Shown here: one piece after another, positions 1 through 64,000 of the stretch | Layout of the letters: each line of letters opens with the position of its first letter | Numbering within the stretch: the first letter of the stretch is position 1 | DNA from: Promethearchaeota archaeon | Lineage (GTDB): Archaea; Asgardarchaeota; Lokiarchaeia; Sigyniarchaeales; SOKP01 | NCBI GenBank assembly: GCA_019057795.1 | Contig: JAHLWS010000049.1 | Span: 1-64,000, forward strand | Reading direction: 5' to 3' | DNA: 64,000 nt | Program-made: the position numbers and the translations under genes | Notes under the pieces: generated by a model | Told to the model about the DNA's origin: nothing | Databases searched by the model: none | Seen by the model: the letters and a program-made list of their open reading frames with translations, nothing else

Positions 1-8443: not shown

Positions 8444-8569
8444 AATAAAATTTTTAGATAGTATAAAATAATGTCTTAAAACACAAACAATTCTGTAAAA
8501 ATTGTTAAATCTCCAATAATATCTTGCTCTCGTAGAACAGATATTCCCGCATTGGACTGTTAAAGAAGT

Positions 8570-9409
8570 TTAGACTTTTTCTCTCTCATCGGTTTCCCAT
8601 TTATTAAAAGAATAATCAAGAGCTTTTAAAAAATTGTCCATATCCGATTCTATCAAGAATCTATTTCCTTGAAATTTGCCCTGAATTATTTTTTCACCCG
8701 CTAAATCGTATAATAAAGATTCGATTTGCTTTGGTGGAATGTTTAAGAACTGACTAGCCTCTTCCAAATTTATTTCTTTTCTTAATCGTATCATCCCAAA
8801 TAATCTCTTCTTATAATCAACCTCTATATCTGCTGGTTTTTCACTAATTCTAGATGAAGTTCGATCATCCATTTGTTGAGTGAAATGTAATGAGTTTCCT
8901 TTTAGATTACCTAAAATTTCCTTATTAGAAATCATCTCTTCGATAAATTCTTTCAATTTTGGCGTGTAATTTTTGCTTATTCTTATGTACCTAACAATTT
9001 TGTTTATCGAAATGCTTTGGTTAATACGGGCTGCTTTTTTAATATATTCACGTGTCTCATTCTCCGTCGCTTCAATTAAAGATCGACGAGTCGAGGCTAA
9101 AACAATAAATGTTATAAGAAACCAAATCAAATATATCAACAATAAATATCTACCATGATATACAATGTCTATCTTGATCAGACCATAAATGGTTACGCCC
9201 CCCAAAATAGACATACCTAACCCTCTGTATAACAATACTCTGCTAACGCTGAATCGAAAGATTATTATAATCGAGATTAAAATAAATAAAAATCCAAGAT
9301 ATCCAAAACCAAATGTCTCACCCGGAAAGTAGAAATAAATCATATAATTATACTCAGCTCCACCAACATAATAAGAATACAGCGTTAGGGAATTCGAAAA
9401 TATAAACAT
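8570..9409 (-). CDS. Multi-TM protein with two PCI-type winged helices; C-terminal domain paralogous to that of 7568-8443
   Basis: Hydrophobic N-terminal half, then FIEEMISNKEILGNL and KKRLFGMIRLRKEINLEEASQFL...LLYDLAGEKIIQGKF...FNKWE. The reading frame stays open upstream to about 9469. Confidence 0.65.
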   Translation of the reverse strand: MFIFSNSLTLYSYYVGGAEYNYMIYFYFPGETFGFGYLGFLFILISIIIIFRFSVSRVLLYRGLGMSILGGVTIYGLIKIDIVYHGRYLLLIYLIWFLITFIVLASTRRSLIEATENETREYIKKAARINQSISINKIVRYIRISKNYTPKLKEFIEEMISNKEILGNLKGNSLHFTQQMDDRTSSRISEKPADIEVDYKKRLFGMIRLRKEINLEEASQFLNIPPKQIESLLYDLAGEKIIQGKFQGNRFLIESDMDNFLKALDYSFNKWETDEREKV

Positions 9410-9801
9410 TAAACAAAATACTAAATCTAGGCTACCAATAATTTTTAAATGTTTTACTTTCGATTTAATTCACCCATTTATTTGAAATTTAATAAACATT
9501 GTTTTAATTTAATTAAATATAATCCTTTATCTTTTAATTTGATTCCTATAACGATATTTGAATTTAAAATTTCGTCCCTCTAACCTTAAAAATTAAGTTT
9601 ATAGAAAAGGAATTAATATTTCACTAAAAAATTTTTGAAATAGAAAAAGAACTCAAACTAATCTCTTTATTATTATTATTTTCTAAAACACATTTTTTAT
9701 TTATCTTTTTTTCCCTTTAATTTTATAATTTTAACTTTTTCAAGCAAAAAATTATGGATTATAAAACAATTTTTTAAAAAAAAGAAACTGTTCTAATAAA
9801 T

Positions 9802-10302
9802 ATGAATAATAAAATCGATCTAAAATGGAACGATCTTGTATCTCCTACAATGTCTCCCGATGAGTACTTAAAAGAATTTGGAGATAAAATAGCATATAAC
9901 TATAAAACCTATGAACCAAAAACAGATGTATTAGAAGAAATTAAGGATCTCTTGAAAAGCAAGAAAGAAGCATTAAAGATTGTCGCATTAGGTGCTGATT
10001 GGTGTCCAGATTGCAACAGAAATGTACCACGCATGATTAAAATTGTAAAATTGATGAAAAGTAAAGATGTGATTTTCCATATTTTATACGGGATAATGGT
10101 TAACGCTTTACATAAACCAGGTGAAACAATATGGCATAAAACACGTTCTCCACCAGAAGCGGTAAACCCTAAATTTGACTTAAAAGCAATTCCAACGTTC
10201 TATTTCTTTAATAGAAATAATGAATTTTTAGGTATGATTAAAGAACATCCAAAGAAAACCATTGAAGAAGATACTCTCGAAATTATTAAAGAAGGTCTGT
10301 GA
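9802..10302 (+). CDS. Thioredoxin-family protein
   Basis: GADWCPDC active site and cis-Pro motif AIPTFYFF. Confidence 0.85.
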   Translation: MNNKIDLKWNDLVSPTMSPDEYLKEFGDKIAYNYKTYEPKTDVLEEIKDLLKSKKEALKIVALGADWCPDCNRNVPRMIKIVKLMKSKDVIFHILYGIMVNALHKPGETIWHKTRSPPEAVNPKFDLKAIPTFYFFNRNNEFLGMIKEHPKKTIEEDTLEIIKEGL

Positions 10303-10428
10303 AATTTTTCTTTAAACTATAAGATTTAGTAGTTTTTAAATAATTTTGATTTAGTTCTAATTTTATTCTTATTCTAAATTTTTCCAATATAATTAAGATT
10401 TAAATTACAATATCGATATATTAATTCT

Positions 10429-12486
10429 ATGACGAATATTAGTATCAAAAAAGTTATAATTTTTAAGCATGGCGTCTCTTATTACATTCTCGAGGGAAGC
10501 GTGAAGGGAACTGATACTTTCGAGTTAGAGTTTAAAAATGACGAAATGGACGATGTGTTAAAATCGCTTTTTGTTTTAGATACTAGCGAAAAAGGCTACA
10601 TCAGCTCGATTTCTTACGATGCCGCTTTAGAAACTTCCCAATTGTTAAAATCTGTTATGCTTAATATCCCCGATAGAGGTTCGTTTTCTTCGCTAATAAC
10701 TCAAATAAAAGGAGCTAAAGTCAAATTAGCTGTTACTGGGGGAAAAACTGTGTCGGGAACGATATTAGGAATTGAAGAGTTTGAAAAATTTATTAAAGAC
10801 GAAAAAATCGCTGAAAAACTATTGATACTATTCCAAGATGACGATGTAATTTCTAAAATTAATTTTACAGAGATTAAATCGCTTGATATCTTGAATGAAG
10901 AGATAAAAAAGGATCTCAAGTTCTTTCTCGATACCGTAATATCAGGGAAAAAAAAGGACGCAAAAAAAATCAAGATTAACTGTGAATCGGGAGGAAACAA
11001 CGAGGTTGAAAGGATAATTTTTGTCTCTTATATTCGAGAAAGTCCAATTTGGAAGACATCCTATCGTTTGATAATGAGTAAGGAGCAAGCCTTAGAAGAA
11101 AAATGTTTATTATCCGGATGGAGTCTTATTGAAAACACAACTAATCAAGACTGGGAGAATATCGAGTTATCTTTGGTAGCTGGAATGCCAGTTTCGTTTA
11201 AATACGAGTTTTATCAACCTATCTTCATACAACGACCTGTAATTCGCCCCTCAAGAGTATTAAGCGTAAAACCTACTGAAATTGAAGAAGGTTATGAAAT
11301 GGATAAATTTAGAGACTATGAAATGGCAGAAATGGCAGCAAAACCAGCGGCAATGAGAAAGAAGGCTAAAATGAGAACAGGAGTGCCTCCACCCGCACCT
11401 GGAGCACTTAGAGGTGCTATAGGATATGGTGGCGCGCTAGGTGTTATGAACATGACAGACGATACATTAATGGAAAAAGTAAAATCGCAAACAAAAATTC
11501 AAACAAAAGACTTAGGAGAACTATTTGAATACAACATTTCAAATTTAGTAACAATAAAAAGGAAGCAATCTGCTTTAGTTCCAATCTTGACTGAATCTAT
11601 AAAAGCAAGACGAGTTTTATTATACAATAAAAACGAATACGATAGAAATCCGAACGCTTGTCTTGAGATCACCAATAATACTAAATTAACGCTGGAAAGA
11701 GGCCCAGTCACTATAATATACGACGACAATTTAGCAGGAGAGGCTATTATTCCTTTTCTAAATAAAGAAGATACGCGGTTGTTAAATTATGCCGTAGAAC
11801 AAGCCGTAGTTATTACTCACGAACAAAAATCCGAAAGTCTAAGCGTACACAAAGTTACCTTTGGTAGTGGATATTCTTACGAATATTATTACACTAACCA
11901 AATAACGACCTATAAAATTAAAAACAAAACAAATGAAGAAAAGGAACTTTATCTCGACCACCCCAAAACTCACGGCTATAAATTTGTAGAAAAACCTAAC
12001 GACCCGGAAGAGACCCCAAATTATTGGCGTTTTAAACTAAAATTGAAACCTAAAGACGCAATCAATTTCAAATTAAAAGAACAACGCGAAGATTATTCAA
12101 GTAATTACCTCTGGAATTGGTCTAAAGACGATATTTTAAGGAGGGTAGGATTTTATATTAAACATAAGTTTATCGACGAAAAACTCGAAGCTAAATTAAA
12201 AGAAATCGCAGAATTTATACAAACGTTGAACGATAAAAGAAACAAAAGAGAAAATTTGGACCAAGAGAGAGACCTAATGACGGACGAACAATCAAGACTT
12301 AGAGAAAATATTTCCGTTTTAGGGGATGATAACCAATCTGTCACGTTAAAAGAACGATACATTAAAAAGCTGAACGACCAAGAGACTAGATTTGAGAAAA
12401 TTTCCGTAGAATTGAAAAAACTAGATAAAGAAATTGACACATTAAACAAGAAAGTTGAAAAACAAATGAATAAACTAAAGGCTTAA
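10429..12486 (+). CDS. DUF4139-domain protein with C-terminal coiled coil
   Basis: VIIFKHGVSY, DDVLKSL, PIWKTSYRL, ENTTNQDWENIELSLVAG and LERGPVTI are typical of this family. Confidence 0.75.
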   Translation: MTNISIKKVIIFKHGVSYYILEGSVKGTDTFELEFKNDEMDDVLKSLFVLDTSEKGYISSISYDAALETSQLLKSVMLNIPDRGSFSSLITQIKGAKVKLAVTGGKTVSGTILGIEEFEKFIKDEKIAEKLLILFQDDDVISKINFTEIKSLDILNEEIKKDLKFFLDTVISGKKKDAKKIKINCESGGNNEVERIIFVSYIRESPIWKTSYRLIMSKEQALEEKCLLSGWSLIENTTNQDWENIELSLVAGMPVSFKYEFYQPIFIQRPVIRPSRVLSVKPTEIEEGYEMDKFRDYEMAEMAAKPAAMRKKAKMRTGVPPPAPGALRGAIGYGGALGVMNMTDDTLMEKVKSQTKIQTKDLGELFEYNISNLVTIKRKQSALVPILTESIKARRVLLYNKNEYDRNPNACLEITNNTKLTLERGPVTIIYDDNLAGEAIIPFLNKEDTRLLNYAVEQAVVITHEQKSESLSVHKVTFGSGYSYEYYYTNQITTYKIKNKTNEEKELYLDHPKTHGYKFVEKPNDPEETPNYWRFKLKLKPKDAINFKLKEQREDYSSNYLWNWSKDDILRRVGFYIKHKFIDEKLEAKLKEIAEFIQTLNDKRNKRENLDQERDLMTDEQSRLRENISVLGDDNQSVTLKERYIKKLNDQETRFEKISVELKKLDKEIDTLNKKVEKQMNKLKA

Positions 12487-12540
12487 TATAAAGTTTTAAA
12501 AACTTCTATTTTTCTTTTTTATTACAACATTCCTACATCT

Positions 12541-13962
12541 TTGAACTACCACACCCTAAAGGGGCATGGATTCCTTCTTCCTCGAAAACTGCCCGAAAAG
12601 ATCCTGAAGAATCTCTTTAGGTCTTACATCATCTCCAAAGGCGTGACTTCCCGTTGTTCCAACGGTAGTTTTATCATCATGGATGATCGTGACATATTTC
12701 TCTTCTTTTAGGATTCTTATTCCTTCGTCTCTCAGATTAACAGAAGCATTTTCGTCTCTTTCATGGGTAGTTCCGCAATCCAAACATGTCCACACTCTTT
12801 CTTTTAAGGTAAGGTTGTTGTTTTTCCAACCACAGCATGAACAGAGTTTACTGGAAGCAAAAAATCTATCTACGAGAATGAAATGCTTTCCTAACCATTC
12901 CATCTTATATTTTAAATAGGTCGTGAATTGATACCACGAGAAATCTAAAGAAACTGATTTAGACAAACCTGAATTGAACTTCTGCATTCCCCTCACGTTT
13001 AAGTTTTCTAAAATAATAGCATCAAATGTGTCAGCTAATTTTCGGGTGAGCTTATGCGTCCAATCCTTCTTTCTGTTGTATATTGTATCGTAGTGTCGTG
13101 CTAATTTTAAACGCGCTTTTTCTCGATTCTTAGACCCTTTCTTCTTTCGCGAAAGTTCCTTGTTTAGCTTCTTGGTCTTTTTCTGCTCTAAATGATAGAA
13201 TCGTGGATTCTCCATCTTAACAAGATCATTCACCAAAAAATTATTTGCTGACATGTCAAACGCAGTAATATCCTTCTCATGTACCTCTTGTATTTCTTTT
13301 ACATCCTCCTGCGCCTCTAAGGTTAGAGAAACGAAATACTTGTTCGATTTTGTTTTTTCAATAGTGGCATGTTTGATCTTTTCGGAAAACACCCTCTTAT
13401 CGCTAAATTTTAGCCAACCTAGTTTCGGTAACTTTAATTTCTTTCTTTTAAAATCAATTTTGATGTTTTCATTCGTTTGTTTGGTCGTATAGGTTTCCTT
13501 TCCTTTCTTTGACTTGAATTTTGGAAAGCCGACTTTGCGACCTTTTTTTAAACCTTTAAAAAAGTTTTGGTATGCCTCAAACAAATGCTCTCTTGAGGTT
13601 TGTAAGGCAATGGAATCAGCTTCTTTTAAAAACGGAAACGCGACCTTATATTGTTTTTCGGTTTTATAGGTGTGCTTCTTAAGCGCATCCTTATCATCTC
13701 TAAATCGTTCATAGACTTCCCTCCTCTCCCTAAGCATCTGATTGTAAATGAAGCGGCTACACCCTATTGTTTTGCGAATTTGGGTCCGTTGCGTCTTGTT
13801 CGGATATATCCGAATGTTGAAAGCTCGAATCATTTATACCTAAAAAGAAAGAATCGTTCTTTAAATGGATTATAGTACAATGGTTTTATGATTTTTTTTT
13901 TCAAAAAAATCGTGTTTAATTCATCACCCCCATAAATAGGGGTGTTTTCTTAAGCATTCAAG
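12541..13962 (-). mobile_element. IS200/IS605-family element carrying only tnpB (IS1341-like)
   Basis: Left-end hairpin CACCCC/GGGGTG at 13925-13944. Right end on the minus strand reads ATGCCCCTTTAGGGTGTGGTAGTTCAA and overlaps the tnpB stop. No tnpA, terminal inverted repeats or target duplication. Confidence 0.8.
12556..13833 (-). CDS. tnpB: RNA-guided endonuclease TnpB
   Basis: IRAFNIRIYPN...GCSRFIYN, GFPKFKSK, RuvC acidic residues in AFDMS / ILENLNV / RDENASVN, and Zn finger CSCCG...CLDCG. Confidence 0.93.
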   Translation of the reverse strand: MIRAFNIRIYPNKTQRTQIRKTIGCSRFIYNQMLRERREVYERFRDDKDALKKHTYKTEKQYKVAFPFLKEADSIALQTSREHLFEAYQNFFKGLKKGRKVGFPKFKSKKGKETYTTKQTNENIKIDFKRKKLKLPKLGWLKFSDKRVFSEKIKHATIEKTKSNKYFVSLTLEAQEDVKEIQEVHEKDITAFDMSANNFLVNDLVKMENPRFYHLEQKKTKKLNKELSRKKKGSKNREKARLKLARHYDTIYNRKKDWTHKLTRKLADTFDAIILENLNVRGMQKFNSGLSKSVSLDFSWYQFTTYLKYKMEWLGKHFILVDRFFASSKLCSCCGWKNNNLTLKERVWTCLDCGTTHERDENASVNLRDEGIRILKEEKYVTIIHDDKTTVGTTGSHAFGDDVRPKEILQDLFGQFSRKKESMPL

Positions 13963-14057
13963 ATAAATAACTATAAATAGAAAAAAAAAATAAATTATGT
14001 TAAATATAATATTTTATAATAAAATATTTTATAATAAAATTCTTAAAAGTGTGTAAT

Positions 14058-14279
14058 ATGAGTATTGATGAACTACAAGAACAAGTCGAAAAATTAAAAG
14101 ACGAAATGGATGTGCTCGAAGAGGTTTGCGATACGCTCCCTCAATGTAAAGAAGACGATGGTTGCGATACTTGCGAAACATACAAGAAAATCGATAAACT
14201 TAATATAAAAATCGGAGAATTAGAAGAAAAAATCGAATCCTTAATGGGAGAAGATGATGAAGATGAAGAAGAAGAGTAA
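14058..14279 (+). CDS. Small acidic coiled-coil hairpin protein with four Cys
   Basis: Two heptad helices flank C-x5-C-x5-C-x2-C, followed by an acidic tail. ATG at 14058 preferred over GTG at 14049. Confidence 0.6.
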   Translation: MSIDELQEQVEKLKDEMDVLEEVCDTLPQCKEDDGCDTCETYKKIDKLNIKIGELEEKIESLMGEDDEDEEEE

Positions 14280-14497
14280 TAACCTCTTCAAAAAATAATC
14301 AAATTTCGATATTTTATTTAAATCTTTAATTTTTTTAATTACTTTTTTGCTTAATTGTGCTGCTTTCTTCCTATTTTGACTTTAAACCTTTATATAAACA
14401 ACTATTTAAAAAAAAATTAAAAAAGAACTTAGTATTCTCCTTTTTATATTTAATAGAATGATAAAATTAAAAATCTAAAAAAGGTCGCGATATTAAA

Positions 14498-15793
14498 ATG
14501 CCAGGTAAAAAATTTGAAGTGCAAGCAATTGACGACGAAATTCTTGCGAAATTTAGCCTTAAGAATCGATATTCTTTCTTGAATAATAATTTAACGGCTA
14601 TACTTTCAACAAAAGAATTTAACTTCTTTAAAGAAGTCCAACGATTTTGTATGCGCTTCGAAAAAAAAAATGAAATTGTGCACGGACCCGACGAAGATAT
14701 TTACGATTGGGTCCCCGCTTTTGGAGAAAAGGGTTATATAACCCGTCAGCACACGTTCGATGCGTGCGATGTTCATTACGACTATTGGGGTTTAGCTGCT
14801 GATTTTTTGAGACATTTAGCACTCGATTTCTTTGATCCCCAATTTGCGATGGGCGGTGGAGGTACCGTATTAGCCGTCAATCCCATCTATGAGCACCACG
14901 ACGAAGTCCCAGTTAGGCTGGAAGCACTTAAAGATTTAGTTACTGGAAAGAGTCCCGGCGCTATTCTTATCACTGAACCTCAACGTGGTTCAGATGCGGT
15001 GCATATGTTGACCACTTGCGACGAGCAAGACGATGGTTCGTTTTTACTTAATGGAATTAAGATTTACAATACTAACGCGCCCAAATCTAAGTGGTTAGTA
15101 GCTTACGCAACTGCAGAGAAAAACAACGGGAACACGATGGCTCAATTCTTAATAGACTCCAATTGGGATGGTGTTCTTATGGAACGGGTTAATATCCCAT
15201 GGATACCCAAGCTTCATCTTGGAAAAGAAACTTTTACAAATCTGAGGGTCCCTAAGGATTACGTGTTAGGCGGCGTAGGAAAAGGGCGAGAACACTTGTT
15301 CGAGGGTTTAGTACCTGAAAGAATAGCTATAGCAATTATGGGTCTTAGTCAATGTTGGGGTGCGTTAACACATGCAATAATATACGCTAACAACAGAAAG
15401 CAGTTCGATCAAATGATCTTAAGGTTCCAAGGAGTTGGATTCTTACTCGCAGACTTGTGGGCTCGAACGACTAACATCACGCTTGGGCTTCTCAAATTCT
15501 GTGAGTCATTTGATGAAAAATATGAGAAATTTCAAGGCAATATACCAAAAAATATTTCCCAAGCAATGGTTGCCTCAGCAAGTATGTTCAAGTATCACGC
15601 TGCGAAACTCGCGAAAAAGGTGTGTTACGAATCCGCGAATAACATGGGTGGCGCTGGTTTGTGTGACAACACACTGATGCACGACTATATGAATATTTCG
15701 AGGATCCAAGAAATCATTGGTGGTTCAAGACAAATCCAACAATATATAATGAGTATGAGCTTACGTCAACTTTACAAAATGTCCGTTTCATAA
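14498..15793 (+). CDS. Acyl-CoA dehydrogenase (paralog 1)
   Basis: ITEPQRGSDA, LNGIKIYNTN, YANNRKQF, MGGAG. Confidence 0.92.
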   Translation: MPGKKFEVQAIDDEILAKFSLKNRYSFLNNNLTAILSTKEFNFFKEVQRFCMRFEKKNEIVHGPDEDIYDWVPAFGEKGYITRQHTFDACDVHYDYWGLAADFLRHLALDFFDPQFAMGGGGTVLAVNPIYEHHDEVPVRLEALKDLVTGKSPGAILITEPQRGSDAVHMLTTCDEQDDGSFLLNGIKIYNTNAPKSKWLVAYATAEKNNGNTMAQFLIDSNWDGVLMERVNIPWIPKLHLGKETFTNLRVPKDYVLGGVGKGREHLFEGLVPERIAIAIMGLSQCWGALTHAIIYANNRKQFDQMILRFQGVGFLLADLWARTTNITLGLLKFCESFDEKYEKFQGNIPKNISQAMVASASMFKYHAAKLAKKVCYESANNMGGAGLCDNTLMHDYMNISRIQEIIGGSRQIQQYIMSMSLRQLYKMSVS

Positions 15794-15845
15794 GTTTCTG
15801 TGAACTAGATTAATTATTAGATATTTAACTTCCTTATTTTTTCTT

Positions 15846-17078
15846 TTATTTTGTAATAAGCTCGTTTAGGCGCTCTTCTTTTTTAACAAAAAAAAAAGAA
15901 ACAAAAAATAGAAGTGCTGCGAATAAAAGGGTAAACCCGGTCATTAGGAAAATTCCTTGGTAAGATAAGAACACTAAAATATAACCGCTTATAATTGGAC
16001 CAATTGTTTGACCGATATCCATAATAGTACTTAGAACCCCAATTGCCGAACCATAGTTTTCTTTTTCTAAAAGATCCGTGATATACGCTGGTGTAGAAGA
16101 GGTGACACTTGCCATTCCTATACCAAAACTTATTAAAATAACGAATAACAAAATTAAATTCACAGTATGTGGTATAAACAAGGTTACAAAACCTCCTAAA
16201 AGGAGTCCACCAAGGATGACGTGTTTTCGTCCAACCTTGTCTGATAAATATCCCATAAAAGGTTTAGCTACAATTATCGTAAATGTAAGAATAGCAAGCA
16301 TTAACCCAATTAACCAAGGTTCGAAATTAAGAAAACTGATATAAAGAATAAAATAAGCTTCGATAATTCCATAAGCAAAATATTGACTGGCTTGAATAAT
16401 ACTAATTATCATGATCTTTTTATGACTAATAACATCTTTTAGACCCCTTAGAAATTCTTTTATTGTAAATAACTCTCTTTTTGAAATGTCAGCTTGAGTA
16501 TAACGAGATTTGCGAGTTTTGTAATAAAACATTGCAAAGAAAAATGCAATAATTCCTGAGAAACCACATACGAGATACACTCCATAATAATAATAATTTG
16601 TGGCATAAAGGATAAAGCCACCGGTTATGGGTGCGAAAAACCGACCGATAAGGGTTATTGAAGAAAATAATGAAATTTTTTCTCCTTTTTGTTTTGGATA
16701 TAATTCCGCTATTGCACTCGTGGCGACAGGAACAAATATTGCTGTGGAAAAGCCATGATAAAATCGAACTATCATTAAGATCCAAATATTAGTCGCAAAT
16801 AGATAAAAAAAAGGTGCTGAAGCAAAAATTACAATTGATAACAAAACAAGTTTTTCTCGTCCATACATATCAGAGAGGCGACCAGCAAACGCACTTACAA
16901 TTATTCCAGGGATAGTAGATGCTGCGAAAACATACCCGATGAATTGGAGTTCTTGGGAGGAAGTTATTAAAGACTTCGCAAAAAGCGGTAAAATTGGACT
17001 CTTTGACATGGTTGAGCTAAAGATAGCAACCAACCCAAGAATACTTATCATCAAAAAATAACTTTTCTTTAGACGCAT
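15846..17078 (-). CDS. MFS transporter
   Basis: About 12 hydrophobic segments; motif A GRLSDMYGR and GYLSDKVGRK. Confidence 0.92.
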   Translation of the reverse strand: MRLKKSYFLMISILGLVAIFSSTMSKSPILPLFAKSLITSSQELQFIGYVFAASTIPGIIVSAFAGRLSDMYGREKLVLLSIVIFASAPFFYLFATNIWILMIVRFYHGFSTAIFVPVATSAIAELYPKQKGEKISLFSSITLIGRFFAPITGGFILYATNYYYYGVYLVCGFSGIIAFFFAMFYYKTRKSRYTQADISKRELFTIKEFLRGLKDVISHKKIMIISIIQASQYFAYGIIEAYFILYISFLNFEPWLIGLMLAILTFTIIVAKPFMGYLSDKVGRKHVILGGLLLGGFVTLFIPHTVNLILLFVILISFGIGMASVTSSTPAYITDLLEKENYGSAIGVLSTIMDIGQTIGPIISGYILVFLSYQGIFLMTGFTLLFAALLFFVSFFFVKKEERLNELITK

Positions 17079-17285
17079 GAATTTATCAATTTTTTTTTAA
17101 ACCATTGAAGAAAATCAAACCTTTCAACTAAAAGAATATTACCAAAACAACGTATCTTTTTTTAGATTTTTTTAACAATAAAAATTCCGTTCCAAAAGTT
17201 TCTGTGAACTGGATAAATTATTAAATTAAAGTTTCTAAGTGTAGATAATAAAAATAAAAAAAAAGATATGAAGAAATTGGATGTC

Positions 17286-18590
17286 TTAGATACCACTCAT
17301 CTTGTAAAGTTGTCTCATGGCCATCGACATGACGTAATTCTGGATTTGCCGGCTGCCTCCAACGATTTCGGCGATTCTAGACATGTTTAATAAATCTTGC
17401 ATTAGAGTGTTATCACACAAACCAGCGCCGCCCATTAGATTTGCGGCTTCGTAACAAATTTCTGCTGAGAGTTTAGCAGCGTGATACTTGAATTGACTAG
17501 CAGAAGCTATTAAAGCTTGTGAAATGTTTTTAGGAAGCGTTCCTCCAAATTTTTCCATCTTACTATCATAATTTTTACAAAACATTAAAAGGCCTAGCGT
17601 GACGTTAGTTAATCTTGCCCATAGATCAGTTAAGAGAAAACCTACTCCTTGGAATTTTAGAATCATTTGATCGAATTGCTTTCTGTTGTTAACATATATG
17701 GCAGCATGAGCAACTGCGTTCCAACACTGGGCTATGCAATCGATTGCTATTCCTATTCTTTCCGGAACCAAACCCTCAAAAAGATGTTCTCGTCCCTTTC
17801 CTACGCCGCCTAACACGTAGTCCTTTGGCACTCTAAGGTTATCAAACCTTTCCTTACCTAGCCACACTTTTGGTACATATGGTATGAAAACTCGTTCACA
17901 GTTCCAACCGTCCCACGAGGTATCGATTAGGAACTGGGCCATCGTGTTCCCGTTGTTTTTCTCTGCAGTAGCGTAAGCAACTACGTATCCCGCTTTAGGT
18001 GCGTTAGTGTTATAAATCTTTTCTCCGTTAAGAAGGAAAGATCCGTCAGATTGCTCGTCGCATGTGGTCAACATGTGTACTGCGTCCGAGCCCCTTTCTG
18101 GTTCGGTGATTAAAATCGCTCCAGGCGTTTCGCCGGTGACAAATTTCTTTAAGATTTCTAATCTAATAGGTATATTTTCGTGATGTTCGTAAATAGGGTT
18201 GATAGCTAACACGGTTGCACCCCCCGCTAACGAAAATTGGGGATCAAAAAAGTCTACGGCTAAACATCTCATTAATTCCGTGGTTGCACCATAATCAGAG
18301 AAAATAATATCAATCATTTCGAAACTGTGAGCTCTAGTTAGGTAACCCTCGGCTCCAAATGCGGGGATCCAATCGTAAACATCTTCGTCAGGACCGTGAG
18401 TAATATTGTTTTTCTTTTCGAAACGCATGCAGAATTTTTGAGCTTTTTTTAGAAAATTAAACTCCTTAGGTTCTAAAATAGCCGTTAAGTTAGTGTTTAA
18501 AAACGAATATCTGTTTTTTAAGCTTAACTTTTCAAGGATTTCGTCACTTATAGCTTGAGTCATAAACTTAGTTTTTTTTTCTTCTTCCAT
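17286..18590 (-). CDS. Acyl-CoA dehydrogenase (paralog 2)
   Basis: ITEPERGSDA, LNGEKIYNTN, YVNNRKQF; closely similar to paralogs 1 and 3. Confidence 0.92.
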   Translation of the reverse strand: MEEEKKTKFMTQAISDEILEKLSLKNRYSFLNTNLTAILEPKEFNFLKKAQKFCMRFEKKNNITHGPDEDVYDWIPAFGAEGYLTRAHSFEMIDIIFSDYGATTELMRCLAVDFFDPQFSLAGGATVLAINPIYEHHENIPIRLEILKKFVTGETPGAILITEPERGSDAVHMLTTCDEQSDGSFLLNGEKIYNTNAPKAGYVVAYATAEKNNGNTMAQFLIDTSWDGWNCERVFIPYVPKVWLGKERFDNLRVPKDYVLGGVGKGREHLFEGLVPERIGIAIDCIAQCWNAVAHAAIYVNNRKQFDQMILKFQGVGFLLTDLWARLTNVTLGLLMFCKNYDSKMEKFGGTLPKNISQALIASASQFKYHAAKLSAEICYEAANLMGGAGLCDNTLMQDLLNMSRIAEIVGGSRQIQNYVMSMAMRQLYKMSGI

Positions 18591-18773
18591 TTTTCTAACT
18601 CCGAATTTTTTAATCTATTTGAAATTTACAAGAGAAATAATATTACTAGGAAAAATATGATTTGTCTTTTTAACTTTTTTTTATTGAATATATATTAACT
18701 ATAGAAATATTGATAATTAATTGCTTATTTTCGCGTCAAAAAAAAAAAAAGAGAATGTAGACAAATGAATGTC

Positions 18774-20093
18774 CTATACGCCCGTCATCTTGTAAATTTG
18801 ACGTAACGCCATGCTTAGAATGTATTGTTGTATTTGCCGGCTGCCACCTACGATCTCTTGAATTCTGGAGATGTTTAATAGGTCGTGCATAAGGGTGTTG
18901 TCACACAAACCAGCTCCGCCCATAAGATTTGCGGCTTCATAGCAAATTTCTTTCGAAAGAGCACATGTATGATATTTATACATGCTTGCACCAGCTACCA
19001 TAGCTTGAGCAAGGTTTTTTGGAAGTTCTCCTCCAAACTGTTCAACCTTCTCGTCGTATTTTTCACAAAACCTCAGCAGCCCTTGGGTAACATTTGATAA
19101 TCTTGCCCAAAGATCAGTTAAAAGAAATCCTACGCCCTGGAATTTCAAAATCATTTGATTGAACTGCTTTCTGTTGTTAACATATATGGCCGCATGAGCT
19201 ATTGCGTTCCAAGATTGCGATGTAGCATCGAGGGCGATACCTATCCTTTCAGGTACTAACCCTTCAAATAAGTGCTCGCGTCCTTTTCCTACGCCGCCTA
19301 ACAAGTAATCCTTAGGCACTCTAAGATCTGTAAAGTATTCGTGACCTAGCCATACTTTTGGGACCCAAGGGATCATAACGCGATCGCAACTCCAACCGTC
19401 CCACGAGGTATCGATTAGGAACTGAGCCATCGTGTTCCCGTTGTTTTTCTCTGCTGTAGCATAAGCTACAACGTATCCCGCTTTAGGTCCATTAGTACTA
19501 TAAATCTTCTCTCCGTTGAGAAGAAAAGATCCGTCGTCCTGCTCGTCGCACGTGGTTAACATGTGTACTGCGTCCGAGCCCCTTTCTGGTTCGGTGATTA
19601 ATATTGCTCCTGGCGTTTCGCCTGTTACAAATTTTTTTAAGATTTCTAATCTAATAGGTATATTTTCGTGATGAAAATAGACCGGATTAATAGCTAGTAT
19701 TGTAGCACCCCCTGCCATAGAAAACTGAGGGTCAAAGAAACTTAAGGCTAAACATCTCATTAATTCTATTGCTAATCCATTGTCTGGAAAATTTAAGTCA
19801 ATTTCTTCGTAAGGATGAGCGCGTGAAATTAACCCTTCTTTTCCAAAATCGGGGATCCAATGATAAAATCCCTCGTCTGGGGCATGAGTGATGTTATTCT
19901 TTTTTTCATAGCGAACACAAAACTTTTCAGCTTTCCTAAGAAAGTTCATATGCTTTTGGTCTAAAACAGTCATTAAATTAGTATTCAAGAAAGCATATCG
20001 ATTCTTAAGGCTTAACTTCTCAAGAATTTCTTCACTAATGGCTTGGTCAATAAATCTGGTTTTTTTTTCGTTTTCCATAATTTTTACTACCAC
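18774..20093 (-). CDS. Acyl-CoA dehydrogenase (paralog 3)
   Basis: Same motifs as paralog 2, in tandem with it. Confidence 0.92.
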   Translation of the reverse strand: MVVKIMENEKKTRFIDQAISEEILEKLSLKNRYAFLNTNLMTVLDQKHMNFLRKAEKFCVRYEKKNNITHAPDEGFYHWIPDFGKEGLISRAHPYEEIDLNFPDNGLAIELMRCLALSFFDPQFSMAGGATILAINPVYFHHENIPIRLEILKKFVTGETPGAILITEPERGSDAVHMLTTCDEQDDGSFLLNGEKIYSTNGPKAGYVVAYATAEKNNGNTMAQFLIDTSWDGWSCDRVMIPWVPKVWLGHEYFTDLRVPKDYLLGGVGKGREHLFEGLVPERIGIALDATSQSWNAIAHAAIYVNNRKQFNQMILKFQGVGFLLTDLWARLSNVTQGLLRFCEKYDEKVEQFGGELPKNLAQAMVAGASMYKYHTCALSKEICYEAANLMGGAGLCDNTLMHDLLNISRIQEIVGGSRQIQQYILSMALRQIYKMTGV

Positions 20094-20298
20094 TTTTTGA
20101 CAATTTTATAATTTTATGTTAATTATATTCTACTATGAAGAATGTGATTTATCTTTTTAATTTACTTACTAGAAATTGTAATTTTAGGGTTCATTTAGAG
20201 AAAAATGGTTGATAATTTTTATCTTCCTATTTTCAAATTTAATAATAAAATGATTGGAAAATTAACATTCGAATAAATAAAAAGCATATTCAATGCTT

Positions 20299-21042
20299 TT
20301 ACATTATTATTTTTTTTAATCTGTTAGAAAATTTCTTAGAAATTATTAAGGCGGTTTCAAAAGGGCATTTCTTCTTGAATTGAATAACGGTAATAAAATT
20401 TTCAAATCCAACTAAAGATAAAATCCCGTAATCTTCGAGAGAAATTAATTCGTGTATTCGAGAATTTCCGATAATAAATCGGCTTTCTAGTAGCCTTATA
20501 ATTTCAGATAATACGTTAGAATTAAGGTAAGAGACTATTACTCTTCCTGTTTGAGTTAGTAATGCAGAAGATATGACGAAAGACGAGAAAGTATGGAGTT
20601 CTTTAAAAACTTCAATTAATTCCTTTTGAATTTCATCTGAAACTAGCTTTTTGCTTTCGATGATCTCATCAACATTTTTTTCAAAGTTTTGGTATTTTGA
20701 AACTTCACCATCAAAATTCTCAGTAAGCAGCTGCAAATCAAACTCGTTTAGGAATTCGCTTTTAATTTCTCTCAATTGATTCCTTAATTCGACGAGGTTA
20801 TCGGTTCTATCGCTAAATAAAGCGAACATTAATTCACTTGAATCAGCTTTTTCGACCTCAAAAATAAATCTAAAAGGTCCGACCTCTATTTCAGATAGCT
20901 CCTTAGTTTTCAGAGTTTGTTTAACAAAAGAAAAAATCGCACTTAAAAAGCTACTTGTCAGTTTAATGTTAAAAATATCTTCATATGTTTTATAAAAGAT
21001 TAGTTCCCCTGTAGATTTCATAATGAAGATATTTTTTATCAT
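20299..21042 (-). CDS. Longin-like plus roadblock-like domain protein
   Basis: MIKNIFIMKSTGELIFYKTY...LTSSFLSAIFSFVKQ is a longin pattern. C-terminal VISSALLTQTGRVIVS is a roadblock pattern. Confidence 0.7.
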   Translation of the reverse strand: MIKNIFIMKSTGELIFYKTYEDIFNIKLTSSFLSAIFSFVKQTLKTKELSEIEVGPFRFIFEVEKADSSELMFALFSDRTDNLVELRNQLREIKSEFLNEFDLQLLTENFDGEVSKYQNFEKNVDEIIESKKLVSDEIQKELIEVFKELHTFSSFVISSALLTQTGRVIVSYLNSNVLSEIIRLLESRFIIGNSRIHELISLEDYGILSLVGFENFITVIQFKKKCPFETALIISKKFSNRLKKIIM

Positions 21043-21271
21043 GCGAGTTCAAAAAATAAATTTATTTTACCCAATAATACAGATTTTATACTCTTTTAAT
21101 AAAAGTTTAAGTTTAAAAATTCTTGTATAATTCGTTCTTATAACATTAACGCAATAGAATTACACATTTTTTTCAAAAATTTAATTTGACGAAAATGTTA
21201 GTTTAACAGTTTAACTAAATTGTAATATCCCAAATTAAGGTTTTTATTTTTTATTTGAGAAATGATAAAAT

Positions 21272-22036
21272 TTAGAACCCATCAAATTTAGCCCATTCGT
21301 CGTCGTCTTCGAATTCGTCTTCTTCTTCACGAAAATCTTCAGCTTTTTTTGCCTTAGTCCCTTCAGTTGATTCTTCTTCGTACTCATCATAATCGTCGTC
21401 AAAACTTATGGCTTTATCTAAGTCCGTAGCTATTTCGACTTCGCTAATTTTTATTTCAGGGATTGGTTCTTCTTCGCGCTTTTTCTTTCCAACAAGTTTC
21501 AGATAGTCTCCATGAATTTTAATTGTAATAGGTGTTTCTTCTTGTAGAAGGCGCACTACCACTTCCTCACTGCTCGATGTATCGTGTGGCATACGCATTA
21601 CAATCGCTCTGGAGCCTTCAAATACGCCGCTTATAATTTCAACTGTATCGCCCGATTCTAAATATTCGGTAACACTCCTTGGGAGTAGTACGTGTTTTAA
21701 CTCGACTAATTCAATATTTTGAACGATCCTTCCTTTTATATGAGGTATACCTTGTACTGCAATTTGGACCGCCCTCTTCTGGGGCGCTTCAAAGAACACA
21801 TAGCCTGGTAATAAAGGGGATACGAGCATTGCCCTAATATCAGGAACAATATCCAAGATTTTAAATCTGTAGAAAATTTGTTTTAAAATATTGCTCTCTT
21901 GGTTAATTGTAGTCCTTACAGCAAAGAGAGTAGTAGAAGGTTCTTGATCTTCTTCTTTCTCGATAATAATTAAATTATCTTCTAAATCTATTCCTTCTTT
22001 TTCACTCTCTTTTACATTATCCTCTTGATCCACCAT
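21272..22036 (-). CDS. spt5: Transcription elongation factor Spt5 (NusG family)
   Basis: NGN domain FAVRTTINQE...LPGYVFFEA and KOW domain GDTVEIISGVFEG; acidic extensions at both ends. Confidence 0.9.
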   Translation of the reverse strand: MVDQEDNVKESEKEGIDLEDNLIIIEKEEDQEPSTTLFAVRTTINQESNILKQIFYRFKILDIVPDIRAMLVSPLLPGYVFFEAPQKRAVQIAVQGIPHIKGRIVQNIELVELKHVLLPRSVTEYLESGDTVEIISGVFEGSRAIVMRMPHDTSSSEEVVVRLLQEETPITIKIHGDYLKLVGKKKREEEPIPEIKISEVEIATDLDKAISFDDDYDEYEEESTEGTKAKKAEDFREEEDEFEDDDEWAKFDGF

Positions 22037-22216
22037 ACCTTTTCACTTTTCCTTATTTGAATTATCCAAGTTTAAGATGTTTAAATAACAATTTCTTAGA
22101 AAAGAAGTTTATGATCTAAAGGAAATTCTAAATTAAAAAATTTTGCTTTTTAAAGAGATTTTAAAAATAAGCGTAAAATTCTGCCTGTTATGAACAATTA
22201 AAGATATTTTAAGCTT

Positions 22217-22597
22217 TTAAAAAGGAATATTATTTATATCTAATATTTCTGGAATTCTTCTGTTTCGCTCAAGCCAAGAAATTTCAGCATTAGTATATCG
22301 CCAAGTAATTTCACATTTACCCAACTTACCTTCTACTTTCGTTTCCCAATCCCAAGGAGATATTACTATCAAATCACCTTTTCTTATCCATACCCTTTTT
22401 TTAATTTTACCACGAATTCTACCTATTCTATGTTCACCATCTTGACAAAATACGCCCATTCGTTCACTACCATATATATCAACAACTCTAGCAAACATTT
22501 CTCCAATTCGGGTATTTGGGAATTTTACGCGTGTAATTACTGGGGGTATATAAGGACCTCTACTCTTCCCCCTCTTCGCTTGTTTTTTTTTAGCCAC
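22217..22597 (-). CDS. eif1a: Translation initiation factor aIF-1A
   Basis: CQDGEHRIGRIRGKIKKRVWIRKGDLIVISPWDW...ITWRY. Confidence 0.95.
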   Translation of the reverse strand: MAKKKQAKRGKSRGPYIPPVITRVKFPNTRIGEMFARVVDIYGSERMGVFCQDGEHRIGRIRGKIKKRVWIRKGDLIVISPWDWETKVEGKLGKCEITWRYTNAEISWLERNRRIPEILDINNIPF

Positions 22598-22629
22598 AAT
22601 TTTTTACCTTTTATTTTCAATTTATAAAA

Positions 22630-22965
22630 TTAAAACTTATCTTCAGGTTTATATTCTCCTTTAATAAATACTATTTTTGCATTTTTATCAGAATCATTAC
22701 GAATATTATGCATTTCTTTTGGTTCAATTAAGAATACGCTTCCTTCTGGAGCGTCGTATTCTTTATCGTCTATAATCATAATGCCATTACCGTCAATAAA
22801 ATAGAAAGTTTCGTCAATAAAGTTATGTCCATGAGATTTTTCGGCCATAGATTCGCCTGGTTTGAGCAAAATTAAACCCCAATCAATGCTAGGCCCGCGC
22901 ATTAAATATTTTACGCCAGAATCTCCTTCTCTATACTTAAAGTCGTTTTCGTTAACGCGTTTAAT
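22630..22965 (-). CDS. Cupin-domain protein
   Basis: HGHNFIDETFY...EPKEMHNI metal motifs. The frame extends upstream as IKRVNENDFKYREGDSGVKYLMRGP to ATT at 22965. Confidence 0.8.
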   Translation of the reverse strand: MKRVNENDFKYREGDSGVKYLMRGPSIDWGLILLKPGESMAEKSHGHNFIDETFYFIDGNGIMIIDDKEYDAPEGSVFLIEPKEMHNIRNDSDKNAKIVFIKGEYKPEDKF

Positions 22966-23040
22966 TTTTTATCACTAATTCTTTTATTATAAATCAAATT
23001 ATCAAAATTAAATTAAGTTAAAAATTTTATTATAAATGAT

Positions 23041-24228
23041 ATGTTTTTAACTTTTAAATTTGCAAGTATCCCGCATATAATTTTTGGTGCCAGAAAGTTA
23101 AATGAACTATATAACATAATACCAAAATTCGGAAAAAATGTTCTTTATGTAATTGGAGGAAAGTCGCTTAAGGAATCGGGTAAATGGGACGAGATTGTGA
23201 ATGCGATGGAAAAGAAATCGGTAAATATTTCGATAATTTCGATTTATGGAGAACCTACACCAACGCTTATTGACGAAGCTGTAGCGAAGTATAGAAGTAA
23301 AAACATAGATTTAGTCGTAGGAATTGGTGGGGGAAGCGTTACTGACGCGGGTAAAGCGATTTCAGCAATGATTCCTAAAGAAGATTCAATTATGAACTAC
23401 CTCGAGGGTGTTGGGAATAAAATACACGATGGAAAAAAAATACCGTATATTGCGGTTCCTACAACATCGGGTACCGGTAGTGAGGTAACAAAAAATGCGG
23501 TTATTTCTGAGGTGGGCCCTGAAGGTTTTAAGAAATCTCTTCGCCACGATAACTTAATCCCAAATTATGCCATTATCGACCCCGAACTTGTATTATCTAG
23601 CCCTTCTTCTGTGTCTGCTGCCTGTGGAATGGATGCTTTTACGCAACTAATAGAGGCATATGTTTCACCTCTAGCAAGCCCTATCACTGACGCTTTAGCT
23701 TTTGCGGGCATGAGATATGTGAAAGACGCAATAATACCTGCTTGTAGTACTCACGCTTTGGATATAGGCGTAAGATCTGCTATGGCGTACGGTTCTTTGA
23801 TGTCAGGGATTGCCCTTGCAAACGCAGGATTAGGCATTGTTCACGGATTAGCGTCGGCTTTAGGAGGATTATTTGAAATCCCTCACGGTGTAGTGTGTGG
23901 AACGCTTCTTGCAGAAAGTACAAAGATGAACATCACGCAATTGCAAAAGATTGGCGACGCTGGTAAAAAGGGATTATTAAAATATGCCATGGTTGGGGCT
24001 TTACTTGCTGGTAAGGAAAGGTATGAAAATATTGATGTTTCTAACTATTGTTCAATATTAATTGATACTCTTGAAAAATGGACAAATGATTTAAACATCG
24101 ATCGTCTAGGAAATTATGGTGTTACAATCAAAGAAGCCGATAAAATTGTAAAAAAGGCAGGATTGAAAAATAATCCAGTGCAACTTAGACGAGATGATAT
24201 AATGGAGATAGTGCGAAATCGTATCTAA
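23041..24228 (+). CDS. Iron-containing alcohol dehydrogenase
   Basis: GGGSVTDAGK, VPTTSGTGSEVT, GMDAFTQ, GIVHGLA, PHGVVC. Confidence 0.93.
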   Translation: MFLTFKFASIPHIIFGARKLNELYNIIPKFGKNVLYVIGGKSLKESGKWDEIVNAMEKKSVNISIISIYGEPTPTLIDEAVAKYRSKNIDLVVGIGGGSVTDAGKAISAMIPKEDSIMNYLEGVGNKIHDGKKIPYIAVPTTSGTGSEVTKNAVISEVGPEGFKKSLRHDNLIPNYAIIDPELVLSSPSSVSAACGMDAFTQLIEAYVSPLASPITDALAFAGMRYVKDAIIPACSTHALDIGVRSAMAYGSLMSGIALANAGLGIVHGLASALGGLFEIPHGVVCGTLLAESTKMNITQLQKIGDAGKKGLLKYAMVGALLAGKERYENIDVSNYCSILIDTLEKWTNDLNIDRLGNYGVTIKEADKIVKKAGLKNNPVQLRRDDIMEIVRNRI

Positions 24229-24258
24229 AAGAGCACCACAATAAAATCTTGATAAATT

Positions 24259-24774
24259 TCAGAATTTTTTAATAATTTCTTTTGTCAATAATTCGAACGC
24301 TAAATCTGTATTTTCTCCCGTTTTACTTGAAATTCGCAAGTAATCAAACATCTCGTAATACTCCTTTACTTCCAAAACATATGTGTCGTTTATCGTTATC
24401 ATATCTGTCAAATCTGCTTTTGAGCCAAGTAAAAGAATAGGTAAATCAAGATTTTCCATTCGACAGAGTTTAACCCACTCATCAATACTATTTAAAGAAA
24501 AGGGCCTTGTTAGATCGAAAAGAAATAAAGCTCCTTTTGCACCCATCATGTAATTCTTGAGGAGAAATCTAAACCTTTCTTGTCCTCCAAAATCCCATAT
24601 TTGTAACAAAATTTTATTACCGTCTAAATCAATCTCTTTTAGAAAAAATTCAACTCCTAGCGTCATTTTTGTGTCTGCTAAAAATTTTCCCTCGACATAA
24701 CGATGAAGAAGCGTAGTCTTACCAACGCCCCCTTCTCCAGTTGTGATGATTTTTAGTACAATAGGTTTAGACAT
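24259..24774 (-). CDS. Rab-like small GTPase
   Basis: GEGGVGKT, TLGVEF, WDFGGQERFR, GSKAD, SSKTG; no C-terminal Cys motif. Confidence 0.92.
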   Translation of the reverse strand: MSKPIVLKIITTGEGGVGKTTLLHRYVEGKFLADTKMTLGVEFFLKEIDLDGNKILLQIWDFGGQERFRFLLKNYMMGAKGALFLFDLTRPFSLNSIDEWVKLCRMENLDLPILLLGSKADLTDMITINDTYVLEVKEYYEMFDYLRISSKTGENTDLAFELLTKEIIKKF

Positions 24775-24954
24775 CTGATTACCACAATTATTATGTGAGC
24801 TTCAAAATTTTAAGCATTTAACTTTAAATTCAATAAGACTTGTAAACAACAACAAAAATAATTAATATTATTGAAATTTTAAAGAGTAATAAAGTTTTAT
24901 AATTAAAGCAAAAGAGACCTCATCCATATATGGATCTAAATATCTAAGCCATCT

Positions 24955-25386
24955 TTAATCGAAAGAAAGATATCTTTTCTGTCGTAAAAAAATCGTGCTG
25001 ACTTCCATTTTCTTTGCTTTCCTACGCAATTCTGCGTCGTTAGTAGCTAAAAAGACTCTTTTACTTCTACTTTTTAACTCCATACAAGACTTTAATAAAA
25101 AATTATCTGTAGTTTCAACTTTTAATTTTATGTTTTGTTTGTAATCAATATTATATTTTTCGTTATTTTTTTCTAAATATAAAAGTCCAGCCTTAAAATT
25201 CATGTGAAATTTTCTAGCTTCTGGTTCTCGACTCTTTTTAGCTTCTAGTTCGTCGAGAATTTGCTTATAAACGATAAAAATAGTTTTTCCTTCTAAACTC
25301 GCGTCTATTTCGTATAGATAATCTATTTTAAATTGAAATGGGAGTAAAATAAAGTTGGCATCTATTACGATTAAATTTTCTAACAT
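24955..25386 (-). CDS. PIN-domain protein (Fcf1/Utp24-like)
   Basis: IVIDANFILLP, ILDELE, TDNFL, LATNDAELRRKA. Confidence 0.85.
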   Translation of the reverse strand: MLENLIVIDANFILLPFQFKIDYLYEIDASLEGKTIFIVYKQILDELEAKKSREPEARKFHMNFKAGLLYLEKNNEKYNIDYKQNIKLKVETTDNFLLKSCMELKSRSKRVFLATNDAELRRKAKKMEVSTIFLRQKRYLSFD

Positions 25387-25409
25387 TATTTGACATATAG
25401 GTTAAGAAT

Positions 25410-25931
25410 TTAATAATTTTGGCGTTCTAATATTTTTTTCGTTAATAAATCAAAAGCAATATTTACATTATCTCCAGATTTGCTCGAAACCTTTAAATAA
25501 TCAAAAAAATCTAATGCTTCTTTAAATTCCAAAGCGTAATCATCATCAACCATAATATCATCAACTAAATCAGTTTTAGTCCCTAAAAAGAGAATTGGTA
25601 AATTGGGATCGTTCTTTCTACAGATTTCAACCCATTGTTCTAATTTTTCTAAGGTAATTGGGCGGGTTAGGTCAAAAAGTAATAATGCGCCTTTAGCTCC
25701 TAAAACATAGCTTTCTAATAGAAATCTAAATCGTTGCTGACCTCCAAAATCCCACAATTGCAGTGTACAGTTATGACTATTGACTTCTACCTCTTTAAGG
25801 AAAAATTCGACACCGATAGTCATACGAGTTTCGGCACTGAATTTTCCATCCACAAATCTATGAAGAAGCGTGGTTTTTCCTACACCACCTTCGCCAGCAA
25901 GGAGAATCTTTAAGATAAACTTTTTAGTCAT
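25410..25931 (-). CDS. Rab-like small GTPase
   Basis: GEGGVGKT, TIGVEF, WDFGGQQRFR, GTKTD, SSKSG; paralog of 24259-24774. Confidence 0.92.
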   Translation of the reverse strand: MTKKFILKILLAGEGGVGKTTLLHRFVDGKFSAETRMTIGVEFFLKEVEVNSHNCTLQLWDFGGQQRFRFLLESYVLGAKGALLLFDLTRPITLEKLEQWVEICRKNDPNLPILFLGTKTDLVDDIMVDDDYALEFKEALDFFDYLKVSSKSGDNVNIAFDLLTKKILERQNY

Positions 25932-26168
25932 AATACAATCGCATAATTGAATAATCTAATATAAATTTGAAATAGAAGCTTAAAAGAACACCTTAATTTG
26001 TAATCAAATTTTAAGTATTTAACTTAATATAGATATTATACAAAAATTTTCTTATATAATTCTTTTTAATTACAAAAGAAATCGGAAACACCATTGAACA
26101 ATTAATATTTATTCTAAAATTTCTTATAATTAATTGCACTTTTCTAAAATCAATTATTATAACCAATA

Positions 26169-26456
26169 GTGTTGAGAATGAAAAAGATAATACCAACTGA
26201 GGAAGAGTTAACTAAATTACAAGTTAAATCATGGGGCATTTGGGAAAAAGAGAAGAGTATTTTTGATTGGTCTTACGATAGTACGGAAACTTGTTACATA
26301 TTAGAAGGAGAAGTCGAAGTAACGGATAATACAACTGGGGAAAAACTAGAATTTAAAAAAGGAGATTTAGTACAATTTCCTAAAGGGTTAAAATGCGTTT
26401 GGAACGTTAAGAAACCCGTAAAGAAATATTATAATTTTGGAGATTTAGATATTTAG
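26169..26456 (+). CDS. Cupin_3 (DUF861) family protein
   Basis: WGIWEKE...FDWSY...ETCYILEGEV...GDLVQFPKG...W. Confidence 0.88.
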   Translation: MLRMKKIIPTEEELTKLQVKSWGIWEKEKSIFDWSYDSTETCYILEGEVEVTDNTTGEKLEFKKGDLVQFPKGLKCVWNVKKPVKKYYNFGDLDI

Positions 26457-26629
26457 TTTGAATTAACTCAATTTTTTTTCTATCTTATTTTTTAATTATT
26501 TTTTCGATATTTGATAAAATTATTATATAATTAACTGACGAATTATTAATCGAGGTTAATACTTGTGCAATTCTATTTTAATAAAATAGGTTTAAATAAA
26601 ATAAAAATATCTAACAAGGGGCAAATCTA

Positions 26630-28738
26630 ATGGAGGAATTAGAAAGTAAACCATTTCTTCTTGAAAAGAATATTAAAATCTTTTTTGACGGTATCCCAAT
26701 ACCCTCTTATGTTTGGCAAGAGAAAAATAACAATTTTATACTAATTGATTATAACAAAGCAGCTGAAAAAGTAACTAACGGAAAGATTAAGGATCTTTTA
26801 CATAAGAAAGCATCTGAAGTTCATGAAGATAGACCAGATATTATTGAAGCGTTAAATCAATGCTTTCAAGAGAAAAAAAGTATTTATAAAATATCTGAAT
26901 ATATTATGAAAACAACTGGCGAAGAAGTTTACATCTCCCTTAAGATGCATTTTCTACCACCCGATTTGATAATTGTTCATATAAATGATATAACGCAATG
27001 GAAACTAGCGGAAAAAAAGCTTATGGATTCTGAAGAAAAATATAGACAATTATTCAAACATTCACCTGAATCAATTGCGCTATTAAAATTAAATGGGACA
27101 ATATTCGATGTTAATCTTGCAACAGAAGTTATATCTGGTTATACAAAAGACGAATTACTAAACAAGAATTTTTTGAAGTTAGCAGCGTACCCTTCAAACC
27201 GTATTCCATTATTTAAATCAATAATATCTCGTTTATTGGAGGGAAAACCTATTAAACCTATTGAATTTGAAATAAATAAAAAAGACGGAAGTAAAGCATG
27301 GATAAGTTCTCAAATCTCATTGATAAATTTCGGTGAAGAGCAATTAATTCAAGCGTTTATAATCGATATCACAGAACGTAAAAATTTCGAACAAAAAATT
27401 AAGAGAAAACTTGAAAACGAAAAATTCATCTCTACCATTTCGTCAAGACTTATTGGTAATATTGATATTGATAAGGCAATTAGCGAATCGCTTCTTGATA
27501 TGGGAATTCTAATTGGTGCTACACGGGCATATATTTTACTGTTTAACGAAAAAGATATTCTTGAATTTTATATCCAAGAATGGTGCGCTAAGGGAATAGA
27601 ACCCCAAATGATCAACTTAACAACTATAGATTATAAAAATTTTGCTTGGAGTTCGAAGCAAAGTAGAGAAACAAATTTTATTTTTATTAAAGATGTATCA
27701 GAATTACCAGAAGAAGCAAGCGCAACAAAAAGAGAATTAGAAAAATTGAAGATTAATTCCTTGCTTGTTTTTCCAATTAAAATTAAAAATGAATTATATG
27801 GGTTCATGGGATTTGATAATATTGAACGGGTAAGTAAATGGGAAGAAGAAGATTTGTGTTTACTCAAAACTACATCTGAAATTATTAGTAACGCTTTAGA
27901 ACGCAAATGGTCCGAGGAAACATTGAAAGGAAGCCATCAATTACTAGCAGGGATCATTTCTTCTTTAACAGATACGATTTATCTTGTAGATAATGATTTA
28001 AATATTATTTGGGTTAATAATGTAGCAAAACAAACATTTGGAATGCAATTAACTGGTAAAAAATGTTACAATGTTTTAATGCACCGCGGTAAACCGTGTA
28101 AAGAGTGTATGGCCCTAAAAACCTTTTTAGATGGAAAAATACACGAGAAAGAAAAAGAATATATCGACATAATTGGGAACAAAATGGTCTGTTGGACTAC
28201 TTCAAGTGCAGCTGGATTAAACCTCGAAGGAGAAACAGAACTGGCAATTGTGATAATCCGCGACACTACGGCACGTAAATTAACAGAAGATTCATTAAAA
28301 CAATCTGAAATTAGTTTGAAATTATTAAACGAAACCCTAGTCCTTAAAGTTGAGGAAAAAACTCGAGAATTAAAGGAATCAGAAAAAAAATATAAAAGAA
28401 TGTTAAACGATTTAGATGTAGGATTTTATAAAGGAGAGTTCAAGGAGAAGTTATTAATGCACAATGCGGCGCTTAATAAGATATTAGGTTTGAGTGAATC
28501 CATATCGCTGGTTGGCTCTAAATCTTCCCAATTATTTGTGGACGCAAATGATCAAAAAAAATATTATAAAGATTTATTAGAAAAGGGTTATGTTAGAAAT
28601 TTTATCTCTCAAATTAAAACTCCTGATGGAAAGATAATAAATATCCAATTAAATTCTCATCTAATAAGGGATGATAAAGGCAATCCCAAAGAAGTCGAAG
28701 GTACGGTCATTAAATTAACAAACAATATTAAAAATTAA
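26630..28738 (+). CDS. Multi-PAS/GAF sensory protein without a recognisable output domain
   Basis: Repeated PAS/PAC signatures (YNKAAE, DITQWK, DITERK, RDTTARK) and a GAF segment (LLVFPI...LYGFMGFD). No H-box or HATPase domain. Confidence 0.8.
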   Translation: MEELESKPFLLEKNIKIFFDGIPIPSYVWQEKNNNFILIDYNKAAEKVTNGKIKDLLHKKASEVHEDRPDIIEALNQCFQEKKSIYKISEYIMKTTGEEVYISLKMHFLPPDLIIVHINDITQWKLAEKKLMDSEEKYRQLFKHSPESIALLKLNGTIFDVNLATEVISGYTKDELLNKNFLKLAAYPSNRIPLFKSIISRLLEGKPIKPIEFEINKKDGSKAWISSQISLINFGEEQLIQAFIIDITERKNFEQKIKRKLENEKFISTISSRLIGNIDIDKAISESLLDMGILIGATRAYILLFNEKDILEFYIQEWCAKGIEPQMINLTTIDYKNFAWSSKQSRETNFIFIKDVSELPEEASATKRELEKLKINSLLVFPIKIKNELYGFMGFDNIERVSKWEEEDLCLLKTTSEIISNALERKWSEETLKGSHQLLAGIISSLTDTIYLVDNDLNIIWVNNVAKQTFGMQLTGKKCYNVLMHRGKPCKECMALKTFLDGKIHEKEKEYIDIIGNKMVCWTTSSAAGLNLEGETELAIVIIRDTTARKLTEDSLKQSEISLKLLNETLVLKVEEKTRELKESEKKYKRMLNDLDVGFYKGEFKEKLLMHNAALNKILGLSESISLVGSKSSQLFVDANDQKKYYKDLLEKGYVRNFISQIKTPDGKIINIQLNSHLIRDDKGNPKEVEGTVIKLTNNIKN

Positions 28739-28776
28739 TCTAAAAGAAAGAAAATATTAAAAAAAATCCATTTAAC

Positions 28777-29331
28777 TCACGAATACCTTTGTTTGTCTCG
28801 ATATTCTTTAACGGAAACTTCTCGTGCCTCTAACCTATTATTTTCTACTAAAGTTTCTTCGATAGCTTTAATTTCATCTCTAGTCTTAATATCGCTTTTT
28901 TTAAGTTTCTCAAGAATTTCTTTTTCTCCTAATCCCTTAGTATAATACACCCTAAATTTTTCAACGGTCTCCTCGTTGTAAAAAACATAGTGTCTATTCG
29001 TAAAAATAATCAACCAATTCTTCTTGCTTTGCTTTTTCGATAAATTGTGCATCTTTTCTTGGATTTGGGGTAAGGAACGTTTAAGCTTTCTGGCAACCAT
29101 TTTATCTTCGATTGAGCTATAATCCGATAAAAATTTTTTGAGCTTTTTATTAAAAAATAGGGTTGGAATGTAAGAAAGCGCAAATAGCACCATAGTTATA
29201 ACAGTCATTATTATTGCTGCTAGTTGATAAAATATAAAAACGATAAGAATTGCAATAATAAGAAATATAAACCATTTTCTTCCAATTGTCTTTAGTATTT
29301 TTACGAATTTGCTAGGCATACAAATCTTCAA
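28777..29331 (-). CDS. Hypothetical membrane-anchored protein
   Basis: Two N-terminal hydrophobic helices followed by a basic soluble domain. Confidence 0.6.
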   Translation of the reverse strand: MKICMPSKFVKILKTIGRKWFIFLIIAILIVFIFYQLAAIIMTVITMVLFALSYIPTLFFNKKLKKFLSDYSSIEDKMVARKLKRSLPQIQEKMHNLSKKQSKKNWLIIFTNRHYVFYNEETVEKFRVYYTKGLGEKEILEKLKKSDIKTRDEIKAIEETLVENNRLEAREVSVKEYRDKQRYS

Positions 29332-29402
29332 ATTACGGTTAATTTGTTCTTATTATATAATTTATGGTTTAAAAAATCCGTATAACCATATAAATTACCG
29401 CT

Positions 29403-29553
29403 TTCTGGGTTCCCGAACCATCTGTTCGGCAGATTGTTTTTCGGATGTGACCAGGTTTTATCCTGTAATACCATGACCGTAGCCGAAGCCACAGTTTGCA
29501 AGTTCCCATAGACTTTCTACTACAGTACTATTTGCAACGCAAAACAGTTTAAC
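29403..29553 (-). rRNA. rrf: 5S rRNA, circularly permuted gene (predicted 151-nt product with a loop C expansion)
   Basis: The minus strand gives the canonical 3' half first (GTTAAACTGTTTTGCGTTGCAAATAGTACTGTAG...CTATGGGAACTTGCAAACTGTGGC), then TTCG, then the canonical 5' half (GCTACGGTCATGGTATTACAGGATAAAACCTGGTCACATCCGAA...GAACCCAGAA). Helices I-V and the loop E AGUA/GAA motif can be paired by hand. Confidence 0.85.
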
Positions 29554-29748
29554 TTCCAGGCGGAAAATTTTTTTTTTAAATTTATATGGTAAAAGATACC
29601 ATGAACAACCATCTCATAAGTTTGGCTATATTATTGTAAAATGCTTTACTTATATGGTTGCAAGTAATTAGTATAGAATAGACTAGTAATTAAACTTTTT
29701 CATAATGAATCGTTAAATTTAAAAGGAATAGCAAATGACGCTTTAATT

Positions 29749-31896
29749 TCATACTAATTTTCTAAGGTCGTTTTTATACTTTCTAATTCCAACTAATATA
29801 ATTGTTGACGATATTCCTGCCAAACCTACAATCATAATTGACGCAATAACTAAAACGAAGTCCGCAAACGGCTTAGGTATTGCAAAATTGAAATTATCTT
29901 CGTAATAAACGGTAGTTTTATTTGTAAAGTCTCTCGCAATTACGAGGTATGAATATTTTCCAGGCTCCATTTTGTTTAAGGTAATATTAAACTCCCGTTT
30001 ATTTTCGTTGATATGGTTAGATAATCTATGAGTAGAAAAATCCGTGAAATCATTCCTTGATATTAGTAAAAATACGCTTTCGATTCCAGATTGATTATCA
30101 TTAGCGTTAATAGAAAACAGAAGATTATCAGATACTGTGGGGTTTATTGGAGCATAAATTAGATTCGATACTATAGGATTGTCTGTATCTAGAAGCGTAG
30201 TAAAGTTATGATAAGAAGGAATTACATTATGACCCGTAATAATAGTACTATAATTCTCGTTTGCTCCAGCGGGTAATCTAAAATCTACATACCCATTTAT
30301 ATCAGCATAAACAGTTCGATATTTTCCATCTGTAGTTCTTAAGTTAATTCTTGCTCTTGGAACAATACTACCAAGATTATCTCTAACTAGTAATGAAACG
30401 AGCTGACCTTCGTAAAAATTTTCGGTAAAATGATTTGGAACGCTTCTAGGTATGTCTGTGTATATATCCAGTTCGGGGTCGCCTAGCAAATTGTATGTTA
30501 GAATATTTTTACGTTGCCACTCATGCACCATCGAAGCGTCACCTCTTTTGAAGTAATCGCTATTCATATAGGTAACCTTAGAATCGTATAACGCCCTTCC
30601 TTGTTGGAACCTTTTTTCATCGAAAAACTCTTTCCAAAACAATTTCGCGTTGCCACGATTTAATTTTTCAAGATTTTCATCATAATCAAAATACCAACTT
30701 ACTCTTATAGCTCCTATGTAGCCCACTGCTCCCGCTAACGGTTGTTTTATTAAGCCCTCTCCTATGCTATTATCGCCTTTATCGTAAGAAGAAGTTGTAC
30801 AAGCATCCACATATATTAATGAGGGCATATCATTATTGCTACTTGATGACGCATCTGAGTAAGTATAATAAGAAACGCCACTTGCATCTGTAAACTTAGT
30901 TGGATCAGCATGCCCAGCAAAAATTATTGTAGAATATCCCGAATTAAATTCGTCAATGAAACTCATAGCATTAAGAGAACTCAGCAGATTAGGGGGTGGT
31001 GGATCGCTTGGCGTAAAATTCAAAGTAGTTTTTGTTAAGTGAGTAAAATTCATTTCTGATACCGTATAGTTCTGCCAAATATATTCTGTTAAGCGAGCCT
31101 CGTCTTCAGGAGGAGTATATGACGAAACACCCCCTGCTAATAGCATTTTATTCATCCAATCTCCCATTAAAGGATCTGCTTCATATTTTAAAGTTTTGTT
31201 GATCATATTAGAGAGCTCAACAATATTATCAGCTGGTAGACGACCAACATAGACTTCTGGAACCCACGATATCTCATCAATATTTCCCGTGTATTCTGAA
31301 GATTCGCCCCATCTACTATTGTTATTATCGTCCCACGATCCTGTTAAATCTGCATAATAAAAATCAGTTGGCTTATAATGATCGTCCCAATTCGAATATT
31401 CAGTTTGACCACTTACTAGAGTTACATCTGGGTTATATACCTTTCTTATAGGAATTAAATTTTCTTCAGCATCGCCAGCGAGAAGAACCCATTGAATGTT
31501 TTCCTTTTCGTAATACTCTTTTATCATATTTCTAATTTGCTCTGCTTTATCCCTCCCTTCATAATCCGAATAGTTGGATAAAATGATGGTTTTAACCCCT
31601 TTCTCGTTTTTCCATTCCATTAAAGGGGTAACAGCGTCCAAAAAACTCGTGTCATTTATAATTATAAGCATCTCTATTTTCTGATCGTACCAAGTGGCGT
31701 TTAATGTTTCATAGTCAATTTCTGGCAATTGAGACAAATCAATTTCGGGGACATTATTGGCCGTTTTCAATTTATATAAATTATTTTTATTATTTGCGAT
31801 TGGACTGCTAAATTCTATCGTAAGGCTTACAACTGGAATAAGAACCAAGATAATTAGTAAAAAAATTGCAAGTTTCTTACAACCTGTTTTGGTCAT
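29749..31896 (-). CDS. Peptidase C25 (gingipain-family) protein, exported and membrane anchored
   Basis: WKNEKG, WVLLAGD, TDFYYADL, VYVGRLP, catalytic FAGH and DAC, YNLLGDP; signal/anchor helix and C-terminal TM. Confidence 0.9.
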   Translation of the reverse strand: MTKTGCKKLAIFLLIILVLIPVVSLTIEFSSPIANNKNNLYKLKTANNVPEIDLSQLPEIDYETLNATWYDQKIEMLIIINDTSFLDAVTPLMEWKNEKGVKTIILSNYSDYEGRDKAEQIRNMIKEYYEKENIQWVLLAGDAEENLIPIRKVYNPDVTLVSGQTEYSNWDDHYKPTDFYYADLTGSWDDNNNSRWGESSEYTGNIDEISWVPEVYVGRLPADNIVELSNMINKTLKYEADPLMGDWMNKMLLAGGVSSYTPPEDEARLTEYIWQNYTVSEMNFTHLTKTTLNFTPSDPPPPNLLSSLNAMSFIDEFNSGYSTIIFAGHADPTKFTDASGVSYYTYSDASSSSNNDMPSLIYVDACTTSSYDKGDNSIGEGLIKQPLAGAVGYIGAIRVSWYFDYDENLEKLNRGNAKLFWKEFFDEKRFQQGRALYDSKVTYMNSDYFKRGDASMVHEWQRKNILTYNLLGDPELDIYTDIPRSVPNHFTENFYEGQLVSLLVRDNLGSIVPRARINLRTTDGKYRTVYADINGYVDFRLPAGANENYSTIITGHNVIPSYHNFTTLLDTDNPIVSNLIYAPINPTVSDNLLFSINANDNQSGIESVFLLISRNDFTDFSTHRLSNHINENKREFNITLNKMEPGKYSYLVIARDFTNKTTVYYEDNFNFAIPKPFADFVLVIASIMIVGLAGISSTIILVGIRKYKNDLRKLV

Positions 31897-32048
31897 TTAA
31901 AATCAATTTAATAAAAAGTGTCTTGTTTTATAATTATTTTTAGAGTAAATAATATGTTTACAAATATTACAACTAATTAAAAATAAGAGTATGTATATTT
32001 TTTTAAATAGATAGATATTAGTTATCTACCAATCGTTGTAGGTTTATT

Positions 32049-32276
32049 ATGCCGCTCAGATTTAACACTTGTCCATTTTGCCATGAAAAAATTGTATTCA
32101 CTATCGAGTTAAAAGACATCGATTCGTCTCAATATCCCGCTCCAGTGTATATCCTTCATAAAATCAAATCTTGTGGTAAAACAGCTACTTTTTATTTTGA
32201 TAGCCTTTTAAGAGTTTCGTATAAAGAACTGGAAAAAAAACCTGGGGCCATTAAAACGTTAGAAACAATCAAGTAA
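32049..32276 (+). CDS. Small putative zinc-binding hypothetical protein
   Basis: CPFC...YPAPVYILH...C...FYFDSLLRV. Confidence 0.55.
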   Translation: MPLRFNTCPFCHEKIVFTIELKDIDSSQYPAPVYILHKIKSCGKTATFYFDSLLRVSYKELEKKPGAIKTLETIK

Positions 32277-32410
32277 GATTTCTCTTAAGAATTTTATGTA
32301 AATCTTATATGTAACGATTAATTTAATAGAAATACTGCCTTTTATTTTTGTAGCGAGTTTAGAAGATTTATTAAATTATTACTAACCAAAGTAGAATAGT
32401 TTAAGCTGAT

Positions 32411-33982
32411 ATGACTAACGATTTAGAAGAGGTTTCAGGAATAGGGAAAGCAACAGCAGACAGGATGAGAGCGTCTGGCATTGATACAGTTGAAAAATTA
32501 GCTTCCACGACTCTAGACAAATTAACTAAGTTAAAAATCAAGGGAGTAGGTAAATCCACAGCTTTAAAGTATATTAAGAACGCTCAAAAATTGATTAATG
32601 AAAAACCAAGTGATACTGAACCTCAATTAAAGAAAGAAGACACTCCACCCAAGCCAGAAAAACATCAAAAACATGAACCAACTAAAAAACAAAAGCCAGC
32701 AAAAGGTAGGAATCTTAAAGAATTAATAAAAAAACAAGCAGAGTGTAATATTGGGCTAGTGGGCCATGTAGACCACGGTAAAACCACACTAGTTAAGACC
32801 TTAACGGGCGATTGGACGGATAGACATTCTGAGGAAATAGAGAGAGGCATTTCGATAAAATTAGGATATTCAAATGCGACTATTCTATACTGCCCTGAAT
32901 GCGATGAATATCTTACGTATCATATGGCAGAAGCAGCTAGAAAAAAAGGTCAACCAAGATTTGTTTGCCCCAACTGTAAAAAAAATTTAGAGTTTAGAAG
33001 AAATATTTCCTTCGTCGATGCTCCTGGCCATGAAATCTTAATGGGTACTATGTTAAGTGGAGCTTTTTTAATGAATGGCGCGTGTTTACTAATTGCCGCT
33101 GATGAAGTTTGTCCCCAACCACAAACGAGAGAACATTTAGCTGCATTGAATATTGCGGGAATCGAGAACATTATTATCATCCAAAATAAAATTGATGCTG
33201 TGTCAAAAGAGCAAGCGTACGAAAATTATAAGCAAATAAAAACATTTGTAAAAGATTCCATTGCTGAAAACGCTCCAATTATACCTGTTTCCGCAGTTTT
33301 TAATGTTAACATCAATCTGATAGTTCGAGCGTTCGAAGAAATAATACCTTCTCCTAAAATTCGTGAAGATGAAGAATTTCAATTCTTAGTTGCTAGATCT
33401 TTTGACATAAATCGCCCAGGCACAGAAATCAGTAAACTACGTGGTGGAGTTATAGGGGGATCCGTATTAAAAGGTAAAATTAAGGTTGGTGAAGAAATCG
33501 AAATTAGGCCGGGTCTTCGAGTTAAGAACGAATTTATACCAATTAGAACTGAAATAGTAAGTATTAGCCAAGGAAATAATCTATTAGAAGAAGCTAATCT
33601 CGGTGGTTTAATTGGATTAGGGACTAAATTAGACCCCGCCTTGACAAGGGGAGACTCTCTGATAGGGAATTTGGTTGGTAAAACTAACACATTACCCGAA
33701 ATTGTTTCACAAGTAGAGTTAAAAGTCAAGCTTTTAGAAAGAGTAATTGGTTCTGAAATGCAAATAAGGGTTCAACAACTTAAACATAACGAAAAGCTCT
33801 TAATAGTTGTTGGTACTGAAAAAACAGCAGGAACTGTTACAAAAATTTTAAAAAACTCTTATATTCTCAATTTAAATCCACCTATTTGCCCTCCTGAGAA
33901 TTCTATATTTGCGATTTCTAGAATTATTAATAGACGGTATCGATTAATAGGATATGGTAGACATTTTAATCAAAATCAGTGA
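32411..33982 (+). CDS. eif2g: Translation initiation factor aIF-2 gamma with an N-terminal helix-hairpin-helix extension
   Basis: NIGLVGHVDHGKTT, EEIERGISIKLGY, DAPGHE, QPQTREH, NKID, RSFDINRPG, RYRLIGYG; extra N-terminal HhH motifs. Confidence 0.95.
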   Translation: MTNDLEEVSGIGKATADRMRASGIDTVEKLASTTLDKLTKLKIKGVGKSTALKYIKNAQKLINEKPSDTEPQLKKEDTPPKPEKHQKHEPTKKQKPAKGRNLKELIKKQAECNIGLVGHVDHGKTTLVKTLTGDWTDRHSEEIERGISIKLGYSNATILYCPECDEYLTYHMAEAARKKGQPRFVCPNCKKNLEFRRNISFVDAPGHEILMGTMLSGAFLMNGACLLIAADEVCPQPQTREHLAALNIAGIENIIIIQNKIDAVSKEQAYENYKQIKTFVKDSIAENAPIIPVSAVFNVNINLIVRAFEEIIPSPKIREDEEFQFLVARSFDINRPGTEISKLRGGVIGGSVLKGKIKVGEEIEIRPGLRVKNEFIPIRTEIVSISQGNNLLEEANLGGLIGLGTKLDPALTRGDSLIGNLVGKTNTLPEIVSQVELKVKLLERVIGSEMQIRVQQLKHNEKLLIVVGTEKTAGTVTKILKNSYILNLNPPICPPENSIFAISRIINRRYRLIGYGRHFNQNQ

Positions 33983-34132
33983 AAACAATCATCTTTATAT
34001 TATTTATGGAGAATAAGAAAGAATATCGTTTTTAATCTCTTTAAATTCGTAGAAAACCTCATCCATTATTCGCTTGTCTAAAAAGCGTATGAAATTTTCA
34101 ATATCATCAATGAAAATTACAATCAATTTGTT

Positions 34133-35851
34133 TTAAGATCGTCTCTTATTATTAAAATAGGTGATTAAACCAATAAGTATCAAAGCACCGTTTATACATC
34201 CAAATATAAGAATCCAAAGTGGGAAAAATGGTACATTTGTACTTACGTAATTAACTTCGCTAAATGTATTTATTAAATCGATCATTATAATTACATTGTC
34301 TTGATAAATTTTAATTGTGTAGTTTCCATTAGGAACATTCTCAATTAAAATCTCTCCATTTTCATTCGAATATGCAGGTGCCATAGGTAGAATTAAATCA
34401 TTTGAGATATAAGTTCCAAATACTTTTCCAAAATAAAGTAATTCTATTCTATAACCAATTAAAGGCATGCGTATGTTATCGGTAATAACAATTTTGAGAT
34501 CGCTCGTAGCATCATATTTTAACGAAAACGGGTTTGTTTCACCAAGAATGAGATAAGGGAGCTCTAATCTCAATCCCTTCCTTTTTACGGCATTCTCAGT
34601 AAATATTAAGCTATTCTCTATTGTTTCTTGAGTAATGGACACTATGACGTCGTAGTAATTAACAGGTCTCTCAAATAAAGAACTATTGCTGATAACTTGA
34701 TCTGCAGAAATGGTGCTTTCAATTAACGTAACATTTTTTAAATAAATATGTTTTGGTCCAGATATTAAAGAAGGAAAGTATATTCTTTCCCTTACATTTC
34801 TACCTTCGCTTAATCTATCAATAGCCCAGCTGTAATCAACGGAATTTTCAAATTTAAAGGTGAAATTCGTTTTAAATGTTAAATAAAATATTTTAGAATC
34901 AGCTGAGATTGTAACATTTATTAAATTATCTTGTTCTAAAAAGTCATTTTCTACTTGATCGTTGATTTTTAATTGTTGATCGTAAAATAGGTTCTTATCA
35001 AGCGGATTGACGATTAAATCTACAACGAGATTGTCTGCTGGTATAGAAGAGATATTTATAATATCCGAACTCTTTAATCCAATTAGCGTAAAACTATAAT
35101 AAAATGAAGGGCTAAAAGTCTGTTGCTGTTGCGTTAATGTTAAGATACTTTTTGGGTCTTGAGCTAATTCCCATCCAAAAGTGGTCAATTTATATTCAAA
35201 AATGAAATACATAGAAAAATTGTGAAAATCATCTGGGTCCTGGAAGTAGTTTTGATAATCGAAGATTAAATTATCATCAGAATCAAGGGAGTATTCGTCT
35301 TCGCTTAATTCTTCAATGATCGAAAAAGATTCATTTTGTACAAATACTTGTTTGAGAACGCGTGGAACCAATCTTGGACTGTAAATTAAATACCCTTCTG
35401 ATTCCACCATAGAACTATTATATTGGACGCTAATCGACTCATTTATCAATACCGTTATTTCATCTGATTCTGGTAAAGACTTATCAAGATTATTGAACTG
35501 TGCTATTTCATTAGTTTGCATATATTGCGTTCCTAAATAGGTAATATTTAACGCTCCAGAATTTAGATCATCGACGAGGTTAGGATATCTATCTGATCGA
35601 TTAAAAATACCTTCTTCATTAAAAGTAAGTTTAGTTATTGTAATGTTCCCAAGGCCCTGCTCTGGAGCATCAAGAATTGGGGTATAATCGTCTTTAGAGA
35701 AGACTTGTATCTTAGGATCGATGTTTATGTTAAAATCTTCACGATCCAAAGAGTTGTAATTAAAGAGATCGGCCATAAAGATTAATGGAATTAGAGAACT
35801 TAAGACTACAAAAAGGACTATGAGAAATTTCCTGTAATTGGTGTTCATCAT
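34133..35851 (-). CDS. Hypothetical exported, C-terminally anchored beta-rich surface protein
   Basis: N-terminal signal/anchor, many N-x-S/T sequons, SNENGEILIENVPNGNYTIKI prealbumin-like segment, C-terminal TM with basic tail. Confidence 0.6.
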   Translation of the reverse strand: MMNTNYRKFLIVLFVVLSSLIPLIFMADLFNYNSLDREDFNINIDPKIQVFSKDDYTPILDAPEQGLGNITITKLTFNEEGIFNRSDRYPNLVDDLNSGALNITYLGTQYMQTNEIAQFNNLDKSLPESDEITVLINESISVQYNSSMVESEGYLIYSPRLVPRVLKQVFVQNESFSIIEELSEDEYSLDSDDNLIFDYQNYFQDPDDFHNFSMYFIFEYKLTTFGWELAQDPKSILTLTQQQQTFSPSFYYSFTLIGLKSSDIINISSIPADNLVVDLIVNPLDKNLFYDQQLKINDQVENDFLEQDNLINVTISADSKIFYLTFKTNFTFKFENSVDYSWAIDRLSEGRNVRERIYFPSLISGPKHIYLKNVTLIESTISADQVISNSSLFERPVNYYDVIVSITQETIENSLIFTENAVKRKGLRLELPYLILGETNPFSLKYDATSDLKIVITDNIRMPLIGYRIELLYFGKVFGTYISNDLILPMAPAYSNENGEILIENVPNGNYTIKIYQDNVIIMIDLINTFSEVNYVSTNVPFFPLWILIFGCINGALILIGLITYFNNKRRS

Positions 35852-36101
35852 TATTACTTCGAAAAATAATTATACAACAAAAAATTAAATAAAATTAATT
35901 AATTTTTCTTAAATTTTTAATTTTTGCTTCAATTTCCATGTATGTCTGGATATGATCCAAATATATTTATAGAATTTATTTTTACTTATTTATAACATCG
36001 TTTAAACGTATGATAATACGCCCAAATGGACTATGTTATTTTTTTCCATTCCATATTAGTTTAAGTAATTTTTGAATAATATATATTAAAAAATGATATA
36101 A

Positions 36102-37487
36102 ATGGTTCAAAAACCAGATCGAAAAAATTTTTTGGAAAAGCTTAATACTGCTGTAGATTTTTTTGAGGATAATTCTCGTAATCTTTACAACAATGTCATT
36201 GCGATTTCCCATAATGACGCAGATGGCATTAGTAGCTTACAAATTATTCAAAATCTGCTTCATAAAATGAACTTTAATTACGATTACTTTATTTATAACC
36301 GATCTGTGTCATGGGCAAATTATCTGAGTGGAATTTTGCCTAAAGCTCAAAATAATAAGACGGCATTAATCTTTACAGATGTTGGCTCCAATTTAACAGA
36401 ACTCATCCCGATCATCAAGAAAAGAAAAGAAGATTTTTACATCCTCGACCACCATGAAGTAGATGGCGATATAGATTTTGATATGCTTCCAGAAAATTTA
36501 TTTTTTGTTAATCCTACGATTTTTGGGTTTGACGGACTTGATCATATATCCGGAGCTACTTTAGCTTATATGTTTGCAAAAAAGATTGATTTTGCTACAA
36601 TAAAACAAGGCTGGTTAGCGGTTATTGGAATAGCAGGCGATTCATTAAAGTCGATGGAAAAGCTTCAATCGTTCAATAAGGAGATCTATCAAGAGTTGGT
36701 TGATGAAGAAGTTATTTATGATGAAGAAGGATTAATTCTGTTCGGAAGCATGCACGATTCCATAAAAAACGGTTTAAAATTTAGTATTTTACCTTTTTTA
36801 AATGGATTTGGCGGTGAGAATGATCAAAAGATTAAATCTTTTCTAAACAAATTGCTAATAAATCCAAATAAAAAAGTTGTTGATTTAGATAAAACTGAAA
36901 TCCAAAAAATCATAGATAATACTAATTTAAATATCGGACGCTTTGCTTTATTGCCTCAAAAACAAGGTTTATTGAAATTTGCTTTTGAACACGCTCTACT
37001 ACTAAATATTTTGTCCTTTAAAAACATAAGCGCGGCACTTTCAATTATACAGCAAAGAACAATAACACGTTATGCTAAAGAAATCTATTTTGAATATGTT
37101 AGTTGCTTAGTTAAAAATATGAAAATACTATCAGATGATTTGCCTCGCTATGAAACGGAAAAAGCAATTTTTATAGATGCTGGAAATAGTCCAATCCCTC
37201 CAAGTAATTGGTCCGATACGGCAAGTTTTACTTCTGTAAACGGGCTGTTAAAGCCAAATAAAATGTTGTTTTTAGGGGGTTTTGAAAAAAAGTCTCAAAT
37301 GGTAAAACTAAGCATTAGATGTTCCAGGAAATATTTAGAAAACAATGAAATGGGCGTAAATAAAGTAATTAGTGTAATTAAAGAGAATCTTGGAGGAACT
37401 GGTGGAGGTCATAAATTAGCGGGTGGAATAAGATTATCAATGCCCTCATTTAAATTATTAAAAGAAAGAGTAGATGAGTTTATTTAG
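36102..37487 (+). CDS. DHH-family phosphoesterase (RecJ/GAN/Cdc45-like)
   Basis: HNDADG, FTDVGS, ILDHH, and DHHA1 motif GGGHKLAGG. Confidence 0.88.
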   Translation: MVQKPDRKNFLEKLNTAVDFFEDNSRNLYNNVIAISHNDADGISSLQIIQNLLHKMNFNYDYFIYNRSVSWANYLSGILPKAQNNKTALIFTDVGSNLTELIPIIKKRKEDFYILDHHEVDGDIDFDMLPENLFFVNPTIFGFDGLDHISGATLAYMFAKKIDFATIKQGWLAVIGIAGDSLKSMEKLQSFNKEIYQELVDEEVIYDEEGLILFGSMHDSIKNGLKFSILPFLNGFGGENDQKIKSFLNKLLINPNKKVVDLDKTEIQKIIDNTNLNIGRFALLPQKQGLLKFAFEHALLLNILSFKNISAALSIIQQRTITRYAKEIYFEYVSCLVKNMKILSDDLPRYETEKAIFIDAGNSPIPPSNWSDTASFTSVNGLLKPNKMLFLGGFEKKSQMVKLSIRCSRKYLENNEMGVNKVISVIKENLGGTGGGHKLAGGIRLSMPSFKLLKERVDEFI

Positions 37488-37573
37488 TGTGATTAAAAAA
37501 TAATAACATAAAATTTTTCAAAAAAATGTAAAAAGATTTTCTTTGATTAGAGCAAAACTAATGAATTTGTACC

Positions 37574-37879
37574 ATGGATTTTCTTGAATTAAAACCAAAT
37601 AATGTGTATTTATTGAGGATAAGGGTAAAAACAAATTCTAAAAAGCGAGAAATTTTACGATGTTCTGAAACTGACTCTAACTTAACAATATTACTTCGTT
37701 CGAAACCCGTTCAAAACAAAGCTAATAGAGAACTGTTAAATTTAATAAAAAAGAAACTAAAAGTATCTTCAGATCAGGTTCAGATAATCGCAGGTTTAAA
37801 GAAAGTAGATAAAATATTACAAGTTAGCTTTTCTGAAAATATCGTAGAATCAGATATAATAAAGAGAATTTTCAATTAA
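37574..37879 (+). CDS. DUF167 (YggU-like) protein
   Basis: IRVKTNSK...SKPVQNKANRELL...VQIIAGLKKVDK. Confidence 0.85.
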   Translation: MDFLELKPNNVYLLRIRVKTNSKKREILRCSETDSNLTILLRSKPVQNKANRELLNLIKKKLKVSSDQVQIIAGLKKVDKILQVSFSENIVESDIIKRIFN

Positions 37880-37917
37880 ATAGGGAAATTCAACTTTAAT
37901 ATGTTATTGAAGTTATT

Positions 37918-38280
37918 TCAGCTTCCAATCTTTATCATCTTACCACATTTTAAGCATGTGATAAAATGTGTCATGCCCTCATCCGCACTCCTAGTCTGTC
38001 GAGTTTCTAAATGAGCTTTATCATAGCCACATCTTCGACATTTAAAATTTTTAATGGAGCTTCTTAAATTTTCTTCTTTCCACTTCATAAATTCGGTTAG
38101 ATTTGATACTTCCTCTCTAATAGAATGTTCTATTTTAGTTTTTATTCTATATGAATTAGCTTTTTCCTCAGTAAAAGGTTTCGTTGCACCACACTTACAC
38201 TTAAATACTTTTTTACCGTTTACCGTTGAAGGGAGCATCATACTTCCTCCACATTCATCGCAAAATTCCAATATTATCAA
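37918..38280 (-). CDS. tfs: Transcription factor S (TFS/RpoM family)
   Basis: FCDECGG...CKCG, CRRCG, QTRSADEGMTHFITCLKCG. Confidence 0.92.
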   Translation of the reverse strand: MIILEFCDECGGSMMLPSTVNGKKVFKCKCGATKPFTEEKANSYRIKTKIEHSIREEVSNLTEFMKWKEENLRSSIKNFKCRRCGYDKAHLETRQTRSADEGMTHFITCLKCGKMIKIGS

Positions 38281-38334
38281 TCCTATTAGCTTACTTTTTT
38301 AATAAGATATTATTGTTTTTTTTTCTAACTTAAC

Positions 38335-39297
38335 TTAAAATTTTAAACCAAATATTAAAACACAAAAAATTACACCCGTTAAAAGATCTGCGGTTGTACC
38401 AGGGTTTAGTTTTCCGTTTTGTTTATGCAATTCTTTATCAAATTTAACTATCAAATTTAATCCTTTTTTAGTAGTGATACCTCCATCTTTTATAATCTCT
38501 GAAGCTATTTTTGAAACATTCAACGCAGCTTCCTTACCCGCTTTCCTAATAATTAAGGTATCTAAATGCATGCTCAGTAGTTTTAAATATGTATTGACAA
38601 TTGTGCTATTTATGTCTTTACATTTCTCATAAGTATCAAAAAAATATGGTAAGCCTTCTTTTAATATAATATTGAAGCCACTAGCATACTCATTGCTTAT
38701 TAAATCATATTCTTTTGATAGTTCGAATATTTTTTTAAGATTTATATTATCTTTAATAATATCCTTATATGAATTTTCATCGTTAATATCATACTTTTCT
38801 ATGTTACCTAGTCCACCGGGATTACAAATTTTTATAGCGTCGTATAAATTCACCGTATCTTTAACTGTAGCATCTTCGATAACCTTTTTAATAAAAAATT
38901 CGAAATTTTCGATCTTTTTCATATTTAATTTTAAACAAATTGTAGCCGCGGATGCTAGTGGAGCTAAGATAAGAATGTGTCCTAGTAAGACGTTACCTCC
39001 AGACTGCCACTTCATCATTTGATTAGCTGATTCCTTAAAAAAAAGACCTAATTCAATAGAACTAAAATTTTCTTTTTCACTTTCTACAGAGTTATATACT
39101 GTTTCACAAAATCCTTTAAAATTTGGTTGGATTGCTGCAATACCCGCTAAAAAGTGTTCAAATCTTGTATTTGGAAAATTTTTTGTTCTATGGACATTTC
39201 CCGGTTTAGGCCACCCAGATAACTCCAACAAGCTCGAAAGATTTATACACCTTACTAAATCATTAACTGATTGGGTAACGATTGCTTTTATAGGCAC
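38335..39297 (-). CDS. CitG-family (triphosphoribosyl-dephospho-CoA synthase-like) protein
   Basis: LLELSGWPKPGNVHR, DTLIIRKAG, LNPGTTADL. Confidence 0.88.
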   Translation of the reverse strand: MPIKAIVTQSVNDLVRCINLSSLLELSGWPKPGNVHRTKNFPNTRFEHFLAGIAAIQPNFKGFCETVYNSVESEKENFSSIELGLFFKESANQMMKWQSGGNVLLGHILILAPLASAATICLKLNMKKIENFEFFIKKVIEDATVKDTVNLYDAIKICNPGGLGNIEKYDINDENSYKDIIKDNINLKKIFELSKEYDLISNEYASGFNIILKEGLPYFFDTYEKCKDINSTIVNTYLKLLSMHLDTLIIRKAGKEAALNVSKIASEIIKDGGITTKKGLNLIVKFDKELHKQNGKLNPGTTADLLTGVIFCVLIFGLKF

Positions 39298-39344
39298 ATT
39301 TAAGATATTAATTTTAAAAATTAAAATAGTTTTTTAAATGTAAA

Positions 39345-39656
39345 TTAATAATAAGTTAATTCTAGAACCTTTTTTTCTTTTATCATATAGCCTTGTTTCT
39401 TTGAAGTGTTATATGAGATTGGTCGATATTTTTCATTTAGATTTTTACGATACAGAAATTTTTTTATTCTTAATTTAACTGCTCTCTTTGACAATTTGAG
39501 GGGCATTACTATTTCTAATTCGTTTCCATTTCGAGAGAGTTCAATTTGCGGCAACTGTTCTTCGAGGAACCTTAACAGATCCTCAACGTATTCTTCTTTT
39601 AAAAAACTTAAGTCTTTTATATTTATATAAATTTCTTTAGTATCAACTTCACTCAT
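39345..39656 (-). CDS. rpl22e: Ribosomal protein eL22 (L22e) homolog
   Basis: LSKRAVKLRIKKFLYRKNLNEKYRPIS matches eL22 [27 protein letters not shown] (recalled); size fits. Confidence 0.8.
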   Translation of the reverse strand: MSEVDTKEIYINIKDLSFLKEEYVEDLLRFLEEQLPQIELSRNGNELEIVMPLKLSKRAVKLRIKKFLYRKNLNEKYRPISYNTSKKQGYMIKEKKVLELTYY

Positions 39657-39737
39657 ATTCTAATCACTCAATATTATAATTTTTGATATTATAAATTTTT
39701 TTTTATTTTTACAAAAAATTTTTATAAAAAGATTTAA

Positions 39738-41039
39738 ATGAACTTTTTCTACATAATAATCATGGTAGATTATGTAGATTTAAGTTATGAACCTAACGAA
39801 AATGATCTCGTTGTTATGTATTTCGTTGAAAAAGCTGTTGATTGTGAAAGTCTGGAAAAAGCGTGCGAGGAAATCGCTAAAGAAAGTTCAATCGGCACGT
39901 GGACAGATATTTTGACGATGTCTGCAGATATTGCTGAACGCCTTGAACCATCTGCTTTTTATATCGATCCACAAAATCAAATTATTAAAATTGCTTATTC
40001 TGAAGAATTATTTGAAGCCGATAACATGTCTCAAATTCTTAGCGCTATTGCCGGTAATATTTTTGGTATGAAGGTGATTAATAATTTAAGGCTTATAGAT
40101 ATCACATTTCCTAAATATATAGTCAGTAAATATAAAGGACCTAAATTCGGGATTAAAGGTATTAGAAAATTAACGGGAGTGGAAAAAAGACCTTTGTTAG
40201 GAACAATCGTAAAACCTAAAGTAGGTTTAAACGAGATCGAACACGCAAAAGTTTGTGAAGAGGCATGGATGGGCGGTTTGGACATAGTAAAGGACGATGA
40301 GAATTTAACTAGTATGGTCTTCAATAAATTCGATAAAAGAGTTGAGGAATCTTTAAAAGCTCGAGATAGAGCTCAAGCTGAAACGGGTGAAAAAAAGATT
40401 TATATGCCCAATATCACAGCAAAATTAAGTACAATGGAAGAGAGAGCAAATATAGTAATAAATAACGGTGGAGAATATGTAATGGTTGACATATTTACCG
40501 TAGGATTCTCAGCTTTACAAGAACTTCGAGATTATCTAGATGATAAAAATGTCGTAATTCACGCTCATAGAGCTATGCATGCTGCCTTTACACGCAATAA
40601 GAAACACGGAATAACGATGTTGGCTTTAGCCAAAATAATGCGGCTAATCGGAATGGATCAGCTCCATACTGGGACTATCGTTGGAAAAATGGAGGGTGGC
40701 AAAAAGGAAGTTTTAGAGATAAATCAAGTAATTTCAGAGCCAAATATTACAGGAAACAATACAACAATTCTGGATCAAGAATGGGGTGATATCAAACCTA
40801 CTCTACCCGTTGCTTCAGGAGGTCTAAGCCCATTACACATTCCTGATTTAATAAAATTTTTAGGTAATGATATCGTGTATCAATTCGGAGGAGGATGTCA
40901 CGGACATCCAGACGGAACTAGAGCAGGCGCCAGAGCGATAAGACAAGCAGTTGATGCTACTTTGAGTGGAATTCAATTGGAGGAATACGCAAAAACGAAA
41001 GAAGAATTAGAAAAAGCAATCAAAAAATGGAGAAAATAA
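39738..41039 (+). CDS. rbcL: RuBisCO large subunit, form III
   Basis: ESSIGTWT, GTIVKPKVG, DIVKDDE, HAHRAMH, LHTGT.VGKMEG, SGG, GGGCHGHP. The true start is probably the Met of MVDYVDL. Confidence 0.95.
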   Translation: MNFFYIIIMVDYVDLSYEPNENDLVVMYFVEKAVDCESLEKACEEIAKESSIGTWTDILTMSADIAERLEPSAFYIDPQNQIIKIAYSEELFEADNMSQILSAIAGNIFGMKVINNLRLIDITFPKYIVSKYKGPKFGIKGIRKLTGVEKRPLLGTIVKPKVGLNEIEHAKVCEEAWMGGLDIVKDDENLTSMVFNKFDKRVEESLKARDRAQAETGEKKIYMPNITAKLSTMEERANIVINNGGEYVMVDIFTVGFSALQELRDYLDDKNVVIHAHRAMHAAFTRNKKHGITMLALAKIMRLIGMDQLHTGTIVGKMEGGKKEVLEINQVISEPNITGNNTTILDQEWGDIKPTLPVASGGLSPLHIPDLIKFLGNDIVYQFGGGCHGHPDGTRAGARAIRQAVDATLSGIQLEEYAKTKEELEKAIKKWRK

Positions 41040-41063
41040 TTAAAATTTAACTTTTTTTAAGTT

Positions 41064-42008
41064 TTATAGCATATCAGGATATAATTTTGCAAAGTAATTA
41101 TGGACATGGCTACTTGCGAAGATCCCTGCTTCAGTTATAAGCCCATCTATATATCTTCTACTTACGGTCTCAAAAGCAGGATTTAGGATGGTTAAACCCT
41201 CTGGAGCATCCTCCCATACTTCTTTCGGGTCTCTCATTTCGATTTTTTCCAAAATACCAAATGAAGTCTGAGGATTATATTTTAAAAGAGGGGATGCAAC
41301 ATAAAAAGGTACGTGTTCTTCGTGTGCCACTAATGCTAACAATCGAGATCCAATTTTATTAATAATCGTTCCCTCTGAAGTAATAGAATCTGCTCCAATA
41401 ATTATTAAATCAACTTCATAATGATTAACAACCCAACGCATAGCACTATCAACTACGTGAATAACTTCAATTCCAGCATCAAGTAATTTTCTGACTGTTT
41501 TTCTTCCTTGCAATCTAGGTTGAGTTTCCGTTGCTACAACTTTGAAATGATCTTTCCCCTGTCTTTTTGCTTCTAATAGGATAGCATTTACAATACTTGA
41601 ATGGCAATGAGTCATTATAATAAAGTTATCGTCCGTACTTACATCAGGAATTCTCCTTGCGCCTATTTCAGCTATTTTCTGTTTTGACTTTTGCATCAAT
41701 AATTTATATTCATCCTTACAACTGGCAATTAATTCTAAAATTTCTTTTTTCTCTAACGAATCTATTTTTTTTTTTAATCGATTTGTAATATAATTAAGTC
41801 CATTTCTCAAGGCAGGCTCAGTCGCCCTCGTTTGGAATAAGATGGCTTTAGCTTCTAGTAATTTATTAAATAAATCTTCTGAAGTAATAGTTTCACCAAT
41901 TCTTTGCGCGTAATCGCTTAAAAATTGTATTGCACTAATTGCTACATTTGAAGCACCCTGAATTTCTAAGGATTTAATCCTTTCAGCGTCCTTTAATAAT
42001 TGTTGTAT
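41064..42008 (-). CDS. Ribose-1,5-bisphosphate isomerase (eIF2B-like family)
   Basis: MTHCHSS, ETQPRLQG, GADSITSEG.IINKIGS, NPAFE. The N-terminal IKSLEIQGASNVA and TRATEPALRN motifs lie upstream of the ORF-track start; the frame is open to ATA at 42008, after GGTGA. Confidence 0.88.
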   Translation of the reverse strand: MQQLLKDAERIKSLEIQGASNVAISAIQFLSDYAQRIGETITSEDLFNKLLEAKAILFQTRATEPALRNGLNYITNRLKKKIDSLEKKEILELIASCKDEYKLLMQKSKQKIAEIGARRIPDVSTDDNFIIMTHCHSSIVNAILLEAKRQGKDHFKVVATETQPRLQGRKTVRKLLDAGIEVIHVVDSAMRWVVNHYEVDLIIIGADSITSEGTIINKIGSRLLALVAHEEHVPFYVASPLLKYNPQTSFGILEKIEMRDPKEVWEDAPEGLTILNPAFETVSRRYIDGLITEAGIFASSHVHNYFAKLYPDML

Positions 42009-42069
42009 ATTTATTCACCAATTTTTTTAATGTTAATATATAGGATATTCATATTTTTATTTTATTATC

Positions 42070-42261
42070 TTACTTTTGTTGATCCTCATTATCTGAATTC
42101 TGGGTCAACTCTAAATCCTTTGGATTTATCTCTATATAGAGAGCTCCAATATAATCACACGAGGTACATTCAAATATGTTTGGTGCTAGCCAACCAGCAA
42201 CATTAACAGCGGTTTTCAAAGTAGGTTTTTTACATTTAGGACAAAATTTAATGCGTACCAT
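42070..42261 (-). CDS. Small zinc-ribbon protein
   Basis: FCPKC...GWLAP..FECTSCDYIG. Confidence 0.7.
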   Translation of the reverse strand: MVRIKFCPKCKKPTLKTAVNVAGWLAPNIFECTSCDYIGALYIEINPKDLELTQNSDNEDQQK

Positions 42262-42448
42262 TTTGCTTTTAATTCATTTTGCTGTAATTAGAAATGAATA
42301 ATTCTTTTATTTTTTGATCTATATTCAATAATCACAAATAACATTTAGCCTCTATCATTATAAATACATAGATGTTCCTAAAAAATTGTTTATATATTTT
42401 CTGTGATTTTACAATTTAACTTAAACAATCAGCGCTTAACTTACTAAA

Positions 42449-44281
42449 ATGAATGATTTAGAGATAAAACGAAAAAGTATGCCAAATGAACCTGGAGTTT
42501 ACTTTTTTATCAACAAAAAGGGTTCCATTATTTATGTGGGCAAAGCTCTAAATCTTAGAAAGAGGGTGAATCAATATTTCCAAAAAACAAACTACAGTGA
42601 TCCCTTTTACGAAGAAAAAATTAAGGAGTTAGTTAAAAACATTCATTCTATTGACTTCATCGTTACCGAAAACGAAAAAGAAGCTAAAATTTTAGAAAAC
42701 ATACAAATTAAGAAATATCAACCTCGTTTTAACGTAATAATGCGCGATTCTAAGACCTATCCATGGGTTGGGATATTTTTTTCGGAAACATACCCTAGAA
42801 TCCGACTTATAAGAGGACCAGAAAAGTATTCTCAAGAAAATTTGTTTTTAGGGCCTTATACAGATAAAAAGGAAATTAGTAGAATTTTAAGAGATTTGCG
42901 AAAAATTTTCCCCTATTGTTCTTGTAAAAATAAAGTTAAAAAGAAAAAAAACCCTTGTTTGTATTACCAATTGAAGCTATGCCCGGGACCATGTATTGAA
43001 GCAATAACTAAAGACGAATATTTAGAAAATATAAAACAAATAGAACTGTTTTTAAAAGGTCAAACTGAAGAGTTAAAGGGTCAGATTGAAGATAAGATGA
43101 AAAATGCGGCACAATCGCAAGATTTTGAAAGTGCTGCTTTTTGGAGAGATAAACTAAACGCAATAGATAATTCTACAATAACTCAAAGTGTTTTATTAGA
43201 AAACAAGGAAGATAAAGATATAATCGGCTATTTTAATGACGAGGGACAAAAATACATAGCGATGGTTATGATCCATATACGTGAAGGAAAGATATCGAAT
43301 AAAAGTTCTTTTATGTTAAAGATAAAAGAGAAATTAATTCATAAGGATGAGATTTTCCCTTCAATAATGGAACAGTTTTACCAAAATGTGACACACAATT
43401 TACCCGATGTTATTGTTGTTCCAGAGTTTTACGATGGAGTAGGTGTATTTAAAGAGATCCTTAAAGATTTCCGTGCTAACTTAAATATTCGAACACCTAT
43501 GGAAGAGGAATATGGCTTGGTTCGAATTGCGAATAAAAACGCTAAAGTTATTGTTGAACAAGAAATTCAAATGGAGAAACTTAAAAATAAAGAGGAAGAT
43601 CAAATTAAAAAAGCGTTGGAAGAAGCTAAAGAGATTTTTAATTTACCCAAAGCGCCTAGAATAATTGAAGGGTTCGATATTTCTAATATTGAAGGGACAG
43701 ATGCAACTGGATCTATGGTTTATTTTCTTGAAGGGCACCCTTATAATAAGAATTATCGCCACTTTAAGATTCATACAAAATCTACTCCGGACGATGTCGC
43801 TATGATGAAAGAGGTAATTAAACGGAGATACACAATGATTTTAGAGCGTAATTTAGAGTTACCAGACTTAATCCTCGTTGATGGAGGAAAGGGCCAATTG
43901 AACGCAGGACTTTCAGTTTTAAAGGATTTAGGTATTGAGGGCATTCCAATTATTGGTTTAGCAAAAAAATTTGAGGAAATTTATGTTCCCAACAAAAAGG
44001 ACCCTATTATTTTGCCAAAAAATTCACAACTTCTTAAAATTTTTCAAAGGGTCAGAGATGAGGCTCATCGGTTTGCAGTACGGCTTCATAAAAAACAACG
44101 AATAAAAAGGGTAAAAAGATCTATTTTGGATGACATAAAAGGTATAGGCCCAGCAACTAGAAATAAACTACTCACAAAATTTGGCAGTGTGAATAGTATT
44201 AAAGAAGCTTCTCTTGAAGAAATAGCTCAAGTTGTTGGAAAAAAGTTGGCTGATACAATATTAAAGAAGTTGAATAGTTGA
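42449..44281 (+). CDS. uvrC: Excinuclease ABC subunit C
   Basis: GIY-YIG PGVY...IYVGKA.NLRKRV, UVR domain, IEGFDISN, VDGGKGQL, RDEAHRFA, C-terminal HhH. Confidence 0.96.
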   Translation: MNDLEIKRKSMPNEPGVYFFINKKGSIIYVGKALNLRKRVNQYFQKTNYSDPFYEEKIKELVKNIHSIDFIVTENEKEAKILENIQIKKYQPRFNVIMRDSKTYPWVGIFFSETYPRIRLIRGPEKYSQENLFLGPYTDKKEISRILRDLRKIFPYCSCKNKVKKKKNPCLYYQLKLCPGPCIEAITKDEYLENIKQIELFLKGQTEELKGQIEDKMKNAAQSQDFESAAFWRDKLNAIDNSTITQSVLLENKEDKDIIGYFNDEGQKYIAMVMIHIREGKISNKSSFMLKIKEKLIHKDEIFPSIMEQFYQNVTHNLPDVIVVPEFYDGVGVFKEILKDFRANLNIRTPMEEEYGLVRIANKNAKVIVEQEIQMEKLKNKEEDQIKKALEEAKEIFNLPKAPRIIEGFDISNIEGTDATGSMVYFLEGHPYNKNYRHFKIHTKSTPDDVAMMKEVIKRRYTMILERNLELPDLILVDGGKGQLNAGLSVLKDLGIEGIPIIGLAKKFEEIYVPNKKDPIILPKNSQLLKIFQRVRDEAHRFAVRLHKKQRIKRVKRSILDDIKGIGPATRNKLLTKFGSVNSIKEASLEEIAQVVGKKLADTILKKLNS

Positions 44282-44288
44282 AAAAACT

Positions 44289-45731
44289 TCATTTTAAATC
44301 TGAAATTACTAGCTTGATAAGTTCAGCTGTGGTTTCGCAATATATTCGGGCTAACGAATCACTTTTAGCTTCGCTAATAACCCTGACTAAAGTTTCTGTA
44401 TTTGAAGGATGAATAAGGACGAACCATTCCTTTTCTTTACCAAATCTAAGGTCGTAATCTATTTGGCTAACTATTTCCCCCTCATCCACCAATTCTTTCT
44501 TAATTCTATCAATTATTAGTTTTACATCCTTGGGAGCTAATTTTATACTTTTTCTATATGAAAAGAATTTCGGTAGTTTAGAGACGAGCTTTGATATTTT
44601 TTCTCCTGAATCTACTAGTATCTCAACAATTTTAGCAGCAGCAAAAATTCCATCTCTAGTGTTATTAAAACTTGGGAACATTATACCCCCACACGACCCT
44701 TCGCCGCCAAAAATTAAACTGTTTTTCGAAGTTTTGTTTCGCTCTTCTATTAAATTGTACATTTTTTCAACTAAAAAGATCTCTCCTATTGGCGTTTTTA
44801 TTACTCGCGCGCCGTATTTTTCAGCAATTACATCAAACATTGAAGAAGACGCTAAATTTGTTATAAAAATGACTTCTTCTGTTTGGTCCTCGTAATTTTT
44901 TAATTGGTGTTCCATAATAAGGGCTAAGCCAATATCCTCAGGATAACACGTACCATTTTCGCCTATAATTGCCAATCTATCGGCGTCGCAATCGTGGGCA
45001 AATCCAACATCGCATTTACCTTGCCAAACCTCCATAATTAAATCTTTCAAGTTATTTTGTATAGGTTCAATCTCCCTTGGAAATTTCTTATTTTTAATTA
45101 AATCGTTGTTGATTACCTTAACTTCACACCCCATTCCTTCAAGCATTTGAGGTGTAGCATTTTTGCCCGCTCCCGCTCCCGTATCTACAACGACTCTAAG
45201 ATTGTTGTTTTTTTTAATACTTTCAATATTAAGATCTTTAAACAGAGCTTGAATATAATCAGGGATAGGATTGAATTTGGTGATGTTTTTCTTTAAATTT
45301 CGTTTAGTTATTTTATAAGTTTTCAAATCAATATCATCTAACATACGAGCAATCTGTTCTAGATCCTCGTTATGTAAATAAGTCTTTGAAGATAACAGTT
45401 TTAAACCATTCCATTCTTGAGGATTGTGAGAGCCTGTAATAATAATTCCCGCAGGAATGTTTAACTTATTTTTTGTGTGAATAATAATTGGTGTTGGACA
45501 TACTCCGACATTTACCACGCTAAATCCTGTAGAAATTAAGCCCTCGACAACACCCTTTTCAAGAGTCTCTCCACTTGGTCGCGTATCTCTACCTATTATA
45601 ATTTTTTTTTTATCGCCATTAAACCATTCGCCAAAAGCGATAGCAATCTTTTTTGATGTTTTAAAGTTCAAATCTTTACCTGTAATTCCCCGAATTCCAC
45701 TAAAAGTAAAAATTAAATTATTTATTTTCAT
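44289..45731 (-). CDS. Phosphohexomutase (PGM/PMM/GlmM family)
   Basis: SGIRG, GRDTRPSG, ITGSHNP, HDCDADR, GGEGSCG. Confidence 0.92.
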   Translation of the reverse strand: MKINNLIFTFSGIRGITGKDLNFKTSKKIAIAFGEWFNGDKKKIIIGRDTRPSGETLEKGVVEGLISTGFSVVNVGVCPTPIIIHTKNKLNIPAGIIITGSHNPQEWNGLKLLSSKTYLHNEDLEQIARMLDDIDLKTYKITKRNLKKNITKFNPIPDYIQALFKDLNIESIKKNNNLRVVVDTGAGAGKNATPQMLEGMGCEVKVINNDLIKNKKFPREIEPIQNNLKDLIMEVWQGKCDVGFAHDCDADRLAIIGENGTCYPEDIGLALIMEHQLKNYEDQTEEVIFITNLASSSMFDVIAEKYGARVIKTPIGEIFLVEKMYNLIEERNKTSKNSLIFGGEGSCGGIMFPSFNNTRDGIFAAAKIVEILVDSGEKISKLVSKLPKFFSYRKSIKLAPKDVKLIIDRIKKELVDEGEIVSQIDYDLRFGKEKEWFVLIHPSNTETLVRVISEAKSDSLARIYCETTAELIKLVISDLK

Positions 45732-45763
45732 AATAAATCGTTTGTACGATTGTAAAGAGAAAA

Positions 45764-46777
45764 TTAGGGTATTATTGGGTTTCCTTCTAACTTATACTTC
45801 ACGAGAGTCAACGCTCCCATTACGCCGATAGCATCCAAAAATTTTGTTACTTTTATTCTTGGAGGGTGATTTATCGTAAATAATACGGGATCTGTATTGA
45901 ATTGTTCAATAACGGGAGGTAAAATTAAATCGTAATCTTTCATCATAGCTCCACCAAAGTATACCGAAGTACAATCGTAATAATTGTTTACGAGTCCAAC
46001 TCCCACTTTAATATAAAATATACACTGCTCTAAAACGCTCTTAGAAAATTTATCTCCTCCTTTTGCTGCTTGGAAAATTTCTTTCGCCGTAATCTTAGAC
46101 TCATCGTTATCAATCATGAACATCAAAATTTTTGAGCTTAACTTAGTTGATTTTATCGCATTTAATGCTATGTTTTTAACTCCCGTTCCTGAGCTGTATA
46201 CTTCCCAACATCCGAAAGCACCACAATTACATTGAAAATTACTCTGTCGATTAACAATTCCATGTCCGATTTCTGCAGCATTCCCATCCTTTCCGAGAAG
46301 TAAATGCCCGTTACAAATAACTCCACCACCAATTCCCGTCGACACAGTTATATAAACTAGATTATCTTTTTCATCGTCACTTGCTTCAAAATAATGTACC
46401 CCTAAAACCGATGCGTTGCAATCGTTAATTAAATAGATCGGTACTCCTGGAAATCTTTCTTGAATTGGTTTTTTTAGGGGTATTTCTTTAAAACCTAAGT
46501 TAGCATTATTGAAAACTTCGCCAGTTTCTGCATCTAAAGGACCGGCTGATGCTAGACCAATACCTAAAACTTGTTCTTTCTCAATATTGTTTTCAATTAA
46601 CAACTGAGTAATTAAGGAAATTACGGTATTGCTGATTGAAAACTCGTTATCTTTAGGTGTTTGGGCAACTTTAGTTATTATATTTTCTTCCTTTAAACCA
46701 AAGGTACATAGAGCGACTCGAATCCACGTGCCTCCAATATCCGCCCCAACGATAAATTCCTTTATTATTATCACCAA
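45764..46777 (-). CDS. ROK-family sugar kinase (glucokinase-like)
   Basis: DIGGTWIR, NDCNA, STGIGGG, AEIGH, CNCGAFGCWE. Start codon uncertain. Confidence 0.92.
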   Translation of the reverse strand: MVIIIKEFIVGADIGGTWIRVALCTFGLKEENIITKVAQTPKDNEFSISNTVISLITQLLIENNIEKEQVLGIGLASAGPLDAETGEVFNNANLGFKEIPLKKPIQERFPGVPIYLINDCNASVLGVHYFEASDDEKDNLVYITVSTGIGGGVICNGHLLLGKDGNAAEIGHGIVNRQSNFQCNCGAFGCWEVYSSGTGVKNIALNAIKSTKLSSKILMFMIDNDESKITAKEIFQAAKGGDKFSKSVLEQCIFYIKVGVGLVNNYYDCTSVYFGGAMMKDYDLILPPVIEQFNTDPVLFTINHPPRIKVTKFLDAIGVMGALTLVKYKLEGNPIIP

Positions 46778-46794
46778 TTATATTTATTCAAAAC

Positions 46795-47592
46795 TTAATA
46801 ATAATTTATCTCTATCTCTATTAAGTTATTATTAATTAATTCTTTAAAAGTTTTAACAATCTGTTTCTTTCTTCTATCGTCAATTGCATAGACGAAATAT
46901 TCTGATGGTATTCTTGCGATTGAATATAATTGTACAATATCGGGTTTAATTTTTTTTATCGCATAAGCTAATTGCTCAATATTTTCTTTATTATCGTTGG
47001 AAATAAAATCTTCTCTGTAAGAATTATAAATTAAACATTGAATTGCTAATTTCTTAGTTGGCATATCTTTTCTCAATTTAACAAGCGATTCAACAATAGT
47101 GTTAACATCTGGACTGTCTTTATGTGGTCTATTAGTGCTTATAAAGTCGTTTTCAGTAGCGGCGTCTAATTTTGCCAACACAAGATCAAAATGCTTTACT
47201 CTTTCTCGAACTTCGCTTGAATAAAGAGTACTAGAATTAGTAAAAAGAGTAATAAGAGGAGGTTCGTTGGTCCATTTCAAATCTCTTCTAACATCTAAAG
47301 TGATGGTGTAAAAATCTAATAAATTTTCATTGAGTGTGGGTTCTCCGTTATATCCGACCGTTATTGATTTTAAATGAGGGACATATTTTAATATATCTTT
47401 AAGTTCTTTTCTAAAGTTAGAAGATGGAGGGGCTTTAATTCTATACTCTGGAGAAACTACTTCTTTAGTAGGGCCTATCTCGCAATATACGCAATTGTAG
47501 GTGCATAATTTATTTTTTGGTAGAATATCTATCCCTAACGAGAGCCCTAGCCGTCTTGATCGAAATGGGCCATAAGTGTATTGACGTGGCAT
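46795..47592 (-). CDS. Radical SAM protein (COG0731-like)
   Basis: YGPFRSRRLGLSLGID, CTYNCVYCEIG, NGEPTL, KLDA. Confidence 0.88.
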   Translation of the reverse strand: MPRQYTYGPFRSRRLGLSLGIDILPKNKLCTYNCVYCEIGPTKEVVSPEYRIKAPPSSNFRKELKDILKYVPHLKSITVGYNGEPTLNENLLDFYTITLDVRRDLKWTNEPPLITLFTNSSTLYSSEVRERVKHFDLVLAKLDAATENDFISTNRPHKDSPDVNTIVESLVKLRKDMPTKKLAIQCLIYNSYREDFISNDNKENIEQLAYAIKKIKPDIVQLYSIARIPSEYFVYAIDDRRKKQIVKTFKELINNNLIEIEINYY

Positions 47593-47602
47593 GTGATTAT
47601 TT

Positions 47603-48367
47603 TTAATTAAAATAATTAATGATAAAATTCTCTATCGATTTATTGACCTCACTTGGTTTTTCTAACATAACCATGTGTCCAGCATCTATTATTACATTTA
47701 ACTCTGAATTTTTAATTTTATCGCGAAAAAATTGCGAATATTTAACCGGCGTCATCTTATCTTGTTTCCCTACGATAATTAGACATGGAACTTCAATACT
47801 ATCTGTTTTATCTATAGTATCAAAGTTATCGCAAATTTTAAAATCTTCATATGTGACATCTGCTTTAATTTTCGAAGTTTCTTGAACATATATATCTATT
47901 AATTCTCTTGGTGTTTTTCTATAGAATATCCCAGCTGGTAAAGAGTCTAAAAACTCTTGATAATTGGCTCTTAAAGAGTTTAGGATAATTGGGGCAACTC
48001 TTAACCTTCCCCCGGTGCCGCATAAAATTAAACCTGAGATTTCTTTAGTGTATGTAAAATAATATTGTTGAGTAATAGCTCCTCCCAAAGAATGTCCACA
48101 TAATATTACATTGTCATAGTTTAAAGAATTAATTAGGTGTCGAATTACATCAACATATAAATCGAGGGTTAGCTCTGAAAAATCATTTGAATTGTTGTGG
48201 GAAGGTAAATCGATAGCGATAAGATCGTAATTAACTTCAAGATCGAATTGATTTTTCCAAGTATTTGAACTTCCTCCTGAGCCGTGTATAAAAATAATTA
48301 CATTTTTACTTTCGGTTTCTTTAATCCGATAAAACATATTCTTCTCTTTATAACTCAAGAAAGGCAT
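47603..48367 (-). CDS. Alpha/beta hydrolase
   Basis: FIHGSGG, GHSLGG nucleophile, GKQDKMTP, AGHMVMLE. Confidence 0.92.
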   Translation of the reverse strand: MPFLSYKEKNMFYRIKETESKNVIIFIHGSGGSSNTWKNQFDLEVNYDLIAIDLPSHNNSNDFSELTLDLYVDVIRHLINSLNYDNVILCGHSLGGAITQQYYFTYTKEISGLILCGTGGRLRVAPIILNSLRANYQEFLDSLPAGIFYRKTPRELIDIYVQETSKIKADVTYEDFKICDNFDTIDKTDSIEVPCLIIVGKQDKMTPVKYSQFFRDKIKNSELNVIIDAGHMVMLEKPSEVNKSIENFIINYFN

Positions 48368-48464
48368 TATTTTTCGTTGAAATTTTTATTTAATCTAATT
48401 AATAATATACTGAAAAGAAGAATTTAATTTAGTTTTTTCACTTAAGAAATAAAAAAAATTAAGA

Positions 48465-51005
48465 TTATTGATTGTTAATTTCAATATCTCGGCGTTGCAT
48501 TTCTAAAAGCCGTTTATATTTGCCGTTTGAAGCTAATAAACTTTCATGGTTCCCTTGTTCTATGATACCATGTTTATCAGAACCTAGAACGATTATCTGA
48601 TCTGCATTCTTTATCGTTGATAAGCGGTGTGCGATGATAATGGTGGTACGACCCTTGCGAGCTTTATTTAAAGCATCTTGGATCAAAGTCTCGGTGTATG
48701 GGTCCACAGAAGAAGTTGCCTCATCTAAAATCAAGATTTTAGGGTCGGTAATTAGAGCTCGAGCAAAAGCAATTAATTGACGTTGTCCTATAGAAATGTT
48801 AGACCCATTTTCTTTTAATTTTTTATCGTATTTCTTGTGTAAAGTCTCAACAAAATTATGTAATCCTAAGAATTTAGAAACTTCAATCATCTTATTTTCG
48901 ATTTCAGGGTTTGGATTATCAATGCCATAGAGTAAATTCTCTTTGATAGTTCCCGTAAAAAGATAGGCATCCTGAGGTACAAATCCTATTAATCCTCGTA
49001 AATCCTTTTTGTTTACTTCCCGAATATCGATCCCATCAACGAGTATTTTTCCGACATTTACATCGTAGAATCGAGAGAGAAGCTTTACTAACGTTGTTTT
49101 TCCTGCGCCAGTCTCACCCGCAATCGCTAGAGTAGCACCAGGAGGGACTTTTAAGTTAAAATCTTTTAATACGTAACCTTTAGATTGTTGGCGTTTAATT
49201 AACATCTTTTTTTCTTCTATAGCATCTTTCACTACTTTTGGAATCTTATTTGAGATCTCCGGAGGAATTGATATGCTGGCAAGGGTTTCGAGGATTGCTT
49301 GAGGAGACATCTGCATAGCGCCACTGCCCATTAGTCCTTGGCTGTCTCCTCCCATTCCACCACTAGTTGGTTGTTTAAAACCTGATTTTGAGCGAAGCAT
49401 TTTTTCTAAGCTTTTAACCATCATTTCGATCATTTTGGGAGGAATCAATTGCCCCATTGACGGTTGATCTTTTGAAGGCATGCCTTTCTTTAGATCACTA
49501 TCTTTACTTTTAAAGGATGTGTCATATTCAGGATGTTTTTCTGCTAAATCTGTATTTGGAACGGCATATTGGTATTCGTCTAAAATTTCATCAATTATCT
49601 TAGGAGCGTCCTCGGGCTTAACTCCCATTAAGCTCATGAACAATTTCTGTCGAATATTTTGAGGCATGTACATGCTGTTTTTAAGCATGAAAGAGGAATA
49701 TGGTTCCGGGAAAGTTTTCATCAGCTCTATTGCTTTTTTAATCATAGGATTCTGTAGCATTGGGTTTTGTACACCAGGTGCGGGAGATCCAGATATAATT
49801 TCGGGTGATTGTTTTTCCTTATTATTATCTAAAATGTAGCCAAAACTAACGTTAATAAACTCAATATTTCCTTTAGGTTCGGAAAATGTTTTCGCACTTA
49901 TTGGCTCAGGTATTTCTACGCTTTCTTCCAATACAGATAATATTCGATCTGAAGCTGCTAAAGCGCTCCCTATAATCTGTTGCATTTGTAATAACATCAT
50001 GAATGGGCGGAAAAATTGAGAGAGTAACGAAATAAAGGCAACAAGAACTCCAACCGAAACAGTAATACCAAAAAAATTAATTTCTCCAATTGCTATAAAG
50101 CCTCCAAGTAATAGTATAATCACTGTGAGAACCGTAACTATTAAGGAAAATAGAGGGAAAATTGTAGCCATGATTCTTCTAATCTTAACCATTATCTTAT
50201 AATTAGCTGTATTTGCTTGATCAAACTCGGAGGATGCTCTTTTCTCTTGCCCATATGCTTTTACTATCCTCGCTCCTGCAATATTCTCTTGAATCGAAGT
50301 TGTAACTTGACCAATTGTTTCTCTAGCCTTCTTAAAAACACCTATTATAATTTTTTGAATAAATATTGCCATAATAAAAAATATAGGAATTATTATCAAG
50401 CTGATTAAGGCTAAATAGACGTTGAGCAAGAACATAATTAATATAGTAATAACAATGGATACAATATTGGTTATTATCTGTACAAATTGCCCTCCTACTA
50501 GTAAGTTAAGTTGAGTAACGTCGTTAGTTGTAATTGAGATTATATCTCCTGAAGGCCGTTGATCGAAATAATTAAGAGACATGTCTTGCAATTTAAAAAA
50601 GAGATCATTTCTTACTTCGTACGTAACTTTTTGCGATATTTTTCCCATTCCATATTGAGAAATATAAGTTGTGACTGCCATGAAGACGAGTAGGCTTAAA
50701 AACACTCCACTCATGATTATTACGAAATATGGATCCCTTGCTACAATCCCATTATCTATTATAGCTGCAGTAACTAGCGGACTTATGGTTAAAATTATGC
50801 TCCCTAATAAGAGAAGTATAGTATACAGCACAAATTTCCATTTAAACGATTTTAGATATGAAAGTATCCATTTCAATAGAACTTTGCTAGGATGTTCTAA
50901 GTCTGGTTTACCTTCTCCAAACGAGGGATGCCGATGAAAACCTAAAGACGGCTGATTGATTTTTTTTTCTTCTTTTCTCTCTTTATTTTCTTCTGCATAA
51001 CTCAT
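48465..51005 (-). CDS. ABC exporter half-transporter (TMD-NBD) with a large insertion in the NBD
   Basis: Six-TM domain, GETGAGKT, ISIGQRQ, ILDEATSSVD, IAHRLS. About 215 extra aa between NVSFGY and YVLKDF. Confidence 0.92.
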   Translation of the reverse strand: MSYAEENKERKEEKKINQPSLGFHRHPSFGEGKPDLEHPSKVLLKWILSYLKSFKWKFVLYTILLLLGSIILTISPLVTAAIIDNGIVARDPYFVIIMSGVFLSLLVFMAVTTYISQYGMGKISQKVTYEVRNDLFFKLQDMSLNYFDQRPSGDIISITTNDVTQLNLLVGGQFVQIITNIVSIVITILIMFLLNVYLALISLIIIPIFFIMAIFIQKIIIGVFKKARETIGQVTTSIQENIAGARIVKAYGQEKRASSEFDQANTANYKIMVKIRRIMATIFPLFSLIVTVLTVIILLLGGFIAIGEINFFGITVSVGVLVAFISLLSQFFRPFMMLLQMQQIIGSALAASDRILSVLEESVEIPEPISAKTFSEPKGNIEFINVSFGYILDNNKEKQSPEIISGSPAPGVQNPMLQNPMIKKAIELMKTFPEPYSSFMLKNSMYMPQNIRQKLFMSLMGVKPEDAPKIIDEILDEYQYAVPNTDLAEKHPEYDTSFKSKDSDLKKGMPSKDQPSMGQLIPPKMIEMMVKSLEKMLRSKSGFKQPTSGGMGGDSQGLMGSGAMQMSPQAILETLASISIPPEISNKIPKVVKDAIEEKKMLIKRQQSKGYVLKDFNLKVPPGATLAIAGETGAGKTTLVKLLSRFYDVNVGKILVDGIDIREVNKKDLRGLIGFVPQDAYLFTGTIKENLLYGIDNPNPEIENKMIEVSKFLGLHNFVETLHKKYDKKLKENGSNISIGQRQLIAFARALITDPKILILDEATSSVDPYTETLIQDALNKARKGRTTIIIAHRLSTIKNADQIIVLGSDKHGIIEQGNHESLLASNGKYKRLLEMQRRDIEINNQ

Positions 51006-52789
51006 GGAAGATCACCTTTATTACTATTATTTTCTTCAAAATCTGGTAATGACTTTTGTTTGTAATATAATGTTTCATAAATTTGTCTGTATAACACATT
51101 AGTTTTAATTAAATCATCGTGAACACCAAAACCTATTACCCTTCCTTTATCTAAAACTAATATCTTATCAGCATTACGAATAGTCGAAATTCGTTGAGTA
51201 ATAATGAAAGTTGTAGTTCCCTTAGTGATTTTTTCTAATCCTTTTTGAATTTCAAATTCGGTCTCAACATCTACTGAACTGGTAGAATCATCAAAAATTA
51301 GAATTTTTGGCTTTATAATTAACGCACGAGCAATAGAAAGACGTTGTTTTTGACCCCCTGACAGCCTTGTACCACGTTCACCTACTATAGAATCGTATTC
51401 TTTTGGTAAAGAAATGATAAAATCATGTAAATTGGCAATTTTAGCCGCTTCAATTATCTCTTCCATAGTTGCGTTTTCTTTGCCATATGAAATATTATCA
51501 GCAATACTTTTATTGAACAAAAATGTTTCTTGAGATACAATCCCAACATTTTTCCTTAAATCTTGTAGACGATACTTACGGATATCTTCTTGATCAATTT
51601 TGATTACCCCTTCACTTACTTCATAAAACCGAGGAATTAAATTGATAATTGTAGATTTTCCCGATCCTGTCGTTCCAAGTATTGCCAATTTTTTTCCAGA
51701 AGCAATATTAAATGACACATTTTTTAAAATCCTATGGTCAGAAGTGTATCCAAAAGAAACGTTTTCAAATTCTACATCGCCTTTCATATGTTCAATCGGG
51801 GTTGCGTTGGGTAAATCTTTAACTTCTGGAGTTGATTCTAAAACATCTCTCACGCGAGTTAAAGCCGCATCGGCTTGAACGTACATCAACATAATTTGTC
51901 CTAACATAACTAAAGGGAATCCAAGAGTCGCGATAAACGATTGTAAAGTAATCAAGGTAGCTAATGTCATTACCTCTTCTATTACCCAAATTCCACCAAC
52001 TAATAATGTGAATACGGTCATGAAGCCAATTATTATGAATATGCTTGGCATATAGAGTGAATTCAGTTTTACTGAACGAACGCTAGCTTTATAAAACCGC
52101 TCATTGTTTTTAGAAAATTTTTGAAGTTCTTTACCTTGAGTATTAAACATCCGTACTACTTGAGCGCCTACTATATTTTCTCTAATTGTATTAGTTAATG
52201 CCCCAAAACTATTCCTAGTCTCTAAAAATATTGGTTTTAACTTTTTAGCAAGATAATACGATAATAAAAGAGAACTTACAATGGCTATTGACAATAACCA
52301 AGATAATTCTATACTAAAAAGAATGAACCCGATAGTGACCCCTCCTAATTGGAGAATGGATCTAAGTCCTAAAGTCAACCCCATACCAAAGATTTGTTCG
52401 CTTTCTTCCACATCACTTGTAGCTCGTGCAATTAATTGACCCGTCTCAGTTTTATCAAAATAAGAAAAAGATTGTCGAGAAATGGCGTTGTTGATATCCG
52501 TGCGAAGATAATAAACTGCTCTTGAGGAAACTTCAGCGCCTCTTAATCGTGCGGCTCTTTCCAATATAAAGGCTAGAATACCAAACATAAGAATTAAGCT
52601 AAATGAAATAATTAGATCACTAGCATTAGATAGCACTGAAAGATTCGGATCTAAGCCCCCAATCATTCTTCCTATTAACATAGGGACGAGTACTAAAAAC
52701 AGAGTAGACATTAATAAATAGATTACTTCGAGAATGAAATCCTTCTTAGATTTCATCCAATATTTTAAAATCATTTTAAATGTATTCAT
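51002..52789 (-). CDS. ABC exporter half-transporter, degenerate-site partner
   Basis: GTTGSGKS, LSGGQKQR, Walker B FDDSTS (E to D) and switch TQRIS (H to Q), as in heterodimeric TM287/288-type exporters. Confidence 0.93.
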   Translation of the reverse strand: MNTFKMILKYWMKSKKDFILEVIYLLMSTLFLVLVPMLIGRMIGGLDPNLSVLSNASDLIISFSLILMFGILAFILERAARLRGAEVSSRAVYYLRTDINNAISRQSFSYFDKTETGQLIARATSDVEESEQIFGMGLTLGLRSILQLGGVTIGFILFSIELSWLLSIAIVSSLLLSYYLAKKLKPIFLETRNSFGALTNTIRENIVGAQVVRMFNTQGKELQKFSKNNERFYKASVRSVKLNSLYMPSIFIIIGFMTVFTLLVGGIWVIEEVMTLATLITLQSFIATLGFPLVMLGQIMLMYVQADAALTRVRDVLESTPEVKDLPNATPIEHMKGDVEFENVSFGYTSDHRILKNVSFNIASGKKLAILGTTGSGKSTIINLIPRFYEVSEGVIKIDQEDIRKYRLQDLRKNVGIVSQETFLFNKSIADNISYGKENATMEEIIEAAKIANLHDFIISLPKEYDSIVGERGTRLSGGQKQRLSIARALIIKPKILIFDDSTSSVDVETEFEIQKGLEKITKGTTTFIITQRISTIRNADKILVLDKGRVIGFGVHDDLIKTNVLYRQIYETLYYKQKSLPDFEENNSNKGDLP

Positions 52790-53373
52790 ACTACTTTTTT
52801 CTCCTCGTCTGAGTTTTTATCAATTGCTTTATTTTTTAATTCTGAGATTACTTCCTCAATTTTCTGATATTGTTTGTTTAATCGTTTAATCTTTTGCGAA
52901 AGCTTTAATTTGTGAAACTCTAATAATTTTAATTTCTCCTCTTCGGATTTTTCTTCAAGTTTTTCGAAAAAGAAGTTAAATGGCCCTTGCATCGGAAAGA
53001 AATGTCCTGATAACTTCTTATCTGAGCCTATTGTTGCCGCTATTAGTGTTTCTATTGACTCATTAATTATTTGTTGCTTTTCAACCATTAATTTTAGTGT
53101 TTCTTCTCCTTTTTTTGTTACTTCGTAAACTTTCCTAGTTCTTCCTTCTTCTTGTTGTTCTATGTATGTAATTAAGCCATTTTTAGTCATTTCCTTAAGC
53201 ACTGTATACATTGTAGATGCGGGAGGGGACCATATTCCGAGAGTTCGGTTAGTTATATCTTTGCTAATTTTATAACCGTATGAAGGGTTCTTCTCGAGAA
53301 TTAACAATATGAGCGCACTAATGAAGCCTTTTTTCATTGCTTTTTCAAAATTCTTTGTAATTTCTTCAACCAT
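52786..53373 (-). CDS. PadR-family transcriptional regulator
   Basis: SYGYKI...STMYTVL...GLI...RKVYEVTKKG; overlaps and leads the ABC pair. Confidence 0.9.
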   Translation of the reverse strand: MVEEITKNFEKAMKKGFISALILLILEKNPSYGYKISKDITNRTLGIWSPPASTMYTVLKEMTKNGLITYIEQQEEGRTRKVYEVTKKGEETLKLMVEKQQIINESIETLIAATIGSDKKLSGHFFPMQGPFNFFFEKLEEKSEEEKLKLLEFHKLKLSQKIKRLNKQYQKIEEVISELKNKAIDKNSDEEKKVV

Positions 53374-53532
53374 TCTATTAAACCTTCAAAAAAGTTGTTT
53401 ATAAAAAAATAGAAATAATATAATATCTCACTTATGGATATATATCGATTATTGATATATAAATATTGCTATGAAATAATATAAATACCATAATAAACAA
53501 CATTGTTACTAAATATAATTGGTGTGTGAAGA

Positions 53533-54861
53533 ATGACAGAAGTGTTTATAGTCGATACTAAACAAGGTTTAGAATCTGCAGTTAATGAAATGTTTAATAA
53601 TTTAGAAAAGATTGAACCGATTTTGAAAAGCTCAAAGGAAGTTTATATTAAAGTAAATGGTATAGATTTTCATAAACATAGTTATACATCTCCAGAAGTC
53701 TTAAAAGCAGTTATAGAATATCTCAACAATATTGGTGCAGATGTATATGTCATGGAAAACTCTACGCAAGCAAATATGACTCGAATAGTTTTTGCAATTA
53801 ACGGTTTTAAGGATGTATGTGAGGAGACGGGTGCCAAAATCATATTTTTAGACGAAGAAGATACTAAAACTTTTGAATTTAAAGGGAAACCTTCCGTGGC
53901 AGAAAACTCTAAAGGATACATCTTAAAAACCTTTCGATTACCTAAAACGATTACTAAAATTATGAAAAATAGAGATTCTATAACATATATTAATCTTCCA
54001 AAACTTAAAACCCATTCAATGGCAGGAGTGACGCTTGGAATTAAAAATCAATGGGGTTTTCCCCAACACGCAGACCGGGGTAAAGACCATAATTATAACT
54101 TACATTCAAAATTAGTAGATGTGTATGAATACATTAAACCAGATATAACGATTATTGATGGAATTGAAGGCACGGTTCATGGGCATTACCCTCCTACAGC
54201 ATGGGAAGATCGCCTCGTTAAACAATTTGATATCTTGATTGGAGGATGGGACACGTTAGCTGTTGATGTCGTTGGTGCGAGAATTTTTGGTTTAACATTA
54301 GACGATGTTCCTCATTTAAAAATAGCCTTTAAACGAGGGTTAGGAGAAGGTGATTTGAGCAAAATAAAGGTTACAGGAAAAAATTTAGAGGAATATAAGG
54401 AAAAGTATGAGACGAACATACTGCAAGAGTTCCCCGAAGATGTAAAAATTATTAAAGGTAAGGAATTATTGTGTAGGGAAGGCTGCGAAAACAACCCGTT
54501 GACGACTATGCAAGTATTTGCTAATGATCATAGGGACAAATTTAAGGGAGGCTGGTTTATCGTCATGGGTAAAGGACACGACGAAAACATTGTGGAACAA
54601 TTGAAGAAAGAAGGTTACACTAAGGGGCTCGTAGCAGGATATTGTGCGATAGATGAGGTCGGAGATAAGCTTGTAAAGGAATTCGGGAAACGTAAAGTAT
54701 TTTTTTCTGGTGATTGCAACAATCTAGCTGAGACTGTAAAAGCGATATTAAAACTTTCAAAAATGAGTGTTTTTGATTTGGTGCCAATTTCAAATGAAGC
54801 GTTGATGGCGCTCATTGATGCTGCTAACGAGCACAGTAGTACCGCATTAGTTCCATTGTGA
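53533..54861 (+). CDS. DUF362-domain (putative Fe-S) protein
   Basis: INLPKLKTH...VTLGIKNQWG, IIDGIEG, DTLAVD, Cys-containing C-terminal domain. Confidence 0.85.
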   Translation: MTEVFIVDTKQGLESAVNEMFNNLEKIEPILKSSKEVYIKVNGIDFHKHSYTSPEVLKAVIEYLNNIGADVYVMENSTQANMTRIVFAINGFKDVCEETGAKIIFLDEEDTKTFEFKGKPSVAENSKGYILKTFRLPKTITKIMKNRDSITYINLPKLKTHSMAGVTLGIKNQWGFPQHADRGKDHNYNLHSKLVDVYEYIKPDITIIDGIEGTVHGHYPPTAWEDRLVKQFDILIGGWDTLAVDVVGARIFGLTLDDVPHLKIAFKRGLGEGDLSKIKVTGKNLEEYKEKYETNILQEFPEDVKIIKGKELLCREGCENNPLTTMQVFANDHRDKFKGGWFIVMGKGHDENIVEQLKKEGYTKGLVAGYCAIDEVGDKLVKEFGKRKVFFSGDCNNLAETVKAILKLSKMSVFDLVPISNEALMALIDAANEHSSTALVPL

Positions 54862-54977
54862 TAAAAGGAAATGTAAAATGAATTGATTCTTATATATCTT
54901 TATTAACTCTTATTTTTTTACTTTTTTGTAAAGAAAAACTAACTCTTTATTAATAATATGGTTCAATAAAATAATTA

Positions 54978-55730
54978 ATGGATTTAGAATCAAAATATTT
55001 TGAAATAAAACAGTTCTTATCGATATCTGATGAGAAATTTAATTTGGATCAAAAAATCGAGAATATTTTTGATTCAGACAACCTTAAAATAGAAATATTA
55101 GGTAAGATTGTCCAGTTTATCTATTATTTCTCGATGTTTAAAAATATTAAACCGTTTATGAATTCCGTTTATAATTGCATTGAATCAACTTTAGATTTAA
55201 GAACCGAATCTGTAAATGATTTTAAAGAACTACTAATAAAAACTGCATTGATGAGATTTATTCAAGATTATGTAGATTACGCACAATTAACGCAGAAAAA
55301 GCAAATATTGAGACTTTTTTCAGATTCCTTGGATAAACTTCAAATTCAGCCACTAATAATAAATTTAGGATTGTTTCTTAAACCAATGTATCAAGATCAA
55401 GATTACCTTGATAGAGCTAATAAAAACCAAGAAGTGGAAATCTCTTATTTTCTTAACGACGAAATTGAGATTAAAATAAAGGACGCAATTGACAAATGGT
55501 TAAAAACTCAAATCATAAATTTAGACAATCAAGAGAGCTTAAAAACGAACTTGAAAAACAGATACGATAATTTAGCAACCGAATTCAATATTACAAGGGG
55601 GTCAGAAGTTTATCAAAAGTTATCAAAGGAAGTTATGGAAATGCTATCATTGAAACTTACAATGATTAGTCTAATGGATTCGATGTCAGACGAATCATTT
55701 GAACCAATTCCAATAAAATCTTCTCCTTAA
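54978..55730 (+). CDS. Hypothetical helical protein
   Basis: 250-aa ORF with a clean start and stop; no recognised motif. Confidence 0.6.
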   Translation: MDLESKYFEIKQFLSISDEKFNLDQKIENIFDSDNLKIEILGKIVQFIYYFSMFKNIKPFMNSVYNCIESTLDLRTESVNDFKELLIKTALMRFIQDYVDYAQLTQKKQILRLFSDSLDKLQIQPLIINLGLFLKPMYQDQDYLDRANKNQEVEISYFLNDEIEIKIKDAIDKWLKTQIINLDNQESLKTNLKNRYDNLATEFNITRGSEVYQKLSKEVMEMLSLKLTMISLMDSMSDESFEPIPIKSSP

Positions 55731-55891
55731 TCGAAAATATATTTGTTTTCCTTTTCCTATTCCTTGAGTAATTTCGAATTTTTATCATTTCAAGATTTAA
55801 AATATTGAAATCTATTAATTCTTGGATAAGTAAATTATTAAATACAAATTTTGATATTATATTTAAAAAAACCCATTAATCAATTCCTCAA

Positions 55892-57058
55892 GTGAGAAAA
55901 TTGGAAGAAAATGAAAAGCCTTTAACACCCGAAGAAATTGAAAACCAAAAGAAGATTGTTGAAGATCTATATAAAAAAGAAAGGGATGAAAGAGAAAACT
56001 ACTTAAAAAGTTTCGAGGTAGAACGGAAAGCTGCTTTTGAAGAGAGTAAAGAATTGATTTCTGCCTTGATATCCGAGAAAAGTTTCAAGAGAGAAAAACA
56101 AAGAGAACGAGATTTAGAAAGAATGGAACTAAAACCCGACATTGAACAAACTGGTGAAGCAATCGAAAAAACCGTTGGAGAAAAAGCATTTATGAGAGAA
56201 AAACAAAGAGAAGCAGATTTTAAAAGGACAGATCTAAAGCCTGACTTTAGAGGTGTTAGTGAAGTAATAAGCAAAATCATCGATGATAAAGCGTTTTTAA
56301 TTGAAAAGAAACGGGAATCTGATGTCCGACGATTAAAAATAAAACCTGATATGGAAAGCGCAAGGGACGCAATTAGTAAAAGTATTAATGAAAAAGCTTT
56401 CGTGATTGAAAAAAAGAAAGAGAGCGATTCTCGTCGTTTAGAATTACATCCTGATATAGAAAAAACAGGAGAAACAATCTCTAAATCTATAGGTGAAAAA
56501 GCATTTGTTAGAGAAAAACAAAGAGAACGAGATTTTGAAAGAATGGAGCTAAAACCAGCCTTTATGAAAACGGGAGAGGCAATAAGTAAAACCGTGGCGG
56601 AAAAAGCATTTAGAAGAGATAAACAACGCGAAACGGATCAGAGAATGTTAAATTTGCATCCCAAAATTATTGAAAAAAGCGAAGCTATTAAAGCGTCTAT
56701 TGATGAAAAAGCGTTTATGATTGAAAAAAAGAAAGAGAGCGATTCTCGTCGTTTAGAATTACATCCTGATATAGAAAAGACAGGAGAAACAATCTCTAAA
56801 TCTATAGGTGAAAAAGCATTTGTTAGAGAAAAACAAAGAGAACGAGATTTAGAAAGAATGGAGCTAAAACCAGCCTTTATGAAAACGGGAGAAGCAATAA
56901 GTAAAACCGTGGCGGAAAAAGCATTTGTTAGAGAAAAACAAAGAGAACGAGATTTAGAAAGAATGGAGATTAAACCCGATATTAAAGGTATTGGCACTTT
57001 AATCGAAGGAAAGCTTGAAAAAATCGAACAAAAGAAAAAGGATGAAAATCTTACTTAA
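55892..57058 (+). CDS. Charged protein built from nine tandem 35-aa repeats
   Basis: Consensus EKAFxREKQRExDxxRxELKPDxxKTGEAISKxxx recurs every 105 nt. Confidence 0.85.
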   Translation: MRKLEENEKPLTPEEIENQKKIVEDLYKKERDERENYLKSFEVERKAAFEESKELISALISEKSFKREKQRERDLERMELKPDIEQTGEAIEKTVGEKAFMREKQREADFKRTDLKPDFRGVSEVISKIIDDKAFLIEKKRESDVRRLKIKPDMESARDAISKSINEKAFVIEKKKESDSRRLELHPDIEKTGETISKSIGEKAFVREKQRERDFERMELKPAFMKTGEAISKTVAEKAFRRDKQRETDQRMLNLHPKIIEKSEAIKASIDEKAFMIEKKKESDSRRLELHPDIEKTGETISKSIGEKAFVREKQRERDLERMELKPAFMKTGEAISKTVAEKAFVREKQRERDLERMEIKPDIKGIGTLIEGKLEKIEQKKKDENLT

Positions 57059-57089
57059 AAACTAAAATCTTCTAAAGAACTATTCGAAG

Positions 57090-57593
57090 TCATAAATGAA
57101 TATCAAATTTAAATAATGAATTTAAATTCATATTTTCTAACCTTTTTTTATATCTTAAAATTGATGGATCAATATTTCCATTAAAATGATTTATGTTATA
57201 TTCAAATTTTTTATAGAAATCCTCCATAATCTGATGTAATATTACTCTTTCTACTTGCAAATTTGTTTTCTTTGTAATCGCAATAACGGATAATCGACCT
57301 TTCCTTTCGTACAATATTCGGGTTTCTTTAAAGTTGATTTCTTGAATCTCGTCATCTATTGAATCGGGTTTGAGTTCAGCTATAAATTGGTCTAAAGCGT
57401 TTAAAAAACCACTAATTAAATCCCCATGGGATAAAAAGTTTGTCTTATTGGTATATTTATTGCTTAATAGTAAAGAACCAGTTAAATTGTCTAAAAAATA
57501 TAAAGCATAAAATCGATTTTCGTTTGAATTAAGTTTTTCTAATTTAAATCCATATGTTTTTTCTATACCTCTATTATTCCAATTGTACGACAT
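57090..57593 (-). CDS. Longin-like domain protein
   Basis: YALYFLDNLTGSLLLSNKY...DLISGFLNALDQFIAEL...IQEINFKETRILYE. Confidence 0.7.
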   Translation of the reverse strand: MSYNWNNRGIEKTYGFKLEKLNSNENRFYALYFLDNLTGSLLLSNKYTNKTNFLSHGDLISGFLNALDQFIAELKPDSIDDEIQEINFKETRILYERKGRLSVIAITKKTNLQVERVILHQIMEDFYKKFEYNINHFNGNIDPSILRYKKRLENMNLNSLFKFDIHL

Positions 57594-57759
57594 ATTAATA
57601 AGACTAATGATCTCAAGAATTTTCCTATTAAAACATAAAGTCTATCTTGATTTAAAACATAAACGTTATCTCAGTGTTATGATATTTTTCGAGCTTTTAA
57701 ACGATTAACTTTTTGTTTTAAAAATATCATACAAGTCAAACATCATATTATGAAAATAA

Positions 57760-58311
57760 TTGGAAAAAAAAATAAAAATTAAAAACAAACGTAATTTATT
57801 AATAGACATATACTCTTCATATCACATTTTATTTTTGATGAAAATGGTTGTAAATAACAACGAGGGAAAGCAGAAAAACAAAATTTCTATTGGTTTAATT
57901 ATATCAAAAGATGATTTTAATTCTACTATTTTTCCCGAAGAAGTTAAAAGTGAGATTATTGACACCCCCTATTATCTTTTAATTTTTATTTCTCGCGAAG
58001 ATTCTATAAAAATTAGCTGCTTCCCTACAAAGACTAAAAATATCAAAAAAATCTTAATAAAATTAATAGAATTTTCTCCAGATCTAGTTAAAGGGATATC
58101 TACAGTGTTAGGTGAGCTTAATTTAAGTCGAGATATCTTACATACCACGGGAATATGCTATGAGCTTGAAAAGTGTTTCTATGAAACCTACCTACTTGGA
58201 GACTCACTAAATACAGGGAACATTACTACTGAGGCAATAAAGGAAAGATTTTTGGCAATTGATAAAGTTGTTAACGTTGAAATTGAAAATATTTCAATTC
58301 ATAATGAATAG
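57760..58311 (+). CDS. Hypothetical protein with an ACT-like C-terminal region
   Basis: PDLVKGISTVLGELNL..DILHTTGIC...IDKVVNVEIE. The true start is probably the ATG at 57838 or 57844. Confidence 0.5.
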   Translation: MEKKIKIKNKRNLLIDIYSSYHILFLMKMVVNNNEGKQKNKISIGLIISKDDFNSTIFPEEVKSEIIDTPYYLLIFISREDSIKISCFPTKTKNIKKILIKLIEFSPDLVKGISTVLGELNLSRDILHTTGICYELEKCFYETYLLGDSLNTGNITTEAIKERFLAIDKVVNVEIENISIHNE

Positions 58312-58323
58312 AATTATTGAAAC

Positions 58324-58530
58324 ATGAACAACAAAAATTTACCCCCACCTCCAACTCTCCCACCAAATTTTACTGTTTCAGAAAAATTTTGTTTGTTACA
58401 TAAAGGTGAATTGTCAGAGGAAAATTATACTTGCCCTAAATGTAAAACTAAATACTGTTTAAAATGTGCTAAAAAAGCCAAAATTGAAGGAAAATCGTGC
58501 GTAAAGTGTAAACAATTAATATTAGTGTAA
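58324..58530 (+). CDS. Small RING-like zinc finger protein
   Basis: C-x2-H...CPKC-x4-CLKC...CVKC, giving eight ligands, after a Pro-rich N-terminus. Confidence 0.65.
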   Translation: MNNKNLPPPPTLPPNFTVSEKFCLLHKGELSEENYTCPKCKTKYCLKCAKKAKIEGKSCVKCKQLILV

Positions 58531-58560
58531 TTTTTTTCCTTTAAAAACTCGTAATTATCG

Positions 58561-58959
58561 TTATCCAGTTCTAATTGAACTTAAACTGCGCCATGTTTTC
58601 CAAAATATTAACCATAAAATTATGAAAATAAAAATTGTAGTAGTAAATGTGTAGCCACCAATAAAGAGATCAACAAAAATCAAAAACGGAATACCCGCGC
58701 TCGCGAACCCGATTAAGTAACCGTACCCCCAATATCTATTAATTATAGCTATAATCACCCCTGGGATTATTGTCGTTATTATGATTGATAAAAACGCTAG
58801 AACTTCTATCGCCCGAGGAGCGTCCAAAATAAAGGTCATATTAAACCACGATGCGATAAAACCTATAACGGAAAATAATAATGTCCAAATCTCTAACTTT
58901 AGGTCAGGCTCTGCCTTTTCTCTCGATTTATTTATTTCGTTGTTCTCTGCTTCCATCAA
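58561..58959 (-). CDS. Hypothetical integral membrane protein (about 4 TM)
   Basis: Predominantly hydrophobic 132-aa ORF. Confidence 0.65.
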   Translation of the reverse strand: MMEAENNEINKSREKAEPDLKLEIWTLLFSVIGFIASWFNMTFILDAPRAIEVLAFLSIIITTIIPGVIIAIINRYWGYGYLIGFASAGIPFLIFVDLFIGGYTFTTTIFIFIILWLIFWKTWRSLSSIRTG

Positions 58960-59286
58960 AATTCTCTTTGTTTTTTATTTTATGCTTAGAAAAAATTAAT
59001 CTATTTTTTTTGTTGTATGTGATAATTAAACCATATTTAAAAAATTATTAACTAATCAAATCAATGAGAATAACATTGTAATTTTTGTAAAACTAACTAA
59101 ACTGCGTATATTTTTTGGACAAAAGTTTCAAAATATCAACAATCCTTTTAAATACCACTAAAGATATTAAATATTTAAGATAAAAATATATGTGTTAAAA
59201 CATATAATAATCGTAGAAGATAAGAATTAATAAACAAAGTTTTACAAATTAAAGTTAAATAAAATAGGGAATTAGTATTAAACCAT

Positions 59287-59401
59287 GACTCCTGCCCCAC
59301 CCTGGATTTTTGTCTTTTGGTAGTGTGTTTTACACACTTATTTCGCCCTCCTCCCCCTATTTTATTTCTGACCTTATCATTAGGTCGAGGTGGCAGGAGT
59401 C
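59287..59401. ncRNA. Candidate structured RNA element (multibranch fold)
   Basis: GC-rich island in an AT-rich spacer. Perfect 10-bp closing stem GACTCCTGCC/GGCAGGAGTC with two internal hairpins. Confidence 0.45.
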
Positions 59402-59668
59402 TCCCTTTTCTATCGATTTTATTCGATTATAACTATCTCTAAGAAGTTTTTAAAACAAACATTTATCTTAAAGAATCTTAATTTTAGACTAAGATATAAT
59501 TTGAATTAAAAGAATTGTTGGATTTTATTAATTTATTAACACTTTTTTAATAATATTGATAATACTATTGATACTACGAAAGTTCTTATAAAATTAAAAT
59601 GCGATAATGTTTTTTCTAATTAAATAAAATATTATTTAATCAAAATTTTGTTAAAAAAATAAGTTAGA

Positions 59669-61378
59669 TTGATACTTATGACAGAAGAAATTATAAGACG
59701 AACTACATCCATATGTCCAGAATGTTTACAACTTATCGCAGCGGAAATCTATGTCGATCCTGAAACTAACTGGGTCATGATGAGAAAAAATTGTGAAGAA
59801 CACGGCGACTTTAAAGATAAACTCTCAATTGACCCAATTGAATACAAATGGGCCGAAACCTTCACGGACGATATCGGGTCTACTATAAATAATTCTACTA
59901 AACCTGAATATTTAAGCTCAGGAATAAAAAAGAGTGTGAAAGGATGCCCATACGATTGTGGACTTTGCGAAAATCATCAAAGCGCTCCTAACATTTGCCT
60001 TATTGACATTACTAATCGTTGCAATTTAACATGTCCAATTTGCTTTGCAAACGCAAGCGCGACAGGGTATGTTGTAGAACCCACCTTTGATCAACTTGTT
60101 CTAATAATGGAACACTTCAGATCAATGAAACCCGTTGCGGCTGTTATGCTACAAATATCAGGTGGAGAACCCACTATGAGAGATGACCTACCAGATATAA
60201 TTCGTAAAGGGAAAGAACTTGGTTTTACTGAAGTTATGGTCACAACTAACGGCGTCAGATTTGCAAAATCTGTCGATTTCTTTCAACAATGTAAAGATGC
60301 CGGGATGGACGCCATCTACTTACAGTTTGATGCAACTGACGATCCAGAAGCCTGGAAAAAGATACGGGGAGTTAACCTATGGCCTTTAAAAAAGCGAGTA
60401 ATCGAAAATAGTCGAAAAATAGGATACTTTGGGATAATGTTAGTTCCGGTAATAGCTAAAGGCGTTAACGATCACCAAGTAGGAAATATTTTAGACTACG
60501 CAAAGGACAATAGTGATGTGATCTCTGGAGTAGTATTCCAACCTGTTTCTCTTTGTGGACGGATCAGTTTCGAGGAACTGATGGATTTGAGATATACAAC
60601 TTCAGATCTAAAGCTAGCAATTAATAAACACACAAATAATGCAATACAAAGATTTTACCCTATCGCATTTATGGCAAAAACGACTAGATTATTAGCTTGG
60701 TTCGATAATGTGCCACAGTTTAGTACGACGAGCCATAAAGACTGCGGATTCGCCACTATCATGATAATTGACGAAAAAGAGCAGTGGAAATCGCTAGACC
60801 ATTATTTTGACACGGAAGGGCTTGTAAGATGGTCAAATAAAGTTTATGACATGGTTCAAGGAAAAGAAGTTCCAAAACCTACGGGTTTCTTAAAAGGCAT
60901 AAAACTAGAAGATTTTGGCGCTGTTGCCAGCACTGTTGGAAAGTTTATTGACGATATGACCGACCTCGGATATCGGCAGATGATGAAGGCCTATTTCTTT
61001 GCAGGCTCTATTAAGTTTGTGAAGCAACCAGAGAAATTTTTAACTAGCAAAACTTATCAAGGTTTTGTACGATTGATTTTGTCTCCGAATTTAGCCTCTG
61101 CGGCGAGTTTCTTGCATTCGCGTAATCTTTTCATCTCGGCCATGCATTTCCAAGATGCATACAACTTTGACCTCGATAGAATTTGCAAATGCTTGGTACA
61201 CTATGGCGTAATTGACCCTGAAGACCATTCTAAAGTCCTAGAGATTCCTTTCTGTGCTATGAACACGCTACATAGAGAAAGAATAGAAAAGGGCAATGTA
61301 ATTTCAGATCAAGCTGCCATAAAGCCAGACATTATCCAAGCTGAAATAAAGGAATTGTTAGAAACCGTAAAAGAATAA
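59669..61378 (+). CDS. tes: Radical SAM enzyme of the MJ0619 family (tetraether lipid synthase Tes/GDGT-MAS-like)
   Basis: N-terminal TSICPEC...C.EHG, GCPYDCGLCENH, ITNRCNLTCPICFANA, HKDCG, MHFQDAYNFDLDRICKCLVHY, IPFCAMN. Confidence 0.85.
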   Translation: MILMTEEIIRRTTSICPECLQLIAAEIYVDPETNWVMMRKNCEEHGDFKDKLSIDPIEYKWAETFTDDIGSTINNSTKPEYLSSGIKKSVKGCPYDCGLCENHQSAPNICLIDITNRCNLTCPICFANASATGYVVEPTFDQLVLIMEHFRSMKPVAAVMLQISGGEPTMRDDLPDIIRKGKELGFTEVMVTTNGVRFAKSVDFFQQCKDAGMDAIYLQFDATDDPEAWKKIRGVNLWPLKKRVIENSRKIGYFGIMLVPVIAKGVNDHQVGNILDYAKDNSDVISGVVFQPVSLCGRISFEELMDLRYTTSDLKLAINKHTNNAIQRFYPIAFMAKTTRLLAWFDNVPQFSTTSHKDCGFATIMIIDEKEQWKSLDHYFDTEGLVRWSNKVYDMVQGKEVPKPTGFLKGIKLEDFGAVASTVGKFIDDMTDLGYRQMMKAYFFAGSIKFVKQPEKFLTSKTYQGFVRLILSPNLASAASFLHSRNLFISAMHFQDAYNFDLDRICKCLVHYGVIDPEDHSKVLEIPFCAMNTLHRERIEKGNVISDQAAIKPDIIQAEIKELLETVKE

Positions 61379-61520
61379 TTTTTTTTCTTTAATTTTTAGA
61401 TGTTTTTAGGCTAATTTTTAATTTTTTTTTAATCTTGTTTTATTTATTTATAATATTTAAGAAAGTTAATTTTGAAATAGCAATTCTAAATTATAATTAA
61501 ATTATTAACTATAAAATAAG

Positions 61521-63275
61521 GTGAAAAAGGCTATTATGACTATTTTATTAAATCCGAAACAACATAAAAGGTATTATCCGGACGCGAAGTCAAAAGAAAT
61601 TATGCTTAAAACCATAGAATTTTTCGAAAACAAAGGGTTAGCGAAACTCAAGGAGGATGATCATAAGCGAGTATGGTATTCTGATTTCCTTGAATTTCAA
61701 AAAAAAAATAAGATTTTTGCCCAATTATTAACCCCGTCTCAATACGGAGAAGACGAGAATTATCGATGGGATACGTGGAGAATATGTGAGTTTAATGAAA
61801 TTATTGCATTTTATGGATTGGCTTATTGGTATACTTGGCAAGTTACAATTCTAGGTCTCGGACCCATTTGGATGAGTAAAAATGAAAAAGCAAAGGAGAA
61901 AGCAGCGAAATTAATTAAGGAAGGTGCTATATTTGCGTTCGGACTATCTGAGAAAGCACATGGAGCAGATATTTACGGAACTGAAATGGCATTAACCCCT
62001 CAGGAAGATGGTTCATATAGAGCTAATGGAGAAAAGTATTATATTGGCAATGGTAACGAAGCAGCAATGGTTTCAAACTTCGGTAAACTTGCTGATAAAG
62101 ATGGCAATATCCCTCCCTATGACATGAAAAATAAGGAACAATATGTTTTCTTTGTGGCAAATTACAAACACAAAAACTATGAATTAATAAAAAATGTCTG
62201 CGACAGTCAAAATTATGTTGCAAATTTTGCACTTCATGATTATCCCATAACCGAAGAAGATATTCTTTCCAAAGGAGAAGAGGCATGGAATTCATCCCTT
62301 AACACGGTTAACGTGGGGAAATATAATTTAGGATGGGCTTCAATAGGACTTTGTACACATGCATTTTATGAAGCAATTCATCATGCAGCTAATCGAAGGC
62401 TCTATAATATGTATGTGACTGATTTTCAGCATGTTAAACAAAACTTTGTTGATGCTTATACTCGTTTAGTCGCTATGAAATTATTTGGGCTAAGAACGGC
62501 CGATTATATGAGAATAGCGTCTAATAAAGACCGTCGATATCTACTTTATGCTCCCGCTATGAAAATGAAAACAACTACTCAAGGAGAGGAAGTTATCAAT
62601 CTTTTATGGGATGTGATTGCGGCAAAAGGTTTCGAAAAAGATATGTTTTTTGAAAGTGCTGCAAGGGATATTCGTGCTTTACCGAAACTTGAAGGCACCG
62701 TTCATGTAAATATCGCCTTAATTTTAAAATTTATGATGAACTTCTTTATGAATCATAAGAAATATGAGGAAATTCCAAGACAAGATCAAGTTAAAGACGA
62801 TACATTCCTTTTTAATCAAGGTCCAACTCGTGGGTTGGGAAGGGTTCGTTTTCACGATTGGAAACCAGCGTTTGAGCAATATAATTTACCCAATGTCAAT
62901 ATATATTTGGAGCAAATTAAGATGTTTAACCTTATGGGCGTAAAGGCTATGCCTAGTGTCGAACAACAAAAAGATATGGACTTCATGCTTTCAGGGATTG
63001 GCGAAATCTTTTCTCTTATTGTATACGGCCATTTAGTCGTTGAAAACGCTAAAATATATGATATTGGTGAAGATACTGTAGACCAAATATTTGATTTTCT
63101 AGTGAGAGACTTTTCCAAATACGCATTAAATCTATATAATAAATCTAGTACTACTCCTGAACAGATGGAATGGTGTTTGAAGATGATTAAGAAACCTAAT
63201 GTCGATCCTGAGCGGTTTGGTAAAGTGTGGAAAATAGTTCACTCGTTAAAGGACGCATATGAAATGAATGAATAA
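61521..63275 (+). CDS. Acyl-CoA dehydrogenase (different, longer subfamily)
   Basis: FGLSEKAHGAD, ANGEKYYIGNG, ALPKLEGTVHVN. Confidence 0.88.
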   Translation: MKKAIMTILLNPKQHKRYYPDAKSKEIMLKTIEFFENKGLAKLKEDDHKRVWYSDFLEFQKKNKIFAQLLTPSQYGEDENYRWDTWRICEFNEIIAFYGLAYWYTWQVTILGLGPIWMSKNEKAKEKAAKLIKEGAIFAFGLSEKAHGADIYGTEMALTPQEDGSYRANGEKYYIGNGNEAAMVSNFGKLADKDGNIPPYDMKNKEQYVFFVANYKHKNYELIKNVCDSQNYVANFALHDYPITEEDILSKGEEAWNSSLNTVNVGKYNLGWASIGLCTHAFYEAIHHAANRRLYNMYVTDFQHVKQNFVDAYTRLVAMKLFGLRTADYMRIASNKDRRYLLYAPAMKMKTTTQGEEVINLLWDVIAAKGFEKDMFFESAARDIRALPKLEGTVHVNIALILKFMMNFFMNHKKYEEIPRQDQVKDDTFLFNQGPTRGLGRVRFHDWKPAFEQYNLPNVNIYLEQIKMFNLMGVKAMPSVEQQKDMDFMLSGIGEIFSLIVYGHLVVENAKIYDIGEDTVDQIFDFLVRDFSKYALNLYNKSSTTPEQMEWCLKMIKKPNVDPERFGKVWKIVHSLKDAYEMNE

Positions 63276-63634
63276 TATTAAGTATTTTTCTTTACTTTTT
63301 TTTCTTTAATTTTTATATAGCTTTATTGCTAATTTTAAATTTTTTTCAAATTTTTAAGGGGATTATAAATTTTAATGAAATTCCATCCTAATTTAGATAG
63401 CAAAAGTGTTTTATTACTTAAAATAAACGACTAACATTAATTTTGCTGAAAGAGAAATAGTTCGTATTGGGGAAATAAAACTAACTTTAAAAAAAAAACC
63501 TTAAATGTTTTAAAAATTCTAAAAATATAGAGCTAGGCAACATGGAGATTTTTGGAAATAAATTAGCTTTTTAAGTTTAACATTAATATCTAAAATTATA
63601 ACACGTATAAAAATGATTTATTAATTCAGACTCT

Positions 63635-64000
63635 ATGGTAAATAATTCGGAAATAATAGGGGAATATCGAGGATTAGTTAAAAATAGAGTGCTAACCGCA
63701 TTATTGCAATCTTATTTAGATAACTTAGATTACGATGGGATGAAATCTATATTGAGAGAAGCCGAATTATTGGAACTAAAAGATATAAGAGAAGTAGATC
63801 CCGATGGTGTAATTGACTTCTTTTCTTTTAAAAAAATCATATCTGCTCAAAATTGTTTGTTGTACGATTCTACTAAATTATTATACGAAATTGGACGGAA
63901 GTTCTCGTTTTATTTGTTTCCTTTTGGAAAAGATTTCGGAGAAATAATTAACGAAATAAATCAATTAATTGTTGCTGATTGGCAAGTTAAAATTGTGGAA
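63635..64000 (+). CDS. N-terminal part of a probable V4R/H-NOX-like domain protein, runs off the window
   Basis: Manual translation: MVNNSEIIGEYRGLVKNRVLTALLQSYLDNLDYDGMKSILREAEL...LLYEIGRKFS..., open to the end of the window. Confidence 0.5.
   Translation, partial: MVNNSEIIGEYRGLVKNRVLTALLQSYLDNLDYDGMKSILREAELLELKDIREVDPDGVIDFFSFKKIISAQNCLLYDSTKLLYEIGRKFSFYLFPFGKDFGEIINEINQLIVADWQVKIVE

What the first reader, a model, noticed from the sequence alone, without database searches (positions are those of the whole stretch)
29398..29563. Circularly permuted 5S rRNA gene whose ends form a bulge-helix-bulge-like splice motif, predicting a covalently circular 5S rRNA
Seen (minus strand): the 3' half of 5S precedes the 5' half. 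Helix I (CTGTGGC/GCTACGG) is capped by a C(UUCG)G tetraloop at 29487-29484, where the free ends normally are. The flanks pair as CCGC-CTGG-AAG (29563-29553) with CCAG-AAA-GCGG (29408-29398): an outer stem, a 4-bp central helix and 3-nt bulges, with the inner side relaxed. Known: archaeal splicing endonuclease cuts after the second bulge nucleotide and RtcB ligates; this route circularises permuted SRP RNA in Thermoproteus. Applying that rule joins ...GAACCCAGAA to GUUAAAC..., which rebuilds canonical helix III with its AA bulge against CCUGG. Inference: the mature 5S is a 151-nt circle, or is reopened at UUCG. Standard rRNA finders would miss or truncate such a gene. I know of no description of a permuted 5S gene.
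Basis: partly seen in the sequence, partly recalled or inferred. Interest (0 to 1): 0.95.

Follow-up and report, generated by a model that had tools for sequence, protein, structure and literature searches.

The report
Permuted 5S rRNA gene, circular product
In a whole family of Loki-type Asgard archaea the only 5S ribosomal RNA gene has its two halves in swapped order. Environmental RNA data show that the tRNA-splicing machinery cuts and rejoins the transcript, and removes a 30-base intron, to give a 121-base closed ring, probably the first known circular 5S rRNA.

Summary
On the minus strand, 29553-29403 holds a 5S rRNA gene in swapped order: 3' half, then helix I closed by C(UUCG)G, then the 5' half. 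A 12-bp processing stem and a bulge-helix-bulge (BHB) motif flank it.

One correction: the 30-nt insert in loop C (29439-29410) is itself a BHB intron. The product is therefore a 121-nt circle, not 151 nt.

RNA contigs from two independent metatranscriptome studies carry the predicted sequence ...CAUCCGAA|CCCAGAA|GUUAAAC.... One is a 151-nt contig, which equals the 121-nt circle plus 30 nt of end overlap.

Rfam finds no 5S in this genome. None of the 131 genomes sampled from its family has an archaeal 5S above the Rfam cut-off. About 60 loci from at least five genera carry the permuted gene. It has three different breakpoints, and each restores the same 5S.

Covariation supports every helix. 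EndA (two genes) and RtcB are present.

Still open: whether the ring is the mature ribosomal form (my estimate about 70%) or is reopened at the tetraloop.

I found no paper describing this. The closest analogue is the permuted, circular SRP RNA of Thermoproteus. First readers of this scan noted the same layout in two other genomes.

The parts
29624..29651 (-). Putative archaeal promoter (BRE/TATA-like: AAGUAAAGCAUUUUACAAUAAUAUAGCC), about 35-60 nt upstream of the processing stem.
   Evidence: The block is conserved upstream of the gene in relatives of several genera. It is inferred from conservation and position only, and no transcription start site was mapped.
29579..29590 (-). 5' strand of the long processing stem (ACCAUAUAAAUU).
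   Evidence: It pairs with 29396-29385 in the cofold and in the minimum-energy fold. It covaries with the partner strand across genera: UUAACCACA/UGUGGUUAA in most relatives.
29560..29563 (-). Outer BHB helix, leader strand (CCGC).
   Evidence: It pairs with GCGG at 29401-29398. The three outer pairs are 100% paired, and all three covary on alignment A2. Variants seen: ACG/CGU, GCG/CGC, AAAGCG/CGCUUU, UAGCG/CGCUA.
29556..29559 (-). Central 4-bp BHB helix, leader strand (CUGG).
   Evidence: It pairs with CCAG at 29408-29405. All 47 loci parsed have 4/4 bp here. CUGG/CCAG changes together with CCGG/CCGG.
29553..29555 (-). 5' bulge AAG. The cut lies between 29554 and 29553, so G29553 is the first retained base.
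   Evidence: The cut position follows the BHB rule. The product sequence is confirmed by RNA contigs. The register is fixed independently by type-B genes, where the two bulges differ (AAC and UCU) and the join reproduces the type-A internal sequence exactly.
29488..29553 (-). The 3' part of 5S: the last two pairs of helix III (GU), the helix II 3' strand, helix V, loop E, helix IV, loop D, and the helix I 3' strand.
   Evidence: It aligns to positions of about 50 to 119 of canonical 5S of the sister family. Helices II, IV, V and I covary.
29484..29487 (-). UUCG tetraloop that closes helix I where 5S normally has its free ends.
   Evidence: The loop is always 4 nt in 45 distinct cores: UUCG 24, UUUG 9, UUAG 6, UACG 3, CUCG 2, UAUG 1. 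The helix below it is 7/7 bp, and the three loop-proximal pairs covary. RNA contigs run through the loop.
29440..29483 (-). The 5' part of 5S: helix I 5' strand, loop A, helix II 5' strand, loop B, helix III 5' strand, and loop C up to ...CAUCCGAA.
   Evidence: Shown by the alignment to canonical 5S. RNA contigs end this block at 29440 and continue with CCCAGAA-GUUAAAC.
29410..29439 (-). 30-nt BHB intron in loop C. Layout: central helix UCCG (29445-29442) with CGGG (29415-29412), bulges AA|A and AA|C, and a 23-nt inner hairpin.
   Evidence: RNA contigs of two studies join across it. The intron is 30 nt in every lineage that has it, with 4/4 central pairs and an inner hairpin that changes by compensating substitutions. 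Close relatives differ in whether they have it (L039 versus L040).
29403..29409 (-). 7-nt micro-exon CCCAGAA: the end of loop C plus the helix III 3' strand. Its CCAG also forms the central helix of the terminal BHB.
   Evidence: In the RNA contigs it lies between 29440 and 29553. The tool reports it as 'TGGG between' plus the shared GAA.
29402..29404 (-). 3' bulge AAA. The cut lies between 29403 and 29402.
   Evidence: The cut position follows the BHB rule and agrees with the RNA product. A 3-nt bulge appears here in the unconstrained folds.
29398..29401 (-). Outer BHB helix, trailer strand (GCGG).
   Evidence: See the leader strand.
29385..29396 (-). 3' strand of the processing stem (AAUUUAUAUGGU).
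29371..29376 (-). Run of six T, a possible archaeal terminator.
   Evidence: Read from the sequence. This is an inference only.

Best explanation
This is the only 5S rRNA gene of a Promethearchaeota (Lokiarchaeia-type Asgard) archaeon, and it is circularly permuted.

Proposed pathway:
1. The gene is transcribed from its own promoter as a precursor.
2. The leader and trailer of the precursor pair into a 12-bp stem that ends in a bulge-helix-bulge motif.
3. The splicing endonuclease (two EndA-family genes) cuts after the second base of each 3-nt bulge.
4. RtcB joins the two new ends. This rebuilds the loop C / helix III sequence CCGAA-CCCAGAA-GUUAAAC.
5. The same enzymes remove a 30-nt BHB intron that lies 7 nt upstream of the 3' cut.

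The product is a covalently closed 121-nt RNA. It has the normal 5S three-way junction, and helix I is capped by a UUCG tetraloop instead of free ends. I think this ring, not a reopened linear form, is what enters the ribosome.

Shown: the gene order, the BHB, the conservation and covariation, the absence of any other 5S gene, the presence of the enzyme genes, and the exact ligated and spliced sequence in environmental RNA.

Inferred: which enzymes act, the order of the two splicing events, the promoter, and that the ring is the mature ribosomal form.
For: Gene and structure
- The sequence is as described.
- Reordered sequences align end to end with canonical 5S of the sister family at 48-64% identity. 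Canonical sequences are 53-79% identical to one another. Loop A, loop C (CCGAAC), GUUAAAC, AGUACUG and UGGGAAC are conserved.
- 28-30 of the 35 canonical consensus pairs are kept.
- The circular fold of the 121-nt product gives helices I-V.
- The precursor structure is 97% paired, 19 of 35 pairs show double changes, and 0 of 500 shuffles reach this. The mature helix III is also supported.

BHB
- The central helix is 4/4 bp, the bulges are 3 nt, and the outer helix covaries, in the 47 loci parsed.
- It is found without constraints by cofold and by the minimum-energy fold.

Independent confirmation of the join
- Three breakpoints each restore the same 5S: type A after CCCRGAA, type B after ACCCGGUC, and type C in loop B of another family.

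RNA
- A joint from 29556 back to 29440, with TGGG between, is seen in runs of two studies. One contig has depth 5.8 and 69 nt on the shorter side. Two contigs have depth 63.6. Seven loose ends spell the junction.
- One contig is 151 nt. That equals the 121-nt circle plus a 30-nt repeat at the ends, and the contig passes through both the tetraloop and the junction.

No alternative gene
- RF00001 finds nothing at E <= 10 in this 100%-complete genome.
- Family f1 has no archaeal 5S above the cut-off in 131 genomes.
- The two exceptions lie beside bacterial 23S rRNA.
- The joined sequence is absent as DNA from 38 of 42 genomes of the genus. The other four are type B, where that stretch is colinear.
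- In metagenome contigs the joined form has 0 hits and the native form has 13.

Enzymes
- Two EndA genes and one RtcB gene are present.

For a ring as the end product
- The helix I cap is always exactly 4 nt and mostly UNCG-like, and the closing pairs covary.
- E. coli ribosomes tolerate 5S whose native ends are joined by a 4-nt connector (PMC7283268).
- The permuted SRP RNA of Thermoproteus works as a circle (PMC4731332).
Against: - Only assembled contigs of public RNA runs could be laid, not reads. They cannot show RNA ends or local depth. A cyclic contig could be stitched from a circular intermediate plus a linear mature form.
- There is no RNase R, northern or ribosome-bound evidence.
- The inner side of the terminal BHB has no helix (a relaxed motif), so cleavage by EndA is inferred, not shown.
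- The GAA shared by leader and trailer leaves the cut register ambiguous by sequence in this gene. It is fixed only by comparison with type-B genes.
- RF00001 could not be scored on the reordered sequence.
- In 16S and 23S maturation and in permuted tRNA genes, circles are usually intermediates that are reopened.
Confidence: 0.72

Rival explanations
1. The gene and the BHB ligation are as described, but the 121-nt ring is only an intermediate. An unknown nuclease opens it in or beside the UUCG loop, and ribosomes carry a conventional linear 5S. This is how permuted tRNA genes and circular pre-16S and pre-23S RNAs are handled.
For: - There is precedent. Permuted tRNA transcripts are circularised and then cut (cited in PMC4267664 and PMC10085705). 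Circular pre-16S and pre-23S are usually re-linearised (PMC12918454).
- Contigs cannot exclude a linear main species.
- Family f3 has a 5-nt rather than a 4-nt cap.
Against: - The cap is exactly 4 nt in 45 of 45 distinct cores, is mostly UUCG or UACG, and its closing pairs covary. This suggests that a folded tetraloop is selected, not a disposable linker.
- RNA contigs of two studies run through the loop, and one closes on itself at circle length + 30.
- No conserved extra sequence is available for RNase P/Z-type trimming.
Confidence: 0.2
2. The transcript is cut at the BHB but not ligated. The ribosome would use a linear, permuted 5S with its ends in helix III / loop C, in the manner of the permuted mitochondrial 5S of brown algae.
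For: Permuted linear 5S molecules exist in brown-algal mitochondria (PMC4267664).
Against: - RNA contigs of two studies contain the covalent join CCCAGAA-GUUAAAC.
- Three different breakpoints restore one and the same sequence. That makes sense only if the ends are rejoined.
- A 7-nt micro-exon could not stay bound without ligation.
Confidence: 0.03
3. The locus is a silent relic or an assembly artefact. A normal 5S gene, or a head-to-tail DNA array of 121-nt units, supplies the ribosomes and explains the RNA contigs.
For: - rRNA genes are often missing from metagenome-assembled genomes.
- This genome has 7.5% estimated contamination.
- Sister-family genomes do carry tandem 5S arrays, though with spacers of about 250 nt.
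Against: - No archaeal colinear 5S was found in 131 genomes of the family, several of them 100% complete or in a single contig.
- The layout is conserved with compensatory changes in about 60 independent assemblies.
- The joined sequence has 0 hits in metagenome contigs, against 13 for the native form.
- The RNA contig is identical to the window's own allele over all 147 bases laid.
Confidence: 0.02

Closest known systems
Permuted SRP RNA gene of Thermoproteus tenax (Plagens et al. 2015, PMC4731332)
   Same: It is an essential, universal non-coding RNA gene whose 3' part comes before its 5' part. Its termini lie beside a functionally important loop. The splicing endonuclease processes the site, and the ends are ligated into a circle that is functional as a circle. 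The canonical gene is absent from the genome.
   Different: The RNA is different: here it is a ribosomal RNA. Here the permutation holds across a whole family (at least 13 genera sampled) and extends into a second family. There are three breakpoints. Up to two additional 30-nt BHB introns sit in the same gene. The evidence here comes from environmental RNA contigs only, with no biochemistry.
Permuted tRNA genes (Cyanidioschyzon merolae, Soma et al. 2007; reviewed in PMC3978253, as cited in PMC4267664)
   Same: The 3' half comes before the 5' half, a BHB forms between leader and trailer, and a circular RNA is produced by the tRNA-splicing machinery.
   Different: In tRNAs the sequence that links the natural ends is removed, so the mature RNA is linear. 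Here the link is a fixed 4-nt tetraloop under structural selection. That argues for a closed mature form.
BHB excision and circularisation of archaeal pre-16S and pre-23S rRNA, and circular 23S in ribosomes (PMC12918454; PMC7758197)
   Same: A long processing stem bears a BHB, EndA cuts, ligation gives a circle, and in some lineages the circle is retained in the ribosome.
   Different: In those cases the genes are colinear and the junction lies outside, or at the rim of, the functional sequence. Here the junction lies inside helix III / loop C and is needed to build the molecule. The paper states that 5S is not known to take this route.
'Permuted' mitochondrial 5S rRNA of brown algae (Valach et al. 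2014, PMC4267664)
   Same: It is a 5S rRNA in which helix I is closed by a hairpin and the ends lie elsewhere.
   Different: That case is organellar. It involves no BHB, no ligation and no swap of gene halves. Its ends sit at the three-way junction, and the final RNA is linear and permuted.
Low-level circular 5S species in Sulfolobus and Halobacterium (Danan et al. 2012, PMC3326292)
   Same: Circular RNA of 5S size in archaea.
   Different: Those species come from normal colinear genes, are minor, and were not validated by RT-PCR. The authors considered them possible degradation or processing by-products. They are not required to form the molecule.

Membership tests
5S rRNA (Rfam RF00001) | Three-way junction with helices I-V. 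| tested here: met
   - The consensus fold of the reordered sequences gives helices I, II, III, V and IV. 28-30 of the 35 canonical consensus pairs are kept.
- The circular fold of the 121-nt product gives the same structure.
- The mature structure is 95.8% paired, 16 pairs show double changes, and 0 of 500 shuffles reach this.
5S rRNA (Rfam RF00001) | Conserved sequence blocks: loop A, loop C CCGAAC, loop E AGUA/GAA. | tested here: met
   Full-length alignment to five canonical 5S sequences of the sister family, at 48-64% identity with the conserved blocks kept.
5S rRNA (Rfam RF00001) | Covariance-model score above the gathering cut-off (38 bits). | tested here: not met
   - Native order: no hit at E <= 10 in the window region or in the genome.
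- Relatives score 18-33 bits.
- This is expected for a swapped order. The reordered sequence could not be given to the tool.
5S rRNA (Rfam RF00001) | Colinear gene with free 5' and 3' ends at helix I. | tested here: not met
   The halves are swapped and helix I is closed by 4 nt. This is the feature that makes it a variant.
5S rRNA (Rfam RF00001) | Expressed, and the only candidate 5S in the genome. | tested here: met
   - RNA contigs in three studies.
- A single copy in the genome.
- No other 5S in the genome.
Bulge-helix-bulge substrates of the archaeal splicing endonuclease | Two 3-nt bulges on opposite strands, separated by a 4-bp helix, each bulge on the 3' side of the helix on its own strand. 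| tested here: met
   This holds for the terminal BHB and for the loop-C intron BHB.
Bulge-helix-bulge substrates of the archaeal splicing endonuclease | Flanking helices on both sides (strict hBHBh'). | tested here: inconclusive
   - Terminal BHB: the outer helix is 1-6 bp (4 bp here) and is backed by a 12-bp stem, but there is no inner helix.
- Intron BHB: the inner hairpin is present, and the outer helix is shared with the terminal motif or with helix III.
- This is a relaxed motif, of the kind that (alpha-beta)2 or epsilon2 enzymes accept (PMC5829648 abstract).
Bulge-helix-bulge substrates of the archaeal splicing endonuclease | The product is joined at the second/third bulge nucleotide. 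| tested here: met
   - The RNA contigs carry the predicted product.
- The register is fixed by the type-B genes.
Bulge-helix-bulge substrates of the archaeal splicing endonuclease | Endonuclease and RtcB ligase are encoded, and cleavage is demonstrated. | not testable with these tools
   The genes are present: two EndA-domain open reading frames of about 200 aa, and RtcB. An enzymatic cleavage test needs the bench.
Permuted RNA genes matured by circularisation (tRNA, SRP RNA) | The 3' part comes before the 5' part, the termini form a BHB, and the junction is present in RNA. | tested here: met
Permuted RNA genes matured by circularisation (tRNA, SRP RNA) | Fate of the circle: retained (SRP type) or reopened (tRNA type). 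| tested here: inconclusive
   The cyclic contig and the conserved tetraloop favour retention. Contigs cannot show RNA ends.

The most novel reading that the evidence does not exclude
Ribosomes of an entire family of Asgard archaea contain a covalently closed, end-less 5S rRNA. It can be made only by tRNA-type splicing of a permuted gene that also carries introns. That would make the splicing endonuclease and RtcB indispensable for building the ribosome itself. The breakpoint has moved at least three times, which implies that the circular RNA, or its processing logic, has been stable long enough for the gene to be re-permuted.
Probability: 0.65. Interest if true: 0.93.

Novelty: new variant of a known kind. 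Interest (0 to 1): 0.88.

Why it matters
- 5S rRNA is universal, and recent literature states it to be the one archaeal rRNA that does not pass through a circular form.
- A gene that cannot yield a 5S without cut-and-rejoin, fixed across a whole Asgard family, extends BHB-dependent RNA rearrangement from tRNA and SRP RNA to the ribosome.
- It would add a natural circular rRNA.
- It shows BHB introns inside 5S.
- It ties the unusually heavy use of mini-introns in these genomes to an essential function.
- On the practical side, it explains why rRNA finders report no 5S in these genomes, which affects genome-quality standards. It also gives a ready pattern for annotating the gene.
- The closest cultured relatives appear to have normal 5S genes. 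This may be why it has not been seen at the bench.

Tried and rejected
- Rfam scan of the window and of the 600-nt region, at gathering threshold and at E <= 10. There was no 5S match in native order. The weak hits nearby (snoR10, SAM-II/V, histone stem-loop; E 0.7-8) are chance.
I replaced it with alignment, consensus folding and pair counts.
- MAFFT alignment A1, which included the genes with the loop-C intron, misplaced the intron gap near the 3' end. I did not use it for counts. A2, without those genes, was used instead.
- Run X1 (share of words 0.56) gave nothing when laid. This is no evidence either way.
- Runs X2 and X5 gave no cover over the leader, trailer and intron. As the tool warns, absence of cover in contigs is not evidence. 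I use only the contigs that bridge.
- Run X4 gave one 151-nt contig that is colinear with the DNA over 29414-29560, at depth 2.1. It is either precursor RNA or DNA carry-over, and I cannot tell which.
- The two RF00001 hits above the cut-off in family f1 (G015, G084) were checked as possible normal 5S genes. Both lie beside bacterial 23S rRNA, so they are contaminants.
- Four of the 31 pattern hits in genome contigs were chance matches in coding DNA of unrelated taxa (L037, L046, L058, L064).
- One arm insert (L055) gave no convincing canonical BHB.
- I did not build a covariance model for the permuted family. Pattern and family searches already gave the distribution.
- Complex prediction, structure prediction and the protein searches were not used, because they have no bearing on the question.

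Full report
**What is in the sequence.** Read on the minus strand, the region runs as follows.
- A conserved A/T-rich promoter-like block (about 29651-29624).
- The 5' strand of a 12-bp stem (29590-29579).
- The leader CCGC-CUGG-AAG (29563-29553).
- The 3' part of a 5S rRNA (to 29488).
- A UUCG loop (29487-29484).
- The 5' part of 5S, up to ...CACAUCCGAA (29440).
- A 30-nt insert (29439-29410).
- CCCAGAA (29409-29403).
- The trailer A-GCGG (29402-29398).
- The 3' strand of the stem (29396-29385).
- A run of T (29376-29371).

The 217-nt precursor folds at -56.4 kcal/mol (z = -3.1; 0 of 200 shuffles fold as well). Its minimum-energy structure shows the stem, the 4-bp outer helix, the 4-bp central helix with a 3-nt bulge, the capped helix I and a hairpin in the insert.

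**It is a 5S rRNA, and the only one.**
- Rfam finds nothing in the window.
- Rfam finds no 5S at E <= 10 in the whole 4.95-Mb, 100%-complete genome.
- The locus is single copy.
- I cut at the predicted sites, removed the insert and reopened the ring at the tetraloop in silico. The resulting sequences align end to end with canonical 5S genes of the sister family, at 48-64% identity. Canonical sequences are 53-79% identical to each other. All hallmark blocks are kept.
- 28-30 of the 35 canonical consensus pairs are kept.
- The 121-nt circle folds into the 5S three-way junction.

**Conservation and covariation.**
- Homologues with the same swapped order occur in 16 of 18 sampled genomes of the genus.
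- They occur in 27 species-level genomes whose records are titled Promethearchaeota or Promethearchaeia (Loki_b31, ABR02-04, Hel_238_bin105, CSMAG and DZ bins).
- They occur in four further genera of the family.
- They occur in at least 11 of 13 metagenome contigs.
- In the 47 loci parsed, the central BHB helix is 4/4 bp, both bulges are 3 nt and the outer helix is 1-6 bp. In the 45 distinct cores, helix I is 7/7 bp and is closed by exactly 4 nt.
- On 19 type-A sequences (alignment A2), the precursor structure is 97% paired. 19 of 35 pairs change on both sides, and 0 of 500 shuffles reach this. Slid controls are 31-42% paired. The BHB helices are 100% paired and covary: CUGG/CCAG with CCGG/CCGG, and the outer helix GC with AU.
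- The mature helix III is also supported.

**Three breakpoints, one product.**
- Most genes break after CCCRGAA (type A, as here).
- Others break 16 nt earlier in the circle, after ACCCGGUC (type B). Their leader is GCG-CYGG-AA|C-CAUCC and their trailer is CCGG-UC|N-CGC. These include four genomes of this genus and most of genus g10. Joining them reproduces the internal type-A sequence letter for letter. Because the two bulges differ in type B, this fixes the cut after the second bulge base.
- A genome of another family (G020) breaks in loop B (CCGA-AA|A and UCGG-AA|A) and again gives a 121-nt circle.

This pattern makes sense only if the ends are rejoined.

**Introns.**
- The loop-C insert is a canonical BHB intron: UCCG-AA|A, a 23-nt hairpin, then CGGG-AA|C.
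- It is 30 nt in every lineage that has it. The hairpin changes by compensating substitutions. Close relatives differ in whether they have it.
- Relatives also carry 30-nt BHB introns at two sites in the helix IV/V arm. Removing them gives sequences identical to those of intron-less relatives.
- Earlier notes of this scan report many mini-introns of 28-33 nt in protein-coding genes of this genome. I did not test those.

**RNA evidence.** Twelve public runs from six studies hold part of the locus. Ten are on record as RNA (cold-seep and sediment metatranscriptomes). I laid four of them on 29330-29630.
- Two studies show a joint that goes from 29556 back to 29440, with TGGG between.
- In the sense of the RNA this reads ...CAUCCGAA (29440) - CCCAGAA (the micro-exon) - GUUAAAC (29553...). 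So the intron is removed and the permuted ends are ligated.
- In X2 the contig is identical to the window over all 147 bases laid.
- The X2 contig is 151 nt long, and its first 30 nt equal its last 30 nt (29488-29517).
- That is the length expected for a closed 121-nt cycle in a 31-mer assembly graph. The word size of 31 for these contigs is my knowledge of Logan, not a tool output. The contig passes through both the tetraloop and the junction.
- In X5, two bridging contigs and seven loose ends spell the same junction.
- X4 has one low-depth contig that is colinear with the DNA. It is either precursor or DNA carry-over.

**Is the joined form present as DNA?**
- It is absent from 38 of 42 genomes of the genus. 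The other four are type B, where that stretch is colinear.
- In JGI metagenome contigs the joined form has 0 hits and the native form has 13.
- Across the order, family f1 (131 genomes, 13 genera) has only sub-threshold RF00001 hits of 25-33 bits. Every one of these that I inspected is a permuted gene.
- The two hits above the cut-off lie beside bacterial 23S rRNA on contaminant contigs.
- Family f2 has normal colinear 5S genes, some in tandem arrays, in 12 of 14 genomes. It includes closed genomes of 4.4 and 6.0 Mb. From their sizes these may be the cultured Loki strains, but that is my inference.

**Machinery and context.**
- The genome has two EndA-domain genes of about 200 aa and one RtcB gene. 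Two EndA genes suggest a heteromeric enzyme of the broad-specificity kind (PMC5829648).
- The 5S gene stands alone. A C25-peptidase gene lies upstream and a 184-aa open reading frame with no Pfam match lies downstream. It is not linked to 16S or 23S.

**Mechanism.** Topologically the 5S is the 'intron' of its own precursor. Leader and trailer pair, EndA releases the middle, and RtcB closes it, as happens to every excised BHB intron and to pre-16S and pre-23S. The new point is that the closure lies inside helix III / loop C and creates the functional sequence. The natural ends of the molecule are replaced by a tetraloop.

I put about 95% on this part.

**Is the ring the mature form?** I put about 70% on this.

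In favour:
- The invariant 4-nt cap, mostly UNCG, with covarying closing pairs.
- The cyclic RNA contig.
- The precedent of circular SRP RNA (PMC4731332) and of circular 23S in ribosomes (PMC12918454).
- The finding that E. coli ribosomes accept 5S with its ends joined by 4 nt (PMC7283268).

Against:
- Contigs cannot show RNA ends.
- In other systems circles are often intermediates.

**Origin (inference).** A tandem 5S array, as seen in the sister family, combined with a BHB intron in loop C or helix III would give this layout once the outer half-genes are lost. The intron halves would become the leader and trailer. Types A and B share the same leader (GCG-CYGG-AA) and the same flanks. The breakpoint therefore moved within one locus, between the two CCGG strands of helix III.

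**Novelty.**
- Full-text searches found no paper on a permuted or circular archaeal 5S: 'permuted 5S' with archaea; 'circular 5S' with bulge-helix-bulge; 'circular 5S rRNA'; Lokiarchaeota with 5S rRNA and BHB.
- A 2023 list of natural RNA permutations names only the mitochondrial 5S case (PMC10085705).
- A 2026 paper says that 16S and 23S 'but not 5S' are circularised.
- Danan et al. saw minor, unvalidated 5S circles from normal genes.
- First readers of this scan noted the same layout in two other genomes, without follow-up.

I class this as a new variant of a known kind (BHB-matured permuted RNA genes).

Noticed in passing
L028 (G013), L050, L062, L051/L054, L061, L038, L042, L085/L087: the helix IV/V arm of their 5S genes: 30-nt inserts at two different sites in the helix IV/V arm are canonical BHB introns (for example CUGC-AA|A ... 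GCAG-AA|U). Removing them gives sequences identical to those of intron-less relatives. One gene (L038) carries both an arm intron and the loop-C intron, in addition to the permutation.
   Followed up: partly
L007 (G020, another family of the same order), about locus 1400-1620, minus strand: A third permutation breakpoint lies in loop B (CCGA-AA|A and UCGG-AA|A), with a 15-bp GC-rich processing stem and a 5-nt cap on helix I. It again yields a 121-nt circle. RF00001 sees only positions 20-59 (37.6 bits).
   Followed up: partly
Leaders of most relatives (for example L017, about 25 nt upstream of the BHB): A small conserved hairpin, GUAGC-NNNNN-GCUAC, sits in the leader between the processing stem and the BHB. 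It resembles helix I (CUGUAGC-UUCG-GCUACGG). The window's own leader has an A-run there instead. Its function is unknown; it may be a relic of the duplication that made the permutation.
   Followed up: no
L006 (G015:C263) and L071 (G084:C68): The bacterial 23S-5S operon fragments binned into two Asgard genomes are contaminant contigs. The one in L071 has a group I intron in its 23S (Rfam RF00028, 65 bits).
   Followed up: partly
G026:C1:1399892-1400758; G061:C66:1456-1934; G063:C1:86508-87876; G065:C1:856658-857695: Sister-family genomes carry colinear 5S genes in short head-to-tail arrays, with a period of about 365-375 nt in G026 and G061. This is a plausible starting point for a permutation by tandem duplication.
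   Followed up: no
window 29267-29343, minus strand (downstream of the 5S trailer): This stretch is conserved among the closest relatives (…AAUUAACCGUAAUUUGAAGAUUUG…). It gives weak hits to a C/D-box snoRNA model (21.6 bits, E 2.6) and to SAM-II/V. These are probably chance, and the stretch overlaps the start of a 184-aa open reading frame with no Pfam match.
   Followed up: no
window 1-64000: The 64 kb contain no tRNA gene and no Rfam family above threshold. GC content is about 29-37%.
   Followed up: no
window 32411-33982, plus strand: An aIF2-gamma-like GTPase (GTP_EFTU plus eIF2_C) carries an N-terminal helix-hairpin-helix domain (HHH_5, residues 4-53). That is an unusual fusion for this factor.
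   Followed up: no
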